Notes under the pieces: generated by a model | The model's input: only the letters and a program-made list of their open reading frames with translations | The model's database searches: none | Told to the model about the DNA's origin: nothing | In this document: positions 1-37,745 of the stretch, one piece after another | Numbering within the stretch: position 1 is the stretch's first letter | Layout of the letters: each line of letters begins with the position of its first letter | Source of the DNA: a virus | Taxonomy: Duplodnaviria; Heunggongvirae; Uroviricota; Caudoviricetes | IMG/VR virus record: IMGVR_UViG_2541047874_000005 | Strand: one strand, 5' to 3' | Length of the DNA stretch: 37,745 bases | Translations under genes and position numbers: made by a program

Positions 1-20
1 CACTGTTTATCCATACAGTT
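1..20 (+). promoter_or_regulatory. LexA (SOS) box 1 upstream of dinI-like gene
   Basis: CTGT-N8-ACAG at 3..18 (cactgtttatccatacagtt) matches the E. coli SOS box consensus. Confidence 0.65.
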
Positions 21-28
21 AAAAATAA

Positions 29-48
29 CACTGTATACAAACACAGTA
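29..48 (+). promoter_or_regulatory. LexA (SOS) box 2 upstream of dinI-like gene
   Basis: CTGT-N8-ACAG at 31..46 (ctgtatacaaacacag), 15 nt before the GAGGG RBS and ATG at 62. Confidence 0.65.
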
Positions 49-61
49 TAGAGGGACTTTT

Positions 62-310
62 ATGCGTATTGAAATCTGCATAGCCAAAGAAAAAATGACT
101 AAAATGCCAACCGGTGCTGTGGATGCGTTAAAGGAAGAATTAACCCGACGCATCAGTAAACGTTATGACGATGTAGAGGTGATCGTAAAAGCCACCAGCA
201 ACGATGGCCTTTCTGTTACGCGCACTGCCGATAAAGATTCAGCTAAAACTTTTGTTCAGGAAACTCTGAAAGATACCTGGGAGTCTGCTGACGAGTGGTT
301 TGTTCACTAA
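62..310 (+). CDS. dinI: DinI-family DNA-damage-inducible protein (RecA modulator)
   Basis: 82 aa; MRIE..IAK...LP.GA.DAL..EL.RRI and C-terminal [11 protein letters not shown] match my recollection of E. coli DinI over the full length; RBS GAGGG; preceded by two SOS boxes. Confidence 0.85.
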
Positions 311-377
311 TTAGCACGTAAAATCTGTAACGGCTGGAAATCATTCAATACTCGCACTATCGAAAGTTAACCAGCCA

Positions 378-416
378 GCCGCAGTATCCTATCATGACAA
401 GTTACTGCGGCTTTTT
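378..416 (+). terminator. Rho-independent terminator after dinI-like gene
   Basis: GCCGCAGTA (378..386) pairs with TACTGCGGC (403..411), followed by TTTTT (412..416). Confidence 0.5.
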
Positions 417-427
417 ACTTTTTATAT

Positions 428-715
428 TTAACGGATCAACATCCAGATCAGCAGACACGCCACCACCGGCACAGCAAAATCCATCAGGCTTGCTACATCC
501 CACGCGCGAGGATCAAAACCGCCCCACCACGGCATATTCATACGCTTGCCATGCCCGAACATTTCAATCCAGCGATATTCTGCCTGGGTGTGTTCACGCG
601 CAATGAAGAACGTACAACCGGCTATCGCTCCGTAAGCCCAGTTTCCGGTAAAAAGACCAACCAGAAACTGAGTGGCCACCGCACAAAGTGCATGGAACAC
701 CGGTGTTAAGTCCAT
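428..715 (-). CDS. Small integral membrane protein of unknown function, translationally coupled downstream of the tail fibre gene
   Basis: 95 aa with three hydrophobic segments; GGAGGA RBS 7 nt before ATG at 715, 2 nt after the tail fibre stop. No family recognised. Confidence 0.6.
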   Translation of the reverse strand: MDLTPVFHALCAVATQFLVGLFTGNWAYGAIAGCTFFIAREHTQAEYRWIEMFGHGKRMNMPWWGGFDPRAWDVASLMDFAVPVVACLLIWMLIR

Positions 716-717
716 AA

Positions 718-1233
718 TTATTCCTCCAGTAAATCAACACGGCGGGTAAGTGCGCTGATACTCTCTGTCAGCGCATCCACCTGGCTGACAACAGCACGCA
801 GACACCACCAGAGAAGCTCCTCTTTCCGGAAGCGATAACGGCTTCCTGCTTCGGTTGCAGGGCGAACAAGAACCCTTTCCGCCTGTCGGGTAAGCACACG
901 GGTTGTCCCGCTCAACAGCTCCCCTTCATCCGAATAAATCGCTGGCTGAACCGGAATATCTTCATACTCTTCCGGTATATCTTCGTACTGTGCCTCCTCC
1001 GCTTCCCACGAATCCAGACAAAATGCGCTGTATTTCCGCCAGTCCAGACCGTGTTTCTCCATCACGGCTATCGCGGCCTGGACTGTCGGCCCGGCGTGCA
1101 GACGCGCGTCCTCGCCCTCCTCCTCAATTCTCTGTAACCAGCGCCACACGCCCGGAAGCCGTGCTATTTCTGCAAATGCCGCGTTTTCGGCTGCCGTCGC
1201 ATCGCGCGGTGTATCCTTTAACGTCGCATCCGA
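718..1233 (-). other. Putative peptidase-S74-like autoproteolytic chaperone domain of the tail fibre (last ~171 aa)
   Basis: SDATLK begins at residue 781 (Ser codon TCG at 1233..1231 on minus strand); pattern S-D-x-x-L-K then hydrophobic helix and terminal heptad-like [17 protein letters not shown]. Confidence 0.45.
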
Positions 1234-3573
1234 CACAACGGTCGGCGAGTTGCAGAGATACACGCTCCGGAACGCTTTGTTGGGCGCACCCAGGTCGCTG
1301 GTATTGTTAACCGATGGCCGGAATGCACCGTTAATATCTGTATCCATCTGCATGAATGCAGTGCCGTCACTACGGGCTGCAATTACATAAGCGTCAGCAG
1401 AATCGTCATAAATACCCAGATTCCCGACTGTTGATACCTGGAAAGCTCCCGCCTTCAGCGTGGTGCTGATGGTCATGCGCTTCTGGGTTTCGTCATCCGA
1501 TTTAATATTCACGCCCTGCAGGTATGCCACATTCCAGCGATTTGGCGATGACCCCAGATTCATTGCCTTGTCCTGGTCGGGATGAAATGACGGCGAGACC
1601 GGACTCAATAATACAGACCAGGTTTCACTGCCATCGGTGCAATAAAGCCTTGTGCGTCCCGCCGACTGAGTATCGTTCATTGAGTAAAGGTTAATCCCGC
1701 CACCGCTCAACAAATCCACGTCAGCGCGTATTTCCAGACAATCGTGCACGGCGTTCAGTCGGTGTTTCCACTGAACGTAGCGGCCTGTGTATTCTCCGGT
1801 TCGGAACGCATCCCCGAACAAACGAAAAACAGCAGCAGAAGTGTCTGTATCCGGAGCCTCCTTTCTGACCTCAAATAACGGGCGATGCGAGCGCAGATTC
1901 TGCTCATAGGCTGCCACCTGGAAGTCTTCATTGGGTGACAGGGCAATATTTACAGCATTGGGACTCAGAAAAAGGCTGGCATGGCTGTCAGGAAACGCCA
2001 CGCCGGAGTCCACCAGATAGCCTGTGCCGTCGTAAGCCTCCACGGAAACCACAGCTTTGCTGCGTTTTGTCGCCACGCCACACGTATAAGACTTCGTGGC
2101 ATCATATTTCGTTGCAGCCGCCGTTCCATATGCTGTAGGCGTCCAGTAAGATGGATTCACCGGGGAACGGCCAGAAAAATTTGTTGCACGTGCTGCAAAG
2201 TATGCCCCCTCAAAAGAAACCACATCGGCTGTCTGACACCAGAAATCCATATCGAGCAGATACAGTTTTCCGTTATGGAGAGCCAGCCCTTCGGCTTCCT
2301 GCAAAACGGGATACCCCAGCTCTGCATTCCCCAGCATTTTCTGGCGGCCATACCTGGCACGAACGCCATCCACATTGAACTGTCTGACAACTTCGCCCGT
2401 TGACAGGTTATATACAACAATGCGGTGAGTCAGAAATACGCCTGTATAACCGTAATAAGCAAACAGATAATGACCATCGCTGGCCATCCCCTGAAATGCC
2501 TGCGACACCATTGGCTGAGTGGACAGATAAATCCGGTGTTTAAACGTCAGAGAGGCGCGATCGAAAACATAAACTGTGCGGCGATCATCCCTGTTGTAAT
2601 GAAGATGAACTGCTTCATTACTTGACTGAACAATCAACAGGCTTCCGTCTGCCGACAATGCCACCGTTATAATTTCATCCCCGGTAAAAAAGTCAGAGGT
2701 GAAAATCTCCGTACGGGTGACATCTGTCAGACTGGTGTCAGCCCCATTCCAGTTGATGATATTCACACCCTTGCCGTCAGCGGTCGGGGTATACAGCATC
2801 ACGCGACCGTCTTCACATACAGCCCCGATACTCTGGTGACCAATATCAGCGAAAACGGGAGAAAACGAAATGACCGTCGGGTTTTCGTTTTCTCCGTCAG
2901 GGTTAAATGTCGTTTCAACAATCCTTACGCCACCCGATACAGGCTGATGCAGAAACATTCTGGTTCCCTGCGGCGTATCACAGATACAGAACCCCTGGCT
3001 CATATTATCCGCGCCGTCAAAAATACCGGCGTAGTCGATATCATGAATTACTTTATGCTGGAGGGCGTCGTAATCAATGATGTCGCGGCGCAGAGAAATA
3101 TCCGCCGATCCATCAAACTCAACACCGTCAATCCTGACTGGCGTCTTAAGCTTTGATGCGGTAGCTGCGTTACCGTCCAGTTCACCAGCAACACCACCAT
3201 TGAAACTCTGCCTGCCGCTCCACGTATTTTCTGTGCTTAATAGTGGGATCTTTTCACCGCTGCTTCCTGTCTCTCTTAAACCAAGATTTTCGAGAGCAGT
3301 TTTCACTGTGCCATCCAATTTGATGTCGCCAAACGGATTCTTGCGGCTTAACAGCAGCGAACGAAGCGCGGTAAGCAGCTGGTCATGCCGCCCCTTCTCC
3401 AGGCTGGCACCGGATGCTTCCACAACACTGCAAAGCTCTTCCTGCAACATGTCAAAGTAGTCATCATCCAGATCGGTGGCAGGCGTACCGGTCTGGGGGT
3501 TGCCACGGGTAAAACCGTTCTTACCCGCGCCGAACTTATCCTTCTGCGCGGTTTTCGTGTCTATACGATGCAT
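718..3573 (-). CDS. Tail fibre / receptor-binding protein with C-terminal S74-like intramolecular chaperone domain
   Basis: 951 aa; N-terminus [26 protein letters not shown]...[12 protein letters not shown] is the conserved phage tail-fibre N-terminal anchor; sits after the gp48-like gene as in Mu; C-terminus has SDATLK (Ser/Lys dyad spacing), [17 protein letters not shown] and a terminal coiled coil. Confidence 0.85.
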
Positions 3574-3576
3574 GGA

Positions 3577-4161
3577 TTACTCCGGATATTTAAAAATTAC
3601 GTAGGTATGCGACGGGCAGAGTTTGTTAAGCACGCACTCGACAACGGTGTCGCCCCAGATACGCAATGTGGAATTACAGGGATCACCACATGTCATCCAG
3701 GTGGTGTTGGTGGCGGCTGGCATGTTGACCTGCCAGTAATACCGCCATTCCGGCGCATTCACCGCGTCAGTACAGGCAGATGAGCAGGTGAAAGTGCTTT
3801 TGTCGTATCGCGTGATGGTAGCGTCTGGTCTGCCCAGGGCAGCAAGCTGTGCAAGGTAAAAATCCTCATTGATGCCGCCCGCCAGGTTAACCTTCGCATC
3901 CAGTCGTTGCTGACGCTGGCGAAGGGTCTGTGTCCCTGCGGGAATACATTCATCCGGCAGGCCGCACAGACGCTCCCAGCGATTTATCAGTTCGGTGGTG
4001 GTGCGCGGATCCAGCTCCCGCATCAGGGCATCCGCACGCTGATGAACGCGGGTTAATGACGGTGCCGCACCGGCAATCGCCGGATCGCTAGCTGACCACG
4101 CCGGACCGGGCGGCAACAGTGCCGATAACAGGCGGATGTAATCATCGTTTGTCACGTCCAT
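3577..4161 (-). CDS. Mu gp48-like baseplate/tail protein (DUF2313, YmfQ-like)
   Basis: 194 aa; position between J-like baseplate gene and tail fibre matches Mu gp48 / e14 YmfQ; Cys-rich C-terminus. Confidence 0.65.
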
Positions 4162-5210
4162 GAAATCGTCCCCAGAACCGCCAGCTCATTTTTCGCAATG
4201 GAGATATTGTCCACCGGTGCAAACAACTGATGGCTGTATTCCCCGTTCGCACCGGAAATCGCCTCACTGATACGCGATACCTTCAGTTCTCCCTGCGGAT
4301 AACCATCACGCAGCAGGAACGAACGCAACTCTGCGGTAATGGCAGCCCGTATTTCTGGTGTGTCCGGCGTCACGCGGATATGAAAATCCACCGTATGTGC
4401 CACCGGCCTGAATACATACAAATCAGAGCCTGCCACCGGGGCCAGTGGCTCAATGTGTTGTCTTGCCGCCGTTTCCGTTGATTCTTCCGGAATGGGATTA
4501 ATCAGGTCACTGCTGGCAATCATCACACCGACAGTTCCCGTTCCCATCCAGTGACGGTATGTCCATGCGCGGGTAATGCCTGGCACTTCTTTAGCCCAGA
4601 CAACATAGTCCCCGTCAGCCCCGCCCTGAGGCGTCCAGTAATACCGCTCAATGACGCGGGCGCGCCACGTTTCCAGCTCTTCAGTATCAAATCCACCTGT
4701 CAGGGTATCTGCCACGCCAGAAGACGGCAGACCATTAACCGGCGTGACCAGGATTAATGACGTACCGTCGTCAGCGTTACCGACCGCGCCTGCACTTGAG
4801 CAGGCGATCGGCACGCGCAGGACACCACCGGAGCTGGTTGCATCGGCAGTTGCCGTGTACTGAACCAGGTCATCGCGCTGAATAACACTCCCGGCAGTCA
4901 CCTTCAGGCCATCGCTGACACCTTCCCAGCGCATATACCCGCTGGCAGCCGTGCCCCCCTTGCGCGGACACCGTTTCATCGCAGCATGTCGCGCCAGCCA
5001 GGACTCATCGCACAGGTCAGGCAGCATGTTCATTGCCAGATAATCGATGTACCCGTAAACCGTATGCAGCGCCGCCGCATACACCTTTGCCCGCACGTCT
5101 TCATCCATGCGCCGGAGCGTGTCGCTGACGTCCAGCCTGGCGAATAAATCGTTACGGAGCATACTGATATTTTCTGCCAGCGTCGGGCGCTGAAATTCAC
5201 TGTCCGCCAT
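4152..5210 (-). CDS. Baseplate J-like protein (Mu gp47-like)
   Basis: 352 aa; size and position in the gp45-46-47-48 order of Mu-type baseplates. Confidence 0.75.
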
Positions 5211-5625
5211 GCGTTATCGCACTCCACAGATCATCAAAAGAAATCATTATCGGTCCGTCACGACGCCAGAGGGTGATACTGTTACCCAGCTCATTAATCC
5301 CGGTGCGGCGGATATCCAGATCAATACGGGACACCACGCCGTCATCAATCATCCATTGCAGGCATTCGCGGATATACCCCCTTACCGTCTGCACCAACTG
5401 ATTGGTCAGTTTGCTGCGCTGAAGCAGCCACAGCCGGGAGCCGTAACGGTCATTCTGTACCGCAGGCCAGGTATCCCCCCACCATCCCATCGGGACGTCG
5501 GCATTGTCATCAGGCTCCGCCCGCCGCCAGGTAAAAAGGGAAATCACCACGGCGCGGGTCAGCGGATCCAGCGGTGCGCTGGCGCAGGTGCGTTTACCGT
5601 TCACCGTCAGCCACAGTTCCATCAT
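5197..5625 (-). CDS. Mu gp46-like baseplate protein
   Basis: 142 aa; position between V-like spike and J-like protein; overlapping start/stop with neighbours. Confidence 0.6.
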   Translation of the reverse strand: MMELWLTVNGKRTCASAPLDPLTRAVVISLFTWRRAEPDDNADVPMGWWGDTWPAVQNDRYGSRLWLLQRSKLTNQLVQTVRGYIRECLQWMIDDGVVSRIDLDIRRTGINELGNSITLWRRDGPIMISFDDLWSAITHGGQ

Positions 5626-6170
5626 GCCTCCATCGCTTTATCAGGTTTGTCGGTGTTACTGCCCTGACCGTTTTCTCTGTGACGATGCTCGTTATAGGCA
5701 AGCCGCATCGCTGACATGGTGGTGCCGCCGGAGTCGCACAGGTCTTTCACCTGTCCTGTCACTTCCAGGTCCATTTCAAAACGTGCCTTAGGCGCATTGC
5801 GAAACGTGATCGTTTTACCTGCACCGTCCACCACGATCCCCTCCCGGGTCAGCGTCACGGACTGCCCCTGATCGTCATAGACAGCCACCTCCCCCGTTTG
5901 CAGCCCTTTCAGGCGGTAGCGACGGTCCGACACCGTAACAACCACCGCATGAGAACGGTCGCCATCCGGAAACAACACCACCGCTTCCGCACCGCTGTTT
6001 GCCCTTGCGGTAAAACCGTAGGGTTCAAGATGTTCAACCCCGGCTTTGGGTTCACCGGCAATCAGGGACACATCCACGGTCTGACATTTCGTGGCGGCAC
6101 TGATGCTTTTCACTACGGCCCGCCCAATCAGGCCGAGGAGTTGTCGCTGCATGGCTTCAATCGCCCTCAT
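5622..6170 (-). CDS. Baseplate assembly protein V-like / Mu gp45-like spike
   Basis: 182 aa; size and position after the gpP-like hub gene. Confidence 0.65.
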   Translation of the reverse strand: MRAIEAMQRQLLGLIGRAVVKSISAATKCQTVDVSLIAGEPKAGVEHLEPYGFTARANSGAEAVVLFPDGDRSHAVVVTVSDRRYRLKGLQTGEVAVYDDQGQSVTLTREGIVVDGAGKTITFRNAPKARFEMDLEVTGQVKDLCDSGGTTMSAMRLAYNEHRHRENGQGSNTDKPDKAMEA

Positions 6171-7249
6171 CAGAACGGGTCCTCCTGTACTCTGGCTTTT
6201 TTCTTTTTCCGCGCGCCGGGGTCTTCGGGTTCAGGCAGATAAGCATCAGGCGGGCCGACACGGATTTCCGTCAGGGTGCCGTTCTGATCCTGAGTAAACG
6301 TGACTTCCGAGACAAGCAGTTCGGTATTGTCAAAACCACAGACCGGATCAAAGACAATCACCCGCTGGTTGGGCTGCCACAGCGTACCGTTACCCTGTCG
6401 CCAGCCCTGCACCACATAGGTGGTTTCATCCGTCCGCGCCGCCCGTTGTCGGGCTTCAAAGTCAGCACGCGCAATACAGCCTGCCCCCGTAGCCTGCCCT
6501 GTCTGCCTGATATACATCGGACGGTAACGGGCAATAAATGCGTCCTCTGTGCGGGCCCGCAGCGCGGTGGTGGTGGCCTCACCGAAATCATCGTCGTTTC
6601 CGGCACGCTGCCCCGCCACCTGGTAAACAGAAAACCGCTCCCGGATACTCTTCTCCGTATCACAGGAAAGGATATTTTCCCCAAGTACCAGCGCGGTATG
6701 TGCCCGCGTTGAGCCAATACCGCCAATCACCAGCCTGCCGTGCGGGTCGTCGTAAGCCAGTGTCTGCTGCTGACCGAGTATTTTGTTGATCACCTCAATC
6801 ACCGTTTCGCCGTGATCAGGCTGGACATCAGGAATAGCACCCGACGGCGCACCATTGTTCACCACCTCAATGCCGAAAGGCGCAGCAAGCGCCTGCGCAA
6901 TCTGTACCAGCGATCGTCCGTTAAACTGTGTCGGTTCAGCTGCACAGTCAATCAGGTCAGCGGTCAGACTACGTCCGGCAATACCGGTGCTGACCGAACG
7001 GGCATCGTAACGAACGGGGGTCGCCTCCACCCAGCCAGTGATCACCAGCTCATCACCAATCAGCACTTCCACTTTTGAACCGTTTTTAATGCGCGGCTGA
7101 AGCGTGGTGATACCCTCATCTCCCGGCCACTGGCGGGTGATCTCCACACTGAAATCCCGCGCCAGCCGTTCAATACCGGCACCGATGCGCACCGATGTCC
7201 AGCCATTCCACTCCCGGCCATTTACCCGTAGCGTGACATTGTCGTTCAT
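6170..7249 (-). CDS. Mu gpP-like (late control D-like) baseplate hub / tail protein
   Basis: 359 aa; follows the DNA-circulation (gpN-like) gene as in Mu; C-terminal lysine-rich tail. Confidence 0.7.
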   Translation of the reverse strand: MNDNVTLRVNGREWNGWTSVRIGAGIERLARDFSVEITRQWPGDEGITTLQPRIKNGSKVEVLIGDELVITGWVEATPVRYDARSVSTGIAGRSLTADLIDCAAEPTQFNGRSLVQIAQALAAPFGIEVVNNGAPSGAIPDVQPDHGETVIEVINKILGQQQTLAYDDPHGRLVIGGIGSTRAHTALVLGENILSCDTEKSIRERFSVYQVAGQRAGNDDDFGEATTTALRARTEDAFIARYRPMYIRQTGQATGAGCIARADFEARQRAARTDETTYVVQGWRQGNGTLWQPNQRVIVFDPVCGFDNTELLVSEVTFTQDQNGTLTEIRVGPPDAYLPEPEDPGARKKKKARVQEDPF

Positions 7250-8574
7250 TGCACTGGCACCTTCAGAGGGATCACCGGCACAAAGCCGGGATGCGTAATG
7301 GCATTACGCCGGATAATGTCCGCGTCACGCGCCGCGTTATCAAACCAGGTCGCCGCCAGCACCAGCGCGGGTAAAACCTCATCCGGCGTGCGCTGAATGA
7401 TCCGTGCAGACTGTTCAAGGCGCGTGTTGATATCCGCATTCAGATCTGCTTTCACCCGGCGCAGCGCCAGAAACAGCGCATCACTGGTTGTACGGGACAA
7501 CTCCTTATCAATTGCCGTATTCAGTGTGTCGCGAATGTCAGTCAGTTCTTCCCACGTTGGCAGATCAACCGTGTTTTTCACCGCCGGTGCATTGTTCAGT
7601 GCCGGATGCGTAACGGAAGGCCAGCCGGTGCTCTGCGCGGGTGTTGTTGACTGCCCCACTGCGGCATTCTGCATCACCGCGGAAGTTGTTGGCGCAGGCA
7701 ATCGGGTTACGGCATACGCCGCTTCGCTGATTGCGGTCGTACGAAGGGTGCTGGCAACCACGTTACGCTGCTGCGTCGCCGTAGCGGTGGTTTTACTGTC
7801 CGTTTTCCAGACGCCGCGCGGTTGCAGATCGCTGCCGAGGCTGACACCGGAAAGCGTTTTGATCATGGTGACCAGGTCGCTGGCGTTACCATAAAGGCGT
7901 TTCCCGGTACGCCACATTTTCTGCACCTGCTCAACGAAATTTTTGCCTGACGATGGCGGCGGCAGAAGTACCGAGATATCCCCCTGCAACAGCCTGGCGG
8001 CATCCGATACGGCAGAATCCACCACTTTCATCGCATCAGAAACATACCCCAGCATTGTGCTGGCATTACCAACGACGTCGTTCTGCACAAAATCCGCCAC
8101 GCTATCGATACTGAAACCGCTGAAGCTGTCACTGATGCAGTCATCCAGTGCAGAACAGGATGACATCAGCGTCTGCGCCGTCGCCGCACCTGATGTGGGG
8201 TAAGAGAGTTCTCCTGCTTCGACAAACTTCAGGTCAAAGCGGACAATACGCCCTTCACTTTTCGATGTGCTGACCCGAACTTCCCCGTCAACACAGACTT
8301 TCAGCTCACCGTATGTCGGATGGACAAGCGTGCCGGGACCGGGTTTATTCAGCGCGTCAATCAGGCGATCACGCTGGTCAAAGCAGTCATCTCCCACCAC
8401 ATAAGCTGTGATGGACGGGCGGAAAGTGACTTTTCCCAGGTCTTCGGTATAGGGCTTGTCGCGGTTCGGGTATTCGTGTGTTTCCACACGGCGACCAGTT
8501 CCCGCACTTTCTTCTTCAACCTTAAACGGTACGCCGCGAAATGACGCATCCTGAAGCCTGTCTTTCCACGTCAT
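7246..8574 (-). CDS. Mu gpN-like DNA circulation protein (tail/baseplate)
   Basis: 442 aa; N-terminus MTWKDRLQDASFRGVPFKVEEE...THEYPNRDKPYTEDLG resembles the Mu N family N-terminal domain; first gene after tape measure in Mu-type tails. Confidence 0.75.
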   Translation of the reverse strand: MTWKDRLQDASFRGVPFKVEEESAGTGRRVETHEYPNRDKPYTEDLGKVTFRPSITAYVVGDDCFDQRDRLIDALNKPGPGTLVHPTYGELKVCVDGEVRVSTSKSEGRIVRFDLKFVEAGELSYPTSGAATAQTLMSSCSALDDCISDSFSGFSIDSVADFVQNDVVGNASTMLGYVSDAMKVVDSAVSDAARLLQGDISVLLPPPSSGKNFVEQVQKMWRTGKRLYGNASDLVTMIKTLSGVSLGSDLQPRGVWKTDSKTTATATQQRNVVASTLRTTAISEAAYAVTRLPAPTTSAVMQNAAVGQSTTPAQSTGWPSVTHPALNNAPAVKNTVDLPTWEELTDIRDTLNTAIDKELSRTTSDALFLALRRVKADLNADINTRLEQSARIIQRTPDEVLPALVLAATWFDNAARDADIIRRNAITHPGFVPVIPLKVPVQ

Positions 8575-8585
8575 ATAAACTCCGG

Positions 8586-8642
8586 ATACAAAAAACCCGC
8601 CAAATCTGCTTTGTCAGTTATTTACATCGCAGAAGATGTGGC
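8586..8642 (-). terminator. Rho-independent terminator after the moron gene
   Basis: On minus strand: CCCGCCAcATCtTCTGC ... GCAGATtTGGCGGG imperfect hairpin followed by TTTTTT. Confidence 0.5.
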
Positions 8643-8664
8643 GGGAATTTAATATTTTTAATTA

Positions 8665-9159
8665 CTATCTGAGTTGAACATCAATGGAATAAATATCACC
8701 ACTCTTTATAAATTTAGAATCTGTCCTTTCATCAAAAGATTCAAATGACTGTACCTTTAAAAACTTTTTCATTTTATTTTCAAAAATACTTTCATTAACA
8801 CCAGTTAAATACTTGAATGCTCTACCAGCAAGGACCTCATTACTTAAATCCATTGTGTTTTTATTGTCTTTGAAAAACCAAACAATAACCTTTTGTGGGC
8901 ATGATGGATTATAAACAGATATATAAAACTGCGGCTCATATTTTTCATCAGCGTCATCACTAAGCATTTCTTCAGAAGATAATTCCCTTCTGAATTCATA
9001 TTGCCGCTTAGTTATTCCTTCATCCTTTATTATCTCTTGCTTAACTGGTGCAATACCTATAGAAGAGATTAATTCTGACTCATTAAAGCTGAACTTACAC
9101 TCTTCCGCAGCCAAGTTAAAAGATAAAAGTGCAGATATAAAAAAAACAAAGATACGCAT
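8665..9159 (-). CDS. AT-rich moron: predicted secreted/periplasmic protein of unknown function
   Basis: About 164 aa from the ATG at 9159 (ORF track extends to 9177); AGGGA RBS; N-terminal signal peptide MRIFVFFISALLSFNLAAEE; markedly AT-rich compared with flanking tail genes; own terminator; TATAAT about 30 nt upstream. Confidence 0.7.
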   Translation of the reverse strand: MRIFVFFISALLSFNLAAEECKFSFNESELISSIGIAPVKQEIIKDEGITKRQYEFRRELSSEEMLSDDADEKYEPQFYISVYNPSCPQKVIVWFFKDNKNTMDLSNEVLAGRAFKYLTGVNESIFENKMKKFLKVQSFESFDERTDSKFIKSGDIYSIDVQLR

Positions 9160-9258
9160 AATCATCCCTTCAATCATTTGTAAGGAATGATTATATTAAC
9201 TACTTAAAGCTGAAAACCCAAATTATGCCAGACAAAAACACATTAATCATTTTGTGCA

Positions 9259-11091
9259 CTACCTGAACCGCGTATAGCCAACATCATGGCTGACATCAAA
9301 ACCGCTGGATCGCGTTTCCATAACTCGCATACCCGGAGGCGAATTCACAAAAGATACCTTGATCTCACCATCAACTTTTGGCACAGAAGCTTTGTTAATC
9401 ATGAAGGGATTCGGGCCTGTGGCATCGGAGGCGTTGTTTGCCTGAGCCGGATCCACCGCCGGATAAGGAGTGTATCCCCGTGGCGGTATTCCCGTCCCAT
9501 AAGCATCATAAGCACCCGCGCCCCACTGCGCCGAGTTAATGGCATCGACCGTGTCACCGGAACTGTCGGTAAACCATTCAATAATCGGCGTCAGCTTATC
9601 CCACATATCCTGAAACCACTTAACAACCGGTCCCCAGTTATTGACCACCATCCCCAGCGGCGACCAGGCAAAAACCTTCTTCAGAAGTTCCCAGCCTGCC
9701 TCAAAATAAGGACCAATGGTTTCCCAGAGCTTCTTGAAATAAGGTCCGACAACATCCCAGTTAGTGATAATTAATCCCGCAGCCAGAGCAATCGCCGTCG
9801 CAATCATGCCAATCGGCGTCATCGACATAATCCTGCTGACAATACTGATGGCACTGCCCACGCCCATCAATCCCAGTTTCAGAATCGCAAGACCGGCAGC
9901 AAGCCCGACGACGCCGCGAATAACCCGGGGATTTTCATCCGCAAAATTCGTGAATTTCTCCCCCAACTCCCCCAGCCATTGTGTGATATTTTTAGCGTCA
10001 CCAGAAAATGCGCCGCCAATAGCCGCAAGGCCGTTAGTTGCGGTCCCTGTCATTGCCTCCCACAGGTTGGACAGCGTACCAAGCTGTGCCTGAACACGCT
10101 TATTCAGGCTGGCCTGTTTATTCATCTTCTGCTGGATCTGATCGTAGCCATCCTTTCCTTTATCGATTAATGCATTGACCACCTGAAGGGTTTCGGCATC
10201 ATCACCAAATATTGCCTTAAGTACACCTGTTCGCTTAACGTCGGTCAGTTTTCGCAGCTTTGCCAGTTGCCTGAACATGTTATCAAGACCGCCAAAACTT
10301 CCTTTGCCGTCAGTAAAATCGAGCTGTACCCCGAGTTTCTGACGGGCCATGACTTTATTGACGTCCCTGATTTTCTTAACGCTTAATCCGGACTGAATAA
10401 CTTTTCGCAGGGCATTACCTGCCGACTCCCCATTCATCCCCATCTGATCCATCATGACGCTGATGGGAGCAAGGCTCTGTGCAGCCTGAAGACCGTCCTT
10501 ATTCACCATCTTCAGAACAGAACTGGTTTTAGTGAAGAAGGACAACATGTTTGTATCGTCAACGCCCAGATAAAACGCCTTCTGGATAGTATCGAACAGC
10601 CCCATCATGTCTTCTGACGCCGTTCCGGTAGCATCCTGCATCTTTGCAGCAAACTCAGCGGCCGCTTCTGGTGTTTTTTTCAGTTGTACCGCAAGATAAG
10701 CTGTCGCTTTACCCACACCGCCCAGAATGTTTTCTGCCGGGATCCCCTGACGCACCAGCATCTGCATCATGTTCTGGAAATCAGCCGTTGTACCGGGTAG
10801 CTGGTTACCCAGGCCAATAGCCAGTTTATTGATGTCCTGAAAGCTCTTTCCAACCTCGCCGTTCGCATCCATCATGGCGACTTTCAGCCCGGTGGCGGCG
10901 TTTTCCTGATCGGCATAAGATTTCAGGGAAAGCGTCAGACCCGCTGCCAGTCCGCCACCAAGCGCCATCCCACCCTGTGACGCTTCTTCCGCCAGGCGTT
11001 TAAATCCCCGGATTTTCTTTTGCATTTTCGACAGCGCGGGAGAAAGCCTGTCGACACCGGTGATCAACGCCTTAAGCTCAAATTCAGCCAT
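9259..11091 (-). CDS. Tail tape measure protein
   Basis: 610 aa; Ala/Gly-rich, hydrophobic internal segment (VVGLAAGLAILKLGLMGVGSAISIV...), Trp-rich C-terminal region; follows tube and chaperone genes. Confidence 0.8.
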   Translation of the reverse strand: MAEFELKALITGVDRLSPALSKMQKKIRGFKRLAEEASQGGMALGGGLAAGLTLSLKSYADQENAATGLKVAMMDANGEVGKSFQDINKLAIGLGNQLPGTTADFQNMMQMLVRQGIPAENILGGVGKATAYLAVQLKKTPEAAAEFAAKMQDATGTASEDMMGLFDTIQKAFYLGVDDTNMLSFFTKTSSVLKMVNKDGLQAAQSLAPISVMMDQMGMNGESAGNALRKVIQSGLSVKKIRDVNKVMARQKLGVQLDFTDGKGSFGGLDNMFRQLAKLRKLTDVKRTGVLKAIFGDDAETLQVVNALIDKGKDGYDQIQQKMNKQASLNKRVQAQLGTLSNLWEAMTGTATNGLAAIGGAFSGDAKNITQWLGELGEKFTNFADENPRVIRGVVGLAAGLAILKLGLMGVGSAISIVSRIMSMTPIGMIATAIALAAGLIITNWDVVGPYFKKLWETIGPYFEAGWELLKKVFAWSPLGMVVNNWGPVVKWFQDMWDKLTPIIEWFTDSSGDTVDAINSAQWGAGAYDAYGTGIPPRGYTPYPAVDPAQANNASDATGPNPFMINKASVPKVDGEIKVSFVNSPPGMRVMETRSSGFDVSHDVGYTRFR

Positions 11092-11266
11092 GTGTGCGTT
11101 TCTCCTGCTCTATCCTGTTTGCCTGACTGACCAGCAAGGGAATTTCACTGATCGGCATATTCAGCAATTCGAAGGGATTAATGCGCCAGTAGCTGGCGCA
11201 GTCAAAGAAGCGATCAGTGAGGTATTCAGCCGTCAGGCCTGGAGGAAAAAACCGGCCACAAGCCAC
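11084..11266 (-). CDS. Frameshift extension of tail assembly chaperone (-1 frame; gpGT / E-prime analogue)
   Basis: ORF in -1 frame overlapping the 3' end of the chaperone gene; entered via slippery heptamer T_TTT_TTC; ends at the tape-measure start. Confidence 0.6.
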   Translation of the reverse strand: MACGRFFPPGLTAEYLTDRFFDCASYWRINPFELLNMPISEIPLLVSQANRIEQEKRTHG

Positions 11267-11502
11267 GCCGCTGCATTCAGGTCTGCCGGAGACATCTGGT
11301 CGACAGAGCTTTGCGGCACTTTCGCCAGCCGCACAATGTATTTCGACACCACATGCGCCAGAAGTCTGACGGACTCATCCTGATTCATCTGGTAGGGATA
11401 CCCCAGCTCGCGGACATCCTTCCCGGTGGGTTCATCAAACTCCAGTACGGAGAGTGTCTCGCCATGAGCAATAATCGGTTTCTTTAACTCAAGCTCTTTC
11501 AT
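11233..11502 (-). CDS. Tail assembly chaperone
   Basis: 89 aa between tube and tape-measure genes; contains the slippery site near its 3' end. Confidence 0.7.
   Translation of the reverse strand: MKELELKKPIIAHGETLSVLEFDEPTGKDVRELGYPYQMNQDESVRLLAHVVSKYIVRLAKVPQSSVDQMSPADLNAAAWLVAGFFLQA
11245..11251 (-). promoter_or_regulatory. Programmed -1 ribosomal frameshift slippery site (TTTTTTC)
   Basis: Minus-strand GGT TTT TTC in the 0 frame (VAGFF); -1 frame continues FFPPGLTAEY..., exactly as in the overlapping ORF. Confidence 0.65.
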
Positions 11503-11858
11503 TACTGGTAATCCCCTTCTTCACCGTGGAACTCAAGATCAACCGTGCCTTCTTCGGCATTATGGTTCGCTTCGCCGTGCAGCCAGGCAGACGACAGTAC
11601 ATAGACCTGACCGTTCGCCAGCTCGGCAGTGATTGTCATCTCATCAGACGAGGTGATTTTGCTCACCGGAAAATTCTTCGGCACCTTGAAGGTCCCTTTG
11701 ACATAAGGCGCACGGTGAGTTTCCTTGCGGTCCACTGAACCGTCCAGGCCGATGATGTCATCATTGACCGTCCTGTTCATGGGCACCTCAATGCCGCCGG
11801 TCAGCGATAGCTGCTGACCGTCAATTTTGAAATAACAGGTTCCCCCGATACGGGCCAT
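11502..11858 (-). CDS. Tail tube protein (Mu gpM-like)
   Basis: 118 aa directly downstream of the sheath gene with overlapping stop/start. Confidence 0.7.
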   Translation of the reverse strand: MARIGGTCYFKIDGQQLSLTGGIEVPMNRTVNDDIIGLDGSVDRKETHRAPYVKGTFKVPKNFPVSKITSSDEMTITAELANGQVYVLSSAWLHGEANHNAEEGTVDLEFHGEEGDYQ

Positions 11859-13354
11859 TATGCGGACTCCTCTGAATACTGAAGACGGAACTGGTTAACC
11901 ACGGCAAAGACACGCAACTGGTTAACATAGTCAGGCGGGAACAGCGTGTTCAGGCGGTTCGGATCGCTGGCATCACGCTCCACAACCAGGTACTGTTTAA
12001 AAAGTTCGTAGTTTTCCACGATCCCCGCACGCTCAAGCTGACGGTAGGTTGCCAGCAGTTCCCCTTTGATCACCGCCGGGGTGACAATCGCCTGACCGGG
12101 ACCAAAGCGGGTACCGTCGCTGGCAAGCTTGTGACGCCCGTACTTACTGGTAATGACGGATTTCAGTTTGCGCAGCACATACGCGCTGGTATGCAGCGTC
12201 TCGCTGTCGAGGTAGCTGTTATCCGCAACCCCGTAAGCGTTTTTCCTGTACGTGGTGACATCACGCTGAATGCGCAGCACCCCGCTTTCGACATACGCCG
12301 TTGCCACGCCATGAGACAGCAGGGTCTGCTGCTCGGTCATCGTGAACCGTTTCCCCTTCGGCGCAGGCAGCATACCCACCAGCTCACCGGTCTGCGTGGG
12401 ACGTGCAGGATCGTTGCGGATAAACACCGCTGCGCGGGCGGTACGGCTTGCCGCCAGCTCGTCGGCAGGTGTCTGGGTTTCTTTTTCGTACCCCGCCAGG
12501 GTAATGTGCTGCTGGTTAAACTGGTCACCTGCGGTCACCAGTTCTGACAGCGTGCCGGTCTTTGCCGTATACACATGACCATACAGCTGACGCGCATAGC
12601 TCCAGCGACCGCTGGTATCGTTCATCTCGGTCACCAGCGTGTTAACGGAGGCAGTGTCGTTGAACGGCAGACCGATATAATCAAACGGCTCATCCGCCAT
12701 TGCAGCCACCGCGCCGGTGAGAACAGGAGCGCCCGTTCCGGCGGTCCCCGCCGCCACGGCAATCTGTACGCCCGCTGGCAGCACTTCGCCCCCACCAAAG
12801 CCGTAGTAATTGAGGCTGACAGGAATTTCATTCCCGCAAAGCCCCTTATGACGCGCGGTCAGCGTGACCACGCCTGCCGAAGATGAGGCCGTAAACGGCA
12901 GAGCCGGAACGGCATTGATGGCATCCTTGATATTGCTGGCAATCGTCGCGACGTTATCGCCGTTGGTCACCGGTGCCTGCACGCGGGTACGTCCCACATA
13001 AACATTTACCGTGCCGGTTTCGGTTGCCGCCCCGGTCACCGTCAGCGTAACCGTTGCCGCCGCGCCTGTGGCTTCCGGAACGGCAATCACATACAGCTCG
13101 CCAAACGGGTCGGTCTGGCGATAAGCCTCGACCATACGCGCCAGTTGACTTCCCGCACCACAAATCTGGCGTGCATAGTCTGCCGACGGCATCAGCACCA
13201 GACTGTTGGCAACAATCTCTGCACCGTTATTGGCGTGACCAATCAGCAACGATGCCCCGCTGTCCTGTGCAGTATTCGCCGCCGAGTTATCCATTTCCGC
13301 ATAAAACAGCGGAACCAGCGTATTCGACGGAATGGTGTTAAAGCTTATCGTCAT
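11858..13354 (-). CDS. Tail sheath protein (Mu gpL-like)
   Basis: 498 aa; N-terminus MTISFNTIPSNTLVPLFYAEMDNS typical of Mu-type sheath proteins; size and position. Confidence 0.85.
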   Translation of the reverse strand: MTISFNTIPSNTLVPLFYAEMDNSAANTAQDSGASLLIGHANNGAEIVANSLVLMPSADYARQICGAGSQLARMVEAYRQTDPFGELYVIAVPEATGAAATVTLTVTGAATETGTVNVYVGRTRVQAPVTNGDNVATIASNIKDAINAVPALPFTASSSAGVVTLTARHKGLCGNEIPVSLNYYGFGGGEVLPAGVQIAVAAGTAGTGAPVLTGAVAAMADEPFDYIGLPFNDTASVNTLVTEMNDTSGRWSYARQLYGHVYTAKTGTLSELVTAGDQFNQQHITLAGYEKETQTPADELAASRTARAAVFIRNDPARPTQTGELVGMLPAPKGKRFTMTEQQTLLSHGVATAYVESGVLRIQRDVTTYRKNAYGVADNSYLDSETLHTSAYVLRKLKSVITSKYGRHKLASDGTRFGPGQAIVTPAVIKGELLATYRQLERAGIVENYELFKQYLVVERDASDPNRLNTLFPPDYVNQLRVFAVVNQFRLQYSEESA

Positions 13355-13516
13355 CGGTGTTCACCTTTTTATTAACGCGCCGGATATCACCCGCTGCTTC
13401 ACGGCGCAGCCAGTAGTTGTTCTCGTCAACATTTCGCCCTTCGGCGGGCAAAAGGTCACCGCGGGCAGGGTCAGGCACTGACCGCCCTTTAACAGGTTTC
13501 ACAAACATGAAGATTC

Positions 13517-14077
13517 TCAGGAAGGAAGGGTTATTTCGGTGTGATGTTCGATATCGCCGTCAGGCCCGTTACCGGGATCGAGATAATCAACATCAATCGC
13601 CAGCGTTCGCAGTTCATCCAGACTGTTCAGGTCATCCTGCTGGCGGGTATCGTCTTCGGTCAGCTCGCTGATGACCGAAAAATCGAACTGATAAATCAGC
13701 TCATGACGATTCAGATCCAGCAGCGTGCCGCCGTCATAGGTAATCGGGTTACCGCACGCTTCCGGGTTCCAGCCCAGCAGGGCCTTAAAGAGCATTTGCC
13801 GGACATCGTCCACCACATCATACGAGGCAAACTGACCGCGCTCATCACGCCCGTTACTCAGTATGACAACCACGGAGAAGCCCTCTTTCAGCTCCTGCCA
13901 GTAGTCGGTCTGGCTTTTGTTTTCTCCCGGAGAATCATCACCCGGTACAACATATGCCGCCGGGAGTCTCAGCTTTCCGACCTCCGGCAGATTTTTGAAC
14001 TGTGCCGCGCCTGCCACCCGATTTTCAAAATACGGGCAGCGGGCACGCAGCGCAGCAATAACAGGCGTCAGTTTCAT
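13517..14077 (-). CDS. Mu gp37-like tail completion protein (tentative)
   Basis: 186 aa immediately upstream of the sheath gene; family assignment by position only. Confidence 0.45.
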   Translation of the reverse strand: MKLTPVIAALRARCPYFENRVAGAAQFKNLPEVGKLRLPAAYVVPGDDSPGENKSQTDYWQELKEGFSVVVILSNGRDERGQFASYDVVDDVRQMLFKALLGWNPEACGNPITYDGGTLLDLNRHELIYQFDFSVISELTEDDTRQQDDLNSLDELRTLAIDVDYLDPGNGPDGDIEHHTEITLPS

Positions 14078-14580
14078 CTGAGTCGTCGCTCCGGCTTCAG
14101 TGATTTACGTAATTCCCGCGCCAGAAAATAGCGTGTCCAGCTGCGGTTCTTTTCAAGAGTTTCCACCATAAAGTTATTACGTGGAGCCAGCCGCCAGCCG
14201 CTGCCACCGGATGCACCACGATGATGACTACGACGACGTTTTGCTCCTCCCCGGACACCAAAAAACAGAAACGCCGGATAGAAGTCACCAGAGATCATCC
14301 GGTTCCCCTTCCCGTTGCGCTGGTTAGGGGCAATGCGTGTCATAAAACCGGCTCGCTTTTTACTGGCTCTCGGCACCATGTAACCAATCGAACGAGCCAG
14401 GCGTCCGGTCTGATAACCGGGGTTTTCACCCGGTGCCGACCGCGCACGGCGCATCACCAGCCGACGGGCATCACGCATATGACGCTGCCCAATCGTGACA
14501 AACGCCCGCCGGACACGGGCGCGGTTAAAGCGCATCTCCGCGGGCTGCTGAACATCAACGTGAAAAAAGGGAGTCGCCAT
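14074..14580 (-). CDS. HK97 gp10-family tail component
   Basis: 168 aa; GENPGYQTGRLARSIGY resembles the gp10-family motif; basic C-terminus. Confidence 0.65.
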   Translation of the reverse strand: MATPFFHVDVQQPAEMRFNRARVRRAFVTIGQRHMRDARRLVMRRARSAPGENPGYQTGRLARSIGYMVPRASKKRAGFMTRIAPNQRNGKGNRMISGDFYPAFLFFGVRGGAKRRRSHHRGASGGSGWRLAPRNNFMVETLEKNRSWTRYFLARELRKSLKPERRLR

Positions 14581-14965
14581 TGCTGCCTCCGTGACTCTGC
14601 GTAAATTCGCCCAGTTCCGTACACTCCAGCAGCAGAAAGCGCCGCGCCCCGTTCAGATCGCGCTGACGTTTCACCCGGTACACACTGTCACCGCAGACCA
14701 CCTCATAATCAGCGGTGATCCCCCTGCGGTAACGAATGGTGATGTAATGGGTGATGGCGTTCCCGGTCTGCGCGGTTTCCTGCCAGGTGGTGGCACTGGT
14801 CTGGATAACCTTCGCCCATGTCCGGAACGTAACCGGATATTGAGGCTCCACGCCAAAGTTATCCGCGGGCATATCCACCCGCTGGCGGATCAGGACGCGT
14901 TTATTCAGTTCGCCGGGGTCCGGCAGAATGTAGGTTGCGCTGGTCTGCGCCTGACGAATTTTCAT
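14555..14965 (-). CDS. Head-tail joining / head closure protein
   Basis: 136 aa between the gp6-like connector and gp10-like gene; typical HK97-type order. Confidence 0.55.
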   Translation of the reverse strand: MKIRQAQTSATYILPDPGELNKRVLIRQRVDMPADNFGVEPQYPVTFRTWAKVIQTSATTWQETAQTGNAITHYITIRYRRGITADYEVVCGDSVYRVKRQRDLNGARRFLLLECTELGEFTQSHGGSNGDSLFSR

Positions 14966-15285
14966 TGCGGAAAGTACCTGTACGGGCCAACAAGCCAGCC
15001 AAAACTCTGCGGCATGTCGAGTTTCTCCACTTCCGTAACCGACGAGCGGTTTTCGTAAAAATGGCTGATAAGCATCAGCATCCCCAGACGAATATCATCC
15101 GGCAGGTGTAGCCCGTCCGGGTCGCTGTCCGGAATGGTTTCATCCGGTGCATAGAGCTTCCGGTTCAGATACGTTTCCGTCCGCTTTTGCGCCGCACAGG
15201 CCAGCATTTGCAGATGGCGGTCATCAACATCGAAATCCTCATCCAGCCGGAGTTGGGCTTTAATCTCTTCCATTGTCAGAAGCAT
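14962..15285 (-). CDS. gp6-like head-tail connector (DNA packaging) protein
   Basis: 107 aa; MLLTMEEIKAQLRLDEDFDVDD... is typical of this family; position after major capsid. Confidence 0.7.
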   Translation of the reverse strand: MLLTMEEIKAQLRLDEDFDVDDRHLQMLACAAQKRTETYLNRKLYAPDETIPDSDPDGLHLPDDIRLGMLMLISHFYENRSSVTEVEKLDMPQSFGWLVGPYRYFPQ

Positions 15286-15287
15286 AC

Positions 15288-15488
15288 TCAGCCCTCTTTA
15301 CTGGTCGTGGCTTTTTTCTCTTTTGCCGCTTTACTGCTTTTTGCACTGATTCCGCGCTCTGCTAACCCGGCCTGAAGTGCAATCTCCTGCACCCGGGCAG
15401 GAAGCGCCCCGTCGTCATACTCACCGGCCCGAATGACCTCAACACGCATACCGTCCGGTGACCATTTCAGATCTTGTTTCAGGATCAT
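15288..15488 (-). CDS. Small hypothetical protein (possible head-associated)
   Basis: 66 aa ORF between capsid and connector genes; Lys-rich C-terminus; no family recognised. Confidence 0.4.
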   Translation of the reverse strand: MILKQDLKWSPDGMRVEVIRAGEYDDGALPARVQEIALQAGLAERGISAKSSKAAKEKKATTSKEG

Positions 15489-15537
15489 GATTCTTCACCC
15501 GTCAGAACAGGGGGCGCGGTTCCGCGCCACTGAATGA

Positions 15538-16743
15538 TTACGCCGCTGCAATCTTCAGCAGTTTGATGGCCTGCGAATCGACCAGCATCCCGCCGGTGCG
15601 CTTGGTGGTATAAAAACCGACAAACGGTTTATTGGTGTACGGATCACGCAGAATGCGGGTGCCGATACGGTCAACGATGGTGTAACCCCGTTTGAAGTTA
15701 CCAAATGCAATGGCTTTCGCATCAGCGGCGATATCCGGCATCTGTTCGTTTTCAGCGATACCGTAACCCGCCAGAGAGGACGGCTGCCCCAGTTCCAGCC
15801 CCGGACGCCACAGATAGTTACCCTCGGTGTCTTTCAGCAGACGGATGGCAAACAGGCTGTTGTTGTTCATCATGAACTTCGCGCCAGTGCGGTGTGCCTT
15901 TCGCAGCGTGTAAATCAGTTTGATAATGGCGTCTGCGGTCACCGCAGTCGCGTCGCCGGATACAATATGCTGAAGTTTGCCGAACGCCCGGACCTTGTCG
16001 GTTTCATCCGTGGATTCATACACCAGGAACCCTTTCGGCTTCTTGGTACCATCGCCGGTGGTAAAGGCAATTTCTTCCTGTTCGGCAAATTCGATTGCCA
16101 GCTCGCTGTTGATCCAGGCCTCCACGTTGAAAAAGGCATCATCCAGCATTTTCTGGGTGGCCTGCGGGTTACCGTAGATTTCCCCCATGAAAGGTTCAAT
16201 CAGCCCCAGTTTTGAGGTGGCAGTCTGGGAACGCGCGTCAGTCTCGCCAACCCATCCGGAAGCCGTGCCGCCCAGATTCACCAGTTTTTTGTAGTCGGAA
16301 CCGCCAACGGTGATCACCGTGGCTTCCTGGCGCATCACCACTTCATCTTTCAGCAGGGTCAGAATGTTGCGATCCAGCGCTTCCGGCACGGCGTAGCCAC
16401 CGTCTTCATCGGTGCCCACCTGTAATGCCTTGCGCTCCAGATCGCGCAGACCATCTTCACGGCCTTTACGCAGGAAGCCCACAAACGCTTCTTTATGCTC
16501 GGTGGCCAGTTTATTTTGCGCACCACCTGCCGGACGTTTCAGCTCAAGCAGCTCTTTTTCAAGATCGCTTTTGAGGTTTTCCAGCTCGCTGAGTTTCCCG
16601 TTCAGGGTTTCCACCTGCCCGGCAAGTTTGCCTTTTTCCTGCTCAATCGCATCCACGCGCTTGTCGTTCTTTGCTTTGAAGTCGTCAAACTTCTGCTGCA
16701 GCTCCTGCGCGACCTGTTCGACATCTTTAATATCAACCGCCAT
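15538..16743 (-). CDS. Major capsid protein, HK97 family
   Basis: 401 aa; N-terminal coiled-coil delta domain then HK97-fold-length body; follows prohead protease. Confidence 0.9.
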   Translation of the reverse strand: MAVDIKDVEQVAQELQQKFDDFKAKNDKRVDAIEQEKGKLAGQVETLNGKLSELENLKSDLEKELLELKRPAGGAQNKLATEHKEAFVGFLRKGREDGLRDLERKALQVGTDEDGGYAVPEALDRNILTLLKDEVVMRQEATVITVGGSDYKKLVNLGGTASGWVGETDARSQTATSKLGLIEPFMGEIYGNPQATQKMLDDAFFNVEAWINSELAIEFAEQEEIAFTTGDGTKKPKGFLVYESTDETDKVRAFGKLQHIVSGDATAVTADAIIKLIYTLRKAHRTGAKFMMNNNSLFAIRLLKDTEGNYLWRPGLELGQPSSLAGYGIAENEQMPDIAADAKAIAFGNFKRGYTIVDRIGTRILRDPYTNKPFVGFYTTKRTGGMLVDSQAIKLLKIAAA

Positions 16744-16757
16744 CGTATTTCTCCTGA

Positions 16758-17444
16758 TTAGAAGTTCAGATTTTTCAGTGCATCCAGTGCAGAGCCCACA
16801 TCCTCAGCGTCGCGCAGGGACAGTGCGCCATAGCCCCCGGCCATGAATGCTTTGGCCTGGGTACGGGAGAGTCCGACATCACGCAGGACTCTTTCGATTT
16901 TTTTCTGTTCGGGGATTTCCCCGCGGGCCAGTGCGTTCTTGACGTCGCTGATCCGCGCCTCGTCGTTAGACGGGAACGTCACCAGGCTGACTTCCCAGAG
17001 GTCGATTTCTTTCAGCAGAAAGGCTTCTTTCGTCCGGTCGTATTCCCAGTCCTTCAGGACGTACCCAATAGAAAGGCCGGTTAACGAACCGGCCTTCATG
17101 TGTGCATGTGCGCGTTTTGCCAGGGGATCATCATCAATGAGCAACCGCCCCCTGACGTAAAGCCCGACATCGTCTTCCTTCATTTCGGTGTAAACACCGA
17201 TAGGTTCATCCATGCGGTGCTGCCAGAGCAGCGCAGGTAACGCTTTTCGGTCACTCCACGCCCGCAGGGAAGCAGCAAATGCCCCGGACATCACCACATC
17301 ATCGTGGCTGTCCTTTACACCAAAGACGGAGCCATACCCTTCAAACTCACCGGAGTCACTGACAGATTTCAGACTCAGAGGTACATCAAGACGTTGTTTC
17401 GTCTGCATTGGCGTTATCCTTCTGCTTACCGGCTTTACTGCCAT
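16758..17444 (-). CDS. Prohead maturation protease (HK97 family)
   Basis: 228 aa; position between portal and capsid; overlaps the portal 3' end. Confidence 0.85.
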   Translation of the reverse strand: MAVKPVSRRITPMQTKQRLDVPLSLKSVSDSGEFEGYGSVFGVKDSHDDVVMSGAFAASLRAWSDRKALPALLWQHRMDEPIGVYTEMKEDDVGLYVRGRLLIDDDPLAKRAHAHMKAGSLTGLSIGYVLKDWEYDRTKEAFLLKEIDLWEVSLVTFPSNDEARISDVKNALARGEIPEQKKIERVLRDVGLSRTQAKAFMAGGYGALSLRDAEDVGSALDALKNLNF

Positions 17445-18627
17445 CGGAGGGTTTCGTGGTCATGTTCATCGGTGTGAGATAGACATCACCACCGGGACGC
17501 GGATTCATATCTTCCAGGTCGCGGCAGTCATTGGGAGAGTAAATTCCCCAGTTAATCCCGGTGGCGTAGGCTTCAAAACGGGACTTCATATCCCCGCGCA
17601 GTAACGCCCCGGCGTTAAATTTGGCGTAATAAACGCCCTGCTTACTTTTTCGTACCAGTCCGGTGTTGATCCGCTGTTCGATGCGGGTCAGATACGGCAC
17701 CAGTGAATAGTTGATAAATCCGAGCCCCAGTTCTTCGATATTGTTGAAGGTGGCGCGATCGGTGTTCTGCACCATGTGCAATGGCACCCGGAACAGACGA
17801 CAGATTTCTTCAAGCTGAAACTTGCGGGTTTCCAGGAACTGGCTGTCCTCTGCGTTCAACGCCATCGACTTCCAGTCCAGCCCCATCTCAAGGATCATCG
17901 GGCGGTGAGCATTGCCAAGCCCGGTGTGACGCTCCTCAAAATCTTTCTTCAGGCGCTCATAAGCCTGATCCGACAGCGTCTGCTCTGTACGCAACACACC
18001 CGACGTCACCGCGCCATTGCTGAACAGTCTGGCCCCGTGCTCTTCGGTCGCTGCCGCCAGCGATATTGCCTCGCGGGCATAGGCGATGGGATTCAGTCCC
18101 ACCAGACCGTCCAGCGTCAGCGTGCGCACATGCCAGATATCTTCCTGGCTCAGTACATCCGTGGAGCCGTCCGGAAATGTGACCTGGTAAACCGGTTCCC
18201 AGCTACTGTTAAGCTTCGGTACCACACAACCGGGATCGACGGGCAGCAGTTCAGCCACTTCGCCAAATGCTTTCACTTTGTAGGCGTAAAAATTTCCCCT
18301 CAGACACAGACAGGTGACCACCAGCTCCCAGAACTCCTGCGGCGTCATATAGCTATTGGGATGCGTGGAAATCAGTTTATGCAGACGTTCGCCGGTGGCT
18401 CTCTGCTTCAGGCTGCCGTTCAGGTGATACAGATTGCAGGGCAACATCCCGACCGACTCTGCCAGCACTCTGACGCAGGAAAAAACCGCCGTCAGTCGCA
18501 TGGCTCGCTGACTGCTGATCTGCTTTCCGGTATAGGTGTCGTAGGACAACCCGATGGCATCCGCCAGCTCTGCTGGCGTGGTCACCGGTGCGTCACTTTT
18601 TCGTTGAAATAATCCCGAAAAGAACAC
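17386..18627 (-). CDS. Portal protein, HK97 family
   Basis: 413 aa; N-terminus MFFSGLFQRK... and size match HK97-type portals; follows TerL. Confidence 0.9.
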   Translation of the reverse strand: MFFSGLFQRKSDAPVTTPAELADAIGLSYDTYTGKQISSQRAMRLTAVFSCVRVLAESVGMLPCNLYHLNGSLKQRATGERLHKLISTHPNSYMTPQEFWELVVTCLCLRGNFYAYKVKAFGEVAELLPVDPGCVVPKLNSSWEPVYQVTFPDGSTDVLSQEDIWHVRTLTLDGLVGLNPIAYAREAISLAAATEEHGARLFSNGAVTSGVLRTEQTLSDQAYERLKKDFEERHTGLGNAHRPMILEMGLDWKSMALNAEDSQFLETRKFQLEEICRLFRVPLHMVQNTDRATFNNIEELGLGFINYSLVPYLTRIEQRINTGLVRKSKQGVYYAKFNAGALLRGDMKSRFEAYATGINWGIYSPNDCRDLEDMNPRPGGDVYLTPMNMTTKPSDGSKAGKQKDNANADETTS

Positions 18628-18809
18628 TATTTACCTCCACCAACAGACAGCTGTGTACGGTCGAGATATCGCGCCACCAGCCACGACCAGAACAGGCACA
18701 ACGCCCCGGCAACAACAAACCCCGCCGGGGGATAAATCAGCCAGGCACCATACGCCAGCAAAAGCGCCCCCAGCACGCCCACCAGAGGCGCGAGAATCAG
18801 CATGATCAT
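18627..18809 (-). CDS. Small hydrophobic membrane protein between terL and portal
   Basis: 60 aa, two predicted TM segments; GAGGT RBS 5 nt upstream of ATG; start/stop coupled to neighbours. Confidence 0.45.
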
Positions 18810-18820
18810 AATTACCTCAG

Positions 18821-20554
18821 TTAAAGCGAGCGGATCCCATAGGACTCAATGTGGTCAGACAGCGTGTCTTCTTTCTCGTACAACATGGCTCTGCCAACCG
18901 CCATAATCAGCGCAACTGCACCATCGATTTTGTTTTCCGCCTGCTCTTTGACGGGCTTCACCACATCATCGTTACCCGGGATGGTTTTGCCGACCACGTT
19001 GCCGATACACCAGGCCATGATGGGATTGCCATCATGATGAAAGCGCCCCGATTCAATCGCCGCTTCCAGCTCTTTCATCGGATCGGACATGTTGGTGTAG
19101 TTCTGAATGATGGTGATGGGGTTCAGGTCTTCATCAGCAAGGTCATGTGACAGCCCGGTCGCCCCGAAGGGGTCGATGGGTGACTCGCTGACCGGGCTGA
19201 TTTTGTTCGCCGCTTTGGCCTCTTCGAGGATGTAGCGATAATCCACCTCTGCACCATCGGTAACTGTCAGGACGCCCATTTCCACCCATTTCTGAAAGCG
19301 TTCGGCTGTCCGGCGATCTTCATTTTTCTCGACGCTGTACACCGTGTCATACGGTACCCAGAAACGAGGGGCCACACTGTAGTAATGCGTTTTACCGTCA
19401 ATCTCGCGGGTATAAAGTCGCGCCATGCTGTTCATATCCAGTTTACGCGCCAGGTCAAAGGCCAGAATGCACGGCTGCCCCTCGAATTGCTCAAGAGTCA
19501 GTGATTTATCCTCACAGCTCTGCCAGCTCACCAGGTTGAAATACGCCGAACGCGCCGACACCCAGATATTGAGGTGTTTTGTTTTAAAGACGTTTGCCAG
19601 ACGGGCGTTATTTTTCGCACGCTGCTGCTGACTTAACAAAAATTCGCGATAAACCGACACGCCAATATTTGGATTGGCTTTTTCCAGCACCTGCGGGTCG
19701 GTCCAGTCGTCACCTTCATCAACGGTATAGATGATCCCGAACAGTTCATCGTTGGGCACCGAGCCGTTGAGCATCTCGATGACTTCCCGCCGCTTGTCGT
19801 AGCACGGCCCCTCAATGTTGTACCCGGCAGTGGTGATGGCCCACATCAGTGGCTGACGTCGCGCCCCCATCCCGGTAAGCATCGTGGTGTAAAGCGCATC
19901 GGTGGCGTGCTCGTGATATTCATCCACCACCGCACAGTGGGGTGATGAACCATCACCGGGGTTACCGATCAGCGGTTCAAACCGCGCGCCATCCTCCGGA
20001 CGGTTCATGTTTGAGGCGTTAACCTCAATCCCGAACGCTTCCGTCAGCATTGGTGTGCGTTTACACATCAGTCGCGCCGGACGAAAGACTTCCCACGCCT
20101 GTTTCTCTGTCGTGGCACCGGAATACACTTCCGCGCCAAACTCGTTATCACAGGCAAAACAATACAGGGCAACACCGGCAGAGATTGCCGATTTACCGTT
20201 CTTACGGGGAATTTCGGTATACACCTCCCGGAAGCGGCGCAACCGGGTGCCTTTATTGACCCAGCCAAACGCACAGCAGATCACAAATAGCTGCCACGGC
20301 TCCAGCGTGATGGGCATCCGTTTAAATGCCCACTCACCCTTGGTGTGCGGCAACAGCTGAATAAATTTGGCGGCCCGTTCAGCCAGGTCCTTGTCGAAGC
20401 GGTAACGAAACGACTTACTTTTTTCCGCCATCAGGTCATCAAGATGGCGCTGGCAGGCCTGAATCACAAACTGGCAGGCAACAATCTTTCCGCGCACGAC
20501 ATCCCGGGCATACTGATTTGCAGCATTTACGTTGGGGTAAGATTTCCGGCTCAT
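18821..20554 (-). CDS. Terminase large subunit
   Basis: 577 aa; N-terminal ATPase region (EIPRKNGKS Walker A-like) and C-terminal nuclease region; follows TerS with 4-nt overlap. Confidence 0.9.
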
Positions 20555-21054
20555 GATTCGATAATTTTCAGAAACGGGTTAGTGGCTTTCTTCTGCCCCG
20601 CCAGGCCAATCAGACGCTGGCGGCTGCTGGGGTCGAGTCCGAGCATTGCCCCCGTACTGCTCATCTCGGACTCCTGTTCTTTTTTGGCGGTCAGCTCCGG
20701 ATTTTTGACCATGCCGCCCATTGCACCGGTGATGGTGTTGCCCTGTCTGGCAATATTTTTCACGGCACGTCGCCAGAACTCATAGGCTACGCACCACCGC
20801 TCAAGCACTGCGAGGTCAGTCACGCACAGCAGGCCCTGACCGCAGAGTTCTTTGGTTGTCAGTTGCCACATGATCGTGGCGAGAGGGAGCTCTTCTTCAG
20901 CGAACCACTCCGGTGGCTCAACACCTTTGATGGGCGTAAAAACGGGTTCATCTTTGTTCAGGGCTCGCTTGCCGGGGTTTCCGGCCAGCGCCTTGCGCGC
21001 CGTTGGCTTGGGGCGACGCCCGGAACGCCCCGCCGTTCCAGCCATATGCGGCAC
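20551..21054 (-). CDS. Terminase small subunit, P27 family
   Basis: 167 aa; [22 protein letters not shown] is the P27-family signature. Confidence 0.8.
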
Positions 21055-21082
21055 TCCTGGTTAAATTTCATTTTTCGCGGGT

Positions 21083-21150
21083 ATAAAAAAACGATGGGGC
21101 GGGCAGTCCGGAAGACGTCAGGTCACAGGGATTTGACCCGCCCCTCCCCT
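21083..21150. other. Candidate cos site / GC-rich dyad element between HNH and terS
   Basis: GGGGCGGG (21096..21103) and CCCGCCCC (21138..21145) inverted repeat flanked by an A-run; HNH-terS-terL arrangement is typical of cos-packaging HK97-like phages. Confidence 0.3.
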
Positions 21151-21170
21151 CAGACAGTTGAGAATTATTA

Positions 21171-21521
21171 TCACTTTAACCGTTCACGGGCCGTCTTCGC
21201 CTTATGGCACGGCCAGCACAGACTCTGCAGATTACTGTCAGCATCAGTGCCGCCATGCGCTTTAGGGATGATGTGGTCAACAGTTTTCGCCTCACGCACC
21301 ACACCAGCACGCAGACATAACTGACACAGGCCTTTGTCACGCTTCAGGACACGCGCGCGGATACTGTCCCACTTCGAACCGTAGCCGCGCTGATGACGGG
21401 ATTGTCCAGGTTTGTATTGCTTCCAGCCTTCGCTTTTGTGGCTTTCGCAATAGCCTGACGGGTCAGTGGTGGTATGGCGGCAGCCGCGAACACGGCAGGC
21501 TTTTGGGGTTCGTGGGGGCAT
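21171..21521 (-). CDS. HNH endonuclease (packaging-associated)
   Basis: 116 aa; CxxC ... DHIIP ... H ... CWPCH (HNH/zinc motif); immediately upstream of terminase genes. Confidence 0.85.
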   Translation of the reverse strand: MPPRTPKACRVRGCRHTTTDPSGYCESHKSEGWKQYKPGQSRHQRGYGSKWDSIRARVLKRDKGLCQLCLRAGVVREAKTVDHIIPKAHGGTDADSNLQSLCWPCHKAKTARERLK

Positions 21522-21571
21522 TTAAATTTCTCCTTCAATCATTACTACTGGTCTACCCATCGTAATGGCAA

Positions 21572-21600
21572 CAAAAAACCGCCCGTGGAAAGTGGGCGGT
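21572..21600 (-). terminator. Rho-independent terminator after the GrlR-like moron
   Basis: Minus strand CCGCCCAC-loop-GGGCGG hairpin followed by TTTTTT. Confidence 0.55.
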
Positions 21601-21616
21601 TTAGGAGAGAATCGAT

Positions 21617-21937
21617 TTAAATCAAATTGCCGATAAATTTCGCCTGTACAGACAGAGTCGCACCAGGAACACCAGCAATTCCACCTTCAAGGTAATAACC
21701 ATCCCCAATATCTCTCACAGAGAGATCCATCACATAATCGTTAAGGCCTGCAATAACGTTTTGTGCTGAAGGGTTATGGCGGGATACATGAAGTTTCAAT
21801 ACCCCATCTTGTACACGCCCCTGATAGGTAAACCCAAAATCACCACCATTAACCGCATTATCCTTCACAACGACCGTGCCATTGCCAACATCATTATGAC
21901 CGCTTCTGAACACAACAAAATAAATGCCGTCTTTCAT
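21617..21937 (-). CDS. Moron: GrlR-like small beta-barrel protein (tentative family)
   Basis: 106 aa; MKDGIYFVVFRS...GNG...GGD...YQG...L.V.RHN matches my recollection of GrlR-family proteins; lower GC than neighbours; own terminator; AT-rich upstream region. Confidence 0.5.
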   Translation of the reverse strand: MKDGIYFVVFRSGHNDVGNGTVVVKDNAVNGGDFGFTYQGRVQDGVLKLHVSRHNPSAQNVIAGLNDYVMDLSVRDIGDGYYLEGGIAGVPGATLSVQAKFIGNLI

Positions 21938-22029
21938 GTGTATAGTCCTTCAAAAAAATCACCCAAATCAGGTGCTTTGTATCTATTGGGTCATCACATA
22001 TCAAATCAAGGAACAAAATAAAGTGAACA

Positions 22030-22299
22030 TCATTTTTTTTGCATGATGTGACCACGCTCAACGTCAATCCTTCTGATGTCAGCTTTATCGGTATTACACT
22101 GCGCCAATGCAGACAACAAGGCGGCATTCAGATCTAAGCTCGAGCCCCACGTAAAATGATCAGGTAAATCAGGCTGAGGGGTTTCAGCCGTCAGGCTGGC
22201 TGGTAACGGAACTACCGGAACCTGGACGTAAACTGTTCGCGTACTTCCGCAACCGGTCAGCAGCGGCAGCAGGCACAGGACGTGAAGCACAATCATCAT
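22030..22299 (-). CDS. Rz1: o-spanin (Rz1-like outer membrane lipoprotein)
   Basis: Lipobox LLTGC, proline-rich mature region; +1-frame overlap with the 3' part of Rz and extension beyond it. Confidence 0.65.
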   Translation of the reverse strand: MMIVLHVLCLLPLLTGCGSTRTVYVQVPVVPLPASLTAETPQPDLPDHFTWGSSLDLNAALLSALAQCNTDKADIRRIDVERGHIMQKK

Positions 22300-22576
22300 C
22301 CGCAACAGCCACTTTGATATCTTCCTGGGTTCTCTGTGACTCCAGTGCGATCTGCTGTTTTGCATGTTGATTCGCCTCCTGAATGATGTTCGTTATTGCC
22401 ATAGTACGCAGAACATTCGCGGTGATAGTCTCAGTAGAATCAGCTCGCTGTTCCGCAGCATCAGCACGCTTCTGCTCCTCCAGAAACTTTCCATGATAGT
22501 GATTCGCTGACCAGACAAGACCACCAGCGACACAAGCAATAAACGTTAAAATGAGCGCCCAATAACTCATCTTCAT
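22184..22576 (-). CDS. Rz: i-spanin (Rz-like)
   Basis: 130 aa; N-terminal TM helix then charged helical periplasmic domain; directly downstream of the endolysin. Confidence 0.7.
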   Translation of the reverse strand: MKMSYWALILTFIACVAGGLVWSANHYHGKFLEEQKRADAAEQRADSTETITANVLRTMAITNIIQEANQHAKQQIALESQRTQEDIKVAVADDDCASRPVPAAAADRLRKYANSLRPGSGSSVTSQPDG

Positions 22577-23187
22577 ACCAGCAGCGCCGCCCGCGCCTTG
22601 TTGTATCGGACCTTACGATCCTCAATACCGTTCAAACCGCCGTTAATGATGCGCGTAACACGGTTAATATCGGCACCGTAGATCATGCAACCTTTAGAGG
22701 TGTAGAACCATGCAGCTGAGCGCGCAGCCTGTAGTTCCTGTTCCAGTTGTTCAGGTGAAGTCACCAGATCTAACTTCAGCGCCGCGCCACAGATGCGATA
22801 ATTATGGAGGCCAGTGATTTGAATTAATCCTCTACCACGATATTTCCAGCCATCACCTGGTGCTTTGTTACCCAGTCGGTTGCTATACACCAGATTGGCA
22901 ATAGCATCCTGACGAGCTGCATGTCCGGATGTTCTGCCAAGGGCATCAGCCTGCTGCTGTGTGATCCTCTTTCCGAACGTCGCCACCAGCGCAGATGGTG
23001 TGTAGTTAAAATTTTCAACTACGGCGCTAAACCCCATCGACTCATGGCCTACCTGAGCGATAAACATTGCCTGATCCGCTGGTGCTGTAATGCCGAATTC
23101 CTTCATCGCCGCATCAATGTGCGGAAACCAGCGCGCAGCCAGCCCGGCGCTAATACCAGCCGCCTTTTGAAATAATTGTTGGTTCAT
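22573..23187 (-). CDS. Endolysin, glycoside hydrolase family 19 (chitinase-like)
   Basis: 204 aa; GHESMGF and YRGRGLIQITGLHNY match GH19 catalytic motifs. Confidence 0.85.
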   Translation of the reverse strand: MNQQLFQKAAGISAGLAARWFPHIDAAMKEFGITAPADQAMFIAQVGHESMGFSAVVENFNYTPSALVATFGKRITQQQADALGRTSGHAARQDAIANLVYSNRLGNKAPGDGWKYRGRGLIQITGLHNYRICGAALKLDLVTSPEQLEQELQAARSAAWFYTSKGCMIYGADINRVTRIINGGLNGIEDRKVRYNKARAALLV

Positions 23188-23468
23188 TAGTGCCTCAGAT
23201 GATCAACCAGACGTGCAACGTTGCCTCTGACGGCCACCAGCACGGAAAGAAAAATAGTGTTCGCCACGATAATGGGCCATGAGGAATGGGGATAAATCCC
23301 ACAGAGATAGGCCAACGGAACAGCACTGTATGTAACAGTAATCAGCCAGGCTAAACGTGAAACCCAAGGACGATGCCGCGAATCACCACGACGATAAAAC
23401 ATCAGAGTAATAACAACACAAGCACATAACAGCGCATTTATAGTTGCTGTCGGGTCATTTAGCTCCAC
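23187..23468 (-). CDS. Holin-like/antiholin-like membrane protein
   Basis: 93 aa, 2-3 TM helices, charged C-terminus; immediately upstream of endolysin. Confidence 0.55.
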   Translation of the reverse strand: MELNDPTATINALLCACVVITLMFYRRGDSRHRPWVSRLAWLITVTYSAVPLAYLCGIYPHSSWPIIVANTIFLSVLVAVRGNVARLVDHLRH

Positions 23469-23841
23469 CTGAACCTCCCCGGCGCGTTATGAGCGCCACC
23501 AGCGAGCCGATATCCTGATTATTCAGGAACGTCAGGATTTTAACGGCTAAAGCAGAGACGATTACGGCACCAATAGCATCCAGAGGTTTATCACTGTATC
23601 CGGTCAAGTTCGCCAGCTTGGAGCCAACCAACCCAGAGCAAAGAATCCCGGCAATATATGACACGATAAAATATGCCAGTCGGCGCGATGCACTCAGATC
23701 TGCTGCTGTTGCTATGTAGAATACAGCCCCTGCAAATGCGCCAAATACAACGCCGTAATCAGTTCCGGTCAGCAGTCCATAAACACTGGCACCCGTCAGG
23801 GCACCACCAGCCAGCCCAGTACCGGAAATCGGATCGGACAT
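23455..23841 (-). CDS. Putative holin
   Basis: 128 aa, Gly/Ala-rich TM helices; first gene of the lysis cassette. Confidence 0.55.
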   Translation of the reverse strand: MSDPISGTGLAGGALTGASVYGLLTGTDYGVVFGAFAGAVFYIATAADLSASRRLAYFIVSYIAGILCSGLVGSKLANLTGYSDKPLDAIGAVIVSALAVKILTFLNNQDIGSLVALITRRGGSGGAK

Positions 23842-23920
23842 TTAGCCCCCTCTTAATTGCTGTTGGTCCTCTCAGATATGAGGGGAAGGGATCTTAATGA
23901 CAGTCTGTTTATTATTTCAG

Positions 23921-24177
23921 TCAAATACTACCCTGTTGATGATTTCTCAGAAGCGAACTTGACTCCCAAGGGAAACTCAACTTTCCGTTAAAACCACCAG
24001 CAGACATTCGTTCAATTTCCACAGAAATATCACTGAGCCGTTCTTCAAGCTCTGCTTTTTCTTTTACCAGACGGTTATAGCGGCTTAGATGAAGCTTTTG
24101 CTGCTCCAGCCAGTCTTCAAGCTGTTCAACAGTCATACCAGGGTTAAAAAAATATGGCTGCTGCTTTTCGCCCTGCA
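23921..24177 (-). CDS. Hypothetical protein, first ORF after tR'
   Basis: About 85 aa from the ATG at 24177 just after the terminator hairpin; the longer ORF in the track (to 24247) would span the terminator. Confidence 0.4.
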
Positions 24178-24189
24178 TTATTGACCTCC

Positions 24190-24220
24190 AGAAAAGCAAA
24201 AACCCCGCCGAAGCGAGGTT
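24190..24220 (-). terminator. tR'-like intrinsic terminator of the late leader transcript
   Basis: Minus strand CCTCGC-TTCG-GCGGGG hairpin (one G.U pair) followed by TTTTTGCTTTT; about 60-70 nt downstream of the putative PR'. Confidence 0.5.
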
Positions 24221-24328
24221 TGTTATGATTTCGTTAACGGCAGACATACAAAGCCCATCGTTAAGAGAATCCTAACCAAATTTTTTGAAAAATGCAAGAA
24301 TTACGTCGCCATCTTCGGCGAAAATCAT
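24221..24328 (-). promoter_or_regulatory. Putative late promoter PR' with Q-utilisation region
   Basis: Minus strand TTGCAT (24297..24292), 17 nt spacer, TAGGAT (24274..24269), immediately after the Q stop. Confidence 0.4.
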
Positions 24329-25081
24329 TTATCTTGTCACTTTTCTCAATTGTGTCTCTGCATATGCTTCTTCCTGCCAGCACTTTGTAACCAGTTTATC
24401 AATGACATCTGCATATCCTTTGTACCACTGATAATCCGTCAGATCCGGTACCAGCTTCTGGACATGATGCCGCGCCAGTGTGGTTGGTAAACGGCTAAAC
24501 CGGTTTCCATTGCAACGCCCACAAATCTTATAAACAGGCGCACCATGAAGCCGGGTTCTTTTTTCATCCAGTACAATACCTTTCCCCTTACACCCTCTGC
24601 ACGCTGTGCTGACCTCTCCCTTACCATGACAATGCTGACATAGTTCCTTCACCCACTCTTCCTTGATAACAGATTCCCCGCTTCTGGAGTGTTTCACCAC
24701 TTCGCGCAATACATTATGAAATCCAGTACCAGCACAATGCTCACAGCGAGCCTTACTTGCCGCAGACCTGGAATAATCAGCAAAGGCAAAATTCACAAGG
24801 TAAGGGATGATCTGTAACCGGGTTTCTTCACTCAATTTGTTCAATGTCGGGTTATCCAGTGCCATCGCGTAATTGAGCAGACCTTCAATCGCAAACTGAG
24901 GATCCTGAACACCAACTTTTGCCAGGAATAAGGCAAACCCAAGCGGTGCTTTCGACTGCACCATCCCCTGCGCAGCCATTACATCCGTAATTGTTAAACC
25001 ACCAGAGCCTGTCGCCGGTGCGTCATCGCTCAGTTTTGGAGATTTCGGGGAGTAATATTTCGGTAAGGCTTCAAGGTTCAT
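24329..25081 (-). CDS. Q: Late-gene antitermination protein Q
   Basis: About 250 aa from the ATG at 25081; multiple CxxC/HCH zinc-finger-like motifs; directly upstream of the late promoter/terminator and lysis genes. Confidence 0.75.
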   Translation of the reverse strand: MNLEALPKYYSPKSPKLSDDAPATGSGGLTITDVMAAQGMVQSKAPLGFALFLAKVGVQDPQFAIEGLLNYAMALDNPTLNKLSEETRLQIIPYLVNFAFADYSRSAASKARCEHCAGTGFHNVLREVVKHSRSGESVIKEEWVKELCQHCHGKGEVSTACRGCKGKGIVLDEKRTRLHGAPVYKICGRCNGNRFSRLPTTLARHHVQKLVPDLTDYQWYKGYADVIDKLVTKCWQEEAYAETQLRKVTR

Positions 25082-25094
25082 GCTCGTTCTCCAC

Positions 25095-26090
25095 TTACGC
25101 CAGCACGCCAATTGCCAGCGCACGATCGATAAAACGAAATATCAGCTCCAGCTGGGAGCCATACTTCTCTTCAAATGCCACGGTATCCGCATGCAGCTCG
25201 TCGTGATGCTTTCTGCACAAAGGCAACACAAAGAGGTCATGCGCTTTTGTACCCATTCCCCCCTGACCGTGGCCTATCAGGTGGTGGGGATCATCAGCTG
25301 GCTTTCCACAACATGCACACGGCTGTGTCTTAACCCAGCGCGTGTACTTTTCATTAACCCAGCGGCGACGTTTTGGGCGTAACATAAAAGACTCCGGCGA
25401 CTCCGGATCCACTTTCAGCGCCAGCACCTTTTTCGCTTTATCCTGGATAATGCTGGTGGCAGGAACCGAAGGAACAAGGTCACTCTCCCGGGTGACAGAC
25501 GGCACAACAGGCTTCGGTAATCTCAGTGCCTTACGGGCTGCACTTTCCGGTAAGGCATCCGCCAGGTCATTACGAACCAGCCACCAGCACAGTTCCGGCA
25601 TTGTCACAACGTGACTGTCATCAAAACCGAGATCACGGCGCACAACAGATAACACCCAGCGGGCACAGTTATCCGTTGCCATTGATTCCAGCCGTTCCGT
25701 GAACTGATCGCGCAACTGGTTATCGCAGTGCCAGCACAGACGGATTGCGCCCGGAGCGTGCCGCATTGTGGTCATGTTCTCGCTGTGCCAGTCGGAATGA
25801 GGCCACTGGCAGCCTTTTTCACGAAGTAACCAGCTTTCAAGACATTCCACGCCACCAGCACGACGGATCACTGCCTCATTGCGGAACACGGCCCGAACGG
25901 CAGGATCATCCGCCAGCGGTTGTGATGCCGCCGGAACGGCACCACTGGCGAAAGATGAATAACGTTCCGGCTCAGGCTCCAGCAGGACACGCCCCTGCAT
26001 AAACAGGGGCATCAGCTCTGAACCTGGCCTGAACAATACGATCCCCATACGCGGGGCAATTTCAGGGGTCAGTAGTGCTCTCACGGTCAC
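25095..26090 (-). CDS. DUF968-like prophage protein with C-terminal Cys/His cluster
   Basis: 331 aa; C-terminus CACCGK...HHLIGHGQGG...CRKHHDELH suggests a zinc-binding/HNH-like fold; recalled similarity to ydfU-type genes preceding Q. Confidence 0.55.
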   Translation of the reverse strand: MTVRALLTPEIAPRMGIVLFRPGSELMPLFMQGRVLLEPEPERYSSFASGAVPAASQPLADDPAVRAVFRNEAVIRRAGGVECLESWLLREKGCQWPHSDWHSENMTTMRHAPGAIRLCWHCDNQLRDQFTERLESMATDNCARWVLSVVRRDLGFDDSHVVTMPELCWWLVRNDLADALPESAARKALRLPKPVVPSVTRESDLVPSVPATSIIQDKAKKVLALKVDPESPESFMLRPKRRRWVNEKYTRWVKTQPCACCGKPADDPHHLIGHGQGGMGTKAHDLFVLPLCRKHHDELHADTVAFEEKYGSQLELIFRFIDRALAIGVLA

Positions 26091-26091
26091 C

Positions 26092-26901
26092 TCAATGAAC
26101 GGTATCGAGCAGCTTTAACAGCTCAGGGAATCGGGATTCGAAGAAATGCGGCTGCGTCTCGCGCGGATTTGCGGGACTGGTGATGTTCTTGCCGAACATG
26201 CAGCCTTTCGCTGTCAGCAACCAGAATTTTTTGATGTTGTTAATCGCAGTGCGGCTGTATCGTTCACGTTGTTCAACGATCCCCAGCTTCGCCATCTGGT
26301 GATATGCCTGATTAGCTGTCAGGCGGATACCATACTGCTTCAGCAGTGCACTCAGTGACAGCGTGGGGCGGCTTGAGCCATCAGGCGCGTCAGCAGGAGC
26401 ATCAATGGCATAGCGCGGTGCCAGATTCGGTAAGCCAACAGCCTCCTGAAGCTTCTGACAGGCTCCAAGCACTGATGAGTTAGACAGATTTAATTCCCGG
26501 CGCATAAAGTCCAGCAGGATCACGCCAGCCTGCATCTTGTCAGCAGCCTGTCCGGATAATTTTTCCGGTGCGCTGGTTACCATGTCGAAAGTACGGATCA
26601 CCTTCAGATGGAATGACGGGCTGATCCACATTGCATAGGCATACACCAGTTCTTTGCAGACATACGTCCCCTGGTTATTTCCGCCATTAATGACGCTAAC
26701 TGGTTGATTTTGTTCCAGAGGCGGAATTCCACCCTCGGTGAAAAGTTGTTCAATCAATTCACAGGTTTGCTTATTGGAGAGCCAGTATTTCGGGCGGTTT
26801 TTTTGTTCTCCCCCGGCAGCCCTGTGCAGATCGTTCAGGCTGTAACGCCCATAAGCATCACGACGAACTTCAATACCATCAATGACCATCAGATTATTCA
26901 T
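26092..26901 (-). CDS. KilA-N domain protein (antirepressor-like)
   Basis: About 269 aa from the ATG at 26901 (AGGAG RBS); N-terminal domain MVIDGIEVRRDAYGRYSLNDLHRAAGG...YVCKELVYAYAMWISPSFHLKVIRTF is KilA-N-like. Confidence 0.75.
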   Translation of the reverse strand: MNNLMVIDGIEVRRDAYGRYSLNDLHRAAGGEQKNRPKYWLSNKQTCELIEQLFTEGGIPPLEQNQPVSVINGGNNQGTYVCKELVYAYAMWISPSFHLKVIRTFDMVTSAPEKLSGQAADKMQAGVILLDFMRRELNLSNSSVLGACQKLQEAVGLPNLAPRYAIDAPADAPDGSSRPTLSLSALLKQYGIRLTANQAYHQMAKLGIVEQRERYSRTAINNIKKFWLLTAKGCMFGKNITSPANPRETQPHFFESRFPELLKLLDTVH

Positions 26902-26920
26902 ACTTCGTTTCTCCTCTTGA

Positions 26921-27310
26921 TCAGGCGGCTGCACCCGCCGTTTTCTCGTACTTACTGATGGTGATCTCGACCTTCCCTTTCGGGATAACCGGTCCCCACT
27001 CCACCAGCATTCTTTTCACCTGTCTGTCGTCTTCCCACACACCCGCGTGGGTCAACGCGTCAAACAGCGCCTTGTTATAGTTGTCCAGATCGCGGATCCG
27101 GTTATCCGGAGGAAACAACACGATCTCCACTGCAGCAGGTGCCGACGTTGGTTTTGGCAGACGACGTAACTGCTCAACTATTGCTGCGCACGCCGCGCTC
27201 TGAAATTTTCGCCCCGCCGCGCTTATCAGGCTCTTACCAGCAAATGCCCCTTTGTTGGGGTGTCGCCAGTACGTGTTCACGCTGGGCGGGAAAGGCAGGA
27301 TCAGCTTCAT
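26921..27310 (-). CDS. rusA: RusA-family Holliday junction resolvase
   Basis: 129 aa; LPFPPSVNTYWRH ... DLDNYNKALFDALTHAGVWEDDRQV match the RusA fold and acidic residues. Confidence 0.85.
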   Translation of the reverse strand: MKLILPFPPSVNTYWRHPNKGAFAGKSLISAAGRKFQSAACAAIVEQLRRLPKPTSAPAAVEIVLFPPDNRIRDLDNYNKALFDALTHAGVWEDDRQVKRMLVEWGPVIPKGKVEITISKYEKTAGAAA

Positions 27311-27633
27311 ACTTTCAGGCCTCTCTCATGTAACCAGTGGGTTGCACGCAGCCTGGCGTTTTCCTCACCGGCAAGCAGTGAGCGGATAATCCCGACCGCC
27401 TCGCTGTCGTCGTCCTTCACCGCGGTATGAAGAGTGATACCCCGGGCCACGCCACGCTTTATCGTGATGACGCCTTTTTTCTCCAGTGCGCGAAGATGTT
27501 CCACCGCTGCATTCACTGAACGGTATCCCAGCATGGTTGCCACCTCCTGATTGGTTGGCGGGAAGCCACGTTCTTTCTGGTAAGAAATCAGCATATCCAG
27601 CACCTGCTGCTGGCATTGAGTTAACGTCGTCAT
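27307..27633 (-). CDS. LexA N-terminal DNA-binding-domain-only protein (no S24 peptidase domain)
   Basis: 108 aa; residues 1-70 align with the LexA winged-helix DBD (QQQVLDMLISYQKERGFPPTNQEVATMLGYRSVNAAVEHLRALEKKGVITI); only about 38 further residues, no Ala-Gly site or Ser/Lys dyad. Confidence 0.75.
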   Translation of the reverse strand: MTTLTQCQQQVLDMLISYQKERGFPPTNQEVATMLGYRSVNAAVEHLRALEKKGVITIKRGVARGITLHTAVKDDDSEAVGIIRSLLAGEENARLRATHWLHERGLKV

Positions 27634-28316
27634 GCCGCCATCTCCCTGACCAGTTTTTCCGCCTGCTGGCGAACCTGCGCCAGAAACGCCTCACCACATG
27701 CCTCAAGTTCATCACGCCCGATGTAGCTGATTGCCGGTCCCTTCCAGGTCTTGTCGAAAACAGCAATAGCACCAGCGAAGAAAGCGCCTGTCGGCACCTG
27801 CTTCTCGTCCTTCGGTATAAACCAGGCAGGCAGTTCAAAACCAATACGCCCGCGAATAAAAGCAATATGATCTGCATCTTCCGGCCACCACACTTCGCTG
27901 GTGGCCGCTTTGATCAGGAAAACATAGCGCCCGCCCTTATCACGCATGACACTGGCATGTTTCATGATGTAACGCATGCCGGTGATGTATTGCCCCTCAT
28001 GCTGACTGGCGCGGCTGTATGGGGGATTACCAAAGGCAGCACCTTTAAGCTCCGCAAGACGTTCTGACCAGTCATGCGCCAGCGCGTTATCTTCCGCCGT
28101 GTAATACGCGGCACATTTGGCGTTATCACCGTCAGTAAACAGATCCAGAACAAACGGGCCAAACAGGGTGTTAATTCCCCAGAAAATGTTGTCCGGCGTG
28201 CGCCACTGATCGCCCACTTCCTTCAGTTCATGGGCTGGTTTGTTCCGCAGTTCCACCAGCGCCTGGCAATATTTATTACTCATTAAGCCCCCACGTAATT
28301 CCCTGACAGATACCAC
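27630..28316 (-). CDS. Phage-type DNA N6-adenine methyltransferase (orphan)
   Basis: 228 aa; motif IV FGNPPYS; no adjacent restriction endonuclease; likely start at internal M (MSNKYCQ) given overlap with the upstream gene. Confidence 0.8.
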   Translation of the reverse strand: MVSVRELRGGLMSNKYCQALVELRNKPAHELKEVGDQWRTPDNIFWGINTLFGPFVLDLFTDGDNAKCAAYYTAEDNALAHDWSERLAELKGAAFGNPPYSRASQHEGQYITGMRYIMKHASVMRDKGGRYVFLIKAATSEVWWPEDADHIAFIRGRIGFELPAWFIPKDEKQVPTGAFFAGAIAVFDKTWKGPAISYIGRDELEACGEAFLAQVRQQAEKLVREMAA

Positions 28317-28777
28317 TCTTCACCCGATGCAGCGCGCTTGCTGCTTTTCCGTAAGCACCGCTCACGACGCGCCAGAAAATTGTTTCGTTCTGGCTGGGAG
28401 TGGCTTTCACGGAATGCCGCCATCCACACGGTTGCAGCACGACGGTATAAGCCCCTGGACTCCAGTTCTTCAGCCTGGCGGGTCAGGCACAAAATCACCC
28501 GTGGATCGTTAGTGCCGACATAGAAATTGCGCACAGGTCTGGTTTCTCGAACTGGTTGTGGTTCCGGTTCCTGCGCTCTCTCAGTCAGGCGCGGGAAATG
28601 TCTGCGTGTATCTCCTTCACAACGGTGAGCCACACGCCCACTCTGACGTAACTTGCTTGCTGACTGCAGAACGCGCTGCCGTGAGTAACCTGCAAAAGCA
28701 TCCGCAATGTCTCCGGAAGTACACCCCGGATGGGCTTCAATGAATTTCTGAACTTCATTCAAAAGACTCATGATCAC
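28283..28777 (-). CDS. Protein with C-terminal PerC-like domain (putative transcriptional activator)
   Basis: 164 aa; C-terminal EELESRGLYRRAATVWMAAF...RRERCLRK matches my recollection of the PerC-family GLWRRAA.RW...RRE.CL motif. Confidence 0.45.
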   Translation of the reverse strand: MIMSLLNEVQKFIEAHPGCTSGDIADAFAGYSRQRVLQSASKLRQSGRVAHRCEGDTRRHFPRLTERAQEPEPQPVRETRPVRNFYVGTNDPRVILCLTRQAEELESRGLYRRAATVWMAAFRESHSQPERNNFLARRERCLRKSSKRAASGEEWYLSGNYVGA

Positions 28778-29592
28778 CCCCTGAATCCTTCCGGGATCTG
28801 GCTGTAGTCCACGTTGTCGTAACTGGCTTTGAAGTACGGGTCCTCGCGTCTGGCTGCAGATACCGCAGGAACTTCCCAGGATTCTTCGAAATGACGATCC
28901 GGACCAAAGAACGTGACAGCCTGTTTCACAAATTGTGTGCCGCTGTTACCCATCGCAGATACCCAGCCCGCGTAGCGTTTCACACCTTCCAGCATGGTTT
29001 CGGGGTTTACCCCCTCATTCAAACGGGCTTTCCAGGCTTTGAAGGCTGCAGATTTTGAATTGCCACCAGCACGTTTGGGATATACCAGCCATGCCTGCTC
29101 AAACTCCGGAGAGTATTCCGGTCGGTTTGAACGAACTCGCACGGACTCATCAACTGATGCACCAACAGCTATTGGTTCATTGACTGGTTCTTTGACTGGT
29201 TCAAAAGAGTGACTGGTTCTGGGTGAATCTCCTGCACTACCACCTGGTGCAACTCCTGCACTACCTGGTGAATTTGCTGCACCAGATAGTGAATTATTTG
29301 CACTACCCCCTAGTGAATCTCCTGCACCATCCAGATGAAGGAGATAGATATTACTTGAGTTACCTTTTTCACCTTTCCGGGTGACTTTTTTTACCAGCCC
29401 GGACTCACAAAGGGCCGCAATATGATTCATCACAGAACGTTTGCTAATCTCGCACTGGTCAGCAATATGCTGGTAGCTGGGCCAGCACTCACCCTGATCG
29501 CTGGCATTATCAGCCAGCTTGATCAGAACCAGTTTTCGCAATGGATTACCCACTCGAATTTTCATCGCTTTAACCATCAGCTCCATACTCAT
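28774..29592 (-). CDS. Putative replication initiation protein (N-terminal wHTH, low-complexity linker, C-terminal domain)
   Basis: 272 aa; N-terminal winged-helix-like VLIKLADNASDQGECWPSYQHIADQCEISKRSVMNHIAALCESGLV; Gly/Ser/Ala/Asn repeat linker encoded by tandem DNA repeats; lambda-O-like architecture. Confidence 0.55.
   Translation of the reverse strand: MSMELMVKAMKIRVGNPLRKLVLIKLADNASDQGECWPSYQHIADQCEISKRSVMNHIAALCESGLVKKVTRKGEKGNSSNIYLLHLDGAGDSLGGSANNSLSGAANSPGSAGVAPGGSAGDSPRTSHSFEPVKEPVNEPIAVGASVDESVRVRSNRPEYSPEFEQAWLVYPKRAGGNSKSAAFKAWKARLNEGVNPETMLEGVKRYAGWVSAMGNSGTQFVKQAVTFFGPDRHFEESWEVPAVSAARREDPYFKASYDNVDYSQIPEGFRG
29180..29340. repeat. Iteron-like tandem repeats inside the replication gene (candidate origin)
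   Basis: Three copies of GACTGGTTC (29182..29219) and about five degenerate 21-24 bp units of the form GTGAATCTCCTGCACTACC (29220..29335). Confidence 0.45.
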
Positions 29593-29825
29593 GCTGCACC
29601 TCCGAGATGCTTCATGTTTTTTCCGGAGCGAAAGGCTATAAGCGGCATACTGACGCGGTAATTACGGCCCAGCGGTTCACAAACCACCTTCTGACATTCA
29701 CGGTCAACCAGGCTAACACGTAGAACATGCCCTGCAGGCGTGGTGTACCACTGCCCAACTGTAGGAATTGATGTTTTTTTACGCTGAAGTAAACGGCGAA
29801 TATTGAGGCTCAACAGATTAAGCAT
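29589..29825 (-). CDS. Small hypothetical protein
   Basis: 78 aa ORF with start/stop overlaps to both neighbours; basic. Confidence 0.4.
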   Translation of the reverse strand: MLNLLSLNIRRLLQRKKTSIPTVGQWYTTPAGHVLRVSLVDRECQKVVCEPLGRNYRVSMPLIAFRSGKNMKHLGGAA

Positions 29826-30654
29826 GACGATGCCCTCCGCTGATATTCAGGAGACGGTGAATATGAAAATTAGCCTTATCCGCCAGACGAATACGTTCAG
29901 CCTGCAAGTTAAGAAGGGTTTCTACCAAAACCTGATGCGCCTGCGGATCCGAAAGAGTTACCTTGCGCAGAGCACGTAGTGCAGTTGTTACATAACTGAG
30001 TTTATGTAAGTCTTCATCATTCAGACGAGTGAGGGCTGGGACAGTAGCCATGATGGCAGCCTCCTTGATCGGTGAAATACTTCCACCACCGGAAACGCCA
30101 ATTTCGCTGGTGGTGAACTGAACGGGGTTGGCGTAACCGGTGATCAAGGAAACCGGCGCATCTTTCGATGCCCCCGCCCAGCCCACCATAACTTTGATGT
30201 GAGCAAATGCGGACGATAAAAAAGACGCTGGCGCGTCATATATCGCCTTGATCAATTCCAGGACGCCAATCCCGGCACCCGCTTTATAAGGTGCCTGAAC
30301 AGTGTAACGTCCCGGAATGGCAGAATCAATGTGCTGGTGGTCCTTCACACTCAACAAAATCACGCCTGAATTTCCACAAAGGACTAAAGCACTCATGCGG
30401 GTAGTCTTTGCGAAGATAGATAACGCGCTGTGTTTCTGGCTCCCAACGAATAACATGAACATAAAGTCCTCTTCCGTCACGAAACCAGCGGTTAAGTTCC
30501 TGCACAACTCGCCCCCCACAGTCAGGTAAAGTTCTCTGTGGTTACTTACAGCCAGGTGATTTGGTAATCTGCATTCATGCCGTAACAACAGGTGTTCAGC
30601 GACACTGACCACCAGCTGTTGCGACAAACGGTTATTTGCCGTTAAACTGTTCAT
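29818..30654 (-). CDS. Hypothetical early protein
   Basis: 278 aa; between CII-like and replication genes; no Walker motif; no family recognised. Confidence 0.5.
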   Translation of the reverse strand: MNSLTANNRLSQQLVVSVAEHLLLRHECRLPNHLAVSNHRELYLTVGGELCRNLTAGFVTEEDFMFMLFVGSQKHSALSIFAKTTRMSALVLCGNSGVILLSVKDHQHIDSAIPGRYTVQAPYKAGAGIGVLELIKAIYDAPASFLSSAFAHIKVMVGWAGASKDAPVSLITGYANPVQFTTSEIGVSGGGSISPIKEAAIMATVPALTRLNDEDLHKLSYVTTALRALRKVTLSDPQAHQVLVETLLNLQAERIRLADKANFHIHRLLNISGGHRHA

Positions 30655-31214
30655 GCGTTAGTTTCTCCACAGACACAAAACGCCACGACGCCCGGAGCTG
30701 CACACTCGCGGGCGTCACTCTTTTCTGGAGCGCAAAAGATTTTGTAGACCAGTGCTGCATGCTCCTGGAGCTTCGAAATTGACAGATACAACTCATCATT
30801 AATTGCTGTCTGCTCGTGTGGCTCCACTACCCCATCTTCGATTGCCGAACGAATCTGCTTTGAGTAACTCCCGATCTGTTCGATGACTTCCAGCAGGCGC
30901 TGGTTTATATCGGCGTTCTCTACTTCCTCAATTTCAGGAAGCGATACAAACACCCCACCAGCAGACTGTGCGACAGCATCCGCAATGTAGTGAGTGCCAG
31001 CCGCGCGCTGTAAAATCATTGCCCATCCCAGCGGGAAAATCTGATCGCCATCTGCACGAAGGCGGTTGAATAAAGCGTTCTCTGTTACATCCAGCCACTC
31101 AGCAGCTTCAGCGTAACCCCCCGGCAACGCCGCGATAGTTTTTCTGACAGCTTTCACGTACCACTCAGGCTGTTTTTCTACTTTCCAGTGATGCTTACCC
31201 ACGGTTAGCCTCAT
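30651..31214 (-). CDS. Putative CII-like regulatory protein (tentative)
   Basis: 187 aa, first gene after cro-like; family assignment by position and size only. Confidence 0.4.
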   Translation of the reverse strand: MRLTVGKHHWKVEKQPEWYVKAVRKTIAALPGGYAEAAEWLDVTENALFNRLRADGDQIFPLGWAMILQRAAGTHYIADAVAQSAGGVFVSLPEIEEVENADINQRLLEVIEQIGSYSKQIRSAIEDGVVEPHEQTAINDELYLSISKLQEHAALVYKIFCAPEKSDARECAAPGVVAFCVCGETNA

Positions 31215-31245
31215 CGTTCTGTGGTTAAAAATTGAAGGTGTTCTG

Positions 31246-31446
31246 TTAATCTTTCGGATAGATATCCGGTCTTAAGTCAGATTTCGTAATTGCACCTGAC
31301 GTGCATTGCTCAAGTTTTTTAGCCAGCACAAAACTGGCTTTTTTATAACCATTGAAAACCAGCCGTAAGTAGCCTGGTGTTGAGCCAACTTTTCCGGCCA
31401 ACTCGCCCTGCTGTTCTTTGGTTAAAGAGTCCCAATACGCTTTCAT
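31246..31446 (-). CDS. cro: Cro-like HTH repressor
   Basis: About 66 aa from the ATG at 31446 (GGAGGT RBS); HTH-like LAGKVGSTPGYLRLVF...AITKSDLRPD; divergent from cI. Confidence 0.6.
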   Translation of the reverse strand: MKAYWDSLTKEQQGELAGKVGSTPGYLRLVFNGYKKASFVLAKKLEQCTSGAITKSDLRPDIYPKD

Positions 31447-31536
31447 ACAATATGTACCTCCGATATACATATTACATGATTGAGATGAACCTTCAAGATA
31501 CTTGTACCCTATCGGTACAAAGGTTTTAATTTCGTT
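31447..31536. promoter_or_regulatory. cI-cro divergent promoter/operator region
   Basis: 90-bp intergenic region with palindromes: TTGTACC-ctatc-GGTACAA (31502..31520), TACAATATGTA (about 31446..31456), TTGAGAT/AGATAC half-site-like elements. Confidence 0.55.
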
Positions 31537-32211
31537 ATGAAAACAGTCCATGACATCCGGCGGTCTAACGCCAGAAAACTGAGAGATGGTGTTGGCGGGA
31601 ATTCTTCCTTTGCCACCATGATTGATCGCGAGCCAACCCAGACCAGCAGGTTTATGGGAGATGGTGCTACTAAAAATATCGGTGACAGCATGGCACGGCA
31701 CATCGAAAAATGTTTCGACCTGCCTGTCGGATGGCTTGATCAAGAACACCAGACAACAAACATCACAAAAAAACCTGATGTTTCAATTACTAACAAACAA
31801 ATAACGTTAGTCCCTGTCATATCATGGGTACAGGCCGGAGCATGGAAAGAAGTTGGCTATTCTGAGGTTGATTTGAGCACAGCAGAAACTTATCCCTGCC
31901 CTGTACCCTGTGGCGAAATGACTTATATCTTGCGGGTGATTGGTGATTCAATGATTGATGAGTACCGCCCGGGAGACATGATTTTTGTTGATCCCGAAGT
32001 CCCTGCCTGCCACGGTGACGACGTTATTGCATTGATGCACGATACAGGCGAAACCACCTTCAAGCGATTGATAGAAGATGGAACACAGCGTTATCTCAAA
32101 GCATTAAACCCAAACTGGCCTGAGCCTTACATTAAGATTAACGGTAATTGCTCTATAATTGGTACAGTAATTTTCTCAGGAAAACCAAGAAGATACAAAA
32201 TAAAGGCCTAA
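31537..32211 (+). CDS. cI: CI-type prophage repressor with S24 (LexA-like) autopeptidase domain
   Basis: 224 aa; C-terminal VIGDSM...GD...K and a QAG cleavage-site-like motif; N-terminal HTH-like region; divergent from cro. Confidence 0.85.
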   Translation: MKTVHDIRRSNARKLRDGVGGNSSFATMIDREPTQTSRFMGDGATKNIGDSMARHIEKCFDLPVGWLDQEHQTTNITKKPDVSITNKQITLVPVISWVQAGAWKEVGYSEVDLSTAETYPCPVPCGEMTYILRVIGDSMIDEYRPGDMIFVDPEVPACHGDDVIALMHDTGETTFKRLIEDGTQRYLKALNPNWPEPYIKINGNCSIIGTVIFSGKPRRYKIKA

Positions 32212-32222
32212 TCAATATTTAT

Positions 32223-32246
32223 AACCTGCTTCGGCAGGTTTTTTTA
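32223..32246 (+). terminator. Rho-independent terminator after cI
   Basis: ACCTGC-TTCG-GCAGGT hairpin followed by TTTTTTT. Confidence 0.7.
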
Positions 32247-32249
32247 TAC

Positions 32250-32286
32250 TTGACAATGTACCCTTGAGATACATAATGTATCTCAA
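32250..32286 (+). promoter_or_regulatory. PL-like early-left promoter with palindromic operator
   Basis: TTGACA (32250..32255), 16 nt spacer, CATAAT (32272..32277); perfect palindrome TTGAGATACAT-A-ATGTATCTCAA (32264..32286) overlapping the -10. Confidence 0.6.
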
Positions 32287-32760
32287 AGAAACATGCCACA
32301 GGCAAGATTAAACAAAATTTGGTTGTAACACGGCGTATGGCACATGCGTCGTTAGCGGTCTGGGGACGTTAAAGGGGACAATCCACTCCTTGCTCGGGCA
32401 AACAAACCAGGTAGCCGGAATGTGCAAGTCAATGATGATGCTGATAAGACGCCTAACCAGCGTGGCGGTTCGGTTTGACACCTGGGAAGAGACCAGGGTG
32501 CAACGATGAGGGCATTTATGGAACCGCGACAAAGTGTGGTGCCGTAACTGGCTAAGTGCTCTCAGCGTTGTGGTGAATGCGCAGGCTGATGCGCGAAAGA
32601 CATTGCAGCTAATGCGGAAAAGAGCTGTTCGGCGGGGCAATTAAACGCCCGTGAGAGTCTGAAATAACCGCAAGCCGGAGATCAGCACCGGTCACCACAA
32701 CAGCCACTGCTTTGGCGGTACCAGTTTGTACACTTGCTTCCGGCTGGTACCGTCCTTTTT
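32287..32760 (+). ncRNA. Candidate noncoding leader/sRNA from the PL-like promoter, ending in a DicF-like hairpin
   Basis: No ORF over 29 codons on + strand across about 450 nt after the promoter; terminal segment CTTTGGCGGTACCAGTTTGTAC resembles my recollection of the DicF core. Confidence 0.3.
32714..32760 (+). terminator. Strong intrinsic terminator hairpin (tL-like / sRNA 3' end)
   Basis: GGCGGTACCAG (32714..32724) pairs with CTGGTACCGTCC (32744..32755), 11 bp with one G.U, followed by TTTTT. Confidence 0.6.
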
Positions 32761-32897
32761 ACAAAACAGAGAAGAGCATCACCGGACGACGGGCTCATAA
32801 CCCAATCCATCCGGGCGGCTGCCACCGCAGGTGTTCTTCTCTGTTTTGTGGAGAAACTAATCGGCCTTGCAGGGTCGATATGATGAGGAGCAGCAAA

Positions 32898-33260
32898 ATG
32901 GCTAGCGAACGCAGTACTGATGTGCAGGCATTTATCGGGGAGCTGGACGGCGGCGTATTTGAAACCAAAATCGGCGCAGTTCTCAGTGAAGTCGCTTCCG
33001 GTGTGATGAACACGAAAACCAAAGGTAAGGTCTCACTCAACCTGGAAATCGAACCATTTGATGAGAACCGTGTGAAAATCAAACACAAACTCTCATATGT
33101 TCGCCCGACTAACCGCGGGAAAATTTCCGAAGAAGACACCACCGAAACGCCGATGTATGTCAATCGCGGTGGTCGCCTGACTATTCTGCAGGAAGACCAG
33201 GGACAATTACTGACTCTTGCCGGTGAACCTGACGGAAAACTCCGCGCAGCAGGTCATTAA
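32898..33260 (+). CDS. YfdP-like hypothetical protein
   Basis: 120 aa from ATG at 32898 (AGGAG RBS 7 nt upstream); same length and position as yfdP in the K-12 CPS-53 yfdPQRS cluster (recalled). Confidence 0.55.
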   Translation: MASERSTDVQAFIGELDGGVFETKIGAVLSEVASGVMNTKTKGKVSLNLEIEPFDENRVKIKHKLSYVRPTNRGKISEEDTTETPMYVNRGGRLTILQEDQGQLLTLAGEPDGKLRAAGH

Positions 33261-33324
33261 TACGTTATTAATAAACTGATTATTTATCTCATCACTGAAT
33301 ATCTTTATATAGTGAGGACTTATT

Positions 33325-34149
33325 ATGTCTCAGAACTTAGACGCAACCGCAATTAATCAAATCCATGCCCTTATTTCTGCTCAGGGTGTTAATGAAATTA
33401 TCAGTAATATTGGTGCCGACGCAGTGGCATTACCTGAAAATTTCCGCATTCATGATCTGGAAAAATTTAATTTAAATCGCTTCCGTTTCCGTGGTGCGCT
33501 TTCCACTGCCAGCATCGATGACTTTACCCGTTATTCTAAAGATCTTGCAGATGAAGGCACCCGCTGCTTTATCGATGCCGATAATATGCGAGCAGTCAGT
33601 GTGCTTAACCTGGGTACTATTGATGAACCAGGTCACGCAGATAATACCGCCACTCTCAAACTGAAAAAGACAGCACCGTTCTCTGCTCTGTTGTCTGTTA
33701 ACGGCGAGCGTCATTCCCAGAAGTCACTGGCAGAATGGATTGAAGACTGGGCCGACTACCTTGTGGGCTTTGATGCTAATGGTGACGCTATTCAGGCAAC
33801 AAAAGCGGCTGCGGCTGTCCGTAAAATCACGATTGAAGCAAACCAGACCGCTGATTTTGAAGATAATGACTTCAGCGGCAAACGCTCCCTGATGGAGTCT
33901 GTCGAAGCGAAAACCAAAGATATTATGCCAGTGGCATTTGAATTTAAATGCGTTCCGTTTGAAGGTCTGAAAGAACGTCCATTTAAATTACGCCTCAGCA
34001 TTATCACTGGCGATCGTCCTGTACTGGTTCTGCGCATTATTCAGCTGGAAGCAATGCAAGAAGAAATGGCTAACGAATTTCGTGATCTGCTTGTTGAGAA
34101 ATTCAAAGACAGCAAAGTAGAAACCTTTATTGGTACTTTCACCGCCTGA
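33325..34149 (+). CDS. YfdQ-like protein (DUF2303)
   Basis: 274 aa, identical length to K-12 YfdQ as I recall it; follows the yfdP-like gene. Confidence 0.6.
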
Positions 34150-34276
34150 TTTCATTACTGCAAATGCCCCTGCGGGGGCATTTATGGAAACGTAATTAAC
34201 TCAATAATCACCGGATGGTGAGGGATTCTTTTTAGCAGAATTCAGCGCGGTGCAGCGCATATACGTGGAGAACAAA

Positions 34277-34813
34277 ATGTCATTTATTAAAACTTTTTCC
34301 GGGAAGCATTTTTATTATGACAGGATAAATAAAGACGACATCGATATTAACGATATCGCGGTTTCCCTTTCAAATATCTGTCGCTTTGCAGGACATCTTT
34401 CACACTTCTACAGTGTCGCCCAGCATGCGGTGCTTTGCAGCCAACTGGTGCCGCAGGAATTTGCTTTTGAAGCGTTAATGCATGATGCAACAGAAGCGTA
34501 TTGCCAGGACATCCCCGCACCACTAAAACGCCTTCTTCCTGACTATAAACGGATGGAAGAAAAAATAGACGCCGTAATCCGTGAGAAATACGGGTTACCT
34601 CCTGTTATGAGCACGCCAGTGAAATATGCCGATCTCATCATGCTGGCAACCGAACGCCGCGATCTCGGACTTGATGATGGCTCTTTCTGGCCTGTATTGG
34701 AAGGTATCCCGGCAACAGAGATGTTCAAAGTGATTCCACTGGCTCCAGGCCATGCCTACGGGATGTTTATGGAACGTTTTAACGAGTTATCGGAGTTACG
34801 CAAATGCGCATGA
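34277..34813 (+). CDS. YfdR-like HD-domain phosphohydrolase (putative 5'-deoxynucleotidase)
   Basis: 178 aa from MSFIKTF; H...HD-type motif (ALMHDATEAY) consistent with the HD superfamily. Confidence 0.6.
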   Translation: MSFIKTFSGKHFYYDRINKDDIDINDIAVSLSNICRFAGHLSHFYSVAQHAVLCSQLVPQEFAFEALMHDATEAYCQDIPAPLKRLLPDYKRMEEKIDAVIREKYGLPPVMSTPVKYADLIMLATERRDLGLDDGSFWPVLEGIPATEMFKVIPLAPGHAYGMFMERFNELSELRKCA

Positions 34814-35166
34814 ATGTTTTCGAAATGGAAGGGTTTCTTCGCGGGAAATGTGTACCGCAAGATCTGAAAGTGAACGAAACAAATGCTGAGTACCTGGTAC
34901 GTAAATTCGATGCGCTTGAAGCTAAATGTGCGGCACTGGAAAACAAAATAATACCAGTGTCAGCTGAACTACCACCAGCAAATGAAAGTGTTCTGTTATT
35001 TGATGCTAACGGAGAAGGCTGGCTGATTGGCTGGCGTTCTCTCTGGTACACCTGGGGACAAAAAGAAACCGGAGAATGGCAGTGGACATTTCAGGTCGGG
35101 GACATTGAAAGCGTCAATATCACTCACTGGGCAGTAATGCCAAAAGCACCGGAGGCTGGAGCATAA
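34804..35166 (+). CDS. YfdS-like protein (DUF551-like C-terminus)
   Basis: 120 aa; C-terminal ITHWAVMPKAPE motif; overlaps the upstream stop. Confidence 0.55.
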   Translation: MRMNVFEMEGFLRGKCVPQDLKVNETNAEYLVRKFDALEAKCAALENKIIPVSAELPPANESVLLFDANGEGWLIGWRSLWYTWGQKETGEWQWTFQVGDIESVNITHWAVMPKAPEAGA

Positions 35167-35786
35167 TGACCACATTTACCGATAAAGAACTGATTAAAGA
35201 AATCAAAGAGCGTATCAGCAGCCTGGAGGTTCGAGACGATATTGAGCGCCGTGCTTATGAAATTGCTCTGGCATCGCTGGAAGAGGAGCCGGTGGCATGG
35301 CTACATTCAGACAATGACTTAGGTATTCCAGCAATAACCAGGAGTAAAAACATTGCTGACAGTTGGTTATCAAAGGGCTGGTATGTTCAGCCGCTATATA
35401 TAGCCAAGCCAGTGCCGGTGGTGCCAGATGCTCGTCCGACTTTAAATAATGGCATAGTCGGTTTTGATGAAGGCTGGAACGCCTGCCGCGCCACCATGCT
35501 TCACGGTGTCAAACCTGTAAGCCAGACTTACAAGTTGAACAAGCTGTCTGGCAACTCTCCGGTAACTCCGGATGGTTGGATAAGCTGTAGTGAGCGAATG
35601 CCGAACGATAAACAATATGTTTGGTGTTGGGGTAAGTCTTACGGCTGGACTGAGTGCGATACCTTCGAAGGGTATTACGATTGTTCGAGAAACAAATGGT
35701 GGGCAGTTACTGACGATGGGGAAGAACCGGCATTGAAAGTAACCCACTGGATGCCGCTACCGGAACCGCCGCAGGAGGTGAAGTAA
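35166..35786 (+). CDS. Hypothetical protein with DUF551-like C-terminal motif
   Basis: 206 aa; C-terminal VTHWMPLPEPP resembles the YfdS-like C-terminus; N-terminal coiled-coil-like region. Confidence 0.5.
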   Translation: MTTFTDKELIKEIKERISSLEVRDDIERRAYEIALASLEEEPVAWLHSDNDLGIPAITRSKNIADSWLSKGWYVQPLYIAKPVPVVPDARPTLNNGIVGFDEGWNACRATMLHGVKPVSQTYKLNKLSGNSPVTPDGWISCSERMPNDKQYVWCWGKSYGWTECDTFEGYYDCSRNKWWAVTDDGEEPALKVTHWMPLPEPPQEVK

Positions 35787-36358
35787 TGAATAACTTAATG
35801 ATCGACCTTGAGACGATGGGGAAAAATAAGGATGCACCGATCGTTTCCATTGGCGCGGTGTTCTTCACTCCAGAAACCGGAGACATCGGACAAGAATTCT
35901 ATACGGTTGTTAGCCTAGAAAGTGCTATGGGGCAAGGAGCTACACCTGACGGCGATACCATCCTGTGGTGGTTGAAACAGAGCTCTGAAGCACGAGCTGC
36001 AATCTGTATTGATGATACTTTGTCGATCAGCGATGCACTCTCTGAACTGAGCCATTTCATTAATCAGCATGCAGACAATACAAAATATTTAAAAGTCTGG
36101 GGTAACGGGGCCACCTTCGACAACGTAATTTTACGTGGAGCTTACGAGCGAGCAGGACAAATCTGCCCGTGGGCGTACTGGAATGACCACGATGTACGCA
36201 CGATCGTTACGCTTGGGCGTTCCATCGGATTCGACCCAAAAATGGACATGCCTTTCGATGGAGAACGGCACAACGCCCTGGCTGATGCCCGTCATCAGGC
36301 AAAATATGTTTCCGCTATCTGGCAGAAACTAATTCCTGCCACCAGCACAGAATTATGA
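35786..36358 (+). CDS. DEDD-family 3'-5' exonuclease (DnaQ-like)
   Basis: 190 aa; MIDLETMG (Exo I D-x-E), WGNGATFDNVIL (Exo II), HNALADARH (Exo III, DEDDh). Confidence 0.75.
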   Translation: MNNLMIDLETMGKNKDAPIVSIGAVFFTPETGDIGQEFYTVVSLESAMGQGATPDGDTILWWLKQSSEARAAICIDDTLSISDALSELSHFINQHADNTKYLKVWGNGATFDNVILRGAYERAGQICPWAYWNDHDVRTIVTLGRSIGFDPKMDMPFDGERHNALADARHQAKYVSAIWQKLIPATSTEL

Positions 36359-36394
36359 TTTTCCCGGGTGCAGCCGGTTTTGATGGAGAAAATT

Positions 36395-36667
36395 ATGAAC
36401 ACCTTGTTTTTACTGATGGCTGAATTCAATACCCCAAACATTGAACTCTCAGCAGTTAGTCAAAAATACTTTGGTATGAGTCCAGCCACAGCAGAAGCAA
36501 AAGCAAACGCTTGTAAGTTGCCTGTACCTACATATCGCATCGGTACATCACAAAAAGCAAAACGCTGCATCAACATTCAGGATCTTGCGGAATATATTGA
36601 CAAAAGACGGGAAGAAGGGCGAGCTGAGTGGGAAAAAGTCAGAACGGAAAAACAAAAATATAACTAA
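36395..36667 (+). CDS. Excisionase-like / PrtN-family DNA-binding protein
   Basis: About 90 aa from ATG at 36395 (GGAG RBS); LPVPTYRIG...INIQDLAEYIDKRREE matches PrtN/Xis-like winged-helix proteins; last gene of the early-left operon. Confidence 0.55.
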   Translation: MNTLFLLMAEFNTPNIELSAVSQKYFGMSPATAEAKANACKLPVPTYRIGTSQKAKRCINIQDLAEYIDKRREEGRAEWEKVRTEKQKYN

Positions 36668-36683
36668 ACTAAAACTATGGATA

Positions 36684-36709
36684 ACCCGTATATGTACGGG
36701 TTATTTTTC
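36684..36709 (+). terminator. Terminator after the xis-like gene (overlaps the convergent gene's stop)
   Basis: ACCCGTA-tatg-TACGGGT hairpin followed by TATTTTT. Confidence 0.55.
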
Positions 36710-37249
36710 TTTATCACTATCTTTTCTTGATTTGAACAATCCACTAACAACGAAACCAACCAAACCAACAATACTAATTGTACTTGTACCTAGTAATGCA
36801 ACGATCGCTTCAACTGGAGGCTTTCCTTCATGTGCAATAAGAAACGATGTAAACATTGCGACAACGAATAAGCACCAACACGACATAAACCAAACCGTGA
36901 ATGAGGCCATTTTTGTCCGAAGCTCATTGTCTATTTCTTTACCAGTTGCGTCAGCTATCTTATCCCGTACTTGTGATTTGAGCATATCAAGCTGAGCTTG
37001 AAGACTGTCCATTCTGTTCTGCTGCATAAACTCATGCAATGCACCAGTATTAGAACCAAACTCTTCTGCCTCCAGAATAGCTTTATTTTCTGAAGAAGAA
37101 TCATCGTCGCTCTCATGATTAGACGGCTCAAATGCAGATTTAAAAATCTGTTCTTGACTGTCAGTAGAGTTTAAGGATGCTTCAGAGCGACCATTTTCAA
37201 CACCTGCGGCCGCTCCGATAAGTTTATAGATATCTGAATTGTGAGACAT
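36701..37249 (-). CDS. Small membrane protein, candidate toxin/effector partner of the Panacea protein
   Basis: 182 aa; acidic Ser-rich N-terminal region, helical middle, two C-terminal TM helices; AT-rich; 22 nt after the Panacea gene. Confidence 0.6.
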   Translation of the reverse strand: MSHNSDIYKLIGAAAGVENGRSEASLNSTDSQEQIFKSAFEPSNHESDDDSSSENKAILEAEEFGSNTGALHEFMQQNRMDSLQAQLDMLKSQVRDKIADATGKEIDNELRTKMASFTVWFMSCWCLFVVAMFTSFLIAHEGKPPVEAIVALLGTSTISIVGLVGFVVSGLFKSRKDSDKEK

Positions 37250-37271
37250 GTCATCCCTGAATATTACTTTT

Positions 37272-37745
37272 TCAGAGGCCCTGACATTGCTGTCGGTTAT
37301 TCAATAAATCATGATAATAAGCCTTGATCGCATCATTTGAGATGATTGACGAGCCAATACCATTATAAGCTTGTGACCAAGGCGTACCAGGCATATGAGT
37401 TAGAGTTGATAACTCAATTCCATTTTTCGAGCCGTAAAATTTATAAACAGCCCCTATAATGCTCTCTGCTTGTGGATCCATAGTAACAATGCCACCAAAA
37501 GGAGCTACTGCTACATTCGTAACAGGTTTATTCCCATAATCTTTGAAAGCATCGTACATTCCAGGAATAACTGGACCGTACTTCCACGCGGAGACACATT
37601 CATTGAGCAAAGGCTTACCTGTTAATGCTAAATAGTAACCATGTGCAATATAAGTAAGCTTCTGCAGTTGCATGTGGGTCAGAGGATTATGATGTTGGTT
37701 TCCCAACGTTATGAATTTATTGGCTATTTGTACCGGGCTGTACAT
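37272..37745 (-). CDS. Panacea-domain (DUF4065) protein, putative PanA-type antitoxin
   Basis: 157 aa; PLTHMQLQKLTYIAHGYYLALTGKPLL...AWKYGPVIPGMYDAFKDYG matches my recollection of the Panacea hallmark; ATG coincides with the window edge, so the true start and upstream region are unverified. Confidence 0.7.
   Translation of the reverse strand: MYSPVQIANKFITLGNQHHNPLTHMQLQKLTYIAHGYYLALTGKPLLNECVSAWKYGPVIPGMYDAFKDYGNKPVTNVAVAPFGGIVTMDPQAESIIGAVYKFYGSKNGIELSTLTHMPGTPWSQAYNGIGSSIISNDAIKAYYHDLLNNRQQCQGL

Follow-up and report, generated by a model that had tools for sequence, protein, structure and literature searches.

The stretch of DNA analysed here, referred to below as the window, is 37,745 bp long and is essentially a whole prophage of a dusA-integrated, SfV/e14-like myovirus. 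Its modules include baseplate, sheath, HK97-type head, lysis, a Q-like antiterminator, replication, and immunity, as assigned from the annotation of a related prophage in Escherichia coli MIN14 together with the map of open reading frames (ORFs). A 99.2%-identical stretch from MIN14 (L001) shows the DNA that lies upstream of the window edge. In L001, a tyrosine integrase gene adjoins dusA and its coding sequence ends at position 6000, equivalent to window position 0; the window starts one base past the integrase stop, and the sequence across the edge reads ...CTC-TTGACA-CTGT.... Beside the integrase, at the left end of the window, is a dinI-like gene preceded by two motifs of the form CTGT-N8-ACAG and followed by a hairpin and by genes on the opposite strand. 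The features that are relevant to the analysis are listed below, with a heterology index (HI) given for the two operators.

-3 to 2, plus strand: -35 hexamer TTGACA (CA at 1 to 2), seen in L001 at 5997-6002 by promoter scan
1 to 20, unstranded: putative LexA operator 1, CACTGTTTATCCATACAGTT, core 3-18, exact motif, HI 5.10
20 to 25, plus strand: alternative -10 hexamer TAAAAA with a 17-bp spacer, from the promoter scan on L001
21 to 26, plus strand: predicted -10 hexamer AAAAAT with an 18-bp spacer, from the promoter scan on L001
29 to 48, unstranded: putative LexA operator 2, CACTGTATACAAACACAGTA, core 31-46, exact motif, HI 4.64
51 to 56, plus strand: Shine-Dalgarno sequence GAGGGA, 5 nt before the ATG, from direct reading of the sequence
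62 to 310 (stop included), plus strand: dinI-like coding sequence, 82 aa, from Pfam, PHROG, PDB and alignment
311 to 376, plus strand: 3′ untranslated region (UTR) with a weak internal stem, 332-337 with 371-376, from folding
377 to 424, plus strand: predicted intrinsic terminator, from RNA folding
428 to 715, minus strand: 95-aa ORF of PHROG 1443, unknown function, from the ORF map and PHROG
718 to 3573, minus strand: tail fibre, 951 aa, with a Peptidase_S74 chaperone domain, from the ORF map and Pfam
31537 to 32211, plus strand: CI-type repressor (Peptidase_S24, E=1.5e-26; PHROG 4, transcriptional repressor)

The initial annotation placed two CTGT-N8-ACAG boxes in front of the gene, and both are there as perfect motifs, at window 3-18 (CTGTTTATCCATACAG) and 31-46 (CTGTATACAAACACAG), with starts 28 bp apart. 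They lie within a leader at window 1-61 that reads CACTGTTTATCCATACAGTTAAAAATAACACTGTATACAAACACAGTATAGAGGGACTTTT and is followed by the ATG at 62. This motif occurs three times in the 37,745-bp window, compared with an expectation of 0.53 from dinucleotide-preserving shuffles, and Poisson arithmetic from the rate of 0.53 per window puts the chance of finding two motifs within one 46-bp stretch at ~2e-7. The third occurrence, at 30536-30551, was considered as a LexA site and is taken as a chance match, given its HI of 16.3 and its location inside an ORF of the Ash family.

Scoring of the boxes with a position matrix, which the initial annotation had proposed as a check, bore out their quality. 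The HI matrix uses the Berg-von Hippel/Lewis formula with 29 E. coli LexA sites known from the literature, and its consensus is the published TACTGTATATATATACAGTA. On this scale, the absolute values of which are approximate because the set of sites is an uncurated one, the 20-mer at 29-48 (box 2) scores 4.64 and is the best in the window, and the 20-mer at 1-20 (box 1) scores 5.10, comparable to the lexA and uvrA operators. Leave-one-out values from the same matrix are 4.8 for recA, 4.5 for sulA, and 5.9 for lexA, so that both boxes have scores in the range of these operators. The next-best 20-mer in the window has an HI of 11.67, and the window median is 36.4. As judged from these scores, the promoter of the dinI-like gene is the sole credible candidate for a LexA target in the 37.7-kb prophage.

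The positions of the boxes relative to the predicted core promoter are consistent with such a role. In the promoter scan of L001, TTGACA and AAAAAT separated by 18 bp give 10/12 matches to the consensus; with 4/6 matches the -10 hexamer is weak, and the prediction places the start site near window 33. The first four bases of the -35 hexamer lie outside the window, and the TGA that ends the upstream integrase gene falls within the hexamer. A consensus promoter scan of the window alone found no promoter for the dinI-like gene, the window edge cutting through it, and a promoter at the same place has been annotated by the depositors of phage mEp460. Box 1 fills the spacer between the -35 and -10 hexamers and box 2 begins three bases past the -10, which places both over the core promoter. 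The 20-mer of operator 2 lies over the predicted transcription start, and 13 nt separate its end from the ATG. LexA bound at either box would exclude RNA polymerase.

The product of the gene was described in the initial annotation as a clear DinI homologue, an assignment with which several lines of evidence agree. The 82-aa protein matches the Pfam DinI family, PF06183, over profile positions 1-63 of 63 (E=1.1e-19; 70.9 bits, with a cut-off of 24.2), and PHROG 189, ‘RecA filament binding protein DinI’ (E=5.7e-31). It also matches the DinI structures 1GHH/7YWA in the PDB (E=4e-13) and can be aligned over its full length with E. coli DinI, to which it is 46% identical. It consists of a single domain with an acidic C-terminal helix, WESADEWF, at residues 73-80, as is typical of the family. 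The score against the NCBIfam DinI equivalog NF007893 is 73 bits, below the cut-off of 111, and because of this the protein is treated as a DinI paralogue, not an orthologue, and is called DinI-like.

Cryo-EM of RecA with DinI has shown DinI sitting in the groove of the filament, with one DinI for every two RecA (PMC9926225). In that structure F203 of RecA, in loop L2, inserts into a pocket of DinI formed by L13, L21, W71, W77, and F78, and a basic patch of RecA (K232/R243/K245) is faced by E24, E69, and D76 of DinI; the same elements of RecA are used by LexA, UmuD, and lambda CI (PMC9926225). In alignment A1, which includes E. coli DinI, the pocket corresponds to M15/L23/W73/W79/F80 of the 82-aa protein and the acidic residues to E26/D71/E78. 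Across the eight RecA-contact positions five are identical and three are conservative replacements, and W73, E74, A76, D77, W79, and F80 are invariant throughout the alignment. Because the RecA-contact residues are conserved, we infer that the 82-aa protein is suited to binding RecA filaments in the manner of DinI.

Downstream of the coding sequence, the transcript is predicted to be short. The hairpin has a 10-bp GC-rich stem, AGCCGCAGUA/UACUGCGGCU (377-386 with 403-412), and a 16-nt loop, and is followed by UUUUACUUUUU. RNA folding of 300-430 gives -29.4 kcal/mol (z=-2.94), and none of 200 shuffles folds as well. A consensus terminator scan with a loop limit of 8 nt missed the hairpin at 377-412. 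The element at 377-424 is predicted to be the intrinsic terminator of a monocistronic dinI-like transcript; the sole plus-strand ORF downstream, at 394-606, starts inside the hairpin and is antisense to the 95-aa ORF. On one point the initial annotation has to be corrected: it described the gene as divergent from the tail genes, whereas the dinI-like gene is on the plus strand and runs rightward, and the ORFs at 428-715 and 718-3573 are on the minus strand and run leftward. The dinI-like gene and the tail-fibre unit are therefore convergent, with the hairpin at 377-412 between them.

Sequences related to this locus are common in E. coli and its phages. At least part of a 720-bp query finds a match in 3976 of 5426 complete E. 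coli genomes (~73%), with a median of two and up to nine matching places per genome. Part or all of the first 720 bp is matched by 178 phage records, and many of these matches run as far as window position 384. In 56 IMG/VR loci whose sequence extends upstream of the gene, representing 20 sequence variants and two unrelated upstream contexts, no variation is seen in the CTGT/ACAG cores. Conservation of the two box 20-mers is 0.98 and 0.93, compared with 0.916 for synonymous third positions (39 distinct close relatives).

Conservation of the operators also extends to more distant loci. In species-representative genomes, a LexA box with an HI below 10 is present upstream of the DinI homologue at 73 of 80 loci; the seven exceptions comprise ORFs with no start codon at the position inferred for their start, together with one ORF that is truncated. 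Most of the closer homologues, which are of the phage type (81-82 aa, 56-99% identity), have two boxes, ~40 and ~14 nt from the ATG. Most of those that are more distant, a group that takes in the nearest relatives of E. coli DinI, have one box, typically ~19 nt from the ATG. Two boxes are kept in other genera at 56-72% protein identity. Spacing in the two-box relatives varies from 24 to 29 bp, so they are not strictly phased, and the distance from box 2 to the ATG is 13-15 nt in phage-type relatives. When printed in register, loci from E. coli, Shigella, Pantoea, Trabulsiella, Mixta, and Erwinia have the same succession of TTGACA, box 1, -10, and box 2, with box 1 at the same position in the Pantoea, Trabulsiella, Mixta, and Erwinia relatives. 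An element resembling TAAAAAT/TAAATAAT between the two boxes is conserved in distant loci, and the relatives have a purine-rich element equivalent to the Shine-Dalgarno sequence. DNA upstream of the -35 hexamer is unrelated between these six groups of loci and, because the layout is shared nonetheless, the unit of promoter, operators, and gene appears to move as a cassette. The neighbours of the relatives are those of prophage ends, with convergent tail-fibre-assembly genes in four loci and a dusA-integrase-dinI arrangement in Rosenbergiella. Taken from the quality of the operators, their position over the core promoter, and their conservation across genera, the prediction that the dinI-like gene is repressed by LexA is well supported.

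Several known systems resemble this locus, and genes of its kind have been described before. The chromosomal DinI protein of E. coli (81 aa), a modulator of RecA filaments under LexA regulation, belongs to the same fold family, has the C-terminal WESAD(D/E)WF helix, and has a LexA box near its ATG. In contrast to it, the window gene is on a prophage, between integrase and tail-fibre genes, and has two operators, ~41 and 13 nt from the ATG; the window protein has gained two residues near its N-terminus and lacks two in its central part. Two or more LexA operators at a promoter are likewise found for lexA, recN, and colicin genes, and in Salmonella there are two boxes at lexA and three at recN (PMC8072944). 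Binding of LexA to dinI of Klebsiella has been detected by ChIP (PMC10907235). Among phages, mEp460, SKA5, PhiR55_1, cdtI, CP-1639, VT1-Sakai (H0001), and many Stx phages encode proteins that are 92.7-100% identical to the window protein and are annotated as DinI or DinI-like, and mEp460 has the same order of int, dinI, and tail fibre. LexA operators were not seen annotated in the deposited phage records examined.

The homologues in Salmonella prophages provide the closest experimental comparison. That LexA controls dinI homologues of prophages was demonstrated for Salmonella in 2011 (PMC3121763), and the dinI homologues of Gifsy-1, -2, and -3 are, as here, prophage-borne members of the DinI family preceded by a LexA box. 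The Gifsy-2 homologue is 42.5% identical to the window protein, and a tagged version of it builds up in response to mitomycin C (Lemire et al. 2011, PMC3121763). Nalidixic acid induces the Gifsy-1, -2, and -3 genes 23-, 14-, and 4.6-fold, and each has one LexA box, 19 nt from the ATG (PMC8072944). The setting of the Gifsy genes differs: they are ~1.3 kb downstream of replication genes and head an operon that also contains an antirepressor gene and irsA, and the repressors of these prophages do not undergo cleavage, antirepressors being used instead (PMC3121763). The window gene, in contrast, is monocistronic and at the integrase end, in a prophage whose repressor is of the self-cleaving S24 type. 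No description was found, in the literature and records searched, of the conserved two-operator architecture of the phage-type clade or of the direct joining of that architecture to a perfect -35. Both are matters of detail and not a new kind of system; what they add is that the phage-type clade usually has a conserved two-operator promoter fused to a perfect -35, and that the cassette moves as a unit.

The repressor of the prophage is important for how the DinI-like protein might act. In addition to its Peptidase_S24 domain, the translation of 31537-32211 has a VQAG/AW cleavage site, the serine of a GDSM motif, and the lysine of an FKRL motif, and on account of these motifs it is assigned to the self-cleaving CI/LexA type, with cleavage presumed to depend on RecA*. 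Competition in the groove of RecA is mechanistically plausible because the prophage's own repressor must use the same groove for its cleavage.

We think it likely that the locus is an SOS-inducible ‘moron’ cassette, complete in itself and located at the end of the prophage nearest the integrase, that damps slow RecA*-dependent cleavage. Its parts are a strong -35, two LexA operators, a weak -10, a Shine-Dalgarno sequence, an 82-aa DinI paralogue, and a terminator. What was observed is the sequence anatomy and its conservation; that LexA and RecA are bound, and in which direction the protein acts, is inferred from these. In an undamaged lysogen, host LexA dimers would occupy both operators, over the promoter spacer and the start site, and RNA polymerase would be excluded. 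Autocleavage of LexA triggered by RecA* would then open the promoter. SOS promoters with multiple LexA operators are more tightly repressed and are induced later, and two good operators would probably give a later and sharper opening than at genes with a single box. Judging from the conserved residues, the product would probably enter the groove of the RecA-ssDNA filament by way of its DinI-like hydrophobic pocket and acidic patch. Once bound, it would make filaments more stable and would be a competitor of LexA, UmuD, and CI-type repressors for the L2-loop/basic-patch site. The likeliest net effect would be a dose-dependent damping or delay of slow cleavages, such as those of CI and UmuD, and doses may add up in E. 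coli genomes that have a median of two, and up to nine, matching places.

The initial annotation had suggested that a prophage-borne DinI could dampen RecA-mediated cleavage of CI or LexA and so tune induction. The finding of a self-cleaving S24 repressor and the retention of the RecA-contact residues make the first part of this suggestion plausible, and results from Salmonella, with distant homologues in prophages that use antirepressors, weigh against an effect on induction. Non-polar deletion of the Gifsy-1 and Gifsy-3 dinI homologues, the only genetic test of prophage dinI homologues on induction that was found in the literature, caused no significant change in its level or rate (PMC3121763). 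A literature search for functional work on DinI-like proteins of E. coli prophages gave just annotations, association studies, and the Gifsy work. DinI has been described mainly as a filament stabiliser (PMC9926225), and the effect of the 82-aa protein could be neutral or even pro-induction.

A different reading of the same protein is that it promotes induction: by stabilising RecA* it would prolong the signal and provide a positive feedback that commits the prophage to CI cleavage and lysis. DinI stabilises and lengthens RecA filaments, assists in their formation, and is the first among the sequential groove binders of the filament (PMC9926225), and the contact residues required for stabilisation are conserved in the 82-aa protein. 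Two operators would, moreover, limit expression to strong or sustained SOS, when commitment is decided. Set against this, DinI occupies the L2-loop/basic-patch site that lambda CI needs, at one DinI for every two RecA, and steric competition would be expected; inhibition of the coprotease by DinI at high concentration has been reported, according to the passages of PMC10575684 and PMC13192584 that cite it. The Gifsy-1 and Gifsy-3 deletions altered induction in neither direction (PMC3121763). We consider a pro-induction role unlikely.

It has also to be asked whether the RNA is the important product, in the form of a small RNA (sRNA) derived from the 3′ UTR of the dinI mRNA. DinR of Klebsiella provides the precedent for an sRNA of this type, although its seed region is reported to be specific to Klebsiella (PMC10907235). 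The 3′ UTR of the window gene is ~100 nt long and structured, ends in the terminator hairpin, and travels with the gene, many phage matches reaching window 384. Its sequence argues otherwise: conservation of 311-376 is 0.903, against 0.916 at synonymous positions, a weak test given the shallow divergence that was sampled, and the hairpin region is poorly conserved (0.625). An Rfam search with the 3′ UTR gave no family match at E<=1. A function as an RNA of the DinR type is very improbable on this evidence.

Coliphage 186 offers a further comparison. Its LexA-controlled Tum protein (146 aa) has a DinI-like C-terminal half (PMC3121763), and the window protein is without the antirepressor half. 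By analogy with Tum, or with the dinI-gfoA/gftA-irsA type of module in Gifsy, the dinI-like gene might represent the DinI portion of an antirepressor module under LexA control. Of the 151 positions in the PHROG 189 profile, the window protein covers just 71-149, so longer proteins are probably included in the same PHROG. The anatomy of the locus contradicts such a reading, which we rejected as extremely unlikely: the 82-aa protein has neither an N-terminal extension nor a fused antirepressor domain; the terminator hairpin at 377-424 is followed by opposite-strand genes, with no cotranscribed ORF downstream; the S24 autocleavage apparatus of the repressor at 31537-32211 is complete, so that an antirepressor is not needed; and there is no other LexA site in the prophage. 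That the boxes are chance or decayed matches in front of an unregulated passenger gene, for which the weak -10 hexamer might speak, is almost certainly wrong and was discarded on the comparative data, given a 46-bp stretch with two perfect motifs (expectation for all 37.7 kb of the window, 0.53), HI scores equal to those of proven operators, cores that are invariant in close relatives, and the retention of both boxes at 56-72% protein identity in other genera.

Elsewhere in the same prophage, a 108-aa protein encoded at 27307-27633 on the minus strand has a LexA DNA-binding domain without a cleavage domain (Pfam LexA_DNA_bind, E=3e-19) and is 43% identical to residues 1-86 of LexA. Its recognition helix reads RSVNAAVEHL, compared with RSPNAAEEHL in LexA, and S39, N41, A42, and E45 are kept. 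The gene is present in 61 phage records, including SfV, SfII, SfIV, mEp460, cdtI, and Stx2c phages, and the dinI-like gene is also found in at least 15 of the 40 of these records that were listed. A literature search on phage proteins with a LexA DNA-binding domain found no relevant study. Should the 108-aa protein recognise LexA boxes, both operators of the dinI-like gene would have a second ligand, one that cannot be cleaved. It is conceivable, though we regard it as rather improbable, that the two-operator dinI-like cassette forms one arm of a circuit through which the phage acts on the SOS response of its host, with this uncleavable LexA mimic as its partner. Were the mimic to bind CTGT-N8-ACAG, it could re-repress the host SOS regulon and the dinI-like gene after induction, despite the destruction of LexA. 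The DinI-like protein would meanwhile be on RecA filaments, and the phage would control both the sensor of SOS (RecA*) and its output (the LexA boxes).

For the SOS-inducible cassette itself, the wider significance lies in what prophage genes of this type could do in lysogens. Through their action on RecA, prophage genes induced by SOS could determine the readiness of a lysogen for induction, and in Stx phages they could affect the release of toxin under antibiotics. They could also affect the amount of SOS mutagenesis. With most E. coli genomes containing from one to nine matching places, it may be the summed dose of these genes that matters.

Immediately to the left of the window, the related locus in E. 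coli MIN14 (L001, 99.2% identical) reveals the integration context of the dinI-like gene. The features discussed here are the following.

L001 4903-6000: tyrosine integrase gene abutting dusA, left of the window
428-715, minus strand: 95-aa hydrophobic ORF, PHROG 1443 (unknown function), E=1.5e-56
718-3573, minus strand: 951-aa tail fibre; residues 781-843 form a C-terminal Peptidase_S74 intramolecular-chaperone domain
27307-27633, minus strand: 108-aa LexA DNA-binding-domain protein, Pfam PF01726, E=3e-19
30536-30551: third perfect CTGT-N8-ACAG motif, inside an Ash-family ORF (29818-30654, minus strand)

The first base of the window lies exactly one base past the integrase stop codon, and this TGA forms part of the −35 hexamer from which the dinI-like gene would be transcribed. 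At its far end, the MIN14 prophage is bordered by a fragment of dusA, and the order dusA, integrase, dinI is likewise present in Rosenbergiella.

On the other side, the 95-aa ORF is convergent with dinI and immediately downstream of the tail-fibre gene. Searches of Pfam and NCBIfam gave no match for it, and its naming in RefSeq is inconsistent: it is a ‘hypothetical protein’ in MIN14, and the features under its match in other records are annotated as ‘capsid protein’ or as a ‘nucleocapsid protein’ pseudogene. It may be a membrane-protein moron. The tail-fibre coding sequence is 2856 bp in the window versus 2286 bp in the MIN14 locus, which is otherwise 99% identical, and the receptor-binding module has therefore been exchanged.

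Enterobacterial-type DinI-like genes with LexA boxes were also found in assemblies that carry non-enterobacterial taxon labels; these assemblies, listed next, are probably contaminated or mis-binned.

L088: record titled Chryseobacterium sp. 18061
L091: Saccharibacteria MAG
L092: Wohlfahrtiimonas MAG
L127: Vagococcus sp.

Within the window, the third motif is probably a chance match, because its LexA score is poor (heterology index 16.3, lower values being better).

The 108-aa protein, whose gene is flanked by those for RusA and a Dam-like methylase, has 43% identity to LexA residues 1-86 and lacks the S24 cleavage domain. The LexA recognition helix, RSPNAAEEHL, is conserved in it as RSVNAAVEHL. 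A literature search on this phage protein found no study. It is carried by 61 phage records, among them SfV, SfII, SfIV, mEp460, cdtI, and Stx2c phages, many of which also have the dinI-like gene. The protein might bind LexA boxes while being itself uncleavable.

Follow-up and report, generated by a model that had tools for sequence, protein, structure and literature searches.

The 95-aa protein encoded at positions 428..715 on the minus strand of the analysed DNA (hereafter the window, meaning the whole stretch of 37,745 nt) is a member of phrog_1443, which by sequence comparison is a novel family in a known genomic niche, with a putative function. We class the family as sequence-novel because every sequence and profile test against known characterised families failed and no literature on it was found. 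The small gene is an autonomous cargo gene for a predicted membrane protein, and neither a part of the virion nor a fibre chaperone; this reading is based on its mobility across phages, on the existence of solitary, jumbo-phage and decayed copies, and on the lack of co-variation with the receptor-binding protein. Generic superinfection exclusion at the inner membrane is our best guess for the function, put forward tentatively and at less than even confidence, and the structural and genomic statements made below are far more secure than this functional claim.

The small gene at the end of a prophage late operon

The window is an SfV-like myovirus prophage with tail sheath, large terminase and Q-type antiterminator genes, and its own lysis genes, namely a holin (Phage_holin_8, 23455-23841), a GH19 endolysin and an Rz1-like gene, lie ~22 kb from the small gene. 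The tail, terminase, antiterminator and lysis genes are all on the minus strand; given this shared layout of the late genes, the small gene is the last cistron of a late operon of ~23 kb. It therefore closes the late (tail) operon, which depends on Q, and the SfV-like prophage is integrated beside dusA. In E. coli MIN14, a prophage that is 98-99% identical has the gene order dusA, int, dinI (plus strand), small gene (minus strand) and tailspike (minus strand), and in SfV the equivalent positions before int are taken by tfa (same strand) and gtrV-B-A (opposite strand). The features of the region are the following:

62..310, plus strand: convergent dinI-like gene, forming with the small gene a block shared with PhiR55_1
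377..412, no strand assigned: strong hairpin, 16 nt after the small-gene stop (dG -26.5, z -4.1)
428..715, minus strand: coding sequence of the membrane protein (95 aa, phrog_1443), with its stop codon at 428-430
723..727, minus strand: Shine-Dalgarno GGAGG, 7 nt before the small-gene ATG and within the last tailspike codons (from sequence and alignment)
718..3573, minus strand: 951-aa tailspike (phrog_19921, E=0), in which aa 781-843 are a Peptidase_S74 intramolecular chaperone

The small gene extends from an ATG at 715-713 to a TAA at 430-428, and its 95-aa product is MDLTPVFHALCAVATQFLVGLFTGNWAYGAIAGCTFFIAREHTQAEYRWIEMFGHGKRMNMPWWGGFDPRAWDVASLMDFAVPVVACLLIWMLIR; RefSeq annotates the same CDS of 95 aa, labelled 'hypothetical protein', in the MIN14 prophage. 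It is a genuine coding gene and not a chance ORF, because the product matches the HMM of phrog_1443 ('unknown function') with E=1.5e-56, aa 1-95 aligning with profile positions 1-95 of 97, because it has 567 homologues in a collection of 5.8 billion proteins (every one 'hypothetical', none with a Pfam domain), and because dN/dS against its relatives is low (0.1-0.2). Pairwise values lie between 0.09 and 0.3 for phage-borne and chromosomal copies alike, indicating purifying selection. Two plus-strand ORFs, at 394-606 and 551-709, were rejected as shadows of the conserved minus-strand gene. The base composition of the small gene is free of a moron-like GC anomaly.

The initial annotation had described a small membrane protein encoded directly after a receptor-binding gene and translationally coupled to it. 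Its coordinates proved exact, and the upstream ORF is a tail spike. The tailspike TAA (720-718) is separated from the small-gene ATG by a gap of 2 nt, which together with the GGAGG located 7 nt upstream makes the layout compatible with translational coupling; from this layout we infer the coupling itself. A crude scan of the minus strand over 716-1500 revealed no sigma-70-like promoter, and a search for transcript data on the small gene found none.

The tailspike gene, preceded by Mu gp48-like and Baseplate_J genes, is a mosaic of three parts: the N-terminus is SfV-like, the centre resembles phage Pollock and the C-terminus is S74. Its 5' end (approximately 100 codons) and the baseplate genes upstream of it exhibit ~95% nt identity to SfV, SfI, SfII and SfIV, and its centre (793-2496) shares 79.6% identity with the tail spike of Pollock, a phage of 68 kb. 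On the other side of the joint, megablast showed that window positions 1-715, comprising dinI and the small gene, are 96.8% identical to the lambdoid phage PhiR55_1, and the match stops at 715. The hairpin at 377-412 is common to the small gene and the convergent dinI, and its U-tract is good only on the plus strand, that of dinI. Two palindromes resembling LexA boxes (CTGT-N8-ACAG at 3-18 and 31-46) are located directly upstream of the dinI-like gene; hence, the prophage dinI is probably SOS-regulated. The MIN14 counterpart of window positions 311-427 (L144, 6880-6960) carries an 81-nt RefSeq pseudogene fragment labelled 'nucleocapsid protein', and this call, located between dinI and the small gene, looks like a spurious similarity.

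The family phrog_1443 and its predicted structure

A profile search of 1.84 billion cluster representatives yielded 399 clusters (50% identity) at E<=1e-3, all of them stand-alone proteins of up to ~140 aa (mostly ~90-130 aa) with no fusion to a longer protein. Of 5426 complete E. coli genomes, blastn detected the small gene in 2062 (38%). The copies number up to 8 per genome, the median being 2, and they are uniformly annotated 'hypothetical protein'. A scan for related loci, which used one genome per species and was built on an alignment of the closer homologues, located 52 loci in Gamma-, Beta- and Alphaproteobacteria and in Desulfobacterota.

The initial annotation could not assign the protein to a family, and we likewise matched no characterised family, only phrog_1443, which catalogues also list under the stray label 'Ybl63'. 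Homology to a characterised protein of unrelated function, sought in Pfam, NCBIfam, PADLOC and PDB, was not found in any of them. Pfam gave no more than an insignificant match to the PhoR membrane hairpin (E=0.31), shared by five of 50 diverse members, and the other matches of these 50 at E<=1 were weak, scattered ones to unrelated, mostly membrane, families; NCBIfam gave no match to the 95-aa protein, the defence models of PADLOC-DB 2.0 matched none of five family members (E<=1), and a sequence profile search of PDB returned nothing below E=1.7. Literature searches under phrog_1443, FIG00639861 and Ybl63, as well as on exclusion and tail fibres, retrieved nothing on the protein and no experiment on any member. 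The subject of the phiv142-3 paper is the neighbouring orf6, and the homologue, orf5, is not among the serum-induced genes listed there. The Gifsy defence protein GiPD474 was considered and set aside as an unrelated ATPase.

An AlphaFold2 model built from an alignment of 21 sequences (pLDDT 91.9) comprises helices at residues 4-23, 26-53 and 74-94 and an ordered loop at 54-73. The corresponding parts of the gene are:

647..706, minus strand: helix 1 (aa 4-23), with the near-invariant H8 (AlphaFold2, hydropathy and conservation)
599..640, minus strand: hydrophobic part of helix 2 (aa 26-39), with G29/G33 against G20/G24 of helix 1
497..598, minus strand: conserved polar loop (aa 40-73), made up of the amphipathic extension of helix 2, REHTQAEYRWIEMF, plus GHGKRMNMPWWGGFDPRAWD
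434..496, minus strand: helix 3 (aa 74-94), which contains D79 and P83 and is the clearest transmembrane segment

Within the polar loop of 34 residues, R40, E41 and W72 are invariant in the 50 diverse members, and over the whole protein H8, G29, Q44, A45, E46, R58, D79 and P83 are conserved in at least 90% of them; the consensus motif of the set reads GREH(A/T)QAEYRWI...G.G.R.NMPWWGGFD.R.W...S.LD..VP. In the predicted model, helices 1 and 2 are packed into a tight hairpin that turns at G24-N25, G20/G24 lying opposite G29/G33. We prefer the three-helix model because this hairpin gathers H8, R40/E41/Q44/E46 and D79 at one membrane face. Three transmembrane helices, as proposed in the initial annotation, are plausible, not certain: the AlphaFold2 model (pLDDT 92) agrees with this count, but hydropathy, which is strong for helix 3 (mean Kyte-Doolittle 2.3), is marginal for helix 1 (1.5), helix 2 possesses just 14 hydrophobic residues, and the record of phage 21 assigns two TMDs to its homologue by TMHMM. 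The mean number of K+R residues in 197 members is 0.5 in the N-tail, 0.07 in the turn, 5.4 in loop 40-73 and 0.7 in the C-tail, and the diverse set agrees. By the positive-inside rule, this distribution gives an N-in, loop-in and C-out topology if there are three helices; under the alternative two-TM model, the conserved loop would be periplasmic. Foldseek searches with the model were uninformative against PDB (best E 5.8, PsaL) and returned from BFVD only a 42-aa remnant in phage anhysbys.

Genomic contexts in phages and chromosomes

A tblastn search retrieved the family protein from 72 phage records, with coverage of >=80% in 55. In lambdoids (phage 21, PhiR55_1 and many lambda-like isolates) the order is J, lom, Stf, a 92-aa acidic protein (phrog_1361) and then the small gene, with an optional second fibre protein of 227-346 aa just before it. 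The podovirus phiv142-3 (Uetakevirus) has the small gene between the tail fibre and the lysis cassette, and in Halomonas phiHAP-1, with its P2-type tail, the gene overlaps the tfa stop and precedes the sheath gene. In each of the 88 E. coli-type loci, a fibre or spike gene lies on the same strand no more than three genes upstream (~85 with the Stf/92-aa architecture, two with a spike of the window type and one of the Uetakevirus type). In the species scan, at least 12 of the 52 loci follow fibre-type genes, including an Stf-like cluster in Escherichia, Comamonas, Pantoea and Chelativorans, and six of 42 immediate upstream genes carry S74. The temperate carriers cover three tail types, that is myo-, sipho- and podoviruses.

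The survey of homologues thus shows that the fibre or spike slot recurs, and it also brought to light solitary and jumbo-phage copies. The initial annotation had argued that such a position is typical of exclusion or receptor-modification functions. Its positional argument is strengthened by the broad conservation of the slot, since homologues follow fibre or spike genes in lambdoid, Uetakevirus, P2-like and SfV-like phages; a receptor-specific function of the Cor/Llp type is unlikely.

Alignment of the DNA of seven contexts revealed that similarity begins at the small-gene ATG and that the upstream sequences are unrelated, each of them providing a purine-rich, Shine-Dalgarno-like stretch; in one of the seven, a terminator-like hairpin lies between the fibre gene and the small gene. 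Hence, the small gene is a discrete cassette, and its tight juxtaposition with the tailspike belongs to this particular mosaic joint and not to the family. Copies that are 89-95% identical stand behind unrelated receptor-binding proteins. Moreover, in a neighbour-joining tree all E. coli copies form one tight clade irrespective of the carrier phage, from which we conclude that the small gene is independent of the receptor-binding protein.

The soluble acidic protein of ~92 aa (phrog_1361 / phrog_18574) that stands between the Stf-type fibre and the small gene is found in lambdoids of E. coli and in prophages of Comamonas and Pantoea (L002 4710-4988; L001 4026-4295; L093 5714-6001; L106 5484-5999), and it may be a chaperone of the Stf-type fibre. 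In phage 21 (L002, 5386-8835), a complete sitABCD operon for iron/manganese transport comes next after the small gene and lies on the opposite strand, which illustrates the variability of the cargo region beyond the gene.

At least 14 of the 52 loci of the species scan are solitary, flanked directly by housekeeping-type genes. Four are in Aeromonas (L091, L095, L097, L099), two of them with a Pirin gene upstream and the other two with a RIO-kinase gene downstream. In Leclercia (L096-L104), the order is GGDEF (minus strand), family gene, MetE-like gene and periplasmic binding protein. Further solitary loci (L126, L130, L132-L134) belong to Alphaproteobacteria and to unclassified Pseudomonadota/Burkholderiales MAGs, the alphaproteobacterial copies being arranged as truB-rpsO-pnp-gene-RTX, ligA-gene or gene-cfa. 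The solitary chromosomal copies are under purifying selection; in the neighbour-joining tree those of Aeromonas and Leclercia fall into genus-specific clades, and the sphingomonad and alphaproteobacterial ones into a separate clade. In Silvania (L105, 4527-5768, minus strand), the family gene has as neighbours a small phage-like ORF and the gene of an AAA_15/AAA_21 ATPase (OLD or AbiEii-like), which may represent a defence-island context.

The Aeromonas jumbo phage PS1 (L140, 4917-5180) carries an intact member of 87 aa that lacks His8 and lies away from fibre genes, flanked by an ORF of 1122 aa ('putative DNA helicase/terminase') and an HNH endonuclease gene; the length of the 1122-aa ORF may point to an inserted element. 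Related intact copies are present in other Aeromonas jumbo phages of ~235 kb.

In virulent coliphages nothing but decayed copies was seen: a Kuttervirus has a truncated ORF of 41 aa right behind its tailspike-like gene (L139 4980-5105), a T1-like phage has a frameshifted piece of 51 aa behind an S74-type fibre of 859 aa (L006 3965-4120), and the remnant in phage anhysbys is likewise a fragment of the family gene. Remnants behind the spike or fibre genes of virulent phages imply that these phages took receptor-binding cassettes from prophages and acquired the flanking gene along with them. The small-gene DNA is ~90-98% identical among the E. coli copies compared and lies directly downstream of hypervariable fibre and spike genes. 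This conserved DNA, the joints at the ATG and the remnants carried into virulent phages together suggest that the small gene acts as a downstream homology arm for the exchange of receptor-binding cassettes between temperate and virulent phages, a role that would matter for understanding host-range evolution.

Possible functions and comparison with known systems

Persistent linkage to the receptor-binding module, along with precedents for the slot, places exclusion or envelope remodelling in the lead. In relatives, the slot adjacent to the fibre or spike gene holds exclusion or conversion cargo, such as Cor, Llp, P2 Z/fun, gtr and the epsilon15 conversion genes. We propose that the 95-aa protein would act alone in the cytoplasmic membrane, where the invariant cluster of H8, R40-E41, Q44, E46, R58, W72 and D79 at one membrane face, a face that the positive-inside rule would place in the cytoplasm, could engage a host membrane component conserved across Proteobacteria. 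The lysogen or the infected cell would be guarded against incoming phages at the inner-membrane (DNA-entry) step, and the protection would be a generic superinfection exclusion and not a masking of the carrier phage's own receptor. Against exclusion, conservation of the loop is strong (dN/dS 0.1-0.3), whereas a protein binding to proteins of incoming phages would be expected to show an arms-race pattern, and carriage by myo-, sipho- and podoviruses means that a single injection machinery cannot be the target. The missing similarity to HK97 gp15, P22 SieA and the PADLOC models also counts against it, as does the failure to detect a sigma-70-like promoter that could serve expression in the lysogen. 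Furthermore, a general membrane function would account just as well for the solitary housekeeping-like copies and for the intact copies of jumbo phages.

The same residues bear on a second reading, which we rate lower, as doubtful. Here the protein would modulate a conserved pathway of the envelope, such as undecaprenyl-phosphate-linked assembly of O-antigen, ECA or capsule, or a membrane lipid, or would be a minimal enzyme in it; by remodelling surface glycans or receptors it would bring about a lysogenic conversion that is not serotype-specific. The invariant H/R/E/Q/E/R/W/D cluster at the interface resembles an active or ligand site more than an arms-race surface, and strong purifying selection and the broad range of taxa point the same way. 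The slot region corresponds to gtrABV in SfV, and epsilon15-like phages carry O-antigen conversion genes in the region after the tailspike; the adjacent receptor-binding proteins include glycan-degrading spikes (Pect-lyase fold), and solitary chromosomal copies would suit a cellular role. However, the protein exhibits no similarity to GtrA, Wzy, Oac or enzyme families, fold searches were uninformative, 95 aa would have to oligomerise in order to form a site, and the solitary copies lack consistent glycan-gene neighbours.

If the genus-specific, vertically inherited solitary copies of Aeromonas (Pirin-gene-RIO kinase), Leclercia and the sphingomonads and other alphaproteobacteria (after pnp or ligA, before cfa) are given most weight, the protein could be a general factor of host fitness or membrane homeostasis that has nothing to do with phage conflict, a beneficial moron travelling with receptor-binding cassettes only because it flanks them. 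The lack of an arms-race signature and of any match among the defence models is in line with this. Nevertheless, we regard it as unlikely: the fibre linkage, which extends over alpha-, beta- and gamma-proteobacterial phages of three morphotypes, exceeds what a random cargo slot would give, and the family gene has decayed in virulent coliphages but is retained in temperate ones. Somewhat more speculative still is a minimal, probably oligomeric membrane enzyme or regulator of ~95 aa whose invariant H/R-E/Q/E/R/W/D interface would act on a lipid-linked precursor universal to envelopes, or on some conserved machine of the inner membrane, moved with receptor-binding cassettes by all three morphotypes and repeatedly domesticated by bacteria. 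Should it be true, it would amount to an unrecognised, receptor-independent reprogramming of the cell envelope by phages, possibly with broad exclusion, in more than one third of E. coli genomes.

A membrane role late in infection, either in the timing of lysis (holin- or antiholin-like) or in preventing the loss of progeny on cell debris, seems very unlikely to us. It would agree with the position of the small gene at the 3' end of the late operon, where no promoter of its own was detected, with a small membrane protein of three predicted helices, with the adjoining lysis cassette of Uetakeviruses and with the intact copies in virulent Aeromonas jumbo phages. Yet separate holin, endolysin and spanin genes are present in the window and in the Uetakevirus relatives, the C-terminal tail of 0-6 residues with a mean of ~0.7 K+R is unlike that of holins, and the gene is dispensable and decayed in T1-like and Kuttervirus phages. 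Solitary chromosomal copies imply, moreover, that the protein is non-toxic, which also counts against a part in lysis.

An assembly or maturation factor for tail fibres or tailspikes, for example a membrane-tethered chaperone or platform, is highly improbable, even though the small gene has the same position as tfa in SfV, abuts the spike gene here and overlaps tfa in phiHAP-1, and even though the trio of Stf, ~92-aa acidic protein and small gene recurs from E. coli to Comamonas and Pantoea. The spike has an S74 chaperone of its own, one and the same protein stands behind unrelated fibres and spikes, solitary copies have no phage genes as direct neighbours, the copies of jumbo phages are located at a distance from fibre genes, and receptor-binding proteins function in virulent phages that retain only remnants of the family gene. 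A membrane chaperone for fibres is not known. The statement in the initial annotation that this is not a tail fibre assembly chaperone is therefore borne out by the missing Tfa/Pfam match, the hydrophobic protein and the self-sufficient S74 tailspike. Least probable of all is a Cor/Llp-like blocker of the carrier phage's own receptor, for which only the slot shared with cor and llp speaks, since near-identical copies stand behind unrelated receptor-binding proteins, the sequence follows the host taxon and not the type of receptor-binding protein, and the product is a predicted integral inner-membrane protein with neither signal peptide nor lipobox, in which C11 is not conserved.

Whatever its function, the phrog_1443 gene is among the commonest accessory genes of E. 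coli prophages and has no entry in Pfam, NCBIfam or the defence database. If exclusion or a change of the envelope were true, it would bear on the prediction of phage host range and on phage therapy against clinical E. coli; exclusion, in particular, would add a new sequence family to the exclusion systems based on small membrane proteins.

Among known systems, HK97 gp15 and T4 Imm-type proteins are, like the phrog_1443 product, small phage-encoded inner-membrane proteins, and they share with it a coding position as a moron-like insert in or at the end of the tail region. The gp15 and Imm-type proteins act on DNA entry and not on an outer-membrane receptor. However, gp15 has 62 aa and lies between tail genes with its own terminator, whereas phrog_1443 proteins have ~95 aa, a long conserved loop, a Proteobacteria-wide distribution and solitary chromosomal members; the hhalign comparison with gp15 gave a probability of 0.3%. 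P22 SieA, according to PMC10883804, is a prophage inner-membrane exclusion protein encoded beside structural genes. With 164 aa, its own promoter and a location on the opposite strand it is unlike the small gene, and its hhalign probability was 0.1%.

A class I holin was rejected as well, given the separate Phage_holin_8 of this phage, the location of the small gene outside the lysis cassette and the absence of a charged hydrophilic C-tail. Tfa proteins (SfV orf22, lambda Tfa) are soluble, in contrast to the hydrophobic small-gene product, although the small gene lies where SfV tfa does with respect to the fibre gene, and on the same strand; searches for Tfa, Caudo_TAP and DUF4376 gave no tail-assembly match in Pfam, NCBIfam or PHROG. 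Colicin immunity proteins of the E1 type belong to the same size class (~100-113 aa). ColE1 Imm has three membrane helices, an N-in/C-out orientation and a longer loop between helices 2 and 3. In this it resembles the architecture predicted for the small-gene product; the comparison itself covered sequence (hhalign probability 0.1%; no match to a Pfam immunity family), and the genetic context differs.

Cor (T1/phi80/N15/HK022) and T5 Llp are FhuA-specific outer-membrane lipoproteins whose genes lie directly after receptor-binding or tail-fibre genes. The small gene shares this slot, but its product is predicted to be integral, has no lipobox and does not co-vary with the receptor-binding protein; its N-terminus, MDLTPVFHALC, lacks the basic n-region and the L-[AS]-[GA]-C motif of a Cor/Llp-type signal. 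The conversion cargo of the gtrABC and epsilon15 type occupies the same region, from the fibre gene to int/attP in SfV-like phages and after the tailspike in epsilon15-like Uetakeviruses; the 50 diverse members gave no Pfam match to GtrA, Acyl_transf_3, Wzy or glycosyltransferase families (E<=1). The two also differ in arrangement: gtr genes are on the opposite strand with their own promoter, whereas the small gene continues the late operon.

Follow-up and report, generated by a model that had tools for sequence, protein, structure and literature searches.

The window, a stretch of 37,745 nucleotides 100% identical to Escherichia coli O7:H4 MIN14, carries a 951-codon gene that probably encodes the trimeric, self-chaperoned receptor-binding tailspike of an SfII/SfV-like phage, built from an N-terminal anchor and a swapped module (residues 163-951) with a putative glycan-binding propeller and a self-cleaving S74 domain. 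The gene, its parts and its two neighbours are located in the window as follows.

428..715, minus strand: downstream gene for a predicted membrane protein of 95 aa (phrog_1443, function unknown), in the slot of the SfII tail-fibre assembly gene
718..3573, minus strand: complete tailspike / receptor-binding protein ORF of 951 aa, with stop TAA at 720-718 and ATG at 3573-3571
721..1233, minus strand: residues 781-951, Peptidase_S74 intramolecular chaperone of 171 aa, with the coiled-coil helix (917-950) at nt 724-825
1216..1233, minus strand: S781-D-A-T-L-K786, the predicted Ser/Lys dyad, with the scissile bond between V780 and S781, from the alignment to T5 pb1 (4uw8)
1234..1473, minus strand: residues 701-780, stalk ahead of the cleavage site, presumed to be a trimeric beta-helix, with the motif D760-L-G ... 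F768-R769-x-x-Y772
1474..2028, minus strand: residues 516-700, all-beta domain separating the propeller from the stalk, with AF2 strands at 551-665 (pLDDT ~85-97)
2029..3087, minus strand: residues 163-515, five-bladed beta-propeller and putative glycan-binding platform, with family-invariant Q193, H246, Q361, E426 and E428
2074..2220, minus strand: residues 452-500, aromatic-rich insertion (SYWTPT) in or after blade 5, missing from 2 of 20 aligned homologues
3088..3270, minus strand: residues 102-162, linker with a common tail-fibre motif, ending at the recombination junction (phrog_454, phrog_1833 and phrog_6722 at ~83-162)
3271..3573, minus strand: residues 1-101, baseplate anchor of the StfP/YcfK/SfII short-tail-fibre type, from identity to Sf fibres (phrog_1396, phrog_2617, phrog_6683)
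3577..4161, minus strand: upstream Mu gp48-like baseplate gene (PF10076, E 7.6e-27), its stop codon 3 nt ahead of the spike ATG

Gene call, prophage setting and anchor

The 951 codons run uninterrupted with zero internal stops, and a GGAG Shine-Dalgarno sequence was found 5' of the ATG. The gene lies on the minus strand; the first-pass annotation had given no strand. Comparison with PHROGs assigned the whole spike to phrog_19921 'tail spike protein' with 1858 bits, and the cluster of the full-length protein contained 609 member sequences. The RefSeq/PGAP annotation treats residues 1-101 as part of an incomplete stfP pseudogene, with a separate CDS of 761 aa beginning at M191. That labelling favours reading the gene as a decayed prophage remnant or a chimeric pseudogene without a functional spike product, which is nevertheless very improbable: the single open frame, the Shine-Dalgarno sequence, the coupling to the upstream baseplate gene, the intact catalytic and invariant residues and the size of the full-length cluster all argue against it, and translation beginning at M191 would cost the modelled propeller part of its blade 1. 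The whole structural module, moreover, is 97% identical to that of functional Shigella phages. The gene is thus an intact mosaic spike gene that the NCBI pipeline split into a pseudogene and a truncated CDS.

The tail and head genes of the prophage showed 97% nucleotide identity to Shigella phages SfII, SfI, SfIV and SfV, and the host element is an SfII/SfV-like contractile-tailed temperate phage integrated beside dusA in E. coli. With these four phages it shares the backbone, the position of the spike gene after the gp48-like baseplate gene and the N-terminal ~110 residues. In contrast to SfII, which has a fibre of 216 aa and a separate tail-fibre assembly (Tfa) protein of 144 aa, here a self-chaperoned module of ~790 residues replaces both. 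No separate tail-fibre assembly gene (tfa) was found in this prophage, and none would be needed by the module because the folding help is built in. An ORF 93% identical to that of the 95-aa membrane protein lies behind the same spike module in a P2-like prophage. The ORF also occurs in the lambdoid phage 21, after a side tail fibre without an S74 domain, and an obligatory partnership with S74-type spikes was consequently rejected.

The anchor is well conserved, as had been claimed from the first reading of the sequence. Residues 1-113 showed 86% amino acid identity to the short tail fibres of SfI and SfIV, and the first ~100 residues were 74-95% identical to the fibres of SfII, SfIV, SfI and vB_EcoM-689R6, which together with synteny places the segment in this anchor type. 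The DNA for residues 1-101 was present, at 90-95% identity, in 1491 of 5426 complete E. coli genomes (~27%). Searches of Pfam and NCBIfam gave zero model matches for these residues, and AF2 confidence was low across the anchor in the monomer model. Judging from its conservation, the segment would dock the spike on a Mu-type baseplate. Linker (102-162) and anchor together were covered in only 3 genomes of the same set, and identity to the P2-like, Pollock and R4596 proteins begins only past residue ~162.

The S74 chaperone and the stalk

The first-pass annotation had proposed an S74-like C-terminal chaperone with a Ser-x4-Lys dyad, a C-terminal piece of ~171 aa, a terminal coiled coil and a mature end near residue 781; each of these claims is supported, the mature end as a prediction. 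The HMM search matched Pfam PF13884 at residues 781-843 with 38.1 bits (cut-off 22; E 1.9e-9), covering profile positions 1-58 of 58, and profile matches to six solved chaperone-bearing proteins had E values of 1e-26 to 1e-38. The SDATLK sequence at 781-786 is the sole S-x4-K in the protein and heads the 171-aa C-terminal piece. Shuffled sequences contained on average 2.2 such motifs, and 90% had at least one; because the motif alone is not beyond chance, the profile match is the real evidence. The modelled S74 domain matched solved chaperone domains, with short helices, a beta-hairpin 'tentacle' and a C-terminal coiled coil, presumably trimeric. AF2 placed the terminal helix at 917-950, where hydrophobic residues at 921, 925, 928, 932, 935, 939, 942, 946 and 949 follow a 4-3-4-3 heptad spacing, and the G828xxxQ832 motif is conserved.

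In sequence, residues 741-872 came closest to the C-terminus of T5 pb1 (4UW8; E 1.4e-14), with a G-x-T-V-Q motif in common, although T5 pb1 has a bullet-shaped tip, no propeller, and its sensor Arg1250 at another alignment position. The alignment puts S781 on position 1264 of 4uw8 (Ala in the crystallised S1264A mutant) and K786 on K1269 of T5 pb1. T5 pb1 is cleaved at Thr1263-Ser1264 (PMC4690869), and from the alignment of the dyad, cleavage between V780 and S781 is predicted to release 171 aa, so that residue 780 would be the last of the mature protein. In the proposed sequence of events, the C-terminal coiled coil of the chaperone would nucleate trimerisation of the stalk, and once the trimer had folded the S781/K786 dyad would cut the bond, releasing the 171-residue chaperone and leaving a mature spike of 780 residues. 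This mechanism is transferred from K1F endosialidase, T5 pb1 and GA-1 gp12, and the sequence and fold features that it needs are present here.

Residues 701-780 aligned with the pre-cleavage stalks of T5 pb1, 7y5s, 6eu4 and the endosialidases (4hiz, 3gvj). In the AF2 monomer the stalk had pLDDT < 50 at 739-780, as would be expected of a segment that folds only as a trimer. T5 R1250 aligned with A767, while R769 occupies the position used in 6eu4-type spikes and is a candidate sensor arginine, in a stalk modelled with low confidence as a monomer. In the all-beta domain preceding the stalk, the family conserves R616, G624, Y630, D634 and G674.

Among whole spikes, the neck appendage gp12 of Bacillus phage GA-1 (Q9FZW3; chaperone 3GUD) has the same architecture after the anchor, namely a propeller-containing body, beta domains and an S74 domain with a Ser/Lys dyad. 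Foldseek aligned the two proteins over 818 columns (E 3e-43) and the 3gud profile matched with E 1e-32, at an identity of ~20% (22.6% by tblastn over residues 184-698). GA-1 differs in being a Gram-positive phi29-like podovirus whose appendage is neck-attached, has another N-terminal anchor and measures 739 aa against 951 aa. No solved structure of the GA-1 gp12 body was found. Right-handed beta-helix depolymerases (P22, pectate-lyase type) were rejected as a model for the spike: the protein gave no Pfam beta-helix or pectate-lyase match, its model shows a propeller and beta sandwiches, and none of the top fold matches was a beta-helix enzyme.

The central propeller

Single-sequence searches of Pfam, NCBIfam and PDB returned nothing significant for the central domain, and its relationship was revealed only by family profiles and fold comparison. 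These analyses showed that the central region belongs to a family of 144 clusters and that its modelled fold is a five-bladed beta-propeller with five four-stranded blades, structurally closest to the platforms of the receptor-binding proteins (RBPs) of phi11, P68, 80alpha and NF5. The central propeller is homologous to the receptor-binding platform domain of these staphylococcal phage proteins. The homology rests on the fold and on weak profile matches (E ~1e-3), because against the Pfam model Phage_RBD_prop (PF21311, cut-off 23.7) the window protein scored 11.5 bits (E 0.22) and its R4596 orthologue 16 bits (E 0.0098), both below the cut-off. In a word-indexed search with the profile, nearly all matches were near-identical E. 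coli fragments. One distant member lay on a metagenomic phage-like contig.

These results overturn the view that the central ~500 aa match nothing: besides the family and phrog_19921, structure prediction found a known receptor-binding fold, an outcome that the first-pass annotation had itself named as grounds for giving that view up. The range it had drawn, 1233..2700, corresponds to residues 291-780, while the portable module starts at residue 163. Of the reported richness in Gly, Tyr and Asp, only Tyr is clearly raised (residues 291-780: G 7.3%, Y 5.5%, D 7.1%). The shape is that of a globular spike rather than a thin tail fibre, and the middle of the protein is supported as the likely determinant of specificity.

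The comparators for the platform domain, all under PF21311, were phi11 Gp45 (5EFV), 80alpha gp61 (6V8I), the P68 tail fibre (6IAB) and NF5 Gp17 (9M7X). Unlike the window protein, to which their sequence similarity is marginal, they combine a coiled-coil stem with a 'tower', lack an S74 chaperone and have as ligand the GlcNAc on wall teichoic acid, a polymer missing from E. coli; in phi11, GlcNAc in the cavity was modelled, not observed. Window Q361 aligns with phi11 Q330, whereas the correspondence of Q193 to Q165 and of H246 to T211 is suggested by position alone. In the proposed structure, Q193, H246 and Q361 would line a central pocket of the propeller, with E426-x-E428 nearby, and by analogy with the proposal for the phi11 Gp45 platform of S. 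aureus phage the propeller most likely binds a surface glycan. In the AF2 model, E426/E428 lie at the A-B turn, and Q193, H246 and Q361 at the starts of the A strands; given these different strand positions, the two groups may sit on opposite faces. The aromatic-rich insertion at 452-500 may resemble small carbohydrate-binding modules.

Exchange of the module and receptor specificity

Residues 163-951 form a portable module that was also found on P2-like, N4-like (Pollock, 78% aa) and T7-like anchors (PF12571, PF18668 and PF03906), and in 87 of the 5426 E. coli genomes. P2-like prophages had 98-100% nucleotide identity to the module from residue ~163. Pollock gp75 (AIX12434) and gp38 of Vectrevirus vB_EcoP_R4596 (QBQ76601) are orthologues of 163-951, with 78% and ~50% amino acid identity, respectively, and the same S74 domain; their anchors differ, being PF18668 Tail_spike_N in Pollock and PF03906 T7 tail in R4596, and in R4596 gp38 a Cys replaces the nucleophilic Ser (CDARLK). 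For Pollock gp75, R4596 gp38 and their relatives, no published functional work turned up in a literature search. The distribution would be explained by swapping of the module among Mu-like, P2-like, N4-like and T7-like phages through recombination at the junction near residue 163. Compared with Pollock and R4596, the window protein varied most in propeller blades 2-3 and in the 481-500 insert, where amino acid identity was 45-50%. A patch of ~600 bp in Pollock, at residues ~540-740, was 95-100% identical in nucleotides to the allele of this prophage and had a GC content of 50.6% inside a gene otherwise of 34-38% GC; this contrast indicates that the segment was exchanged on its own.

The patch bears on where specificity resides. 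Were the distal beta domain and the tip of the stalk (~516-780) its main seat, unmasked when the chaperone leaves, with the propeller secondary or structural, an independent exchange of ~540-740 would be in keeping, as would the report that T5 adsorption is blocked only by the processed fibre, suggesting a site uncovered by chaperone release (PMC4690869). We regard this as rather doubtful, however: a specificity surface would be expected to vary as blades 2-3 and the 481-500 insert do, the predicted binding sites of P68 and phi11 are on the platform and not on the tower, and the patch in Pollock may be no more than a tract left by recombination. A binding propeller must also be weighed against an enzymatic one, in which the domain would be a polysaccharide depolymerase (glycosidase, lyase or esterase) cutting O-antigen or capsule, with E426/E428 and H246 as catalytic residues. 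Such a function is conceivable but on present evidence unlikely. For the closest relatives (the phi11, P68, 80alpha and NF5 RBPs) binding is the only known activity, and an enzymatic idea for phi11 was never confirmed; the EPEG motif of the window propeller is not specific to a Gram-negative depolymerase, because NF5 Gp17 keeps the same motif; the possible placement of E426/E428 and the Q193, H246 and Q361 group on opposite faces also speaks against it, and zero sequence matches to CAZy-type Pfam families were obtained.

A particular enzymatic identity, that of an endosialidase-type (GH58) spike degrading polysialic acid, is effectively refuted. The K1F endosialidase endoNF (3GVJ, 3GW6) does share the plan of anchor, propeller, stalk and self-cleaving S74, its stalk and chaperone are homologous to those of the window spike, and a weak PF12219 match was seen at residues 662-687 (E 0.028, below cut-off). 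Its propeller, however, is six-bladed, with a nested barrel, and zero sequence similarity to that propeller was detected; the model here has five blades, not six, and gave zero matches to the endosialidase propeller or barrel Pfam families. In both fold searches the endosialidases ranked far below the staphylococcal RBPs, their likeness being limited to stalk and chaperone. The reading that we favour remains a self-chaperoned spike whose propeller would bind a surface glycan.

The O7 wzx gene was found in 95 E. coli genomes, as against 87 with the module. Among the 60 carriers listed of these 87, the overlap with O7 (~80 O7 genomes listed) consisted of MIN14 and 11 clonal records of the B lineage, with 48 carriers outside; this overlap is a lower bound, as ~15 O7 records fall outside those listed. 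With 48 of the listed carriers not among the O7 genomes listed, the O7 antigen as an exclusive receptor link was rejected. MIN14 itself is O7:H4, and the E. coli B lineage, which has an O7-type wzx, also carries the module. The lysogens checked were without one common O type: beside O7 strains there were the rough E. coli B lineage and many strains that are not O7. It may be, though we hold it speculative and somewhat improbable, that the body (163-700) represents an uncharacterised class of Gram-negative phage receptor-binding domain, with a propeller distantly homologous to the teichoic-acid-binding platform and an invariant Q/H/Q and E-x-E pocket, either as a new family of polysaccharide-cleaving enzymes or as a binder of a glycan that many E. 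coli O types have in common.

Overall, this spike is of low to moderate interest, a well-formed but ordinary case of modular phage tail proteins and a further instance of the exchange of modules for which tail-fibre genes are well known. Propeller-type receptor-binding proteins form a known minority of phage spikes that is little understood, and a 2025 survey noted that their properties in phages 'remain unclear' (PMC12491483). A self-folding module of ~790 residues that occurs on four unrelated phage chassis and is also carried by laboratory E. coli B strains is convenient for study, and it is a possible test case for propeller recognition of Gram-negative surfaces and may offer a ready-made cassette to retarget phages or tailocins.

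Gene neighbourhood and prophage setting

The tailspike gene lies where the first-pass annotation had placed it and has a GGAG upstream of its ATG. This gene and its neighbours in the window are:

718..3573, minus strand: uninterrupted tailspike ORF of 951 aa (window sequence)
3577..4161, minus strand: Mu gp48-like baseplate gene (PF10076), ending 3 nt before the spike ATG
428-715, minus strand: predicted membrane protein of 95 aa (phrog_1443, function not known), 2 nt past the spike stop
62-310, plus strand: DinI-like gene (PF06183) at the prophage end

Beyond the gp48-like gene, going upstream, are the baseplate J, gp46, gp45, gp44-like, DNA-circularisation and tape-measure genes. The window DNA is 100% identical to that of E. 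coli O7:H4 MIN14, where the prophage adjoins dusA and a tyrosine integrase, both just outside the window, and the 19 kb upstream of the spike share 97% identity with Shigella phages SfII, SfI, SfIV, and SfV. The prophage appears to be of a dusA-adjacent, SfII-like type. At the spike position, SfII carries a short tail fibre of 216 aa together with a tail-fibre assembly gene of 144 aa, whereas the window has one 951-aa gene followed by the 95-aa membrane ORF and lacks a separate tail-fibre assembly gene at its spike locus. The gtr/O-acetylase conversion genes, located in SfII between the fibre genes and the integrase end, are absent from the window prophage. The 95-aa ORF, which occupies the usual place of the tail-fibre assembly gene, had no match in Pfam or NCBIfam; in a P2-like prophage, the same module is followed by a copy with 93% identity (L003 3714-3998), and copies with ~90% identity lie behind side-tail-fibre genes in phage 21 and other lambdoid phages.

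C-terminal chaperone and predicted cleavage

Analysis of the C-terminus bore out the 171-residue piece proposed earlier, which starts with SDATLK at residue 781. The S74 profile search, set beforehand as a check, matched residues 781-843 over the whole Peptidase_S74 model (PF13884; 38.1 bits, cut-off 22). The proposed Ser-x4-Lys dyad is the sole S-x4-K in the protein, but the motif alone means little, as shuffled versions of the spike average 2.2 per sequence. Comparison with PDB sequences by phmmer revealed matches to T5 pb1 (4uw8, E 1.4e-14), 7y5s, 6eu4, 9vvr, and the chaperones of K1F (3gw6) and GA-1 (3gud), which improved to E 1e-26 to 1e-38 with the family profile. In the ungapped alignment with T5 pb1, S781 lies opposite position 1264 (Ala in the crystallised S1264A mutant) and K786 opposite K1269, and a G-x-T-V-Q motif is common to both. 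In T5, Ser1264 and Lys1269 cleave the Thr1263-Ser1264 bond and the serine departs with the chaperone (PMC4690869). A dyad works in the same way in GA-1 gp12 and the endosialidase (PMC3742440). S74 membership of the spike rests on profile, dyad, and fold; based on homology with the characterised S74 proteins, cleavage is predicted between V780 and S781, which would give mature residues 1-780 and a released 781-951.

Residues 739-780 were unconfident in the AlphaFold2 (AF2) monomer, as would be expected of a trimeric beta-helix segment. T5 R1250, the sensor arginine, aligns with A767, and R769, a candidate for this role, is at the position seen in 6eu4-type spikes. The terminal coiled coil anticipated from the sequence corresponds to a modelled helix (917-950) with 4-3-4-3 hydrophobic spacing. 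The orthologous spike of Vectrevirus vB_EcoP_R4596 (L004 2179-5262; P0043) reads CDARLK, with cysteine in place of the nucleophilic serine; other spikes have SDATLK or SDxRLK.

A five-bladed propeller in the central region

No match had been recognised for the central region, but the searches showed that it is not an orphan. Residues 153-950 matched phrog_19921, 'tail spike protein' (PHROGs; 1858 bits), and when residues 165-780 were compared exhaustively by HMMER with 1.84 billion representatives, 144 clusters were retrieved (99 at E <= 1e-10), most spanning residues ~184-705. The Gly/Tyr/Asp richness claimed for the centre (residues 291-780) was a weak one: Tyr (5.5%) is clearly raised, but Gly and Asp are not. 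AF2 with a 90-sequence alignment gave pLDDT >90 over ~165-700, and DSSP on the model revealed four-stranded blades followed by all-beta segments to ~665 and short stalk strands:

Residues 195-237: blade 1
Residues 250-289: blade 2
Residues 301-350: blade 3
Residues 360-401: blade 4
Residues 420-461: blade 5
Residues 452-500 (2074-2220, minus strand): aromatic-rich insertion in the last blade, containing SYWTPT

The insertion, missing from 2 of 20 aligned homologues, may resemble small chitin- or carbohydrate-binding modules.

Foldseek matched the model to receptor-binding proteins of staphylococcal phages, including 80alpha gp61 and the P68 fibre (E ~1e-12); olfactomedins were also named in the fold comparison. 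A propeller-only profile matched NF5 Gp17 (E 1.3e-3), in which the EPEG motif is retained, the P68 fibre (E 3e-3), 80alpha gp61, and phi11 Gp45. The family 'a-l-Q-G' motif (F360-Q361-G362) falls on phi11 M329-Q330; phi11 Gln165, Thr211, Gln330, Met164, and Met329 line a cavity proposed to hold GlcNAc (Koç et al.; PMC4901313). Invariant or nearly so in the family are Q193, G194, H246, G269, G277, T280, Q361, G375, G393, Y408, E426, E428, G429, and W445, with Q193, H246, and Q361 at or just before the innermost-strand starts of blades 1, 2, and 4. From the fold and profile matches, the cavity alignment, and the conserved residues, we therefore infer that the central domain is a propeller like the staphylococcal 'platform' and would bind glycan in its pocket. 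It may also cleave its ligand, and the decisive binding site may lie in the distal part (residues 516-780). Scores against the Pfam platform model PF21311 were 11.5 bits for the window protein and 16 bits for R4596, below the cut-off of 23.7. The whole post-anchor architecture resembles that of Bacillus phage GA-1 gp12 (BFVD E 3e-43 over 818 columns; also tblastn).

Every part of the spike is of an already described kind: the family is in PHROGs, and in the public protein collection this cluster is already annotated with a precomputed PF13884 match. In the literature searched, neither a statement linking this E. coli family to the staphylococcal platform domain nor a functional study of the family was found.

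The NCBI annotation of the identical DNA (NZ_CP069646.1 2613275-2616130; L001 6001-8856) cuts the intact 951-codon ORF into a 761-aa CDS starting at M191, within blade 1, and an 'incomplete stfP' pseudogene for residues 1-101, with residues 102-190 unannotated. A 589-aa Logan assembly protein (P0046) resembles the window protein with T/A/S/P/H/R widely changed to I/V/L/F/Y/C, probably a data artefact, as expected from translating C-to-T-converted DNA, and was omitted from the propeller alignment.

Exchange of the module among four phage types

Identity profiles showed a sharp junction at residue ~163, and the propeller/S74 module beyond it has been exchanged among four phage types. E. coli P2-like prophages share 98-100% nucleotide identity from ~163 to the stop behind a PF12571 tail-collar anchor; the N4-like phage Pollock has the module at 78% amino acid identity behind a PF18668 anchor, and Vectrevirus R4596 and relatives at ~50% behind a T7-type anchor. 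Of 5426 complete E. coli genomes, 87 carry the module, REL606 and further E. coli B strains among them; residues 1-101, named e.g. StfP or YcfK, occur in 1491, in agreement with the conserved N-terminus first noted. These residues would dock the spike, and the chaperone would drive its trimerisation.

In the laboratory B lineage (REL606, B, ATCC 11303, AS19), the module is on a P2-like prophage (in REL606, NC_012967.1 ~2106552-2107599). The P2-like version is represented at NCBI by dozens of 'partial' entries (P0005-P0042) of 540-740 aa that stop at contig edges, which suggests that short-read assemblies often break within this gene. The O7 antigen was considered because MIN14 and the B lineage both have O7-type wzx; it was rejected as exclusive receptor, since most module carriers listed are not among the O7 genomes listed. 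BL21-type records are in the O7-wzx list and absent among the 60 module carriers listed.

The Pollock spike gene (KM236242, L002 4524-7364) is 95-100% identical in nucleotide sequence to the window gene over codons ~540-740 (window ~1354-1954), compared to 55-80% elsewhere. This patch has 50.6% GC, against 34-38% in the rest of the gene and 36% in the Pollock genome, which suggests that the lytic N4-like phage recently acquired it by recombination from a prophage-type allele.

What the first reader, a model, noticed from the sequence alone, without database searches (positions are those of the whole stretch)
8586..9258. AT-rich moron with its own terminator inside the tail module, encoding a secreted protein of unknown function
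Between the tape measure gene and the gpN-like baseplate gene lies a self-contained cassette: a perfect TATAAT about 30 nt upstream of the ATG, an AGGGA RBS, a gene of about 164 codons, and an intrinsic terminator. The DNA is visibly much more AT-rich than the flanking tail genes. The product has a classic signal peptide and no similarity to anything I recognise. This position inside a contractile-tail operon is unusual for cargo; a secreted product fits superinfection exclusion, receptor masking or a lysogenic-conversion factor.
Basis: seen in the sequence. Interest (0 to 1): 0.7.

Follow-up and report, generated by a model that had tools for sequence, protein, structure and literature searches.

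The report
Exported-protein moron in phage tail operon
An AT-rich add-on gene for an exported protein of unknown function fills a swappable slot between two tail genes of an SfV-like E. coli prophage, a slot where related phages carry nothing or a different envelope protein, so it is a good but fairly ordinary candidate for a factor that changes the lysogen's envelope, possibly to exclude other phages.

Summary
On the minus strand, between the tape measure gene (9259..11091) and the Mu gpN-like gene (7246..8574), lies a 164-codon gene (8665..9159). It has a perfect TATAAT 30 nt upstream, an AAGGGA ribosome-binding site, a hairpin plus T6 terminator, and the lowest GC content in the window (0.31 against 0.52; z = -4).

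It fits the sequence definition of a moron. SfV, SfI, SfII and about 540 E. coli genomes have the two tail genes adjacent. Only 86 of 5426 genomes carry this gene.

- The position is not unusual. HK97 gene 15, the first moron described, also sits beside the tape measure gene.
- The terminator belongs to the junction, not to the cargo. It is present even when the slot is empty.
- The slot is a hotspot. Three unrelated E. coli alternatives occupy it, all with export or membrane signals, and one matches a family annotated "superinfection exclusion Sie-like".

The protein belongs to a tiny Enterobacterales-only family (PHROG 8976), found only in this slot. It has a cleavable signal peptide, two invariant cysteines and a confident predicted fold with no convincing PDB match.

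A conserved leader hairpin buries the ribosome-binding site in read-through transcripts. Its 5' arm overlaps the -10 element.

The function is untested. Envelope-level phage exclusion is the best guess.

The parts
8665..9159 (-). Cargo CDS, 164 codons plus TAG stop. Precursor of an exported protein of about 146 aa (pI about 4.9). Member of PHROG 8976, function unknown.
   Evidence: 39 columns are invariant across 13 homologues. dN/dS is 0.08-0.18 where computable. AlphaFold2 pLDDT 88, pTM 0.80.
9106..9159 (-). Signal peptide, aa 1-18 (MRIFVFFISALLSFNLAA|EE). Predicted signal peptidase I cleavage after A18. The mature protein begins E-E-C with invariant C21; the second invariant Cys is C87.
   Evidence: Hydropathy and the -1/-3 pattern across alignment A1. 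Low pLDDT for residues 1-20. Judged by rule; no signal-peptide predictor was available.
9165..9170 (-). Shine-Dalgarno sequence AAGGGA, 5 nt before the ATG at 9159.
   Evidence: A G-rich block at the same place in all 12 family leaders.
9190..9195 (-). -10 hexamer TATAAT of the putative cassette promoter. No good -35.
   Evidence: In the alignment of 12 diverged leaders, two of the six invariant columns are the last A and T of this hexamer; the other four lie in the ribosome-binding site or around the start codon. 10 of 12 leaders read TAnnAT. The consensus scan found no complete promoter.
9158..9194 (-). Leader hairpin: 13-bp stem (arms 9194..9182 and 9170..9158) with an 11-nt loop. It pairs the ribosome-binding site and the AU of the start codon with the sequence just after, and overlapping, the -10 element.
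   Evidence: -16.5 kcal/mol. The ribosome-binding site to AUG has unpaired probability 0.04 in a long transcript, against 0.49 in a transcript starting 24 nt upstream of the ATG; 0 of 200 shuffles are as low. Across the family, 84% of cells are paired against 37-52% in slid controls.
8590..8645 (-). Intrinsic terminator: outer stem CCCGCCA/TGGCGGG, inner stem, then T6. It ends 4 nt before the gpN ribosome-binding site (CCGGAG, 8585..8580).
   Evidence: A hairpin plus T-run occupies the same place in empty and otherwise-occupied versions of the junction.
8586..9258 (.). The variable segment of the junction. Homology with empty-site relatives stops at the tape measure stop codon (9259..9261) on one side and at the terminator and gpN ribosome-binding site on the other.
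9259..11091 (-). Tape measure protein gene (upstream neighbour).
   Evidence: PF10145, PHROG 28.
7246..8574 (-). Mu gp43 (N)-like DNA circularisation / baseplate hub gene (downstream neighbour).
   Evidence: PF07157, PHROG 184.
24329..25081 (-). Q-type antiterminator. It is the inferred means by which late transcription passes the junction terminator.
   Evidence: PF03589, E = 1e-53. Q, terminase, head and tail genes are all on the minus strand.

Best explanation
The segment is a moron cassette sitting in a recombination hotspot of SfV-like temperate phages. These phages have lambdoid regulation, an HK97-type head and a Mu-type contractile tail.

SHOWN
- The tape measure | gpN junction is a slot that is either empty or filled with one of several unrelated, AT-rich, single-gene cargoes.
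- This cargo encodes a conserved protein under purifying selection, with a Sec-type signal peptide.
- The junction always ends in an intrinsic terminator.
- The phage encodes a Q antiterminator.

INFERRED
- In the lysogen the gene is transcribed from its own weak sigma-70 promoter (the -10 at 9195..9190), and the junction terminator stops that transcript before gpN.
- In lytic growth, Q-modified polymerase reads through. On those long transcripts the leader hairpin sequesters the ribosome-binding site and start codon. The protein would then be made mainly from the short, promoter-proximal transcript, which lacks the 5' arm of the hairpin.
- The 146-aa mature protein is released into the periplasm and probably stabilised by a C21-C87 disulfide.
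- It acts there on the envelope. The most likely role is to block entry of superinfecting phages after adsorption (superinfection exclusion), as HK97 gp15 does from its own slot beside the tape measure gene.

The moron, hotspot and exported-protein parts are near-certain (about 0.9). The promoter and hairpin logic is moderately supported (about 0.5). The exclusion function is a contextual guess (about 0.35).
For: Extra DNA relative to close relatives
- SfV, SfI and SfII span 1480 bp where the window has 2101 bp.
- In 5426 complete E. coli genomes, about 1094 carry the flanks, about 542 have the empty junction, and 86 have this gene.

Hotspot
- A 176-aa protein (PHROG 5485) occupies the slot in 178 genomes.
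- A 225-aa lipoprotein with an LLGGC lipobox (PHROG 1353) does so in 55.
- A membrane-anchored OB-fold protein (PF12869; PHROG 8545 'superinfection exclusion Sie-like', E = 1.5e-49) does so in 72.
- All four E. coli occupants start with a hydrophobic export or anchor segment.

Composition
- GC is 0.31 here and 0.33-0.40 in five homologous cassettes, against 0.47-0.58 in their flanks.

A real gene
- 39 columns are invariant, dN/dS is 0.08-0.18, and AlphaFold2 gives pLDDT 88.

Fixed position
- All contexts examined place the family between the tape measure gene and gpN.

Promoter and hairpin
-.

Terminator and Q
-.

Precedent
- HK97 gp15 is a moron beside the tape measure gene, is expressed from the prophage, and blocks genome entry (PMC3594210).
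Against: - No expression data exist.
- The promoter has no recognisable -35, and the consensus scan scored nothing.
- AT-rich DNA produces -10-like hexamers easily, and H-NS may silence it.
- Occlusion of the ribosome-binding site is significant in only about half of the family leaders; L011, L016 and L022 have p of about 0.4-0.6. The tested hairpin was derived from the window sequence itself.
- In Pantoea phage AH07 the gene starts 16 nt after the tape measure stop codon, so any promoter there lies inside the tape measure gene.
- The 'Sie-like' label of the neighbouring allele is a database annotation, not a tested function.
- The Edwardsiella phage EPP-1 occupant of the same slot has no export signal.
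Confidence: 0.45

Rival explanations
1. It is a moron, but its periplasmic product serves host fitness rather than phage exclusion. Examples would be a colonisation or virulence factor in the manner of lambda Bor or Lom, or a periplasmic immunity or inhibitor protein against colicins, tailocins, type VI effectors or lysozymes.
For: - The same structural facts apply: exported, moron architecture, hotspot.
- Many carriers are poultry isolates, and phage SKA5 came from an avian pathogenic E. coli strain.
- Deep allelic lineages (55-66% identity) occur in otherwise similar phages, as expected of specificity-type proteins.
Against: - Carriers also include human, pig, cattle, dog and environmental isolates.
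- No toxin partner is encoded in the cassette.
Confidence: 0.3
2. The gene functions in the lytic cycle. It would be translated from the late operon transcript and exported to mask receptors, or otherwise stop progeny from re-adsorbing to debris (as T5 Llp does), or to assist lysis or release.
For: - It is co-oriented with the late operon and embedded in it.
- In AH07 it follows the tape measure gene by only 16 nt.
- The family has stayed in this one slot of the tail module across genera.
Against: - The leader hairpin predicts poor translation on read-through transcripts.
- Most E. coli relatives, and the viable phages SfV, SfI and SfII, do without any occupant.
Confidence: 0.12
3. It is a tail assembly or virion accessory protein specific to this sub-lineage.
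For: It lies in the tail module between two tail proteins. Its divergence block includes the last ~70 residues of the tape measure protein and the first ~80 residues of gpN.
Against: - A cleavable signal peptide sends it out of the cytoplasm, where tails assemble.
- It is absent from SfV, SfI, SfII and most relatives whose flanking tail genes are 95-97% identical at the DNA level.
- Its composition is foreign.
Confidence: 0.04
4. The ORF is non-functional filler or a decaying remnant.
For: The family is very small: 16 clusters among 5.8 billion proteins and 12 representatives among 1.84 billion. No function is known.
Against: - 39 invariant columns and dN/dS of about 0.1.
- A confident predicted fold.
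- An intact reading frame in 84 of 86 E. coli copies and across four genera.
Confidence: 0.02

Closest known systems
HK97 gene 15 moron (Juhala et al. 2000; Cumby et al. 2012; reviewed in PMC3594210)
   Same: A single small gene inserted in the tail operon next to the tape measure gene. It has foreign composition and its own promoter and terminator signals. Its product is targeted to the envelope. HK97 gp15 is expressed from the prophage and blocks genome entry.
   Different: - No sequence relationship.
- HK97 gp15 is a small inner-membrane protein located upstream of the tape measure gene in a siphovirus. This product is a predicted soluble periplasmic protein located downstream of the tape measure gene in a contractile-tailed phage.
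- Function here is untested.
Defence and accessory hotspots of temperate phages and satellites (Rousset et al. 2022 for P2 and P4, cited in PMC10884400; from my own knowledge of that paper)
   Same: A fixed inter-gene position, flanked by conserved genes, holds alternative unrelated cargoes or nothing. Exchange happens by recombination in the flanks.
   Different: - A different phage lineage and position (tape measure | gpN in SfV-like phages).
- The cargoes are single small envelope proteins rather than multi-gene cytoplasmic defence systems.
- None matches PADLOC models.
Envelope-acting exclusion proteins of prophages (Cor of phi80, N15 and HK022; T5 Llp; T4 Sp; P1 Sim; Ltp of TP-J34)
   Same: Small exported or lipid-anchored proteins, encoded by phages and often near tail or receptor-binding genes, that act outside the cytoplasm.
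   Different: No homology or fold match to any of them. This protein is not a lipoprotein, as it has no lipobox. The resemblance is by location and topology only.
T4 e (lysozyme), soc and I-TevI translational gating by promoter position (from my own knowledge, not checked here)
   Same: A hairpin occludes the ribosome-binding site in long upstream transcripts. A promoter inside or overlapping the hairpin yields a shorter, translatable mRNA.
   Different: In T4 the translatable mRNA is the late one. Here it would be the lysogenic, cassette-promoter transcript. This is predicted from folding and comparative counts only.
PHROG 8976
   Same: The protein is a full-length member (E = 3e-107, profile positions 1-164 of 164).
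   Different: The family has no assigned function, so membership explains nothing.

Membership tests
Moron (sensu Juhala et al. 2000; PMC3594210) | Extra DNA between two genes that are adjacent in related phages | tested here: met
   SfV, SfI and SfII and about 542 E. coli genomes have the tape measure gene and gpN about 60 nt apart.
Moron (sensu Juhala et al. 2000; PMC3594210) | Nucleotide composition different from the surrounding genes | tested here: met
   GC is 0.314 against 0.51-0.58 in the flanks. z = -3.97, the lowest segment in the window.
Moron (sensu Juhala et al. 2000; PMC3594210) | Own promoter | tested here: inconclusive
   There is a perfect -10, and the hexamer position is conserved across 12 leaders. 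There is no -35, and the consensus scan found nothing.
Moron (sensu Juhala et al. 2000; PMC3594210) | Own terminator | tested here: met
   A hairpin plus T6 is present. An equivalent terminator also exists in the empty junction, so it belongs to the site rather than the cargo.
Moron (sensu Juhala et al. 2000; PMC3594210) | Expressed from the repressed prophage | not testable with these tools
   Needs RNA-seq or 5'-RACE of lysogens.
Superinfection exclusion proteins | Homology to a characterised exclusion or defence family | tested here: not met
   PADLOC, Pfam and NCBIfam gave no hits. PHROG 8976 is 'unknown function'. There is no fold match.
Superinfection exclusion proteins | Envelope location | tested here: met
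   A conserved Sec-type signal peptide, predicted by rule and supported by alignment and by low pLDDT at the N-terminus. In silico only.
Superinfection exclusion proteins | Reduces infection by other phages when expressed | not testable with these tools
   Needs plating, adsorption and DNA-entry assays.
Phage accessory-gene hotspot | Same flanking genes, alternative unrelated cargoes and an empty state | tested here: met
   Four unrelated occupants plus the empty state in E. coli, and a fifth occupant in Edwardsiella phage EPP-1.
Virion structural or tail assembly protein | Conserved in all phages that share the tail module | tested here: not met
   Absent from most relatives whose flanks are 95-97% identical.

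The most novel reading that the evidence does not exclude
The tape measure | gpN junction of SfV-like phages is a dedicated slot, insulated by its own terminator, for envelope-targeted exclusion factors. PHROG 8976 would then be a new periplasmic exclusion family with a fold not seen in the PDB. Its deep allelic types travel together with the C-terminal ~70 residues of the tape measure protein and the N-terminus of gpN, which would suggest specificity tuned against, or sparing, the phage's own injection machinery. Its synthesis would be restricted to the lysogen by a switch in which the promoter lies inside the leader hairpin.
Probability: 0.2. Interest if true: 0.65.

Novelty: new member of a known kind. 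Interest (0 to 1): 0.42.

Why it matters
If the product excludes phages, it would add a periplasmic, non-lipoprotein exclusion family aimed at contractile-tailed phages, a step of infection for which few inhibitors are known. It would also flag a hotspot present in about 20% of complete E. coli genomes, where at least four small envelope proteins of unknown function could be screened together.

The conserved junction terminator and the leader hairpin give a concrete, testable picture of how a cargo gene can sit inside an essential late operon without disturbing it.

If the function turns out to be unrelated to phages, this remains an ordinary uncharacterised moron.

Tried and rejected
- Pfam, NCBIfam and PADLOC scans of the protein gave nothing.
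- A profile search of PDB sequences gave only noise, best E = 0.004 over 48 residues.
- Foldseek against the PDB gave a best E of 0.05.
- Foldseek against viral models gave one hit: a 180-aa metagenomic 'ABC transporter periplasmic binding protein', TM 0.63, 13% identity. It is probably a distant relative with an automatic name, and is uninformative.
- The AlphaFold database library was not available.
- An exhaustive profile search of 1.84 billion representatives found only 12 relatives, so there are no remote characterised homologues.
- Rfam found nothing in the segment.
- The repeat search found no flanking direct repeats or terminal inverted repeats, so I rejected a transposon-type insertion.
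- The consensus promoter scan found no two-hexamer promoter.
- dN/dS is mostly uninformative because dS is saturated.
- I first read the L008/L018 comparison as a clean swap of the cargo alone. A finer profile showed that the divergent block also covers the end of the tape measure gene and the start of gpN.
- Literature searches for phage SKA5, and for a link between tRNA_anti-like proteins and exclusion, found nothing.

Full report
**1. What is there**

All the genes concerned are on the minus strand. The window encodes a 610-aa tape measure protein (9259..11091, PF10145), then an ORF at 8665..9177, then a Mu gp43/N-like protein (7246..8574, PF07157) and the Mu-type baseplate genes gpP, gp45, gp46 and gp47.

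PHROG 8976, a 164-position profile of unknown function, aligns to residues 7-170 of the ORF. Every full-length homologue starts at the equivalent Met-Arg.

- TATAAT lies at 9195..9190, exactly 30 nt before the ATG.
- AAGGGA lies 5 nt before the ATG.
- A terminator lies at 8590..8645: outer stem CCCGCCA/TGGCGGG, an inner stem, then T6. The 91-nt stretch containing it folds at -24.4 kcal/mol, z = -3.2.
- GC of 8575-9258 is 0.314 against a window mean of 0.519 (z = -3.97). This is the lowest 684-nt segment of the whole window; the next lowest elsewhere is 0.383.

The one weak element is the promoter. There is no acceptable -35, and the consensus scan returned no site in 8300-9500.

**2. Which phage this is**

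The tail module is 97-98% identical to Escherichia phage SKA5 and 95-96% identical to Shigella phages SfV, SfI and SfII. These are temperate phages with lambdoid regulation, an HK97-type head and a Mu-type contractile tail.

The window carries a Q-type antiterminator (24329..25081, PF03589, E = 1e-53). Q, terminase, head and tail genes all lie on the same strand, which is the arrangement of a single late operon.

**3. It is extra DNA in a hotspot**

SfV, SfI and SfII cover the same flanks in 1480 bp instead of 2101 bp, so they lack the segment.

Among 5426 complete E. coli genomes:

| State of the junction | Genomes |
|---|---|
| Flanks present | about 1094 |
| Empty junction (two tail genes about 60 nt apart) | about 542 |
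| This gene | 86 (84 with at least 80% of the gene), all chromosomal |
| 176-aa protein, PHROG 5485 | 178 |
| 225-aa lipoprotein with LLGGC lipobox, PHROG 1353 | 55 |
| 148-aa N-terminally anchored OB-fold protein on the opposite strand | 72 |

The OB-fold protein matches PF12869 and PHROG 8545, 'superinfection exclusion Sie-like' (E = 1.5e-49).

All four E. coli occupants are AT-rich (GC 0.31-0.42) and begin with a hydrophobic export or anchor segment. Edwardsiella phage EPP-1 has a fifth occupant, 125 aa, without such a segment.

No direct or terminal inverted repeats flank the segment. Homology with empty-site relatives stops at the tape measure stop codon on one side and at the terminator and gpN ribosome-binding site on the other. 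Exchange therefore looks like homologous recombination in the flanks, not transposition.

**4. The terminator belongs to the junction**

In the empty junction, and in the other co-oriented occupied states, a GC-rich hairpin followed by T6-7 lies directly before the conserved gpN ribosome-binding site CCGGAG. This holds in the Kosakonia, Atlantibacter, Pantoea and Edwardsiella relatives as well.

The SfII GenBank record annotates a 'putative rho-independent terminator' at that spot. The hairpin sequences differ between variants, but the 3' arm GGCGGG plus T-run is shared by this cassette, its homologues and the lipoprotein cassette.

The slot is thus insulated from gpN whatever it holds. Late transcription presumably passes the terminator through Q antitermination; this is inferred from established knowledge of lambdoid Q proteins.

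**5. The protein**

The family is very small. There are 16 clusters among 5.8 billion proteins and 12 representatives among 1.84 billion. Those that carry a source name come from Enterobacterales.

Thirteen homologues share 39 invariant columns, many of them polar: EPQFY, DNxNT, AGRAFKYLTG, FENK and FES. Two cysteines (C21, C87) are invariant.

The first 18 residues vary in sequence but keep a signal-peptide pattern: a basic residue at position 2 in 12 of the 13 sequences, a hydrophobic core, and small residues at -3 and -1 before A18|E19. AlphaFold2 gives pLDDT 88 and pTM 0.80, with the only disordered part at residues 1-20.

This is a real, constrained, exported protein of unknown biochemical function. 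It has no lipobox, so I predict it is soluble in the periplasm, probably with one disulfide. That last part is inference.

**6. Evolutionary behaviour**

Every context I could examine places the family in the same slot, with GC 0.33-0.40 against 0.47-0.58 in the flanks. These contexts are Kosakonia, Atlantibacter, three metagenomic contigs, Pantoea phage AH07, E. coli O157:H16 and several short contigs.

It is therefore an old resident of this phage lineage rather than a recent arrival, and it has stayed AT-rich.

The cargo diverges faster than its neighbours. Its identity to the window copy is 59-62%, where the tape measure protein, gpN and gpP are 70-84% identical.

Two phages that are 97-100% identical over the first 520 tape measure residues differ sharply in one block. 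That block comprises the last ~70 tape measure residues (58-68% identity), the cargo (about 60%) and the first ~80 gpN residues (68-78%). Distinct cargo alleles thus move as a block together with the adjoining ends of the two tail proteins.

**7. A conserved leader element**

The repeat search found a 13-nt inverted repeat with arms at 9194..9182 and 9170..9158. As RNA it forms a 13-bp stem (-16.5 kcal/mol). The stem pairs the ribosome-binding site and the start codon with the sequence that begins inside the -10 hexamer.

In a transcript that includes the upstream region, the ribosome-binding site to AUG stretch is unpaired with probability 0.04. None of 200 dinucleotide shuffles of the upstream part is as low. 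In a transcript starting about 24 nt before the ATG, where the TATAAT would place the start, the probability is 0.49.

Twelve diverged leaders were aligned, at 53% mean identity. Only six columns are invariant: the last A and T of the -10 hexamer, one G of the ribosome-binding site, and three bases in or next to the start codon. Ten of the twelve leaders read TAnnAT.

The hairpin columns form standard pairs in 84% of cells, against 37-52% when one arm is slid by 1-3 columns. Only 2 of 500 shuffles reach this, and four pairs change on both sides.

There are caveats. The structure was taken from the window sequence. Occlusion is individually significant in only about half of the leaders. An inverted repeat overlapping a promoter could instead be a protein-binding site.

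My reading is that the protein is translated from the short cassette transcript and not from late read-through RNA. This is the same device that, to my knowledge, T4 uses for e, soc and I-TevI, but with the opposite timing.

**8. Most likely function and rivals**

The architecture is that of the classical moron, and the position is the classical one. The first moron described, HK97 gene 15, lies in the tail operon next to the tape measure gene, is expressed from the prophage, and blocks genome entry (PMC3594210).

Three things favour envelope-level superinfection exclusion: that precedent, the export signal, and the fact that every E. coli occupant of the slot is an envelope protein, one of them in a family annotated as Sie-like. 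I put that reading at roughly one in three.

A host-fitness or immunity role for a periplasmic protein is nearly as likely.

A lytic-cycle role is possible, for example masking receptors on debris. It fits the leader hairpin poorly.

A structural role is very unlikely, given the signal peptide and the gene's absence from viable close relatives.

**9. Verdict**

Three points need correcting: the position is not unusual, the terminator is a property of the junction, and the gene is a long-standing, lineage-specific occupant of a multi-allelic hotspot.

This is a new, uncharacterised member of a known kind. It is worth a modest experimental follow-up, ideally together with the other occupants of the slot.

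Noticed in passing
window 30106-30193 (-) and 30218-30294 (-): Rfam matches above the gathering score to C4 antisense RNA (RF01695, 82 bits) and the IsrK Hfq-binding sRNA (RF01394, 64 bits). They are adjacent to each other, overlap the 5' part of an Ash-family ORF (29818..30654, PF10554), and lie near the immunity region. This suggests a P1/P7-type antisense immunity module in a lambdoid SfV-like phage.
   Followed up: no
window 36701-37745 (-): The AT-rich end of the window (GC 0.38-0.41) carries an ORF with a SocA/Panacea antitoxin domain (37272..37745, PF13274, E = 6e-18). It is followed by a 182-aa ORF with no Pfam hit (36701..37249). This may be a Panacea toxin-antitoxin pair, and so a second accessory or defence cargo.
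   Followed up: partly
L016 6980-8778 (Atlantibacter prophage): In this relative, two extra genes (506 aa and 93 aa, no Pfam hits) are inserted between gpN and gpP. These two genes overlap in the window and in the other relatives. This is a second variable slot in the same tail module.
   Followed up: no
L008 5700-6800 vs L018 4700-5800: Two phages with near-identical tape measure proteins (97-100% over residues 1-520) have a sharply divergent block. It covers the last ~70 tape measure residues, the cargo gene and the first ~80 gpN residues. The cargo allele is therefore linked to the adjoining ends of the two tail proteins.
   Followed up: partly
window 718-3573 (-): A 951-aa tail fibre with a C-terminal intramolecular chaperone domain (Peptidase_S74, PF13884). 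This fibre region (385-3271) has no match to phage SKA5, although the rest of the tail module is 97.6% identical. That indicates a host-range module swap.
   Followed up: no
window 9222-9230 (-): A second promoter-like element, TGGCATAAT (an extended -10 type: TGn plus CATAAT), lies 35 nt upstream of the TATAAT, inside the tape measure-cargo spacer. A transcript starting here would include the whole leader hairpin.
   Followed up: no
E. coli genome search: 13 of the matches to the tape measure-gpN junction are on plasmid records, for example the 55.6-kb NZ_CP142787. This suggests that some SfV-like tail modules reside on phage-plasmids or in plasmid-borne prophages.
   Followed up: no

Follow-up and report, generated by a model that had tools for sequence, protein, structure and literature searches.

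GrlR proper represses the LEE and associates with the helix-turn-helix of GrlA in a 2:1 complex, and the protein has been studied only as a brake on type III secretion by the LEE that works by sequestering GrlA. The moron concept, which was reportedly defined by Hendrix, Juhala and colleagues, has its classical lambdoid representatives in bor and lom of lambda, the morons of HK97 and HK022, and stx, located between Q and S. Besides its action through GrlA, GrlR represses LEE promoters without GrlA, even in the LEE-negative E. coli K-12, via some conserved element, and uncharacterised GrlR "orthologs" at 30-42% identity occur in other genera (PMC9979310). The latter probably include the phage-borne family to which the gene described here belongs. 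This gene lies in a stretch of 37,745 nt of viral DNA (IMG/VR record IMGVR_UViG_2541047874_000005), which was analysed as a whole and is called the window below. According to the best explanation as a whole, to which a probability of roughly 45% is assigned, the region 21522-22063 would be a self-contained cargo cassette, inserted into an SfV-like E. coli prophage where the spanin genes adjoin the HNH/terminase genes, and its GrlR-fold product would act as a dimeric regulator that sequesters a target other than GrlA.

One minus-strand transcription unit, consisting of leader, CDS and terminator, fills positions 21572-22029 exactly. This unit and its neighbours are the following:

22184-22576, minus strand: Rz spanin gene (PGAP annotation of the identical stretch in E. 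coli MIN14).
22030-22365, minus strand: Rz1/LysC spanin gene, embedded in Rz (PGAP annotation, E. coli MIN14).
21938..22029, minus strand: AT-rich upstream intergenic region (leader) of 92 nt with 33.7% GC (from sequence and GC content).
21946-21950, minus strand: ribosome-binding site AAGGA within the upstream intergenic region (from sequence).
21617..21937, minus strand: CDS of a GrlR-fold protein of 106 aa (MKDGIYFVVF...FIGNLI), a 321-nt ORF.
21572..21602, minus strand: intrinsic (Rho-independent) terminator with a 9-bp stem (AAACCGCCC/GGGCGGTTT), a 9-nt loop and a T-run.
21171..21521, minus strand: HNH endonuclease gene, with which the packaging module begins (PGAP annotation and ORF list).

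The gene has the same orientation as the late operon. Upstream, it is flanked by the end of the lysis cassette (22030..22576), in which Rz and Rz1 have a GC content of 50.6-50.9%; downstream, the HNH endonuclease gene is followed by those for a P27-type small terminase and a large terminase, and these neighbours have a GC content of 54-59% and a GC3 of 58-64%. The base composition of the CDS (43.3% GC, 35.5% GC3) and of the leader thus deviates from that of the flanks (51-59% GC, 46-64% GC3). The terminator begins 14 nt past the stop codon and folds with a dG of -14.8 kcal/mol (z -3.3 versus dinucleotide shuffles; 1 of 200 shuffles was equally stable). It was missed by the consensus scan, probably because its 9-nt loop exceeds the 8-nt limit of that scan. 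The original prediction, made from the letters of this region, had described a stand-alone gene with an AT-rich upstream region, a GC content lower than that of its neighbours and an intrinsic terminator of its own, all of which turned out to be accurate. An Rfam scan of 21400-22200 matched the terminator hairpin below threshold to the 3' end of the unrelated sRNA NsiR4, which was rejected, and returned nothing else.

Homologues were retrieved from Escherichia, Enterobacter, Cronobacter, Citrobacter, Klebsiella, Serratia, Yersinia, Pantoea, Pectobacterium, Salmonella and Acinetobacter, and the proteins of the 90 homologue clusters were nearly all exactly 106 aa long. Pairwise dN/dS ratios amounted to 0.03-0.11 versus relatives at 82-94% amino-acid identity (79-85% nucleotide identity), a comparison in which synonymous sites are close to saturation. 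Because of these ratios and the length fixed at 106 aa, the ORF at 21617-21937 is judged to be a genuine gene and not a chance ORF. In addition, a profile search of 1.84 billion representatives yielded 457 clusters (at 50% identity) with an E-value of at most 1e-3, nearly all of which were single-domain proteins of 105-125 aa.

The resemblance to the GrlR family, which had been proposed from the sequence pattern, was borne out by several comparisons. A phmmer search against the GrlR structures in the PDB (2ovs/3e3c and 4kt5) gave an E-value of 1.8e-9 across residues 1-103, and BLASTP against GrlR of the Sakai strain gave 33% identity (E 1e-14). The AlphaFold2 model, based on 42 homologues, was confident (pLDDT 92.8) and displayed an eight-stranded up-and-down antiparallel beta-barrel in which a long 'plug' loop connects strands 5 and 6. 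In the reverse direction, phmmer with GrlR as query retrieved 229 of the 237 collected family proteins. The sole Pfam match was GrlR (PF16518; E 4.3e-5), with 24.1 bits below the gathering score of 26.8, and a precomputed PF16518 match is present in many close homologues. Furthermore, the protein is a full-length member of PHROG 2483 (E 9e-52), categorised as 'unknown function', and a search of the viral structures of BFVD returned no match at an E-value of at most 0.001. Neither a signal peptide nor a membrane segment was seen by eye in the 106-aa protein, which is presumably cytoplasmic. The identity of the product as a GrlR-fold moron is almost certain, and within the GrlR family the protein falls into an extensive branch of stand-alone members that are mostly phage-borne. 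This family call is not new, as WP_000651448.1, to which the protein is identical, is already named 'GrlR family regulatory protein' by RefSeq PGAP, a name also given to WP_000651450.1. The RefSeq name and the PHROG entry are no more than database labels. A search of the accessible literature retrieved no functional study and no relevant paper on phage-borne GrlR-like proteins; its single 'GrlR homolog' match concerned the LEE of Edwardsiella and was irrelevant.

The position of the gene at the junction of the lysis and packaging modules was compared with that in SfV-type phages. Breakpoints in blastn alignments with SfV, 720R4 and 689R6 were found at 21521, the start codon of the HNH gene, and at 22064, within the 3' end of Rz1, which delimit the following block:

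21522..22063, minus strand: cargo block of 542 nt relative to SfV-type phages, which spans the GrlR-like gene with its upstream region and terminator and supplies Rz1 with an alternative 3' end.

At this slot, SfV and 720R4 possess 63 nt, versus the 542 nt in the window; in 689R6 and the Salmonella phage 118970_sal3, it is taken by unrelated ORFs (168 and 184 aa), for which neither a Pfam nor a PADLOC match was found. Among 5426 complete E. coli genomes, the flanks were present in 1320 and the GrlR-like gene in only 68. As the gene occurs in so few of these genomes and the slot is empty or differently filled in SfV-type relatives, it is considered to be accessory cargo and not a core gene of the related phages, in agreement with the moron status that had been proposed for it. 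Of the carriers, 14 possess the allele of the window and 54 that of SKA5 and ETEC H10407. Leader and flanks of these two alleles are about 95% identical, whereas the proteins are about 54% identical, and the divergent block extends from 21586 to 21818. Such a pattern would fit better with two alleles swapped by recombination inside the conserved 5' third of the gene than with diversifying selection, which was rejected as an explanation for the divergent C-terminal two-thirds, the dN/dS being far below 1. A prophage of E. coli O7:H4 MIN14 matches the 1.5 kb around the gene with 100% identity; in this prophage, the order according to PGAP is antiterminator, holins, GH19 endolysin, Rz/Rz1 (lysC), WP_000651448.1, HNH endonuclease, P27-type small terminase, large terminase and portal. 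Over 25 kb, in four pieces, the identity of the window to this prophage amounts to 98.7%, so that the window stems from a close relative of the SfV-like, Mu-tailed prophage of MIN14.

A sigma-70 consensus scan of 21000-22700 did not find a promoter. The upstream intergenic region does contain a candidate:

21976..22004, minus strand: candidate weak sigma-70 promoter, with -35 TTGATA (21999-22004), a 17-nt spacer and -10 TACAAA (21976-21981).

The -10 TACAAA ends 38 nt before the ATG. The PWM score of this candidate (7.8) corresponds to the 90th percentile of the window background and is not significant alone. At the matching position, a perfect TATAAT stands 33-38 nt ahead of the ATG in Klebsiella, Serratia and other relatives, and the E. 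coli variant L087 has TATAAA instead of the TACAAA of the window. A perfect TATAAT ending at this distance was present in 16 of 56 distinct loci, and at least five of six matches occurred in 24 of the 56. Judged from these relatives, 21976..22004 may serve as the promoter of the GrlR-like gene. The RNA structure of the upstream intergenic region (21938-22029) was not significant (z 0.26). The single terminator-like match of the consensus scan, located upstream of the gene (21960-21974), was rejected as a terminator or attenuator in view of this value and of the loss of the T-run in the SKA5 allele.

The same arrangement recurs in other phages. A lysis gene was located on the same strand at most 1.5 kb upstream in 71 of the 80 viral loci from IMG/VR, and HNH or terminase genes at most 2.6 kb downstream in 52 of the 80. 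This placement holds for phages with a GH19 or a T4-lysozyme-like endolysin, with any spanin type, and with an HK97/P27-type or a lambda Nu1/GpA-type terminase. At phage cargo slots, the gene is always co-oriented with the late genes, and in many loci it follows Rz1/LysC by 91-99 nt. An intrinsic terminator was found 3' of the gene in 47 of the 56 distinct loci, mostly 14-18 nt past the stop codon; the stem sequences vary and the structure is kept. A gene-plus-terminator cassette, often with a perfect TATAAT, recurs at late-operon cargo slots of unrelated phages. As an alternative, the product could be a late or lysis accessory protein that belongs to the late transcription unit and tunes lysis timing, envelope disruption or packaging. 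Such a role would account for the location directly after the spanins, on the same strand and so often at a short distance from a lysis gene, as well as for the E. coli version without a convincing promoter, and the lipid binding reported for GrlR could in principle relate to membranes. However, SfV and 720R4 lyse without the gene, and other relatives carry unrelated ORFs instead. Moreover, the gene occupies other sites as well: phage Pm34 and a Providencia prophage carry it between the Q antiterminator gene and the holin gene, Acinetobacter phage qsb1 has it within its tail module, and further copies lie in what appear to be P4-like islands and at non-phage chromosomal sites. The terminator directly 3' of the gene and the TATAAT of many relatives point to autonomous transcription, and by eye the protein lacks a signal peptide and a membrane segment. 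A late or lysis accessory role is considered very unlikely.

A second alternative concerns protection of the prophage, the gene being a defence or exclusion moron that is expressed in the lysogen and blocks superinfecting phages, for instance by sequestering an incoming regulator. Late-operon cargo slots and those of P4-like islands are known hotspots for defence genes. The GrlR-like gene occupies variable slots of the former kind, which in sister phages hold other, uncharacterised ORFs, and three loci (L018, L019 and L044) were read as P4-like islands from their AlpA-like and primase-like neighbours, a reading made by eye. However, no PADLOC-DB family was matched at E-values up to 10, and distant members occur in ordinary chromosomal contexts, namely beside ORFs read by eye as chaperone-usher fimbrial genes and beside TetR/VgrG genes (precomputed Pfam matches). 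Furthermore, strong purifying selection and no sign of arms-race diversification characterise the gene. Protection against superinfection is therefore considered unlikely, and the preferred reading remains that of a cargo cassette encoding a sequestering regulator.

Regarding transcription of the cassette, the gene would be transcribed alone in the lysogen, from the weak candidate promoter to its own terminator, and it would be read through additionally by Q-modified late transcription during lytic growth. As the terminator travels with the gene, transcription without the Q antiterminator, i.e., in the lysogen, would make most sense. A role in lysogenic conversion or regulation, as put forward in the original prediction, may be supposed.

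The differences from GrlR proper are such that the 106-aa protein is regarded as a paralogue-level relative and not as a GrlR orthologue. Its score for the NCBIfam equivalog of GrlR (NF010652) was 38.5 bits, versus a cut-off of 205. It is less acidic (pI 5.8 versus 4.8) and shorter (106 aa versus 123 aa), with 2 N-terminal and 15 C-terminal residues missing. In GrlR, the EDED surface motif (Glu46-Asp49) is needed for GrlA binding and LEE1 repression (PMC1868957). This motif aligns with Q43-D44-G45-V46 of the phage protein, of which the loop is one residue shorter and non-acidic (QDG). The equivalent loop is variable and non-acidic across 42 relatives, and among the 237 family proteins an acidic run at this position was confined to the true GrlR cluster and one other. 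Similarly, GrlA was not found in the vicinity of the gene: a tblastn search of the window and of about 110 related loci (about 12 kb each) with GrlA of Sakai as the query gave nothing below an E-value of 1, the PGAP annotation of the prophage contains no CaiF/GrlA-family gene, and no gene co-occurs consistently with the GrlR-like gene in the neighbourhoods of the related loci. The genes of 212 and 214 aa that lie 3' of it in Klebsiella and Serratia prophages had no Pfam match, and hence no candidate partner emerged from them.

These differences bear on the possibility that the protein is a functional equivalent of GrlR, binding GrlA or its homologue CaiF and repressing LEE type III secretion in EPEC/EHEC lysogens. 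It shares fold and family with GrlR, some carriers of the sister allele belong to serotypes that are usually LEE-positive, such as O103:H2 and O121, and the prophage also contains a PerC-family gene (PF06069), from a family that includes LEE activators. However, the residues required for GrlA binding are absent, the equivalog score is far below its cut-off, and no grlA is adjacent. In addition, most hosts belong to Klebsiella, Enterobacter, Serratia, Cronobacter and Acinetobacter, genera that are not known to carry the LEE. Equivalence to GrlR is thus extremely unlikely, and the label 'GrlR family regulatory protein' in prophage annotations should not be equated with 'T3SS repressor'.

A dimeric state, as supposed in the preferred reading of a sequestering regulator, is suggested by the dimer interface of GrlR, which involves I7, I23, I25, V39, I107 and E108 (PMC1868957). 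These residues align with I5, T21, V23, T37, I102 and G103 of the phage protein, with Thr instead of Ile/Val at two positions, and all six are invariant or nearly so in the 42-sequence alignment. Conserved residues occupy 6 of 10 interface positions, versus about one third of all positions, an enrichment that is only suggestive. This suggests that a homodimer through the GrlR-type face may be conserved in the phage family. As the dimerisation face of GrlR is the best-conserved part of the family, the product would form a homodimer like GrlR. The dimer would then act by stoichiometric binding and sequestering of another macromolecule, its most likely target being a DNA-binding regulator other than GrlA that belongs to the host or to a competing phage. 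Such a GrlA-independent mechanism is proposed tentatively, and it would resemble the repression without GrlA that GrlR exerts in E. coli K-12.

The most conserved polar motifs of the family (NGGD, Y38 and H54-N55) recur in distant relatives and could equally fit a ligand site. Accordingly, an alternative for the mode of action would be a ligand-binding barrel, the main job of which is to hold a small hydrophobic or nucleotide-like molecule in its cavity, as a sensor or sponge, for example of a lipid or a host immune second messenger, with the binding of a transcription factor being at most secondary. Both the cavity of GrlR with its reported lipid binding and the motifs mentioned would be in line with this. 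Yet, the structural similarity is that of a generic barrel topology (7-13% identity), no ligand is known to matter for the function of GrlR, and a PADLOC match or other functional link is absent. Moreover, prophage cargo with a terminator and a putative promoter of its own resembles a lysogen-expressed factor more than a lytic counter-defence gene. A ligand-binding main function is therefore rather unlikely, and sequestering of a macromolecule by the dimer is preferred.

For the window itself, the result is modest, as it concerns an accessory gene that had been recognised correctly and was already annotated. Beyond the databases, the analysis points to a stand-alone phage branch without the GrlA-binding motif and without a partner gene, to a far more common occurrence of this branch than of LEE GrlR, and to a gene-plus-terminator cassette that moves between late-operon hotspots. 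Among temperate phages of many Enterobacterales and of Acinetobacter, the GrlR fold is widespread, as reflected by the 457 clusters, and it occurs there as a GrlA-free cassette. The phage proteins hence represent natural 'GrlA-free' versions for isolating the second, GrlA-independent activity of GrlR, and they may offer a route to this unexplained activity. A further, doubtful scenario would be that the stand-alone 106-aa barrels are the ancestral, mainly phage-borne form of GrlR, spread as a mobile promoter-gene-terminator cassette and directed at a target conserved across Gammaproteobacteria. That target would be either the K-12 factor behind the GrlA-independent repression by GrlR or a small-molecule signal bound by the barrel, and LEE GrlR would have arisen from such barrels by domestication, acquiring the EDED loop and the GrlA partner at a later stage. 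If true, the phage protein would reveal the K-12 target as well as a widespread class of prophage-encoded host-reprogramming factors.

In comparison with known systems, GrlR is the closest. Both proteins are homologous across the whole domain (33% identity), are small, mildly acidic and stand-alone, adopt a barrel of eight strands, of which the fifth and sixth are connected by a long 'plug' loop, and have the N-terminal MKDGIY and the GGD and YQG motifs in common; in addition, conservation within the phage family is highest at the positions that form the dimer interface in GrlR. In contrast to GrlR, the phage protein lacks EDED and has a shorter, non-acidic loop instead. GrlR is encoded in the bicistronic grlRA operon of the LEE, whereas the phage gene lies between the Rz1 and HNH genes of a prophage, embedded in the phage late operon with a terminator of its own; it is also found in prophages of genera without the LEE. 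Small lipocalin-like barrels acting as partners of transcription regulators, for example those of the VtrC/ToxS type, are periplasmic or membrane-anchored and are encoded beside their partner, whereas the phage GrlR-like protein would be cytoplasmic and has no adjacent partner gene. Compared with classical lambdoid morons, the product differs in being a cytoplasmic regulator-like barrel instead of a surface or envelope protein or a toxin, and the gene points in the direction of the late operon, in contrast to bor. As in those morons, however, an extra gene is placed between conserved modules and is missing from sister phages, it has a deviant base composition, a terminator of its own and, in many relatives, apparently also its own promoter, and it is found at the same hotspots, i.e., in the tail region, in the interval from Q to the holin, and downstream of the lysis genes.

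The GrlR-like gene of the window, coding for 106 amino acids on the minus strand (21617-21937), occurs as two alleles in E. coli. Its flanks, its AT-rich leader and its first ~40 codons are ~95% identical to those of phage SKA5 and of ETEC H10407, whereas the other two-thirds of its coding sequence have diverged too far for a blastn alignment (divergent block 21586-21818). Overall, the two alleles share ~54% protein identity. The E. coli alleles thus have a mosaic breakpoint within the GrlR-like gene itself. A consensus scan marked a single match as terminator-like:

Window 21960-21974, minus strand: terminator-like match directly upstream of the GrlR-like start codon

The stability of this structure does not exceed that of shuffled sequence, and the SKA5 allele has a broken T-run here. 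It is probably not a functional terminator.

The slot between the spanin gene Rz1 and the HNH gene, occupied by this cassette in the window, carries ORFs unrelated to the GrlR-like gene in two sister phages:

L004 1980-2486, minus strand: ORF of 168 amino acids in phage vB_EcoM-689R6
L005 512-1066, minus strand: ORF of 184 amino acids in Salmonella phage 118970_sal3

Neither of them matched Pfam or PADLOC. Several uncharacterised genes occupy this slot, a general hotspot for cargo. In lambdoid prophages of Klebsiella and Serratia, the cassette is followed by a conserved ORF and then by a lambda-type terminase:

L010 6729-7367, plus strand, and L013 6376-7020, plus strand: ORF of 212-214 amino acids

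This ORF had no match in Pfam or PADLOC either. Since E. coli lacks an equivalent, the ORF probably does not encode an obligatory partner of the GrlR-like protein.

Family members were also retrieved from other genomic settings:

L007-L009 6001-6324: member of 107 amino acids (49% identity), Acinetobacter baumannii chromosome
L018 2921-3238, L019 6001-6321 and L044 6001-6321: close homologues (88-90% identity)

The A. baumannii member lies in a non-phage setting, with a convergent TetR-family gene and a VgrG/Tli4-like type VI secretion island directly downstream. The three close homologues keep the usual terminator and adjoin ORFs for a putative AlpA-type regulator and a putative large primase. 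We read this setting, with neighbours identified by eye, as a putative P4-like integrative island; if so, the cassette moves into satellite or island hotspots too. Furthermore, in P0190 (211 amino acids), found by the representative search, a STAS-like DUF4325 domain (PF14213) is naturally fused to a C-terminal GrlR domain, and P0159 (226 amino acids) carries a different, unannotated N-terminal extension. Fusions of this kind might point to a role of the barrel in partner switching or signalling.

Two further genes of the window prophage deserve mention:

Window 28283-28777, minus strand: PerC-family protein gene (PF06069; PGAP name yfdN), prophage early region
Window 23850-24450: second low-GC patch (GC 41-42%), between the Q antiterminator and holin genes
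Window 23921-24247, minus strand: hypothetical ORF inside this patch

The PerC-family protein scored 36.1 bits against PF06069 (Pfam gathering score 22.6). Homologues of a LEE-activator family (PerC/Pch) and of a LEE-repressor family (GrlR) thus reside in one prophage; its host is probably LEE-negative. The hypothetical ORF had no Pfam match. It may be another moron, since the Q-holin slot is the position of the GrlR-like gene in phage Pm34 and in a Providencia prophage, and that of stx in Stx phages.

Follow-up and report, generated by a model that had tools for sequence, protein, structure and literature searches.

The window analysed here, i.e. the whole stretch of 37,745 nucleotides, carries between positions 22030 and 22576 two partly overlapping open reading frames whose products resemble the inner and outer membrane subunits of a phage spanin. 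The whole spanin locus lies on the minus strand, as do all the genes and motifs for which coordinates are given below; neither this strand nor the start codon had been given in the first-pass annotation. The i-spanin (Rz-type) ORF occupies 22184..22576, with its ATG at 22576 and its stop at 22184, encodes 130 aa and is assigned through PHROG 214. The o-spanin (Rz1/LysC-type) ORF, encoding a lipoprotein precursor assigned through Pfam PF23793, occupies in its longest form 22030..22365 (111 aa; ATG at 22365, stop at 22030). That the Rz1-like gene begins inside Rz in the +1 frame, as had been proposed from the letters alone, is borne out by an offset of 211 nt from the Rz start, and the extension past the Rz stop, earlier put at about 150 nt, measures 154 nt from the last base of that stop (22184 vs 22030).

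The o-spanin gene thus starts within the i-spanin gene, in another frame, and ends past its stop, which is the overlapped architecture. Embedded, overlapped and separated spanin arrangements were defined in Kongari et al. 2018 (PMC6139136), after Summer et al. 2007, and phage P2 is the overlapped example in Fig. 1b of that study. The earlier reading of the locus as an overlapped and not an embedded pair is supported by the Pfam LysC match, by PHROG 214, by the position of the pair after the endolysin gene and by the SpaninDB entry of phage SfV. The embedded, lambda-type class is ruled out, the Rz1 stop at 22030 lying beyond the Rz stop at 22184. A unimolecular spanin of the T1 gp11 type was rejected as well, as the Rz1 ORF has one hydrophobic peak (residues 18-41) and none at its C-terminal side, and a separate i-spanin is present. 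The doubly coding segment, delimited by its coordinates and set apart by its nucleotide identity and by the synonymous divergence of Rz, is 22184..22365, i.e. 182 nt when counted from the ATG at 22365; the overlap would be 122 nt with a TTG start at 22305 and 116 nt with an ATG start at 22299.

Features of the two proteins

The Rz ORF matches the PHROG 214 Rz-like spanin profile at 4e-47, residues 1-129 aligning with profile positions 5-131 of 176, and the pair matches PHROG 214, 456 and 3001, all of them Rz-like spanin profiles. For Rz, neither Pfam nor NCBIfam gives a match above threshold, so that its assignment rests on the PHROGs, on annotated homologues and on topology. Histidine-kinase NCBIfam models that align with Rz far under their cut-offs were taken as noise of a helical, low-complexity sequence. 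The hydropathy profile has a single peak (Kyte-Doolittle 2.53 at residues 7-21), and the predicted transmembrane segment covers approximately residues 5-23 (22508..22564), with Kyte-Doolittle windows above 1.6 starting at residues 2-10; it falls within the first helix of an AlphaFold single-sequence model. In that model (pLDDT 79.8) helices at residues 5-93 and 103-116 are followed by a flexible tail, and the break between them, at residues 94-102, holds Cys96 (DDDC-ASRPVP). The codon of this predicted periplasmic cysteine lies at 22289..22291, and its motif, DDC..RPVP, is conserved in 8 of 8 aligned i-spanins. The layout predicted for Rz is that of an i-spanin, with one transmembrane domain at the N-terminus and helices over most of the periplasmic domain. 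A PDB sequence search returned no match at E <= 1 for either the Rz or the Rz1 product.

The Rz1-like product matches Pfam PF23793, "Rz1-like lysis system protein LysC", with 66.1 bits (E = 2.7e-18; gathering threshold 27 bits) over profile positions 2-68 of 69, and PHROG 456 at 4.4e-27. The lipobox LLTGC, which had been described as readable, was found at codons 35-39 of the ORF (22249..22263), and the codon of Cys39, the predicted lipidation and signal peptidase II site, is at 22251..22249. Ahead of the lipobox, the hydrophobic run MMIVLHVLCLLPLL forms the h-region, and the Kyte-Doolittle 15-residue maximum of the ORF (2.43) falls at residues 23-37. The cysteine is followed by Gly at +2 and Ser at +3, so that Rz1 carries no Asp inner-membrane retention signal. 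In a test at the level of the pattern, LTGC fits the spanin lipobox consensus [LVI][ASTVI][GAS]C, as quoted in PMC6139136, without Asp at +2, and the lipobox cysteine is invariant in the o-spanin alignment. The "proline-rich body" described in the first-pass annotation held for only a part of the protein: the mature part, 73 aa from Cys39, has 6 Pro (8%), all of them within its first 30 residues, and the last 43 have none.

The AlphaFold single-sequence model of Rz1 is of low confidence (pLDDT 58.9), especially outside the signal helix, and was used as a weak pointer only; it has a signal-like helix at residues 18-37, an extended proline-rich stretch and a low-confidence helix at 76-95. This predicted C-terminal helix surrounds the conserved motif SLDLN..LLSAL.QCN.DKA, in which the predicted periplasmic Cys90 (22096..22098; motif QCNxDKA) occupies an invariant alignment column. 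Both Cys96 of Rz and Cys90 of Rz1 are kept in every relative examined, a conservation that fits the intermolecular disulfides proposed for two-component spanins (PMC6139136).

Coding in both frames

When the six frames of the window were scanned with a loose, PROSITE-like lipobox core pattern that had to have a start upstream of it, 10 matches were found vs 4.4 ± 2.2 in Markov-1 simulations, one of the ten being the Rz transmembrane segment. The lipobox pattern alone is therefore not beyond chance, and the scan, being non-discriminating, was excluded from the evidence; the significance of the Rz1 ORF derives instead from homology, conserved geometry and signatures of selection. This near-chance frequency is one of two observations that would suit a reading in which the +1 frame is open within and after Rz by chance and holds no gene. 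The other is that the GenBank records of phages SKA5 and 118970_sal3, in which Rz is annotated, leave the Rz1 ORF out.

Homology and geometry argue for a gene. The tblastn search with the Rz1-like product matched 73 phage records, at about 70-77% identity in SfV and Klebsiella phages and at about 45% out to Mu, D108 and the APSE phages, the distant matches beginning at the lipobox. At least 551 IMG/VR stretches encode a relative; the best 80 were taken as loci, and the 77 that could be parsed comprise 47 distinct o-spanin sequences. In 77/77 of these the o-spanin ORF is in the +1 frame, has an ATG exactly 38 codons ahead of the cysteine, overlaps Rz by 182 nt and carries an L[TS]GC lipobox, and in 0/77 does Asp occur at +2; the best 80 loci are all close relatives (70-98% identity) and add little depth beyond the GenBank phages.

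Selection points the same way. Compared with eight relatives, the tail that is read only as Rz1 has pN of 0.23-0.38 and pS of 0.74-1.0, values which indicate that it is under purifying selection. Within the overlap, the synonymous divergence of Rz from the five closest of the eight (SfV, SfIV, SfII, Mulock and 118970_sal3) is 0.00-0.39, and in the part read only as Rz it is 0.69-0.92 (vs SfV, SfIV, SfII and Mulock). The DNA of the overlap shares 78-94% identity with that of SfV, SfIV, SfII and Mulock, and the singly coding flanks share 52-63%. Synonymous sites are thus frozen only in the overlap, which is the signature expected when both frames are read, and the locus makes a clean textbook example of this effect of dual coding. 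Set against the LysC match at E = 2.7e-18, over the gathering score, the tblastn matches as far as Mu and APSE, the selection acting on the non-overlapped tail and a frame intact throughout the 77 relatives, a chance open frame is scarcely conceivable, and we consider that reading refuted as far as sequence analysis can refute it.

Start codon of the o-spanin gene

Whichever start of Rz1 is used, the mature lipoprotein is identical; what the start sets is the length of the signal and of the overlap. The most likely start is the ATG at 22365, to which we give slightly better than an even chance. It is preceded, with a 9-nt spacer, by the Shine-Dalgarno sequence AGGAGG (22375..22380), whose anti-SD duplex of -10.3 kcal/mol is the strongest in the locus. 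The product would then have a 38-residue signal with a basic n-region of 22 residues (six Lys/Arg and one acidic residue). An ATG that gives Cys39 recurs in SfII, Mulock, a Yersinia phage, Enterobacter phage CobraSix and APSE-1; its A and T belong to a codon of Rz, and it is kept though the Rz residue encoded there varies (His, Asn, Asp). APSE-1 has no other ATG, GTG or TTG at least 11 codons upstream of the cysteine in the open frame. Moreover, the start equivalent to ATG 22365 is the one used by PGAP, in the SfV record and in the CPT annotation of Mulock.

The same spanin pair may have an Rz1 that starts internally, at TTG 22305 or at ATG 22299/22296, with a conventional signal of 16-19 residues and an overlap of 116-122 nt; the upstream 20-22 codons of the +1 frame would then be open only as part of a conserved region of Rz. 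The PROSITE PS51257 rules place the lipobox cysteine at 15-35, with a Lys or Arg within the first seven residues. The ATG at 22365 puts the cysteine at 39, beyond that range, and the form starting at TTG 22305 (MRMMIVL...), with Cys19 and an Arg within the first seven, alone agrees with all three rules, whereas the internal ATG forms have no Lys or Arg in their n-region. An internal start would also agree with the 93-aa o-spanin of SfIV in SpaninDB, which corresponds to a later start, with the shorter curated signal of Mu, where the lipidated residue is Cys29, and with the divergence of the n-region sequence in distant relatives. Yet the internal starts TTG 22305 and ATG 22299/22296 have a Shine-Dalgarno pairing of only -2.3 to -3.3 kcal/mol, very weak vs the -10.3 kcal/mol before ATG 22365, APSE-1 offers no alternative start codon downstream of its Cys39 ATG, and that ATG has been retained despite the His/Asn/Asp variation in the overlapped Rz residue. 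Conservation of the start codons themselves is non-decisive, as the Cys39 ATG and the Cys16 ATG are both found in 77/77 relatives (the Cys17 ATG and the Cys19 TTG in 72/77). An internal start is a serious contender, to which we give somewhat under an even chance.

If the ATG at 22365 is the start, a further idea may be put forward, for which we hold out only modest hope: the o-spanins of the SfV/Klebsiella/Yersinia/APSE group would all be made from the upstream ATG, with a 38-residue signal whose n-region possibly has a role of its own. An Arg/Lys/His-rich n-region, fixed in length (Cys39) across diverged phages, would in that case be more than a by-product of the overlap; perhaps it slows the export or maturation of the o-spanin or couples its translation to that of Rz.

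Lysis cassette, relatives and proposed function

The pair stands at the end of a lysis cassette. On the minus strand, antiterminator Q is followed, in this order, by two holin genes, the GH19 endolysin gene, Rz/Rz1, a GrlR-like gene, an HNH endonuclease gene and the small and large terminase genes. Q lies at 24329..25123 (Pfam Antiterm, 179 bits), and the two tandem holin-family genes, which match PHROG 198 and 217 (both holin), lie at 23455..23841 (128 aa; Pfam Phage_holin_8, 119 bits) and 23187..23468 (93 aa; Pfam Phage_holin_3_7, 71 bits). These two genes, of different Pfam families, overlap by 14 nt ahead of the endolysin gene. The endolysin (22573..23187; 204 aa) matches Pfam Glyco_hydro_19 with 29.8 bits and the PHROG 181 endolysin profile at 9.6e-87, and its stop overlaps the Rz start (ATGA); neither it nor either of the spanins has an NCBIfam match.

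Between the o-spanin stop and the HNH and terminase genes lies the GrlR-like gene (21617..21937; 106 aa), named "GrlR family regulatory protein" in RefSeq. It scores under the curated cut-offs of both Pfam GrlR (24.1 vs 26.8) and NCBIfam PRK14051 (38.5 vs 205), and matches PHROG 2483, of unknown function, at 8.8e-52; in SfV nothing occupies this moron-like position. At approximately 21575..21605 on the minus strand a hairpin with a T-run after it is readable, a feature absent from the terminator scan list.

Over the structural half of the window, identity to Shigella phages SfII, SfI, SfIV and SfV is about 97%. The lysis segment shares 99% identity with Escherichia phage SKA5 and 100% with the E. 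coli O7:H4 MIN14 chromosome; judged by its sequence, the element is an SfV-like (SfV/SfII-like) temperate phage or prophage of E. coli. A prophage can keep intact genes and be defective, in which case the pair would no longer serve lysis. Prophages are often cryptic, and the window is matched in E. coli chromosomes, with a match in 690 of 5426 genomes (at least 80% of the segment in 64). We nevertheless think this improbable, as all five lysis ORFs are intact, the segment is 99% identical in SKA5, which was deposited as a complete 37.6-kb phage genome, and the structural region remains about 97% identical to that of SfII, SfI, SfIV and SfV. We are highly confident that the locus encodes a two-subunit phage spanin and that this is the final component of the cassette by which an SfV/SfII-like temperate phage, either integrated in E. 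coli or an isolate from it, lyses its host.

How such a pair would act can be inferred from the established models of lambda Rz/Rz1 and P2 LysB/LysC, which cover export, lipidation, sorting, binding and fusion alike. Rz1 would be exported, lipidated on Cys39, cut by signal peptidase II and, with Gly at +2, sorted by the Lol pathway to the outer membrane. Rz would remain anchored in the inner membrane, its C-terminal part reaching into the periplasm. The two proteins would bind through their periplasmic domains, and the disulfide-linked complexes would thread the peptidoglycan mesh until the GH19 endolysin, let out by the holins, has broken down the wall. Once freed, the spanin complexes would draw the inner and outer membranes together and fuse them, thereby doing away with the outer membrane, the final obstacle to release.

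Overlapped spanin pairs have reportedly been described since 2007. The present pair is itself already known, as it belongs to an ordinary, catalogued overlapped family (SfV/SfIV-type i-spanin, Mu-type o-spanin) that is listed in SpaninDB with the same 182-nt overlap. There, SfV is entered as "ovl", frame +1, with an overlap of 182 nt, i.e. 0.463 of its 393-nt i-spanin gene, and an o-spanin of 112 aa, and SfIV has a short o-spanin of 93 aa with an overlap of 139 nt. SfV and SfIV were grouped as one i-spanin group (Kongari et al. 2018, PMC6139136), and the "Mu" o-spanin family has seven members, namely Mu, D108, ENT47670, SfIV, SfV, APSE-1 and APSE-2 (PMC6139136). Homologous pairs are annotated as i-spanin and o-spanin in SfV, SfIV, SfII, Klebsiella phage Mulock and Mu.

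The closest likeness is to SfV, which has a 130-aa Rz, the +1 frame and the 182-nt overlap as here; the overlap segment is 94% identical at the DNA level (22300..22365 being 100% identical), and the o-spanins of SfV and SfIV are about 77% identical to ours, with the lipobox LLTGC and the conserved cysteines in common. In contrast, the 5′ part read only as Rz and the 3′ tail read only as Rz1 are only 58-60% identical to SfV DNA, SfV carries an R gene of 477 nt and only one S gene in place of the GH19 endolysin and the two holin genes, and it has no GrlR-like gene after Rz1. The Mu gp23/Mu_55 and APSE-1 P14/P16 pairs are overlapped as well and their o-spanins belong to the same family, with 45-48% identity over the mature part, the lipobox LTGC and the QCNxDKA and DxC..RPVP motifs; Mu differs in its curated lipidated Cys at 29 instead of 39 and in a cassette with a SAR endolysin and a releasin. 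P2 LysB/LysC, the archetype of overlapped pairs, shares the +1-frame overlap and is the namesake of PF23793, matched here over threshold. P2 is absent among the tblastn matches listed, and so is taken to be more distant than the Mu/SfV group.

The lambda Rz/Rz1 pair is alike in combining a type II inner-membrane protein with an outer-membrane lipoprotein, in the +1 frame and last in the lysis cassette; the sequence similarity is weak (PHROG 13, 8.8e-05), and lambda Rz1 is wholly embedded in Rz, whereas the present Rz1 ends 154 nt beyond the stop of Rz. Mature lambda Rz1 has 40 residues, about 25% of them Pro. The mature Rz1 described here has 73 residues, 8% Pro and a predicted C-terminal helix.

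The cassette is mosaic around the pair, with a junction at approximately 22172, 12 nt after the stop of Rz. On the upstream side, from 22172 to the holin genes inclusive, 118970_sal3 is 98% identical, and it is only 56% identical in the Rz1-only tail. SfV shares only 22172..22378 (92%), in which the 66-nt island 22300..22365 is 100% identical, with both flanks at 58-60%. The extreme C-termini of the o-spanins vary in both length and sequence among the 47 variants. The record NC_031940.1 (Salmonella phage 118970_sal3, 77 kb) matches the spanin region in two places: near 74-76 kb lies the 98%-identical cassette, and near 36.4 kb an o-spanin of 73% identity; this record may join two prophage-like elements.

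The practical value of these results lies in annotation, for public records each carry half of the pair. In RefSeq/PGAP, the identical ORF of E. coli MIN14 is named lysC (336 nt) and the 130-codon Rz is unannotated; an Rz feature lies under the match in 0 of the 12 best E. coli RefSeq matches. The GenBank records of SKA5 and 118970_sal3 hold the other half. The biological weight is small, the additions being an annotation note, the alternatives for the Rz1 start codon and the correction of the proline content.

Elsewhere in the window, the gene at the edge (37272..37745) codes for a SocA/Panacea antitoxin-domain protein (66 bits) and is adjoined by a 182-aa ORF without a Pfam match (36701..37249); the two may form a toxin-antitoxin or defence pair in the early region of the prophage. 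At the opposite end, a 951-aa ORF (718..3573) has a C-terminal Peptidase_S74 (endosialidase chaperone) domain; it falls within the first 3.3 kb or so of the window, which is not common to the SfII/SfV-like phages, and probably represents an exchanged tail fibre or tailspike module.

Follow-up and report, generated by a model that had tools for sequence, protein, structure and literature searches.

Among the phage Dam methyltransferases of the Pfam family PF05869, which include those of phages HP1, T1 and 933W/VT-2, M.EcoVT2Dam has been reported to target GATC (PMC6602927), and the Dams of VT-2 and HP1 have been cited as Dam-like (GATC) enzymes (PMC7556043). [quoted passage not shown] Activation of ler has been shown for PchA-C, whereas the paralogs outside group 1 hardly activate it (PchE less than 2-fold, PchD not at all), and YfdN has been called “the K12 unique PerC homologue” (PMC5931665). 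PchE acts on csgD and the flagella rather than on ler. Yet another system is found in the Stx2a phages, in which the MT-A70 (DPPW) enzyme M.EcoPA8orf6770P and the winged-helix protein PNB-2, which is encoded immediately upstream and co-expressed, assemble into a 1:1 complex; the complex prefers 16S rRNA as a substrate, and the enzyme needs PNB-2 for it (PMC10810198).

Here, we have analyzed a stretch of 37,745 nucleotides of viral DNA (hereafter the window), which is an SfV-like temperate myovirus prophage integrated in a genome of the Escherichia/Shigella type. A first-pass annotation had read an orphan Dam-type methyltransferase next to a PerC-like regulator, and the coordinates given for them match two open reading frames on the minus strand exactly. 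In profile searches, which had been proposed as a check, both proteins match curated profiles above the thresholds (Pfam, NCBIfam). The two genes are thus what they had been taken for, and the functions suggested for them, anti-restriction or epigenetic control by the methyltransferase and a link to host regulation through its neighbor, appear plausible. We estimate at about 0.7 the probability that the pair represents accessory genes of the early operon, consisting of an orphan N6-adenine methyltransferase for phage DNA and a two-domain regulator.

The yfdN-like regulator

The regulator is a yfdN-type member of the PerC family, encoded at positions 28283–28777 on the minus strand (164 amino acids from a GTG at 28777, or 162 from an ATG at 28771). 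It is 98% identical to YfdN in K-12 and to the orf40 product in SfV, and matches the “transcriptional activator” family PHROG 1324 with 264 bits. The likeness of its C-terminus to PerC, which had been suggested, is borne out by the Pfam PerC profile PF06069 (36.1 bits, gathering score 22.6, E = 7.8e-09, residues 100–151). This match spans just 52 of the 90 profile positions (5–56), lies in the C-terminal third of the protein and was retained when the C-terminal 100 residues were scanned alone. We also considered the ANR (AraC negative regulator) family, and rejected it because the score for NF033650 is below the NCBIfam cutoff (23.6 bits versus 32, residues 98–144).

The AlphaFold2 model of the yfdN-like protein (mean pLDDT of 76) is divided into three parts. 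The N-terminal part is a predicted winged helix-turn-helix domain (residues 5–62; positions 28592–28765, minus strand), composed of three helices followed by a beta hairpin with pLDDT values of about 79–88. It is followed by a Pro/Glu-rich linker modeled as disordered (residues 65–81) and by a predicted three-helix PerC-like domain (residues 92–151; positions 28325–28504, minus strand), for which the pLDDT values are about 90–93 up to residue 140 and then drop. In Foldseek searches, the N-terminal unit was superimposed on the winged helices of ArsR/SmtB, MarR, MepR and MecI over 57–69 columns at 1.8–3.4 Å, but the E-values were weak (2e-3 or worse). The N-terminal 64 amino acids alone scored 21.3 against MarR_2, which is below the threshold of 27, and sequence and profile searches of the PDB returned nothing for the yfdN-like protein. 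The model thus argues for a two-domain protein, in which a winged helix is joined by a linker to a PerC-like domain, rather than for a plain PerC protein. Our searches of the literature found no target, restriction phenotype or host-regulation phenotype for YfdN itself, nor any report of LEE1 or ler activity for the yfdN-like protein.

The methyltransferase and its predicted target

The second gene, located at positions 27630–28283 on the minus strand, encodes a phage-type DNA N6-adenine methyltransferase of 217 amino acids, which corresponds to “dam” in SfV and represents the intact form of yfdM in K-12. A longer in-frame reading of 228 amino acids starts from a GTG at 28316 (27630–28316, minus strand); the start used by NCBI is the ATG at 28283. 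The protein is 99% identical to Dam in SfV and to YfdM in K-12, the latter being a fragment of 91 amino acids that ends just after the NPPY motif. That this is a methyltransferase with an NPPY motif, as had been claimed, is evident from scores far above the cutoffs for PF05869 (Dam; 154.7 bits, E = 2.3e-45, cutoff 28.1, profile positions 3–167 of 169), which is the sole Pfam match, and for the NCBIfam equivalog TIGR01712, “phage N-6-adenine-methyltransferase” (254.5 bits, E = 3.2e-76, cutoff 97.05, positions 1–165 of 165). Likewise, the PADLOC model for MTase_II, PDLC03263, matches it from end to end with 521.8 bits. The same type of methyltransferase is widely mislabelled as “PAPS reductase” in the RefSeq phage records.

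The catalytic tetrapeptide NPPY, motif IV of the amino-methyltransferases, was read from the sequence at residues 86–89 (positions 28017–28028, minus strand) in the context FGNPPYSRA, and N86, P87, P88 and Y89 are invariant both in an alignment with the Dams of HP1, T1 and 933W and among 12 homologs. N-terminal to it is the segment VLDLFTD (residues 45–51; positions 28131–28151, minus strand), a candidate for an AdoMet-binding segment resembling motif I, where L46 and D47 do not vary between the window protein and the Dams of HP1, T1 and 933W; the assignment as motif I is suggested by the order of the motifs. Across genera, 120 of the 217 positions are invariant among homologs with 76–88% identity. 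With a shallow alignment of 12 sequences (76–88% identity) as input, AlphaFold2 gave an unusable model, with a mean pLDDT of 38.9, and no solved relative was found in the PDB, whether by sequence or by profile.

Membership in the PF05869 family suggests that the target is GATC. The identity of the window protein to the Dams is low, with values of 25% for HP1 orf13, 24% for T1 gp20 and 30% for 933W/VT-2, and GATC specificity is not established for the SfV/yfdM subfamily because its identity to the members for which GATC has been reported is only 24–30%; we found no report on the specificity of this very common subfamily in the literature. There are 149 GATC sites in the window, as compared to expectations of 146 by base composition and 191 by a Markov model, which means that GATC is neither clearly enriched nor avoided and that the counts are uninformative. 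Three characterized enzymes were considered as leads to the specificity and set aside as members of other families, namely M.EcoMIV of ST131, which is a PF02086 enzyme, and M.EcoGV and M.EcoPA8orf6770P, which are MT-A70/DPPW enzymes.

The methyltransferase had also been described as an orphan with no endonuclease nearby, and this description holds for the proteins covered here. No restriction-enzyme family was detected among the 19 flanking proteins scanned at 23.9–37.2 kb, nor among the 9 proteins scanned with PADLOC, and the nucleases among the scanned proteins are RusA and the DUF968/HNH protein. The segment at 1–23.8 kb was covered through the annotation of a related phage rather than open reading frame by open reading frame, and contains no restriction enzyme by that annotation. 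Restriction enzymes are also absent from the annotations of the related phages SfV and vB_EcoM-720R4. A type II restriction-modification system was rejected as an explanation, as no cognate endonuclease gene adjoins the methyltransferase gene.

Operon context, gene junctions and distribution

The pair is located in the early rightward operon of the prophage, which is of the replication or “nin” type; the tail, head and lysis genes of the prophage are at roughly 0.4–23.8 kb in the window. The order of the genes in the operon is cro, cII-like, ash, O-like, yfdN-like, dam, LexA-N-like, rusA, kilA-N, DUF968 and Q, all of them on the minus strand. Upstream of the pair are the cro-like gene (about 31.2–31.7 kb), the CII-like gene (30651–31214), the Ash gene (29818–30654), an open reading frame for 78 amino acids (29589–29825) and the gene for an O-like replication protein with HTH_36/DnaD_N similarity (28774–29592; PF13730, 44.1 bits), whose counterparts in SfV, mEp460 and Stx2 phages bear the annotation replication protein O. 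Downstream are the genes for a LexA-N-like protein of 108 amino acids with the N-terminal DNA-binding domain but not the peptidase domain (27307–27633; PF01726, 69 bits; 43% identical to residues 1–86 of LexA in E. coli), the Holliday-junction resolvase RusA (26921–27310), KilA-N (26092–26934), DUF968/HNH (25095–26090) and Q (24329–25123). The gene for a CI-type repressor with an S24-peptidase domain is divergently oriented (31537–32211, plus strand). SfV, vB_EcoM-720R4, E. coli E1620 and the Salmonella prophages all share this arrangement from cro to Q.

A consensus scan of the gene strand within 27.3–31.3 kb revealed no sigma-70-like promoter and a single weak terminator-like site at 30224–30237. 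Since no promoter was found on this strand, the pair is most likely to be on the repressor-controlled early rightward transcript, along with the genes for replication and recombination. In the SfV record, a putative weak −35/−10 promoter for dam has been annotated inside orf40, and the counterparts of its hexamers in the window are TGGCGC and TACGGA, each with three of its six positions in agreement with the consensus.

All three junctions around the pair, as read from the sequence, are stop/start overlaps. The TGA of the O-like gene overlaps the GTG of the yfdN-like gene (28774–28777, minus strand), and the TGA of dam overlaps the ATG of the LexA-N-like gene in the form of an ATGA (27630–27633, minus strand). 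At the junction between the pair, GGGGGCTTAATG (28281–28292, minus strand), the TAA of the yfdN-like gene and the ATG of dam have one base in common (TAATG), and a run of five G is located 4 nucleotides upstream. The pattern is identical in 74 of the 74 related loci where it was found. The upstream gene had been described as overlapping the methyltransferase gene, which is correct for either start of the latter: the overlap is 1 nucleotide from the ATG start given by the annotation pipelines and 34 nucleotides from the GTG start.

Rare fusions of PerC and Dam in a single open reading frame of 380 amino acids (...NYVGGLMSNKY...) are present in public assemblies and are due to one extra G in the run of five. 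They are mostly singleton clusters (1–3 member sequences) and were seen in none of the 74 loci examined, a pattern that would fit homopolymer error or mutation. We also considered programmed frameshifting at the G5-TAATG site, and rejected it because the fusions are encoded in the DNA by the extra G, are mostly singletons and are absent from the 74 loci.

To describe the distribution of the pair, we used 2.5 kb of the window (27200–29700) as the query. At the megablast level it matches 70 phage records, including SfV, mEp460 and many Stx2-converting phages. Of 5426 complete E. coli genomes, 737 cover at least 80% of it, and 2732, which is about half, match some part of it. Near-identical loci in RefSeq carry the names “phage N-6-adenine-methyltransferase” and “yfdN: PerC family transcriptional regulator.” Among 80 viral contigs with a yfdN-like gene that is 98–99% identical to the one in the window, 68 also contain the methyltransferase gene (at least 80% coverage), as do 66 of the 72 contigs that extend for 1.5 kb or more downstream of the yfdN-like gene.

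Two Salmonella prophages have retained both genes, with identities of 71% for the PerC-like protein and 88% for the methyltransferase in one of them (L087), and of 69% and 70%, respectively, in the other (L094). In a Citrobacter prophage, the PerC-like gene is directly followed by the LexA-like gene, without the methyltransferase, and conversely no PerC-like gene was found within 2.5 kb of the methyltransferase gene in the Klebsiella phage Kp4884-1 (64% identity) or in phage Chi (46% identity). In one E. coli locus (L091), a PerC-like protein with 73% identity is combined with a methyltransferase with 99.5% identity; therefore, the two proteins do not co-vary. Taken together, the comparisons indicate that the pair is common but separable, a pattern expected of neighboring cassettes in a mosaic operon and not of obligate partners.

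Proposed function and comparison with known systems

We hypothesize that the methyltransferase gene is expressed along with the replication genes, from an early promoter under the control of the repressor. The enzyme would then methylate phage DNA in the course of its rapid replication, with GATC as the probable target, as for the characterised members of its family, and the progeny genomes would be fully methylated before packaging. This methylation could protect the progeny DNA from the restriction enzymes that it blocks, and could also keep methylation-dependent steps in the phage cycle working when the host Dam is outrun or limiting. We assume that a second GATC enzyme brings a gain to the phage in a host that already has Dam. 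By analogy with Pch and PerC, the yfdN-like protein most likely binds DNA via its predicted winged helix and relieves silencing of the H-NS type or otherwise activates phage or host genes. The location of both genes in a repressor-controlled early operon points to the lytic phase, rather than the lysogenic state, as the time of their action.

We also considered the possibility that the genes represent a “moron” pair, expressed in the lysogen from an internal promoter, by which host loci for adhesion, motility or virulence are reprogrammed. The −35/−10 signals for dam inside orf40 in the SfV record would permit expression in the lysogen, but with hexamers in which just three bases each agree with the consensus, and no promoter found there in our scan, the corresponding signals in the window are poor, and the two genes form part of an early lytic operon, to which they are translationally coupled. 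Proteins of the PerC family that are encoded by prophages do control host loci, as exemplified by the effects of PchA-C on ler and of PchE on csgD and the flagella, and the yfdM remnant in K-12 affects the propagation of a T1-like phage (bioRxiv 10.1101/413146). However, YfdN itself has not been linked to restriction or to host regulation by any reported phenotype, and we consider a role in the lysogen to be unlikely. It is even less likely that the genes are decaying and functionless remnants of a prophage, as in the CPS-53 element in K-12, where the methyltransferase is cut to 91 amino acids and the O-like gene is also truncated. The open reading frames in the window are of full length and 98–99% identical to those of SfV and vB_EcoM-720R4, which have been deposited as complete phage genomes, and the 120 methyltransferase positions that are invariant across genera also speak against decay.

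Another hypothesis is that the two proteins are subunits of one enzyme, in which the winged-helix/PerC-like protein guides the methyltransferase to a particular substrate, either DNA or RNA. The arrangement of the genes would allow for it, as the gene for a winged-helix protein is located directly upstream and coupled via TAATG, much like in the PNB-2 precedent (PMC10810198), and the pair is kept together in 68 of the 80 viral loci as well as in the Salmonella prophages (71%/88% and 69%/70% identity). Natural single-frame fusions of the two proteins may seem to add to this picture, but they are mostly singleton clusters that would fit homopolymer error or mutation. Furthermore, the enzyme families differ (NPPY and PF05869 in the window, DPPW and MT-A70 in the Stx2a phages), the genes have been separated in the Citrobacter prophage, Kp4884-1 and Chi, and the proteins do not co-vary in the E. 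coli locus L091. By analogy with the Stx2a complex, the “orphan Dam” might even be a guided, site-selective epigenetic writer that acts during induction and is re-targeted by the regulator to a DNA or a non-DNA substrate, but we think that this is very unlikely, and assign equally low odds to the two-subunit enzyme in general. We favor the hypothesis that the two genes are accessory genes of the early operon.

The module as such is already known, being annotated under the same names in hundreds of E. coli genomes. Our analysis re-identifies a module that is named correctly by RefSeq and of which some part is present in about half of the complete E. coli genomes searched, and the finding matters little in itself since the module is already known and correctly named.

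In comparison with the previously described PF05869 Dams in HP1, T1 and 933W/VT-2, the methyltransferase in the window has the family, the small size and the lack of a restriction partner in common, as well as an invariant core of the form DxW-TP...LD...NPPYS. It differs from them by insertions after the NPPY motif and near the C-terminus and by a longer C-terminal helix. The yfdN-like protein, like PerC in EPEC and Pch in EHEC, is encoded on a horizontally acquired element, which is a prophage for Pch and a plasmid for PerC. However, PerC and Pch are single-domain proteins of about 90–105 amino acids, whereas the yfdN-like protein has 164 amino acids, with a predicted winged helix and linker added at the N-terminus. 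Over 52 amino acids (residues 96–147 of the yfdN-like protein), it shows 40% identity to PchE in the Sakai strain (E = 5e-10). PchE was nevertheless rejected as a protein of the same kind as YfdN, as it consists of 90 amino acids in a single domain and, unlike the yfdN-like protein, matches the PerC profile from end to end with 152.8 bits.

The locus resembles the PNB-2 locus in the Stx2a phages in that a gene annotated as a DNA adenine methylase is preceded by a gene for a winged-helix protein. Unlike the MT-A70 (DPPW) enzyme, however, the methyltransferase in the window belongs to PF05869 (NPPY), and its association with the upstream gene is separable in other phages. We therefore rejected membership in the MT-A70/PNB-2 type of holoenzyme, given that the motif is NPPY, the Pfam match is to PF05869 and there is no DPPW. 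The closest counterparts of the pair are orf40-dam in SfV and yfdN-yfdM in the CPS-53 element in K-12, with 98–99% protein identity and the same junctions, in a module of the same order (O-like, yfdN, dam, LexA-like, rusA, kilA-N, DUF968 and Q). In K-12, yfdM is truncated to 91 amino acids and the O-like gene is truncated as well, whereas the methyltransferase gene is of full length in the window. SfV and vB_EcoM-720R4 additionally encode a second, unrelated methyltransferase of 350 amino acids between Q and the holin, which the window does not have.

Variation and fusion at the yfdN-like gene

The yfdN-like protein that precedes the methyltransferase occurs in more than one form. A comparison of the window (28283-28777) with an E. 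coli variant locus (L091, 3501-3980) showed that the two yfdN-like alleles diverge mainly in the winged-helix domain and the linker. The PerC-like domain is nearly identical, and the same holds for the O-like gene (97% identity) and for the methyltransferase (99.5%). The variant allele is present in some E. coli prophages, and this pattern suggests a cassette exchange of the DNA-binding domain.

Open reading frames that join the PerC-like protein to Dam, 379-380 aa in length, were found in approximately 17 database clusters, for the most part singletons, with P0122, P0132 and P0129 among the proteins. In the sequenced examples, the junction reads ...NYVGGLMSNKY..., which corresponds to one G added to the G5 run before TAATG (28281-28292 in the window); in P0129, the frameshift occurs earlier, into an upstream extension of the Dam frame. 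An inspection of 74 related loci did not show the extra G in any of them, and the fusions probably arose through sequencing of the homopolymer with an error or through sporadic mutation.

Naming and length of the methyltransferase homologues

The Dam-type methyltransferase is named "phosphoadenosine phosphosulfate reductase" in the RefSeq records of several phages, including SfV (SfVp41, 6431-7084 in L002), mEp460 and phage Chi, and PHROG 33262 bears the same name. Since the Dam domain matches only positions 283-492 of this 495-position profile, the label looks like an annotation artefact that has spread from fusion proteins. Longer homologues of 285-327 aa (P0172, P0181, P0200 and P0230) were identified in Cronobacter, Enterobacter and Atlantibacter, with 79-83% identity in the best local alignment. 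These proteins are extended at the C-terminus by some 70-110 residues, in which no Pfam match was found.

A LexA-like protein and LexA boxes

The gene downstream of dam (27307-27633, minus strand) encodes a 108-aa protein that consists of a LexA-type N-terminal DNA-binding domain alone (PF01726, 69 bits), with 43% identity to residues 1-86 of E. coli LexA and without the S24 self-cleavage domain. Expressed from the early lytic operon, it could in principle serve as a non-cleavable LexA mimic that keeps SOS boxes repressed on induction. Three perfect matches to the LexA-box consensus (CTGT-N8-ACAG) were identified, at 3-18, 31-46 and 30536-30551, as compared to 0.53 expected per window from shuffled sequences, of which 2 in 100 reached at least three. 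The first two form a tandem pair with a spacing of 28 bp, right at the left end of the window. Any gene under the control of these boxes would lie at the edge of the window or beyond it.

The slot between Q and the holin

SfV (1484-2536 in L002) and vB_EcoM-720R4 (21108-22160 in L098) encode a second DNA methyltransferase, of 350 aa, between Q and the holin, whereas the corresponding slot in the window contains only an uncharacterised 108-aa open reading frame (23921-24247, minus strand; PHROG 3501).

What the first reader, a model, noticed from the sequence alone, without database searches (positions are those of the whole stretch)
29180..29340. Iteron-like tandem repeats inside the replication protein gene
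Three GACTGGTTC copies and about five degenerate 21-24 bp units lie in the linker-encoding middle of the putative initiator gene, reminiscent of lambda ori within O. On the protein level they give EPVKEPVNEP and G/S/A/N-rich low-complexity segments.
Basis: seen in the sequence. Interest (0 to 1): 0.45.

Follow-up and report, generated by a model that had tools for sequence, protein, structure and literature searches.

The report
Phage replication origin inside initiator gene
The repeats are real and are very probably this prophage's replication origin, sitting inside the gene of the protein that binds it as in phage lambda, but in a different, widespread and so far uncharacterised initiator family.

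Summary
In the linker-coding middle of a 272-aa initiator gene (28774-29592, minus strand) lie five 15-bp sites, GTGCA-N5-TKCAC, 21-24 bp apart (29223-29327). Two bp further on come three exact GAACCAGTCA units plus one degenerate unit (29169-29222).

The lambda-like reading is supported by comparison, not by experiment. About 90 homologous genes from gammaproteobacterial genomes and phages show the same layout.
- Nearly all carry 3-8 dyad-symmetric sites at the same place.
- In 39 of 65 arrays one site is read in another reading frame, so the same DNA gives a different peptide.
- Site sequence tracks the predicted recognition helix (an Arg in place of N56 goes with GTGAC..GTCAC).
- The downstream box keeps identical codons 96% of the time, against 41% in the N-terminal domain. 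It is also the GC minimum of the gene.
- Lambda's own four annotated iterons show the same features under the same analysis.

The N-terminal domain is Pfam HTH_36, not lambda O. Relatives pair it with lambda-O-like C-termini and with P-like or DnaC-like loaders; this phage encodes no loader.

The module matches the "Eru6" type of Shiga-toxin phages, whose replication is described as unstudied. Verdict: a new member of a known kind, of moderate interest.

The parts
28774..29592 (-). Initiator gene (272 aa plus stop); 98-99% identical to SfV orf39, mEp460, Stx2c-phage and Stx2a_WGPS2 ('Eru6') replication genes
   Evidence: ORF list. Pfam HTH_36, E 1.8e-11. PHROG phrog_270 'replication initiation protein', E 7e-88. 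Phage matches.
29329..29592 (-). Codes for the N-terminal winged-helix DNA-binding domain (aa 1-88); predicted recognition helix about aa 51-63 (KRSVMNHIAALCE)
   Evidence: AlphaFold model with pLDDT about 85 over this domain. The model lacks Met1, so its numbering is one lower. Foldseek returns only winged-helix proteins. The helix sequence co-varies with the iteron class.
29313..29327 (-). Iteron 1, GTGCAGGAGATTCAC
   Evidence: sequence
29289..29303 (-). Iteron 2, GTGCAAATAATTCAC
29268..29282 (-). Iteron 3, GTGCAGCAAATTCAC
29247..29261 (.). Iteron 4, GTGCAGGAGTTGCAC; its half-sites are a perfect dyad, so it matches the pattern on both strands
29223..29237 (-). Iteron 5, GTGCAGGAGATTCAC; ends 2 bp before the box, as in nearly all homologues
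29169..29222 (-). Family-invariant box: CC AGAACCAGTCAC TCTTTT GAACCAGTCAAA GAACCAGTCAAT GAACCAATAG. It holds three exact and one degenerate GAACCAGTCA unit. It is the GC minimum of the gene and the inferred DNA-unwinding or helicase-entry element.
   Evidence: Synonymous-site conservation 96% against 41%. Codon usage outside the box. GC and stability profile.
28777..29121 (-). Codes for the C-terminal helical domain (about aa 158-272), inferred to recruit the helicase/loader; exchangeable between initiator families
   Evidence: Model helices at 161-228, pLDDT about 60-78. PHROG families named 'DnaD-like helicase loader' and 'primosomal protein'. The same domain is fused to other N-termini in the Eru7 O protein and in phage Evi. 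Relatives with this C-terminus are followed by IstB/DnaC-like genes.

Best explanation
The segment 29169-29327 is the phage's origin of replication, embedded in the linker-coding part of its own initiator gene. Proposed mechanism: dimers of the initiator's N-terminal winged-helix domain bind the five dyad-symmetric sites GTGCA-N5-TKCAC. The sites are spaced two helical turns apart, so they lie on one face of the DNA, and the bound dimers build a lambda 'O-some'-like complex. The stress opens the adjacent, less stable, family-invariant GAACCAGTCA-repeat box. The C-terminal domain then brings in the replicative helicase. This phage encodes no loader, so the helicase would be host DnaB with host DnaC. 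What is shown: the repeats exist; they are selected at the DNA level; they co-vary with the recognition helix; the box is conserved and AT-rich relative to the gene; the domain architecture; and the parallels with lambda. What is inferred: binding, unwinding, helicase recruitment and origin activity.
For: All five sites fall within 105 bp, against 0.27 expected in the whole window. In 87 homologous genes from phages and from GTDB species genomes, the linker holds 3-8 (mode 5) copies of an x5-N5-rc(x5) motif; equal-length N- and C-terminal coding controls have a mode of 2. Spacings are only 21, 22, 23 or 24 bp (apart from five of 30-33 bp). In 39 of 65 arrays one site is in another reading frame; for example, the identical 15-mer GTGCAGGAGATTCAC encodes xAGDSx or VQEIHQ. 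Iteron class is fully concordant with the recognition-helix signature: RS[VA][MI]-x-H goes with GTG[C/A]A..T[G/T]CAC..M-R-[H/A/K] goes with GTGAC..GTCAC, and [KR]S[TA]V[RK]xH goes with the TGCCR/GGGCA/TAGGC types. The Erwinia and Izhakiella helices carry Arg where WIN has N56 (plus two changes, AA to DD, at the helix's C-terminal end). Natural recombinants carry the N-terminal domain together with its own iterons, joined at the box to the window-type C-terminus (P0061 and P0072). In the box, identical amino acids use identical codons in 96% of pairs, against 41% in the N-terminal domain, across hosts with GC3 of 0.30-0.89. Arg is AGA in 64 of 64 cases, although AGA is 9% of Arg codons elsewhere in these genes. 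The box DNA is also read in other frames in Shewanella, Aliivibrio and Avibacterium. The box is the GC and stability minimum of the gene: 0.39 against about 0.52 overall, and 0.41 against 0.60-0.68 in high-GC hosts. Positive control: lambda's four annotated iterons lie at O codons 117-139, in three reading frames, 20-24 bp apart, followed by an AT-rich tract, and my dyad finder recovers them. A family member (L092) has a lambda-O-like C-terminus (37% identity, E 3e-22). Neighbouring genes in relatives are lambda-P-like, IstB/DnaC-like, DnaB or primase-helicase. The structure model shows a winged helix, a disordered linker and a helical C-domain.
Against: No experiment maps the origin in any phage of this family, and none was found in the literature available to me. 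The window's box is only mildly AT-rich (GC 0.43-0.45) compared with lambda's tract (0.17-0.29). This phage has no helicase or loader gene next to the initiator. Natural variants exist with two iterons (P0029, on 64 contigs, one of 5.2 Mb), one iterons-worth (P0042, a single iteron) or no box (P0040); whether those prophages replicate is unknown. One Pseudomonas subgroup has four direct repeats with weak dyad symmetry. Binding sites for the initiator inside its own gene could also, or instead, serve autoregulation.
Confidence: 0.8

Rival explanations
1. The repeats are only a low-complexity, flexible protein linker produced by replication slippage, and the DNA sequence itself has no function.
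For: The linker is predicted to be disordered (pLDDT 30-38). In the window all unit lengths are multiples of three. Copy number varies among near-identical genes: 4-6 units in IMG/VR contigs, 8 in cdtI, and 1-9 in protein clusters.
Against: The same 15-mer is kept in two reading frames with unrelated peptides in 39 of 65 arrays. The units have dyad symmetry, and the last one sits a fixed 2 bp from the box. Unit sequence tracks the recognition helix. Synonymous sites in the box are nearly invariant.
Confidence: 0.03
2. The sites are bound by the protein but act as operators (autoregulation, roadblock or copy-number 'handcuffing'), and the true origin lies elsewhere.
For: Winged-helix dimers binding palindromes are typical repressors (Foldseek hits to MarR, ArsR and PerR types). 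The sites lie inside the gene's own transcription unit. No helicase loader is encoded nearby in this phage.
Against: Relatives pair the same N-terminus, iterons and box with lambda-O-like C-termini and with P, DnaC or DnaB genes. The iterons are always followed by a conserved low-stability tract, as in lambda. No other comparable repeat array was found in the window. In iteron replicons, origin and control functions coexist (general knowledge).
Confidence: 0.1
3. The invariant GAACCAGTCA box is conserved as a module-boundary 'linker' for homologous recombination between phages, or because the peptide RTSHSFEPVNEP is needed, rather than as an unwinding element.
For: Recombinants P0061 and P0072 switch from foreign N-terminus plus iterons to the window-type C-terminus exactly at the box. 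A 37-bp megablast hit to the box alone appears in another E. coli HTH gene (H132). The peptide is nearly invariant.
Against: Codon identity of 96% across hosts from Vibrio to Pseudomonas, including the rare AGA codon, exceeds what peptide conservation explains. The DNA persists when read in other frames (RTSHSF versus PEPVTL, NQSIN). Other initiator families with the same C-terminus have their own A-rich 12-mer repeats at the same position. This fits a functional role next to the iterons. The recombination role and the unwinding role are not mutually exclusive.
Confidence: 0.1
4. The conservation reflects an RNA-level element in the mRNA (a structure, pause or frameshift site).
For: Frame-independent nucleotide conservation is also expected for an RNA element. 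A conserved rare AGA codon could cause pausing.
Against: There is no credible Rfam match (the best is a miRNA model at 22 bits against a gathering score of 84). The RNA fold is not better than shuffles (z = -1.3). Dyad sites phased at 21-24 bp that co-vary with a DNA-binding helix point to double-stranded DNA recognition.
Confidence: 0.02

Closest known systems
Phage lambda ori within gene O (and its 933W/P27 Stx-phage variants with six iterons)
   Same: The origin lies in the middle of the initiator gene, between the DNA-binding N-terminal domain and the loader-binding C-terminal domain. It has four to six dyad-symmetric iterons about two helical turns apart, followed by a less stable tract. 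Extra iterons add residues to the protein. Iterons are read in whatever frame they fall in (PMC7466680). Some family members carry a lambda-O-like C-terminus and a lambda-P-like neighbour.
   Different: The N-terminal domain is Pfam HTH_36 with a weak DnaD_N match, not Phage_rep_O, and BLASTP finds no significant similarity to lambda O. The iterons are 15-bp 5-N5-5 sites of unrelated sequence. The tract after them is an almost invariant repeat box (GC about 0.4) rather than an A/T run (GC about 0.2). The window contains no P-like gene.
P22 gene 18 and phage L gene 18 origins
   Same: These are lambdoid initiators with family-specific repeats inside their own coding region: four repeats of about 20 bp in P22 and six 11-bp repeats in L, inferred there from sequence to be the origin (PMC8022706 / bioRxiv 10.1101/2020.10.05.325894).
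   Different: The initiator sequences and repeat motifs differ, and those phages encode a DnaB-type helicase (gp12) next door. I made no sequence comparison with them.
'Eru6' and 'Eru5' replication regions of Shiga-toxin phages (Fagerlund et al. 2022, PMC8951638)
   Same: The window's gene is 98.4% identical in DNA to that of the Eru6 representative Stx2a_WGPS2 (AP012537). The Eru5 representative Stx2a_F403 has the same N-terminal family, with its own GGGCA-N5-TGCCC iterons and the box.
   Different: That work classifies the gene content and states that nothing is known about the replication proteins of Eru phages. It mentions no iterons or origin.
Iteron plasmid origins (Rep winged-helix proteins, iterons plus a DUE with 13-mer repeats, e.g. 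RK2, pPS10) and the SPP1 G38P / DnaD-type replisome organisers
   Same: A winged-helix initiator, tandem binding sites and an adjacent repeat-containing unwinding element (general knowledge, not tested here). The N-terminal fold resembles the DnaD N-terminal domain weakly (Pfam DnaD_N, E 3.6e-5, below the cut-off; PDB 2v79).
   Different: In plasmids the iterons are normally intergenic. No sequence-level relationship to plasmid Rep proteins was found, and there are no solved-structure relatives by sequence.

Membership tests
Lambda-type intragenic phage origin (iterons plus AT-rich tract inside the initiator gene) | Lies within the initiator's coding sequence, between the DNA-binding domain and the C-terminal domain | tested here: met
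   ORF 28774-29592. Repeats fall at codons 89-142, between the winged helix (aa 1-88) and the helical C-domain.
Lambda-type intragenic phage origin (iterons plus AT-rich tract inside the initiator gene) | Three or more tandem repeats with internal dyad symmetry, phased about two helical turns apart | tested here: met
   Five GTGCA-N5-TKCAC sites spaced 24, 21, 21 and 24 bp. The same holds in about 78 of 87 homologues, and in the lambda control.
Lambda-type intragenic phage origin (iterons plus AT-rich tract inside the initiator gene) | An easily melted AT-rich tract directly after the last iteron | tested here: inconclusive
   The box is the GC and stability minimum of the gene across 79 loci (0.39 against about 0.52). 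In the window it is only 0.43-0.45, against 0.17-0.29 in lambda. Actual unwinding cannot be tested here.
Lambda-type intragenic phage origin (iterons plus AT-rich tract inside the initiator gene) | The initiator binds the iterons specifically | not testable with these tools
   Indirect support only: complete concordance of recognition-helix signature with iteron class, and co-inheritance in recombinants.
Lambda-type intragenic phage origin (iterons plus AT-rich tract inside the initiator gene) | The segment supports initiator-dependent replication | not testable with these tools
   Needs an ori-plasmid assay or marker-frequency analysis. Records of 41-45 kb labelled 'plasmid' that carry the gene are probably circular phage genomes and prove nothing.
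Lambda O protein family (Pfam Phage_rep_O, PF04492) | N-terminal domain matches Phage_rep_O | tested here: not met
   Pfam gives HTH_36 (E 1.8e-11) and a sub-threshold DnaD_N match; no Phage_rep_O match at E <= 0.01. BLASTP against lambda O gives no significant match.
Lambda O protein family (Pfam Phage_rep_O, PF04492) | C-terminal P-binding domain, with a lambda-P-like loader gene immediately downstream | tested here: not met
   The window's C-terminus is unrelated to lambda O, and the next gene is PerC-like. This feature is met in relatives: the L092 C-terminus is 37% identical to lambda O, and PF06992 genes follow the KpST15 gene and 17 GTDB loci.
HTH_36 'replication initiation O-like' phage initiators (PHROG phrog_270/8540; SfV orf39, ST64B sb42, Eru5/Eru6 HTH proteins) | Sequence membership | tested here: met
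   phrog_270, E 7e-88. PF13730 above its cut-off. 98-99% identity to SfV, mEp460 and Stx2a_WGPS2. 5424 clusters at E <= 1e-5.

The most novel reading that the evidence does not exclude
The roughly 35-50-bp GAACCAGTCA-repeat box may be a previously unrecognised, near-universal origin element of a large family of gammaproteobacterial phage initiators. It would be read by something that does not change when iteron specificity changes: either the highly conserved non-recognition part of the N-terminal domain (perhaps on single-stranded DNA, as lambda O and plasmid Rep proteins bind their unwinding elements) or a conserved host protein such as DnaB or DnaC. It would mark the exact point of strand opening or helicase entry. 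Together with the natural helix-to-iteron substitutions (an Arg in place of N56 goes with half-site GTGCA to GTGAC), the family would offer a ready-made recognition code and a set of orthogonal origin/initiator pairs.
Probability: 0.3. Interest if true: 0.6.

Novelty: new member of a known kind. Interest (0 to 1): 0.45.

Why it matters
This initiator gene is present, at 80% coverage or more, in 897 of 5426 complete E. coli genomes. It defines the Eru6 replication type of Shiga-toxin phages, and its N-terminal family also defines Eru5. The literature I could read says nothing is known about how these phages replicate. Locating the probable origin and its binding protein gives direct targets for studying or blocking induction-driven phage replication and toxin amplification. 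The comparative data also supply testable predictions. One is a single-residue specificity switch. The others are a minimal origin of two iterons plus the box, and an invariant unwinding element. Finally, the data illustrate how a DNA element and a protein linker share one sequence.

Tried and rejected
- **RNA explanation.** The Rfam scan gave only a sub-threshold miRNA hit, and RNA folding was no better than shuffles (z = -1.3). I rejected this explanation.
- **Host-factor sites.** There is no DnaA-box consensus anywhere in the window (0 found, about 3 expected). No GATC lies within the element and GATC is not enriched. No promoter-like site lies in 28600-29900.
- **IHF, Fis and DnaA consensus sequences.** I compared these with the box by eye and they did not fit (not a formal test).
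- **Structure.** The PDB sequence search found nothing relevant. Foldseek against the PDB gave only generic winged-helix matches at E about 1e-2, so there is no specific structural relative. Pfam found nothing for the C-terminal domain alone.
- **Literature.** Searches for the iteron, box or peptide sequences, and for SfV or ST64B origin descriptions, found nothing relevant. The review by Weigel and Seitz (2006) and the original SfV and ST64B genome papers are not in the library, so an earlier mention of these repeats cannot be excluded.
- **First viral-contig scan.** It returned only N-termini at least 99% identical to the window's. This was useful for copy-number variation but not for diversity. 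The GTDB scan supplied the diversity.
- **Plasmid collection.** The matching records are phage-sized circles and are not informative about origin function.

Full report
**What is there.** The finding lies inside ORF 28774-29592 on the minus strand, which encodes 272 aa. Pfam finds an HTH_36 domain at aa 17-67 (E 1.8e-11) and a sub-threshold DnaD_N match. PHROGs place the whole protein in phrog_270, 'replication initiation protein' (E 7e-88). The N-terminal half also matches families named 'replication initiation O-like', and the C-terminal half matches families named 'DnaD-like helicase loader' or 'primosomal protein'.

The gene sits in a lambdoid early-right operon. The order is: cI-like repressor (31537-32211, plus strand), a cro-like gene, a CII/CP76-like gene, an Ash-domain regulator, a 78-aa ORF, this gene, a PerC-like gene, Dam, a LexA-DNA-binding-domain protein and RusA. 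The gene is 98-99% identical in DNA to the replication genes of SfV (orf39), mEp460, cdtI, many Stx2c phages and Stx2a_WGPS2.

**Checking the observation.** Tandem Repeats Finder reports 29173-29203 (period 12) and 29222-29327 (period 21/24). Read on the coding strand, each 21-24-bp unit contains a 15-bp core, GTGCA-N5-T[G/T]CAC. The cores lie at 29313-29327, 29289-29303, 29268-29282, 29247-29261 and 29223-29237. These five are the only matches in the window, where 0.27 are expected by chance; none of 100 shuffles reached the observed count.

Two bases after the last core comes AGAACCAGTCAC TCTTTT GAACCAGTCAAA GAACCAGTCAAT GAACCAATAG (29169-29220). The three exact GAACCAGTCA copies are unique in the window.

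**Is the DNA or the peptide under selection?** I collected the following homologues:
- ten phage homologues;
- 80 IMG/VR contigs with a near-identical (at least 99%) N-terminus;
- 80 loci from different GTDB species, including Enterobacter, Pseudomonas, Aeromonas, Shewanella, Xenorhabdus, Marinomonas, Aliivibrio and Avibacterium.

Five results bear on the question.

(a) In about 78 of 87 genes the linker holds 3-8 (mode 5) copies of a 5-N5-5 dyad motif. Equal-length segments coding for the N- and C-terminal domains give a mode of 2. In nearly all genes the last copy ends exactly 2 bp before the box.

(b) Spacings are almost only 21, 22, 23 or 24 bp. In 39 of 65 arrays one site sits in another reading frame, through a 23+22 spacing in place of 21+24. 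The identical 15-mer GTGCAGGAGATTCAC therefore encodes xAGDSx in one frame and VQEIHQ in the other. Likewise GTGACACAGAGTCAC encodes xDTESP or VTQSHx.

(c) The motif differs between lineages and follows the predicted recognition helix without exception in this sample.
- Helices of type [KR]RS[VA][MI]xH go with GTG[C/A]A..T[G/T]CAC.
- Helices with ..M-R-[H/A/K] go with GTGAC..GTCAC. These occur in Erwinia, Izhakiella, Aliivibrio, Vibrio phages D67 and D79, and mEp044.
- Helices of type [KR]S[TA]V[RK]xH go with TGCCR..TRGCA, GGGCA..TGCCC or a TAGGC-type repeat.
- The Erwinia and Izhakiella helices (KRSVMRHIDD) carry Arg at the position of WIN N56 (KRSVMNHIAA); the only other differences are the last two residues.

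(d) Natural recombinants carry a foreign N-terminal domain with its own iterons, joined at the box to the window-type C-terminus (P0061 and P0072).

(e) Among close relatives the iteron number varies from 1 to 9 and the number of box units from 2 to 5.

**The box.** The sequence CCC AGA ACC AGT CAC TCT TTT GAA CCA GTC AAT GAA is nearly invariant from E. coli to Vibrio, Shewanella and Pseudomonas. I compared 67 non-redundant genes whose N-terminal GC3 ranges from 0.30 to 0.89. Identical amino acids use the identical codon in 96% of pairs in the first nine box codons, against 41% in the N-terminal domain.

Codon choice in the box departs strongly from the rest of these genes. Arg is AGA in 64 of 64 cases, and the two Ser codons are AGT (65 of 65) and TCT (62 of 62). 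Outside the origin region these codons account for 9%, 15% and 13% of their amino acids.

The same DNA is read in other frames in three groups: Shewanella (PEPVTLEPVNES), Aliivibrio (RTSHRTSQLEPV) and Avibacterium (RTSHSINQSIN). Aligned on the box, 79 genes show their GC and stability minimum there: 0.39 against about 0.52, and 0.41 against 0.60-0.68 in high-GC hosts.

Two other initiator families share the window-type C-terminus but have unrelated N-termini: the Eru7 O protein and the phage Evi protein. At the same position they carry their own repeats followed by their own A-rich 12-mer repeats (TACAGAGAATAC and ACAGATAAAGAT). So the layout 'binding repeats, then a short-period low-GC repeat tract' is general. 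This particular box goes with the N-terminal family.

**Protein architecture.** An AlphaFold model built from 20 homologues gives three parts:
- a confident winged helix at aa 1-88 (pLDDT about 85; recognition helix about aa 51-63; beta-hairpin wing);
- a disordered linker covering the repeats (pLDDT 30-38);
- a moderately confident helical C-domain.

The model lacks Met1, so its numbering is one lower than the protein's. Foldseek finds only winged-helix proteins, including MarR/ArsR types and the DnaD N-terminal domain, at weak E-values.

**Positive control and relation to lambda.** In the lambda record the four annotated iterons lie at O codons 117-139, in three different reading frames, 20-24 bp apart. 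A tract of GC 0.17-0.29 follows them. My dyad finder recovers all four.

The window protein has no significant similarity to lambda O. However, a member of the same N-terminal/iteron/box family (L092) has a C-terminus 37% identical to lambda O's (E 3e-22).

Genes immediately downstream in relatives are of these kinds:
- IstB/DnaC-like (27 loci, including those with the window-type C-terminus; Aeromonas phage AsXd-1 adds a DnaB gene);
- lambda-P-like (17 loci, and the Klebsiella phage);
- an unknown 260-aa protein (20 Pseudomonas loci);
- a primase-helicase (Stx2a_F403).

The window has none of these.

**Mechanism proposed.** Dimers of the N-terminal domain bind the five phased dyad sites and form an O-some-like complex. 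The neighbouring box opens. The C-terminal domain recruits the helicase, here presumably host DnaB with DnaC.

The DNA-level selection, the covariation, the architecture and the relative instability of the box are shown. Binding, opening, recruitment and origin activity are inferred by analogy with lambda (PMC7466680). In lambda, two iterons plus the AT-rich tract are reported to suffice for unwinding. That would accommodate the natural two-iteron variant P0029.

**Rivals.**
- A purely peptide-level linker is contradicted by the frame switches and the synonymous-site data.
- An operator-only role cannot be excluded without experiments. It fits less well with the conserved melting tract and the replication-gene neighbourhoods.
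- The box may also serve as a recombination joint. That does not explain its codon-level invariance across distant hosts any better than a direct DNA function does.
- An RNA element is not supported.

**Comparison with the literature.** The replication region corresponds to 'Eru6' of Fagerlund et al. (representative Stx2a_WGPS2), and the F403 relative corresponds to 'Eru5'. That paper notes the HTH_36 proteins, states that nothing is known about the replication proteins of Eru phages, and does not mention iterons.

For phage L and P22, repeats inside gene 18 have been read as origins in the same way. I found no paper holding these iteron or box sequences. Older subscription papers on SfV and ST64B, and the review by Weigel and Seitz, were not available.

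**Verdict.** The element works like lambda ori, but it does not belong to the lambda O protein family through its DNA-binding domain. It is best filed as a new, sequence-defined member of the class of intragenic iteron origins of lambdoid phages. It has one unusual feature, the family-wide invariant box next to lineage-specific iterons.

Confidence is about 0.8 that this is the origin. It is higher, about 0.9, that the sites are DNA-level binding sites of the gene's own product.

Noticed in passing
window 28283-28777 (minus strand) and the operon 26921-31214: No helicase, helicase-loader or primase gene accompanies the initiator. The next gene, which overlaps the initiator's stop codon, is a PerC-like activator with a winged-helix-like N-terminus, followed by Dam, a LexA-DNA-binding-domain protein and RusA. 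In phage cdtI the PerC-like gene is absent altogether.
   Followed up: partly
L005:3888-6540 (Stx2a_F403, 'Eru5'): The large primase-helicase gene downstream of the F403 initiator matches Hint and LAGLIDADG domains between its Toprim and AAA_25 parts, so it appears to contain an intein.
   Followed up: no
L110 (Pseudomonas bharatica) and L141 (Erwinia tracheiphila), initiator genes: Both genes end prematurely with ...HPEPVTLLNQ*. The reading frame is lost within the box, so these are probably pseudogenes in decaying prophages. L139 (Ca. Phlomobacter) keeps a single iteron plus the box.
   Followed up: no
Protein clusters P0029, P0042, P0040 (close relatives of the window gene): Natural variants exist with two iterons (250 aa, on 64 contigs including a 5.2-Mb one), one iteron (242 aa), or a deletion removing the last iteron and the whole box (247 aa). 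Whether those prophages still replicate is unknown.
   Followed up: partly
L171:997-1890 (Eru7 O gene) and L172:769-1839 (phage Evi): Unrelated N-terminal domains are fused to the window-type C-terminal domain. Each gene carries its own repeats (23-bp CGCGGAGAAGGGAAACCCCTCAC x2.7; 10-11-bp GTCACGNNNN x5), followed by A-rich 12-mer repeats. These are probable origins of two more initiator families.
   Followed up: partly
window, about 130-150 bp upstream of the box in gene coordinates (about 29350-29375); seen in the 79-locus profile: A second GC dip (about 0.40) lies just upstream of the iterons, in the DNA coding for the conserved wing (KGNSSN), so the iteron array is flanked by low-GC DNA on both sides.
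   Followed up: no
whole window: There is no match to the DnaA-box consensus TTWTNCACA on either strand (0 found, about 3 expected), and there are no tRNA genes.
   Followed up: no
plasmid records NZ_CP148393.1 (44.6 kb), NZ_CP118695.1 (41.5 kb), CP080634.1 (43.4 kb), and Arsenophonus records of 40-48 kb: Phage-sized circular records filed as plasmids carry this initiator family. They are probably excised or episomal phage genomes.
   Followed up: no
window 36680-36710: An inverted repeat (AACCCGTATATGTACGGGTT) followed by a T run lies between the end of a plus-strand ORF and a minus-strand ORF. It looks like an ordinary bidirectional terminator, and the short TRF hits nearby seem incidental.
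   Followed up: partly
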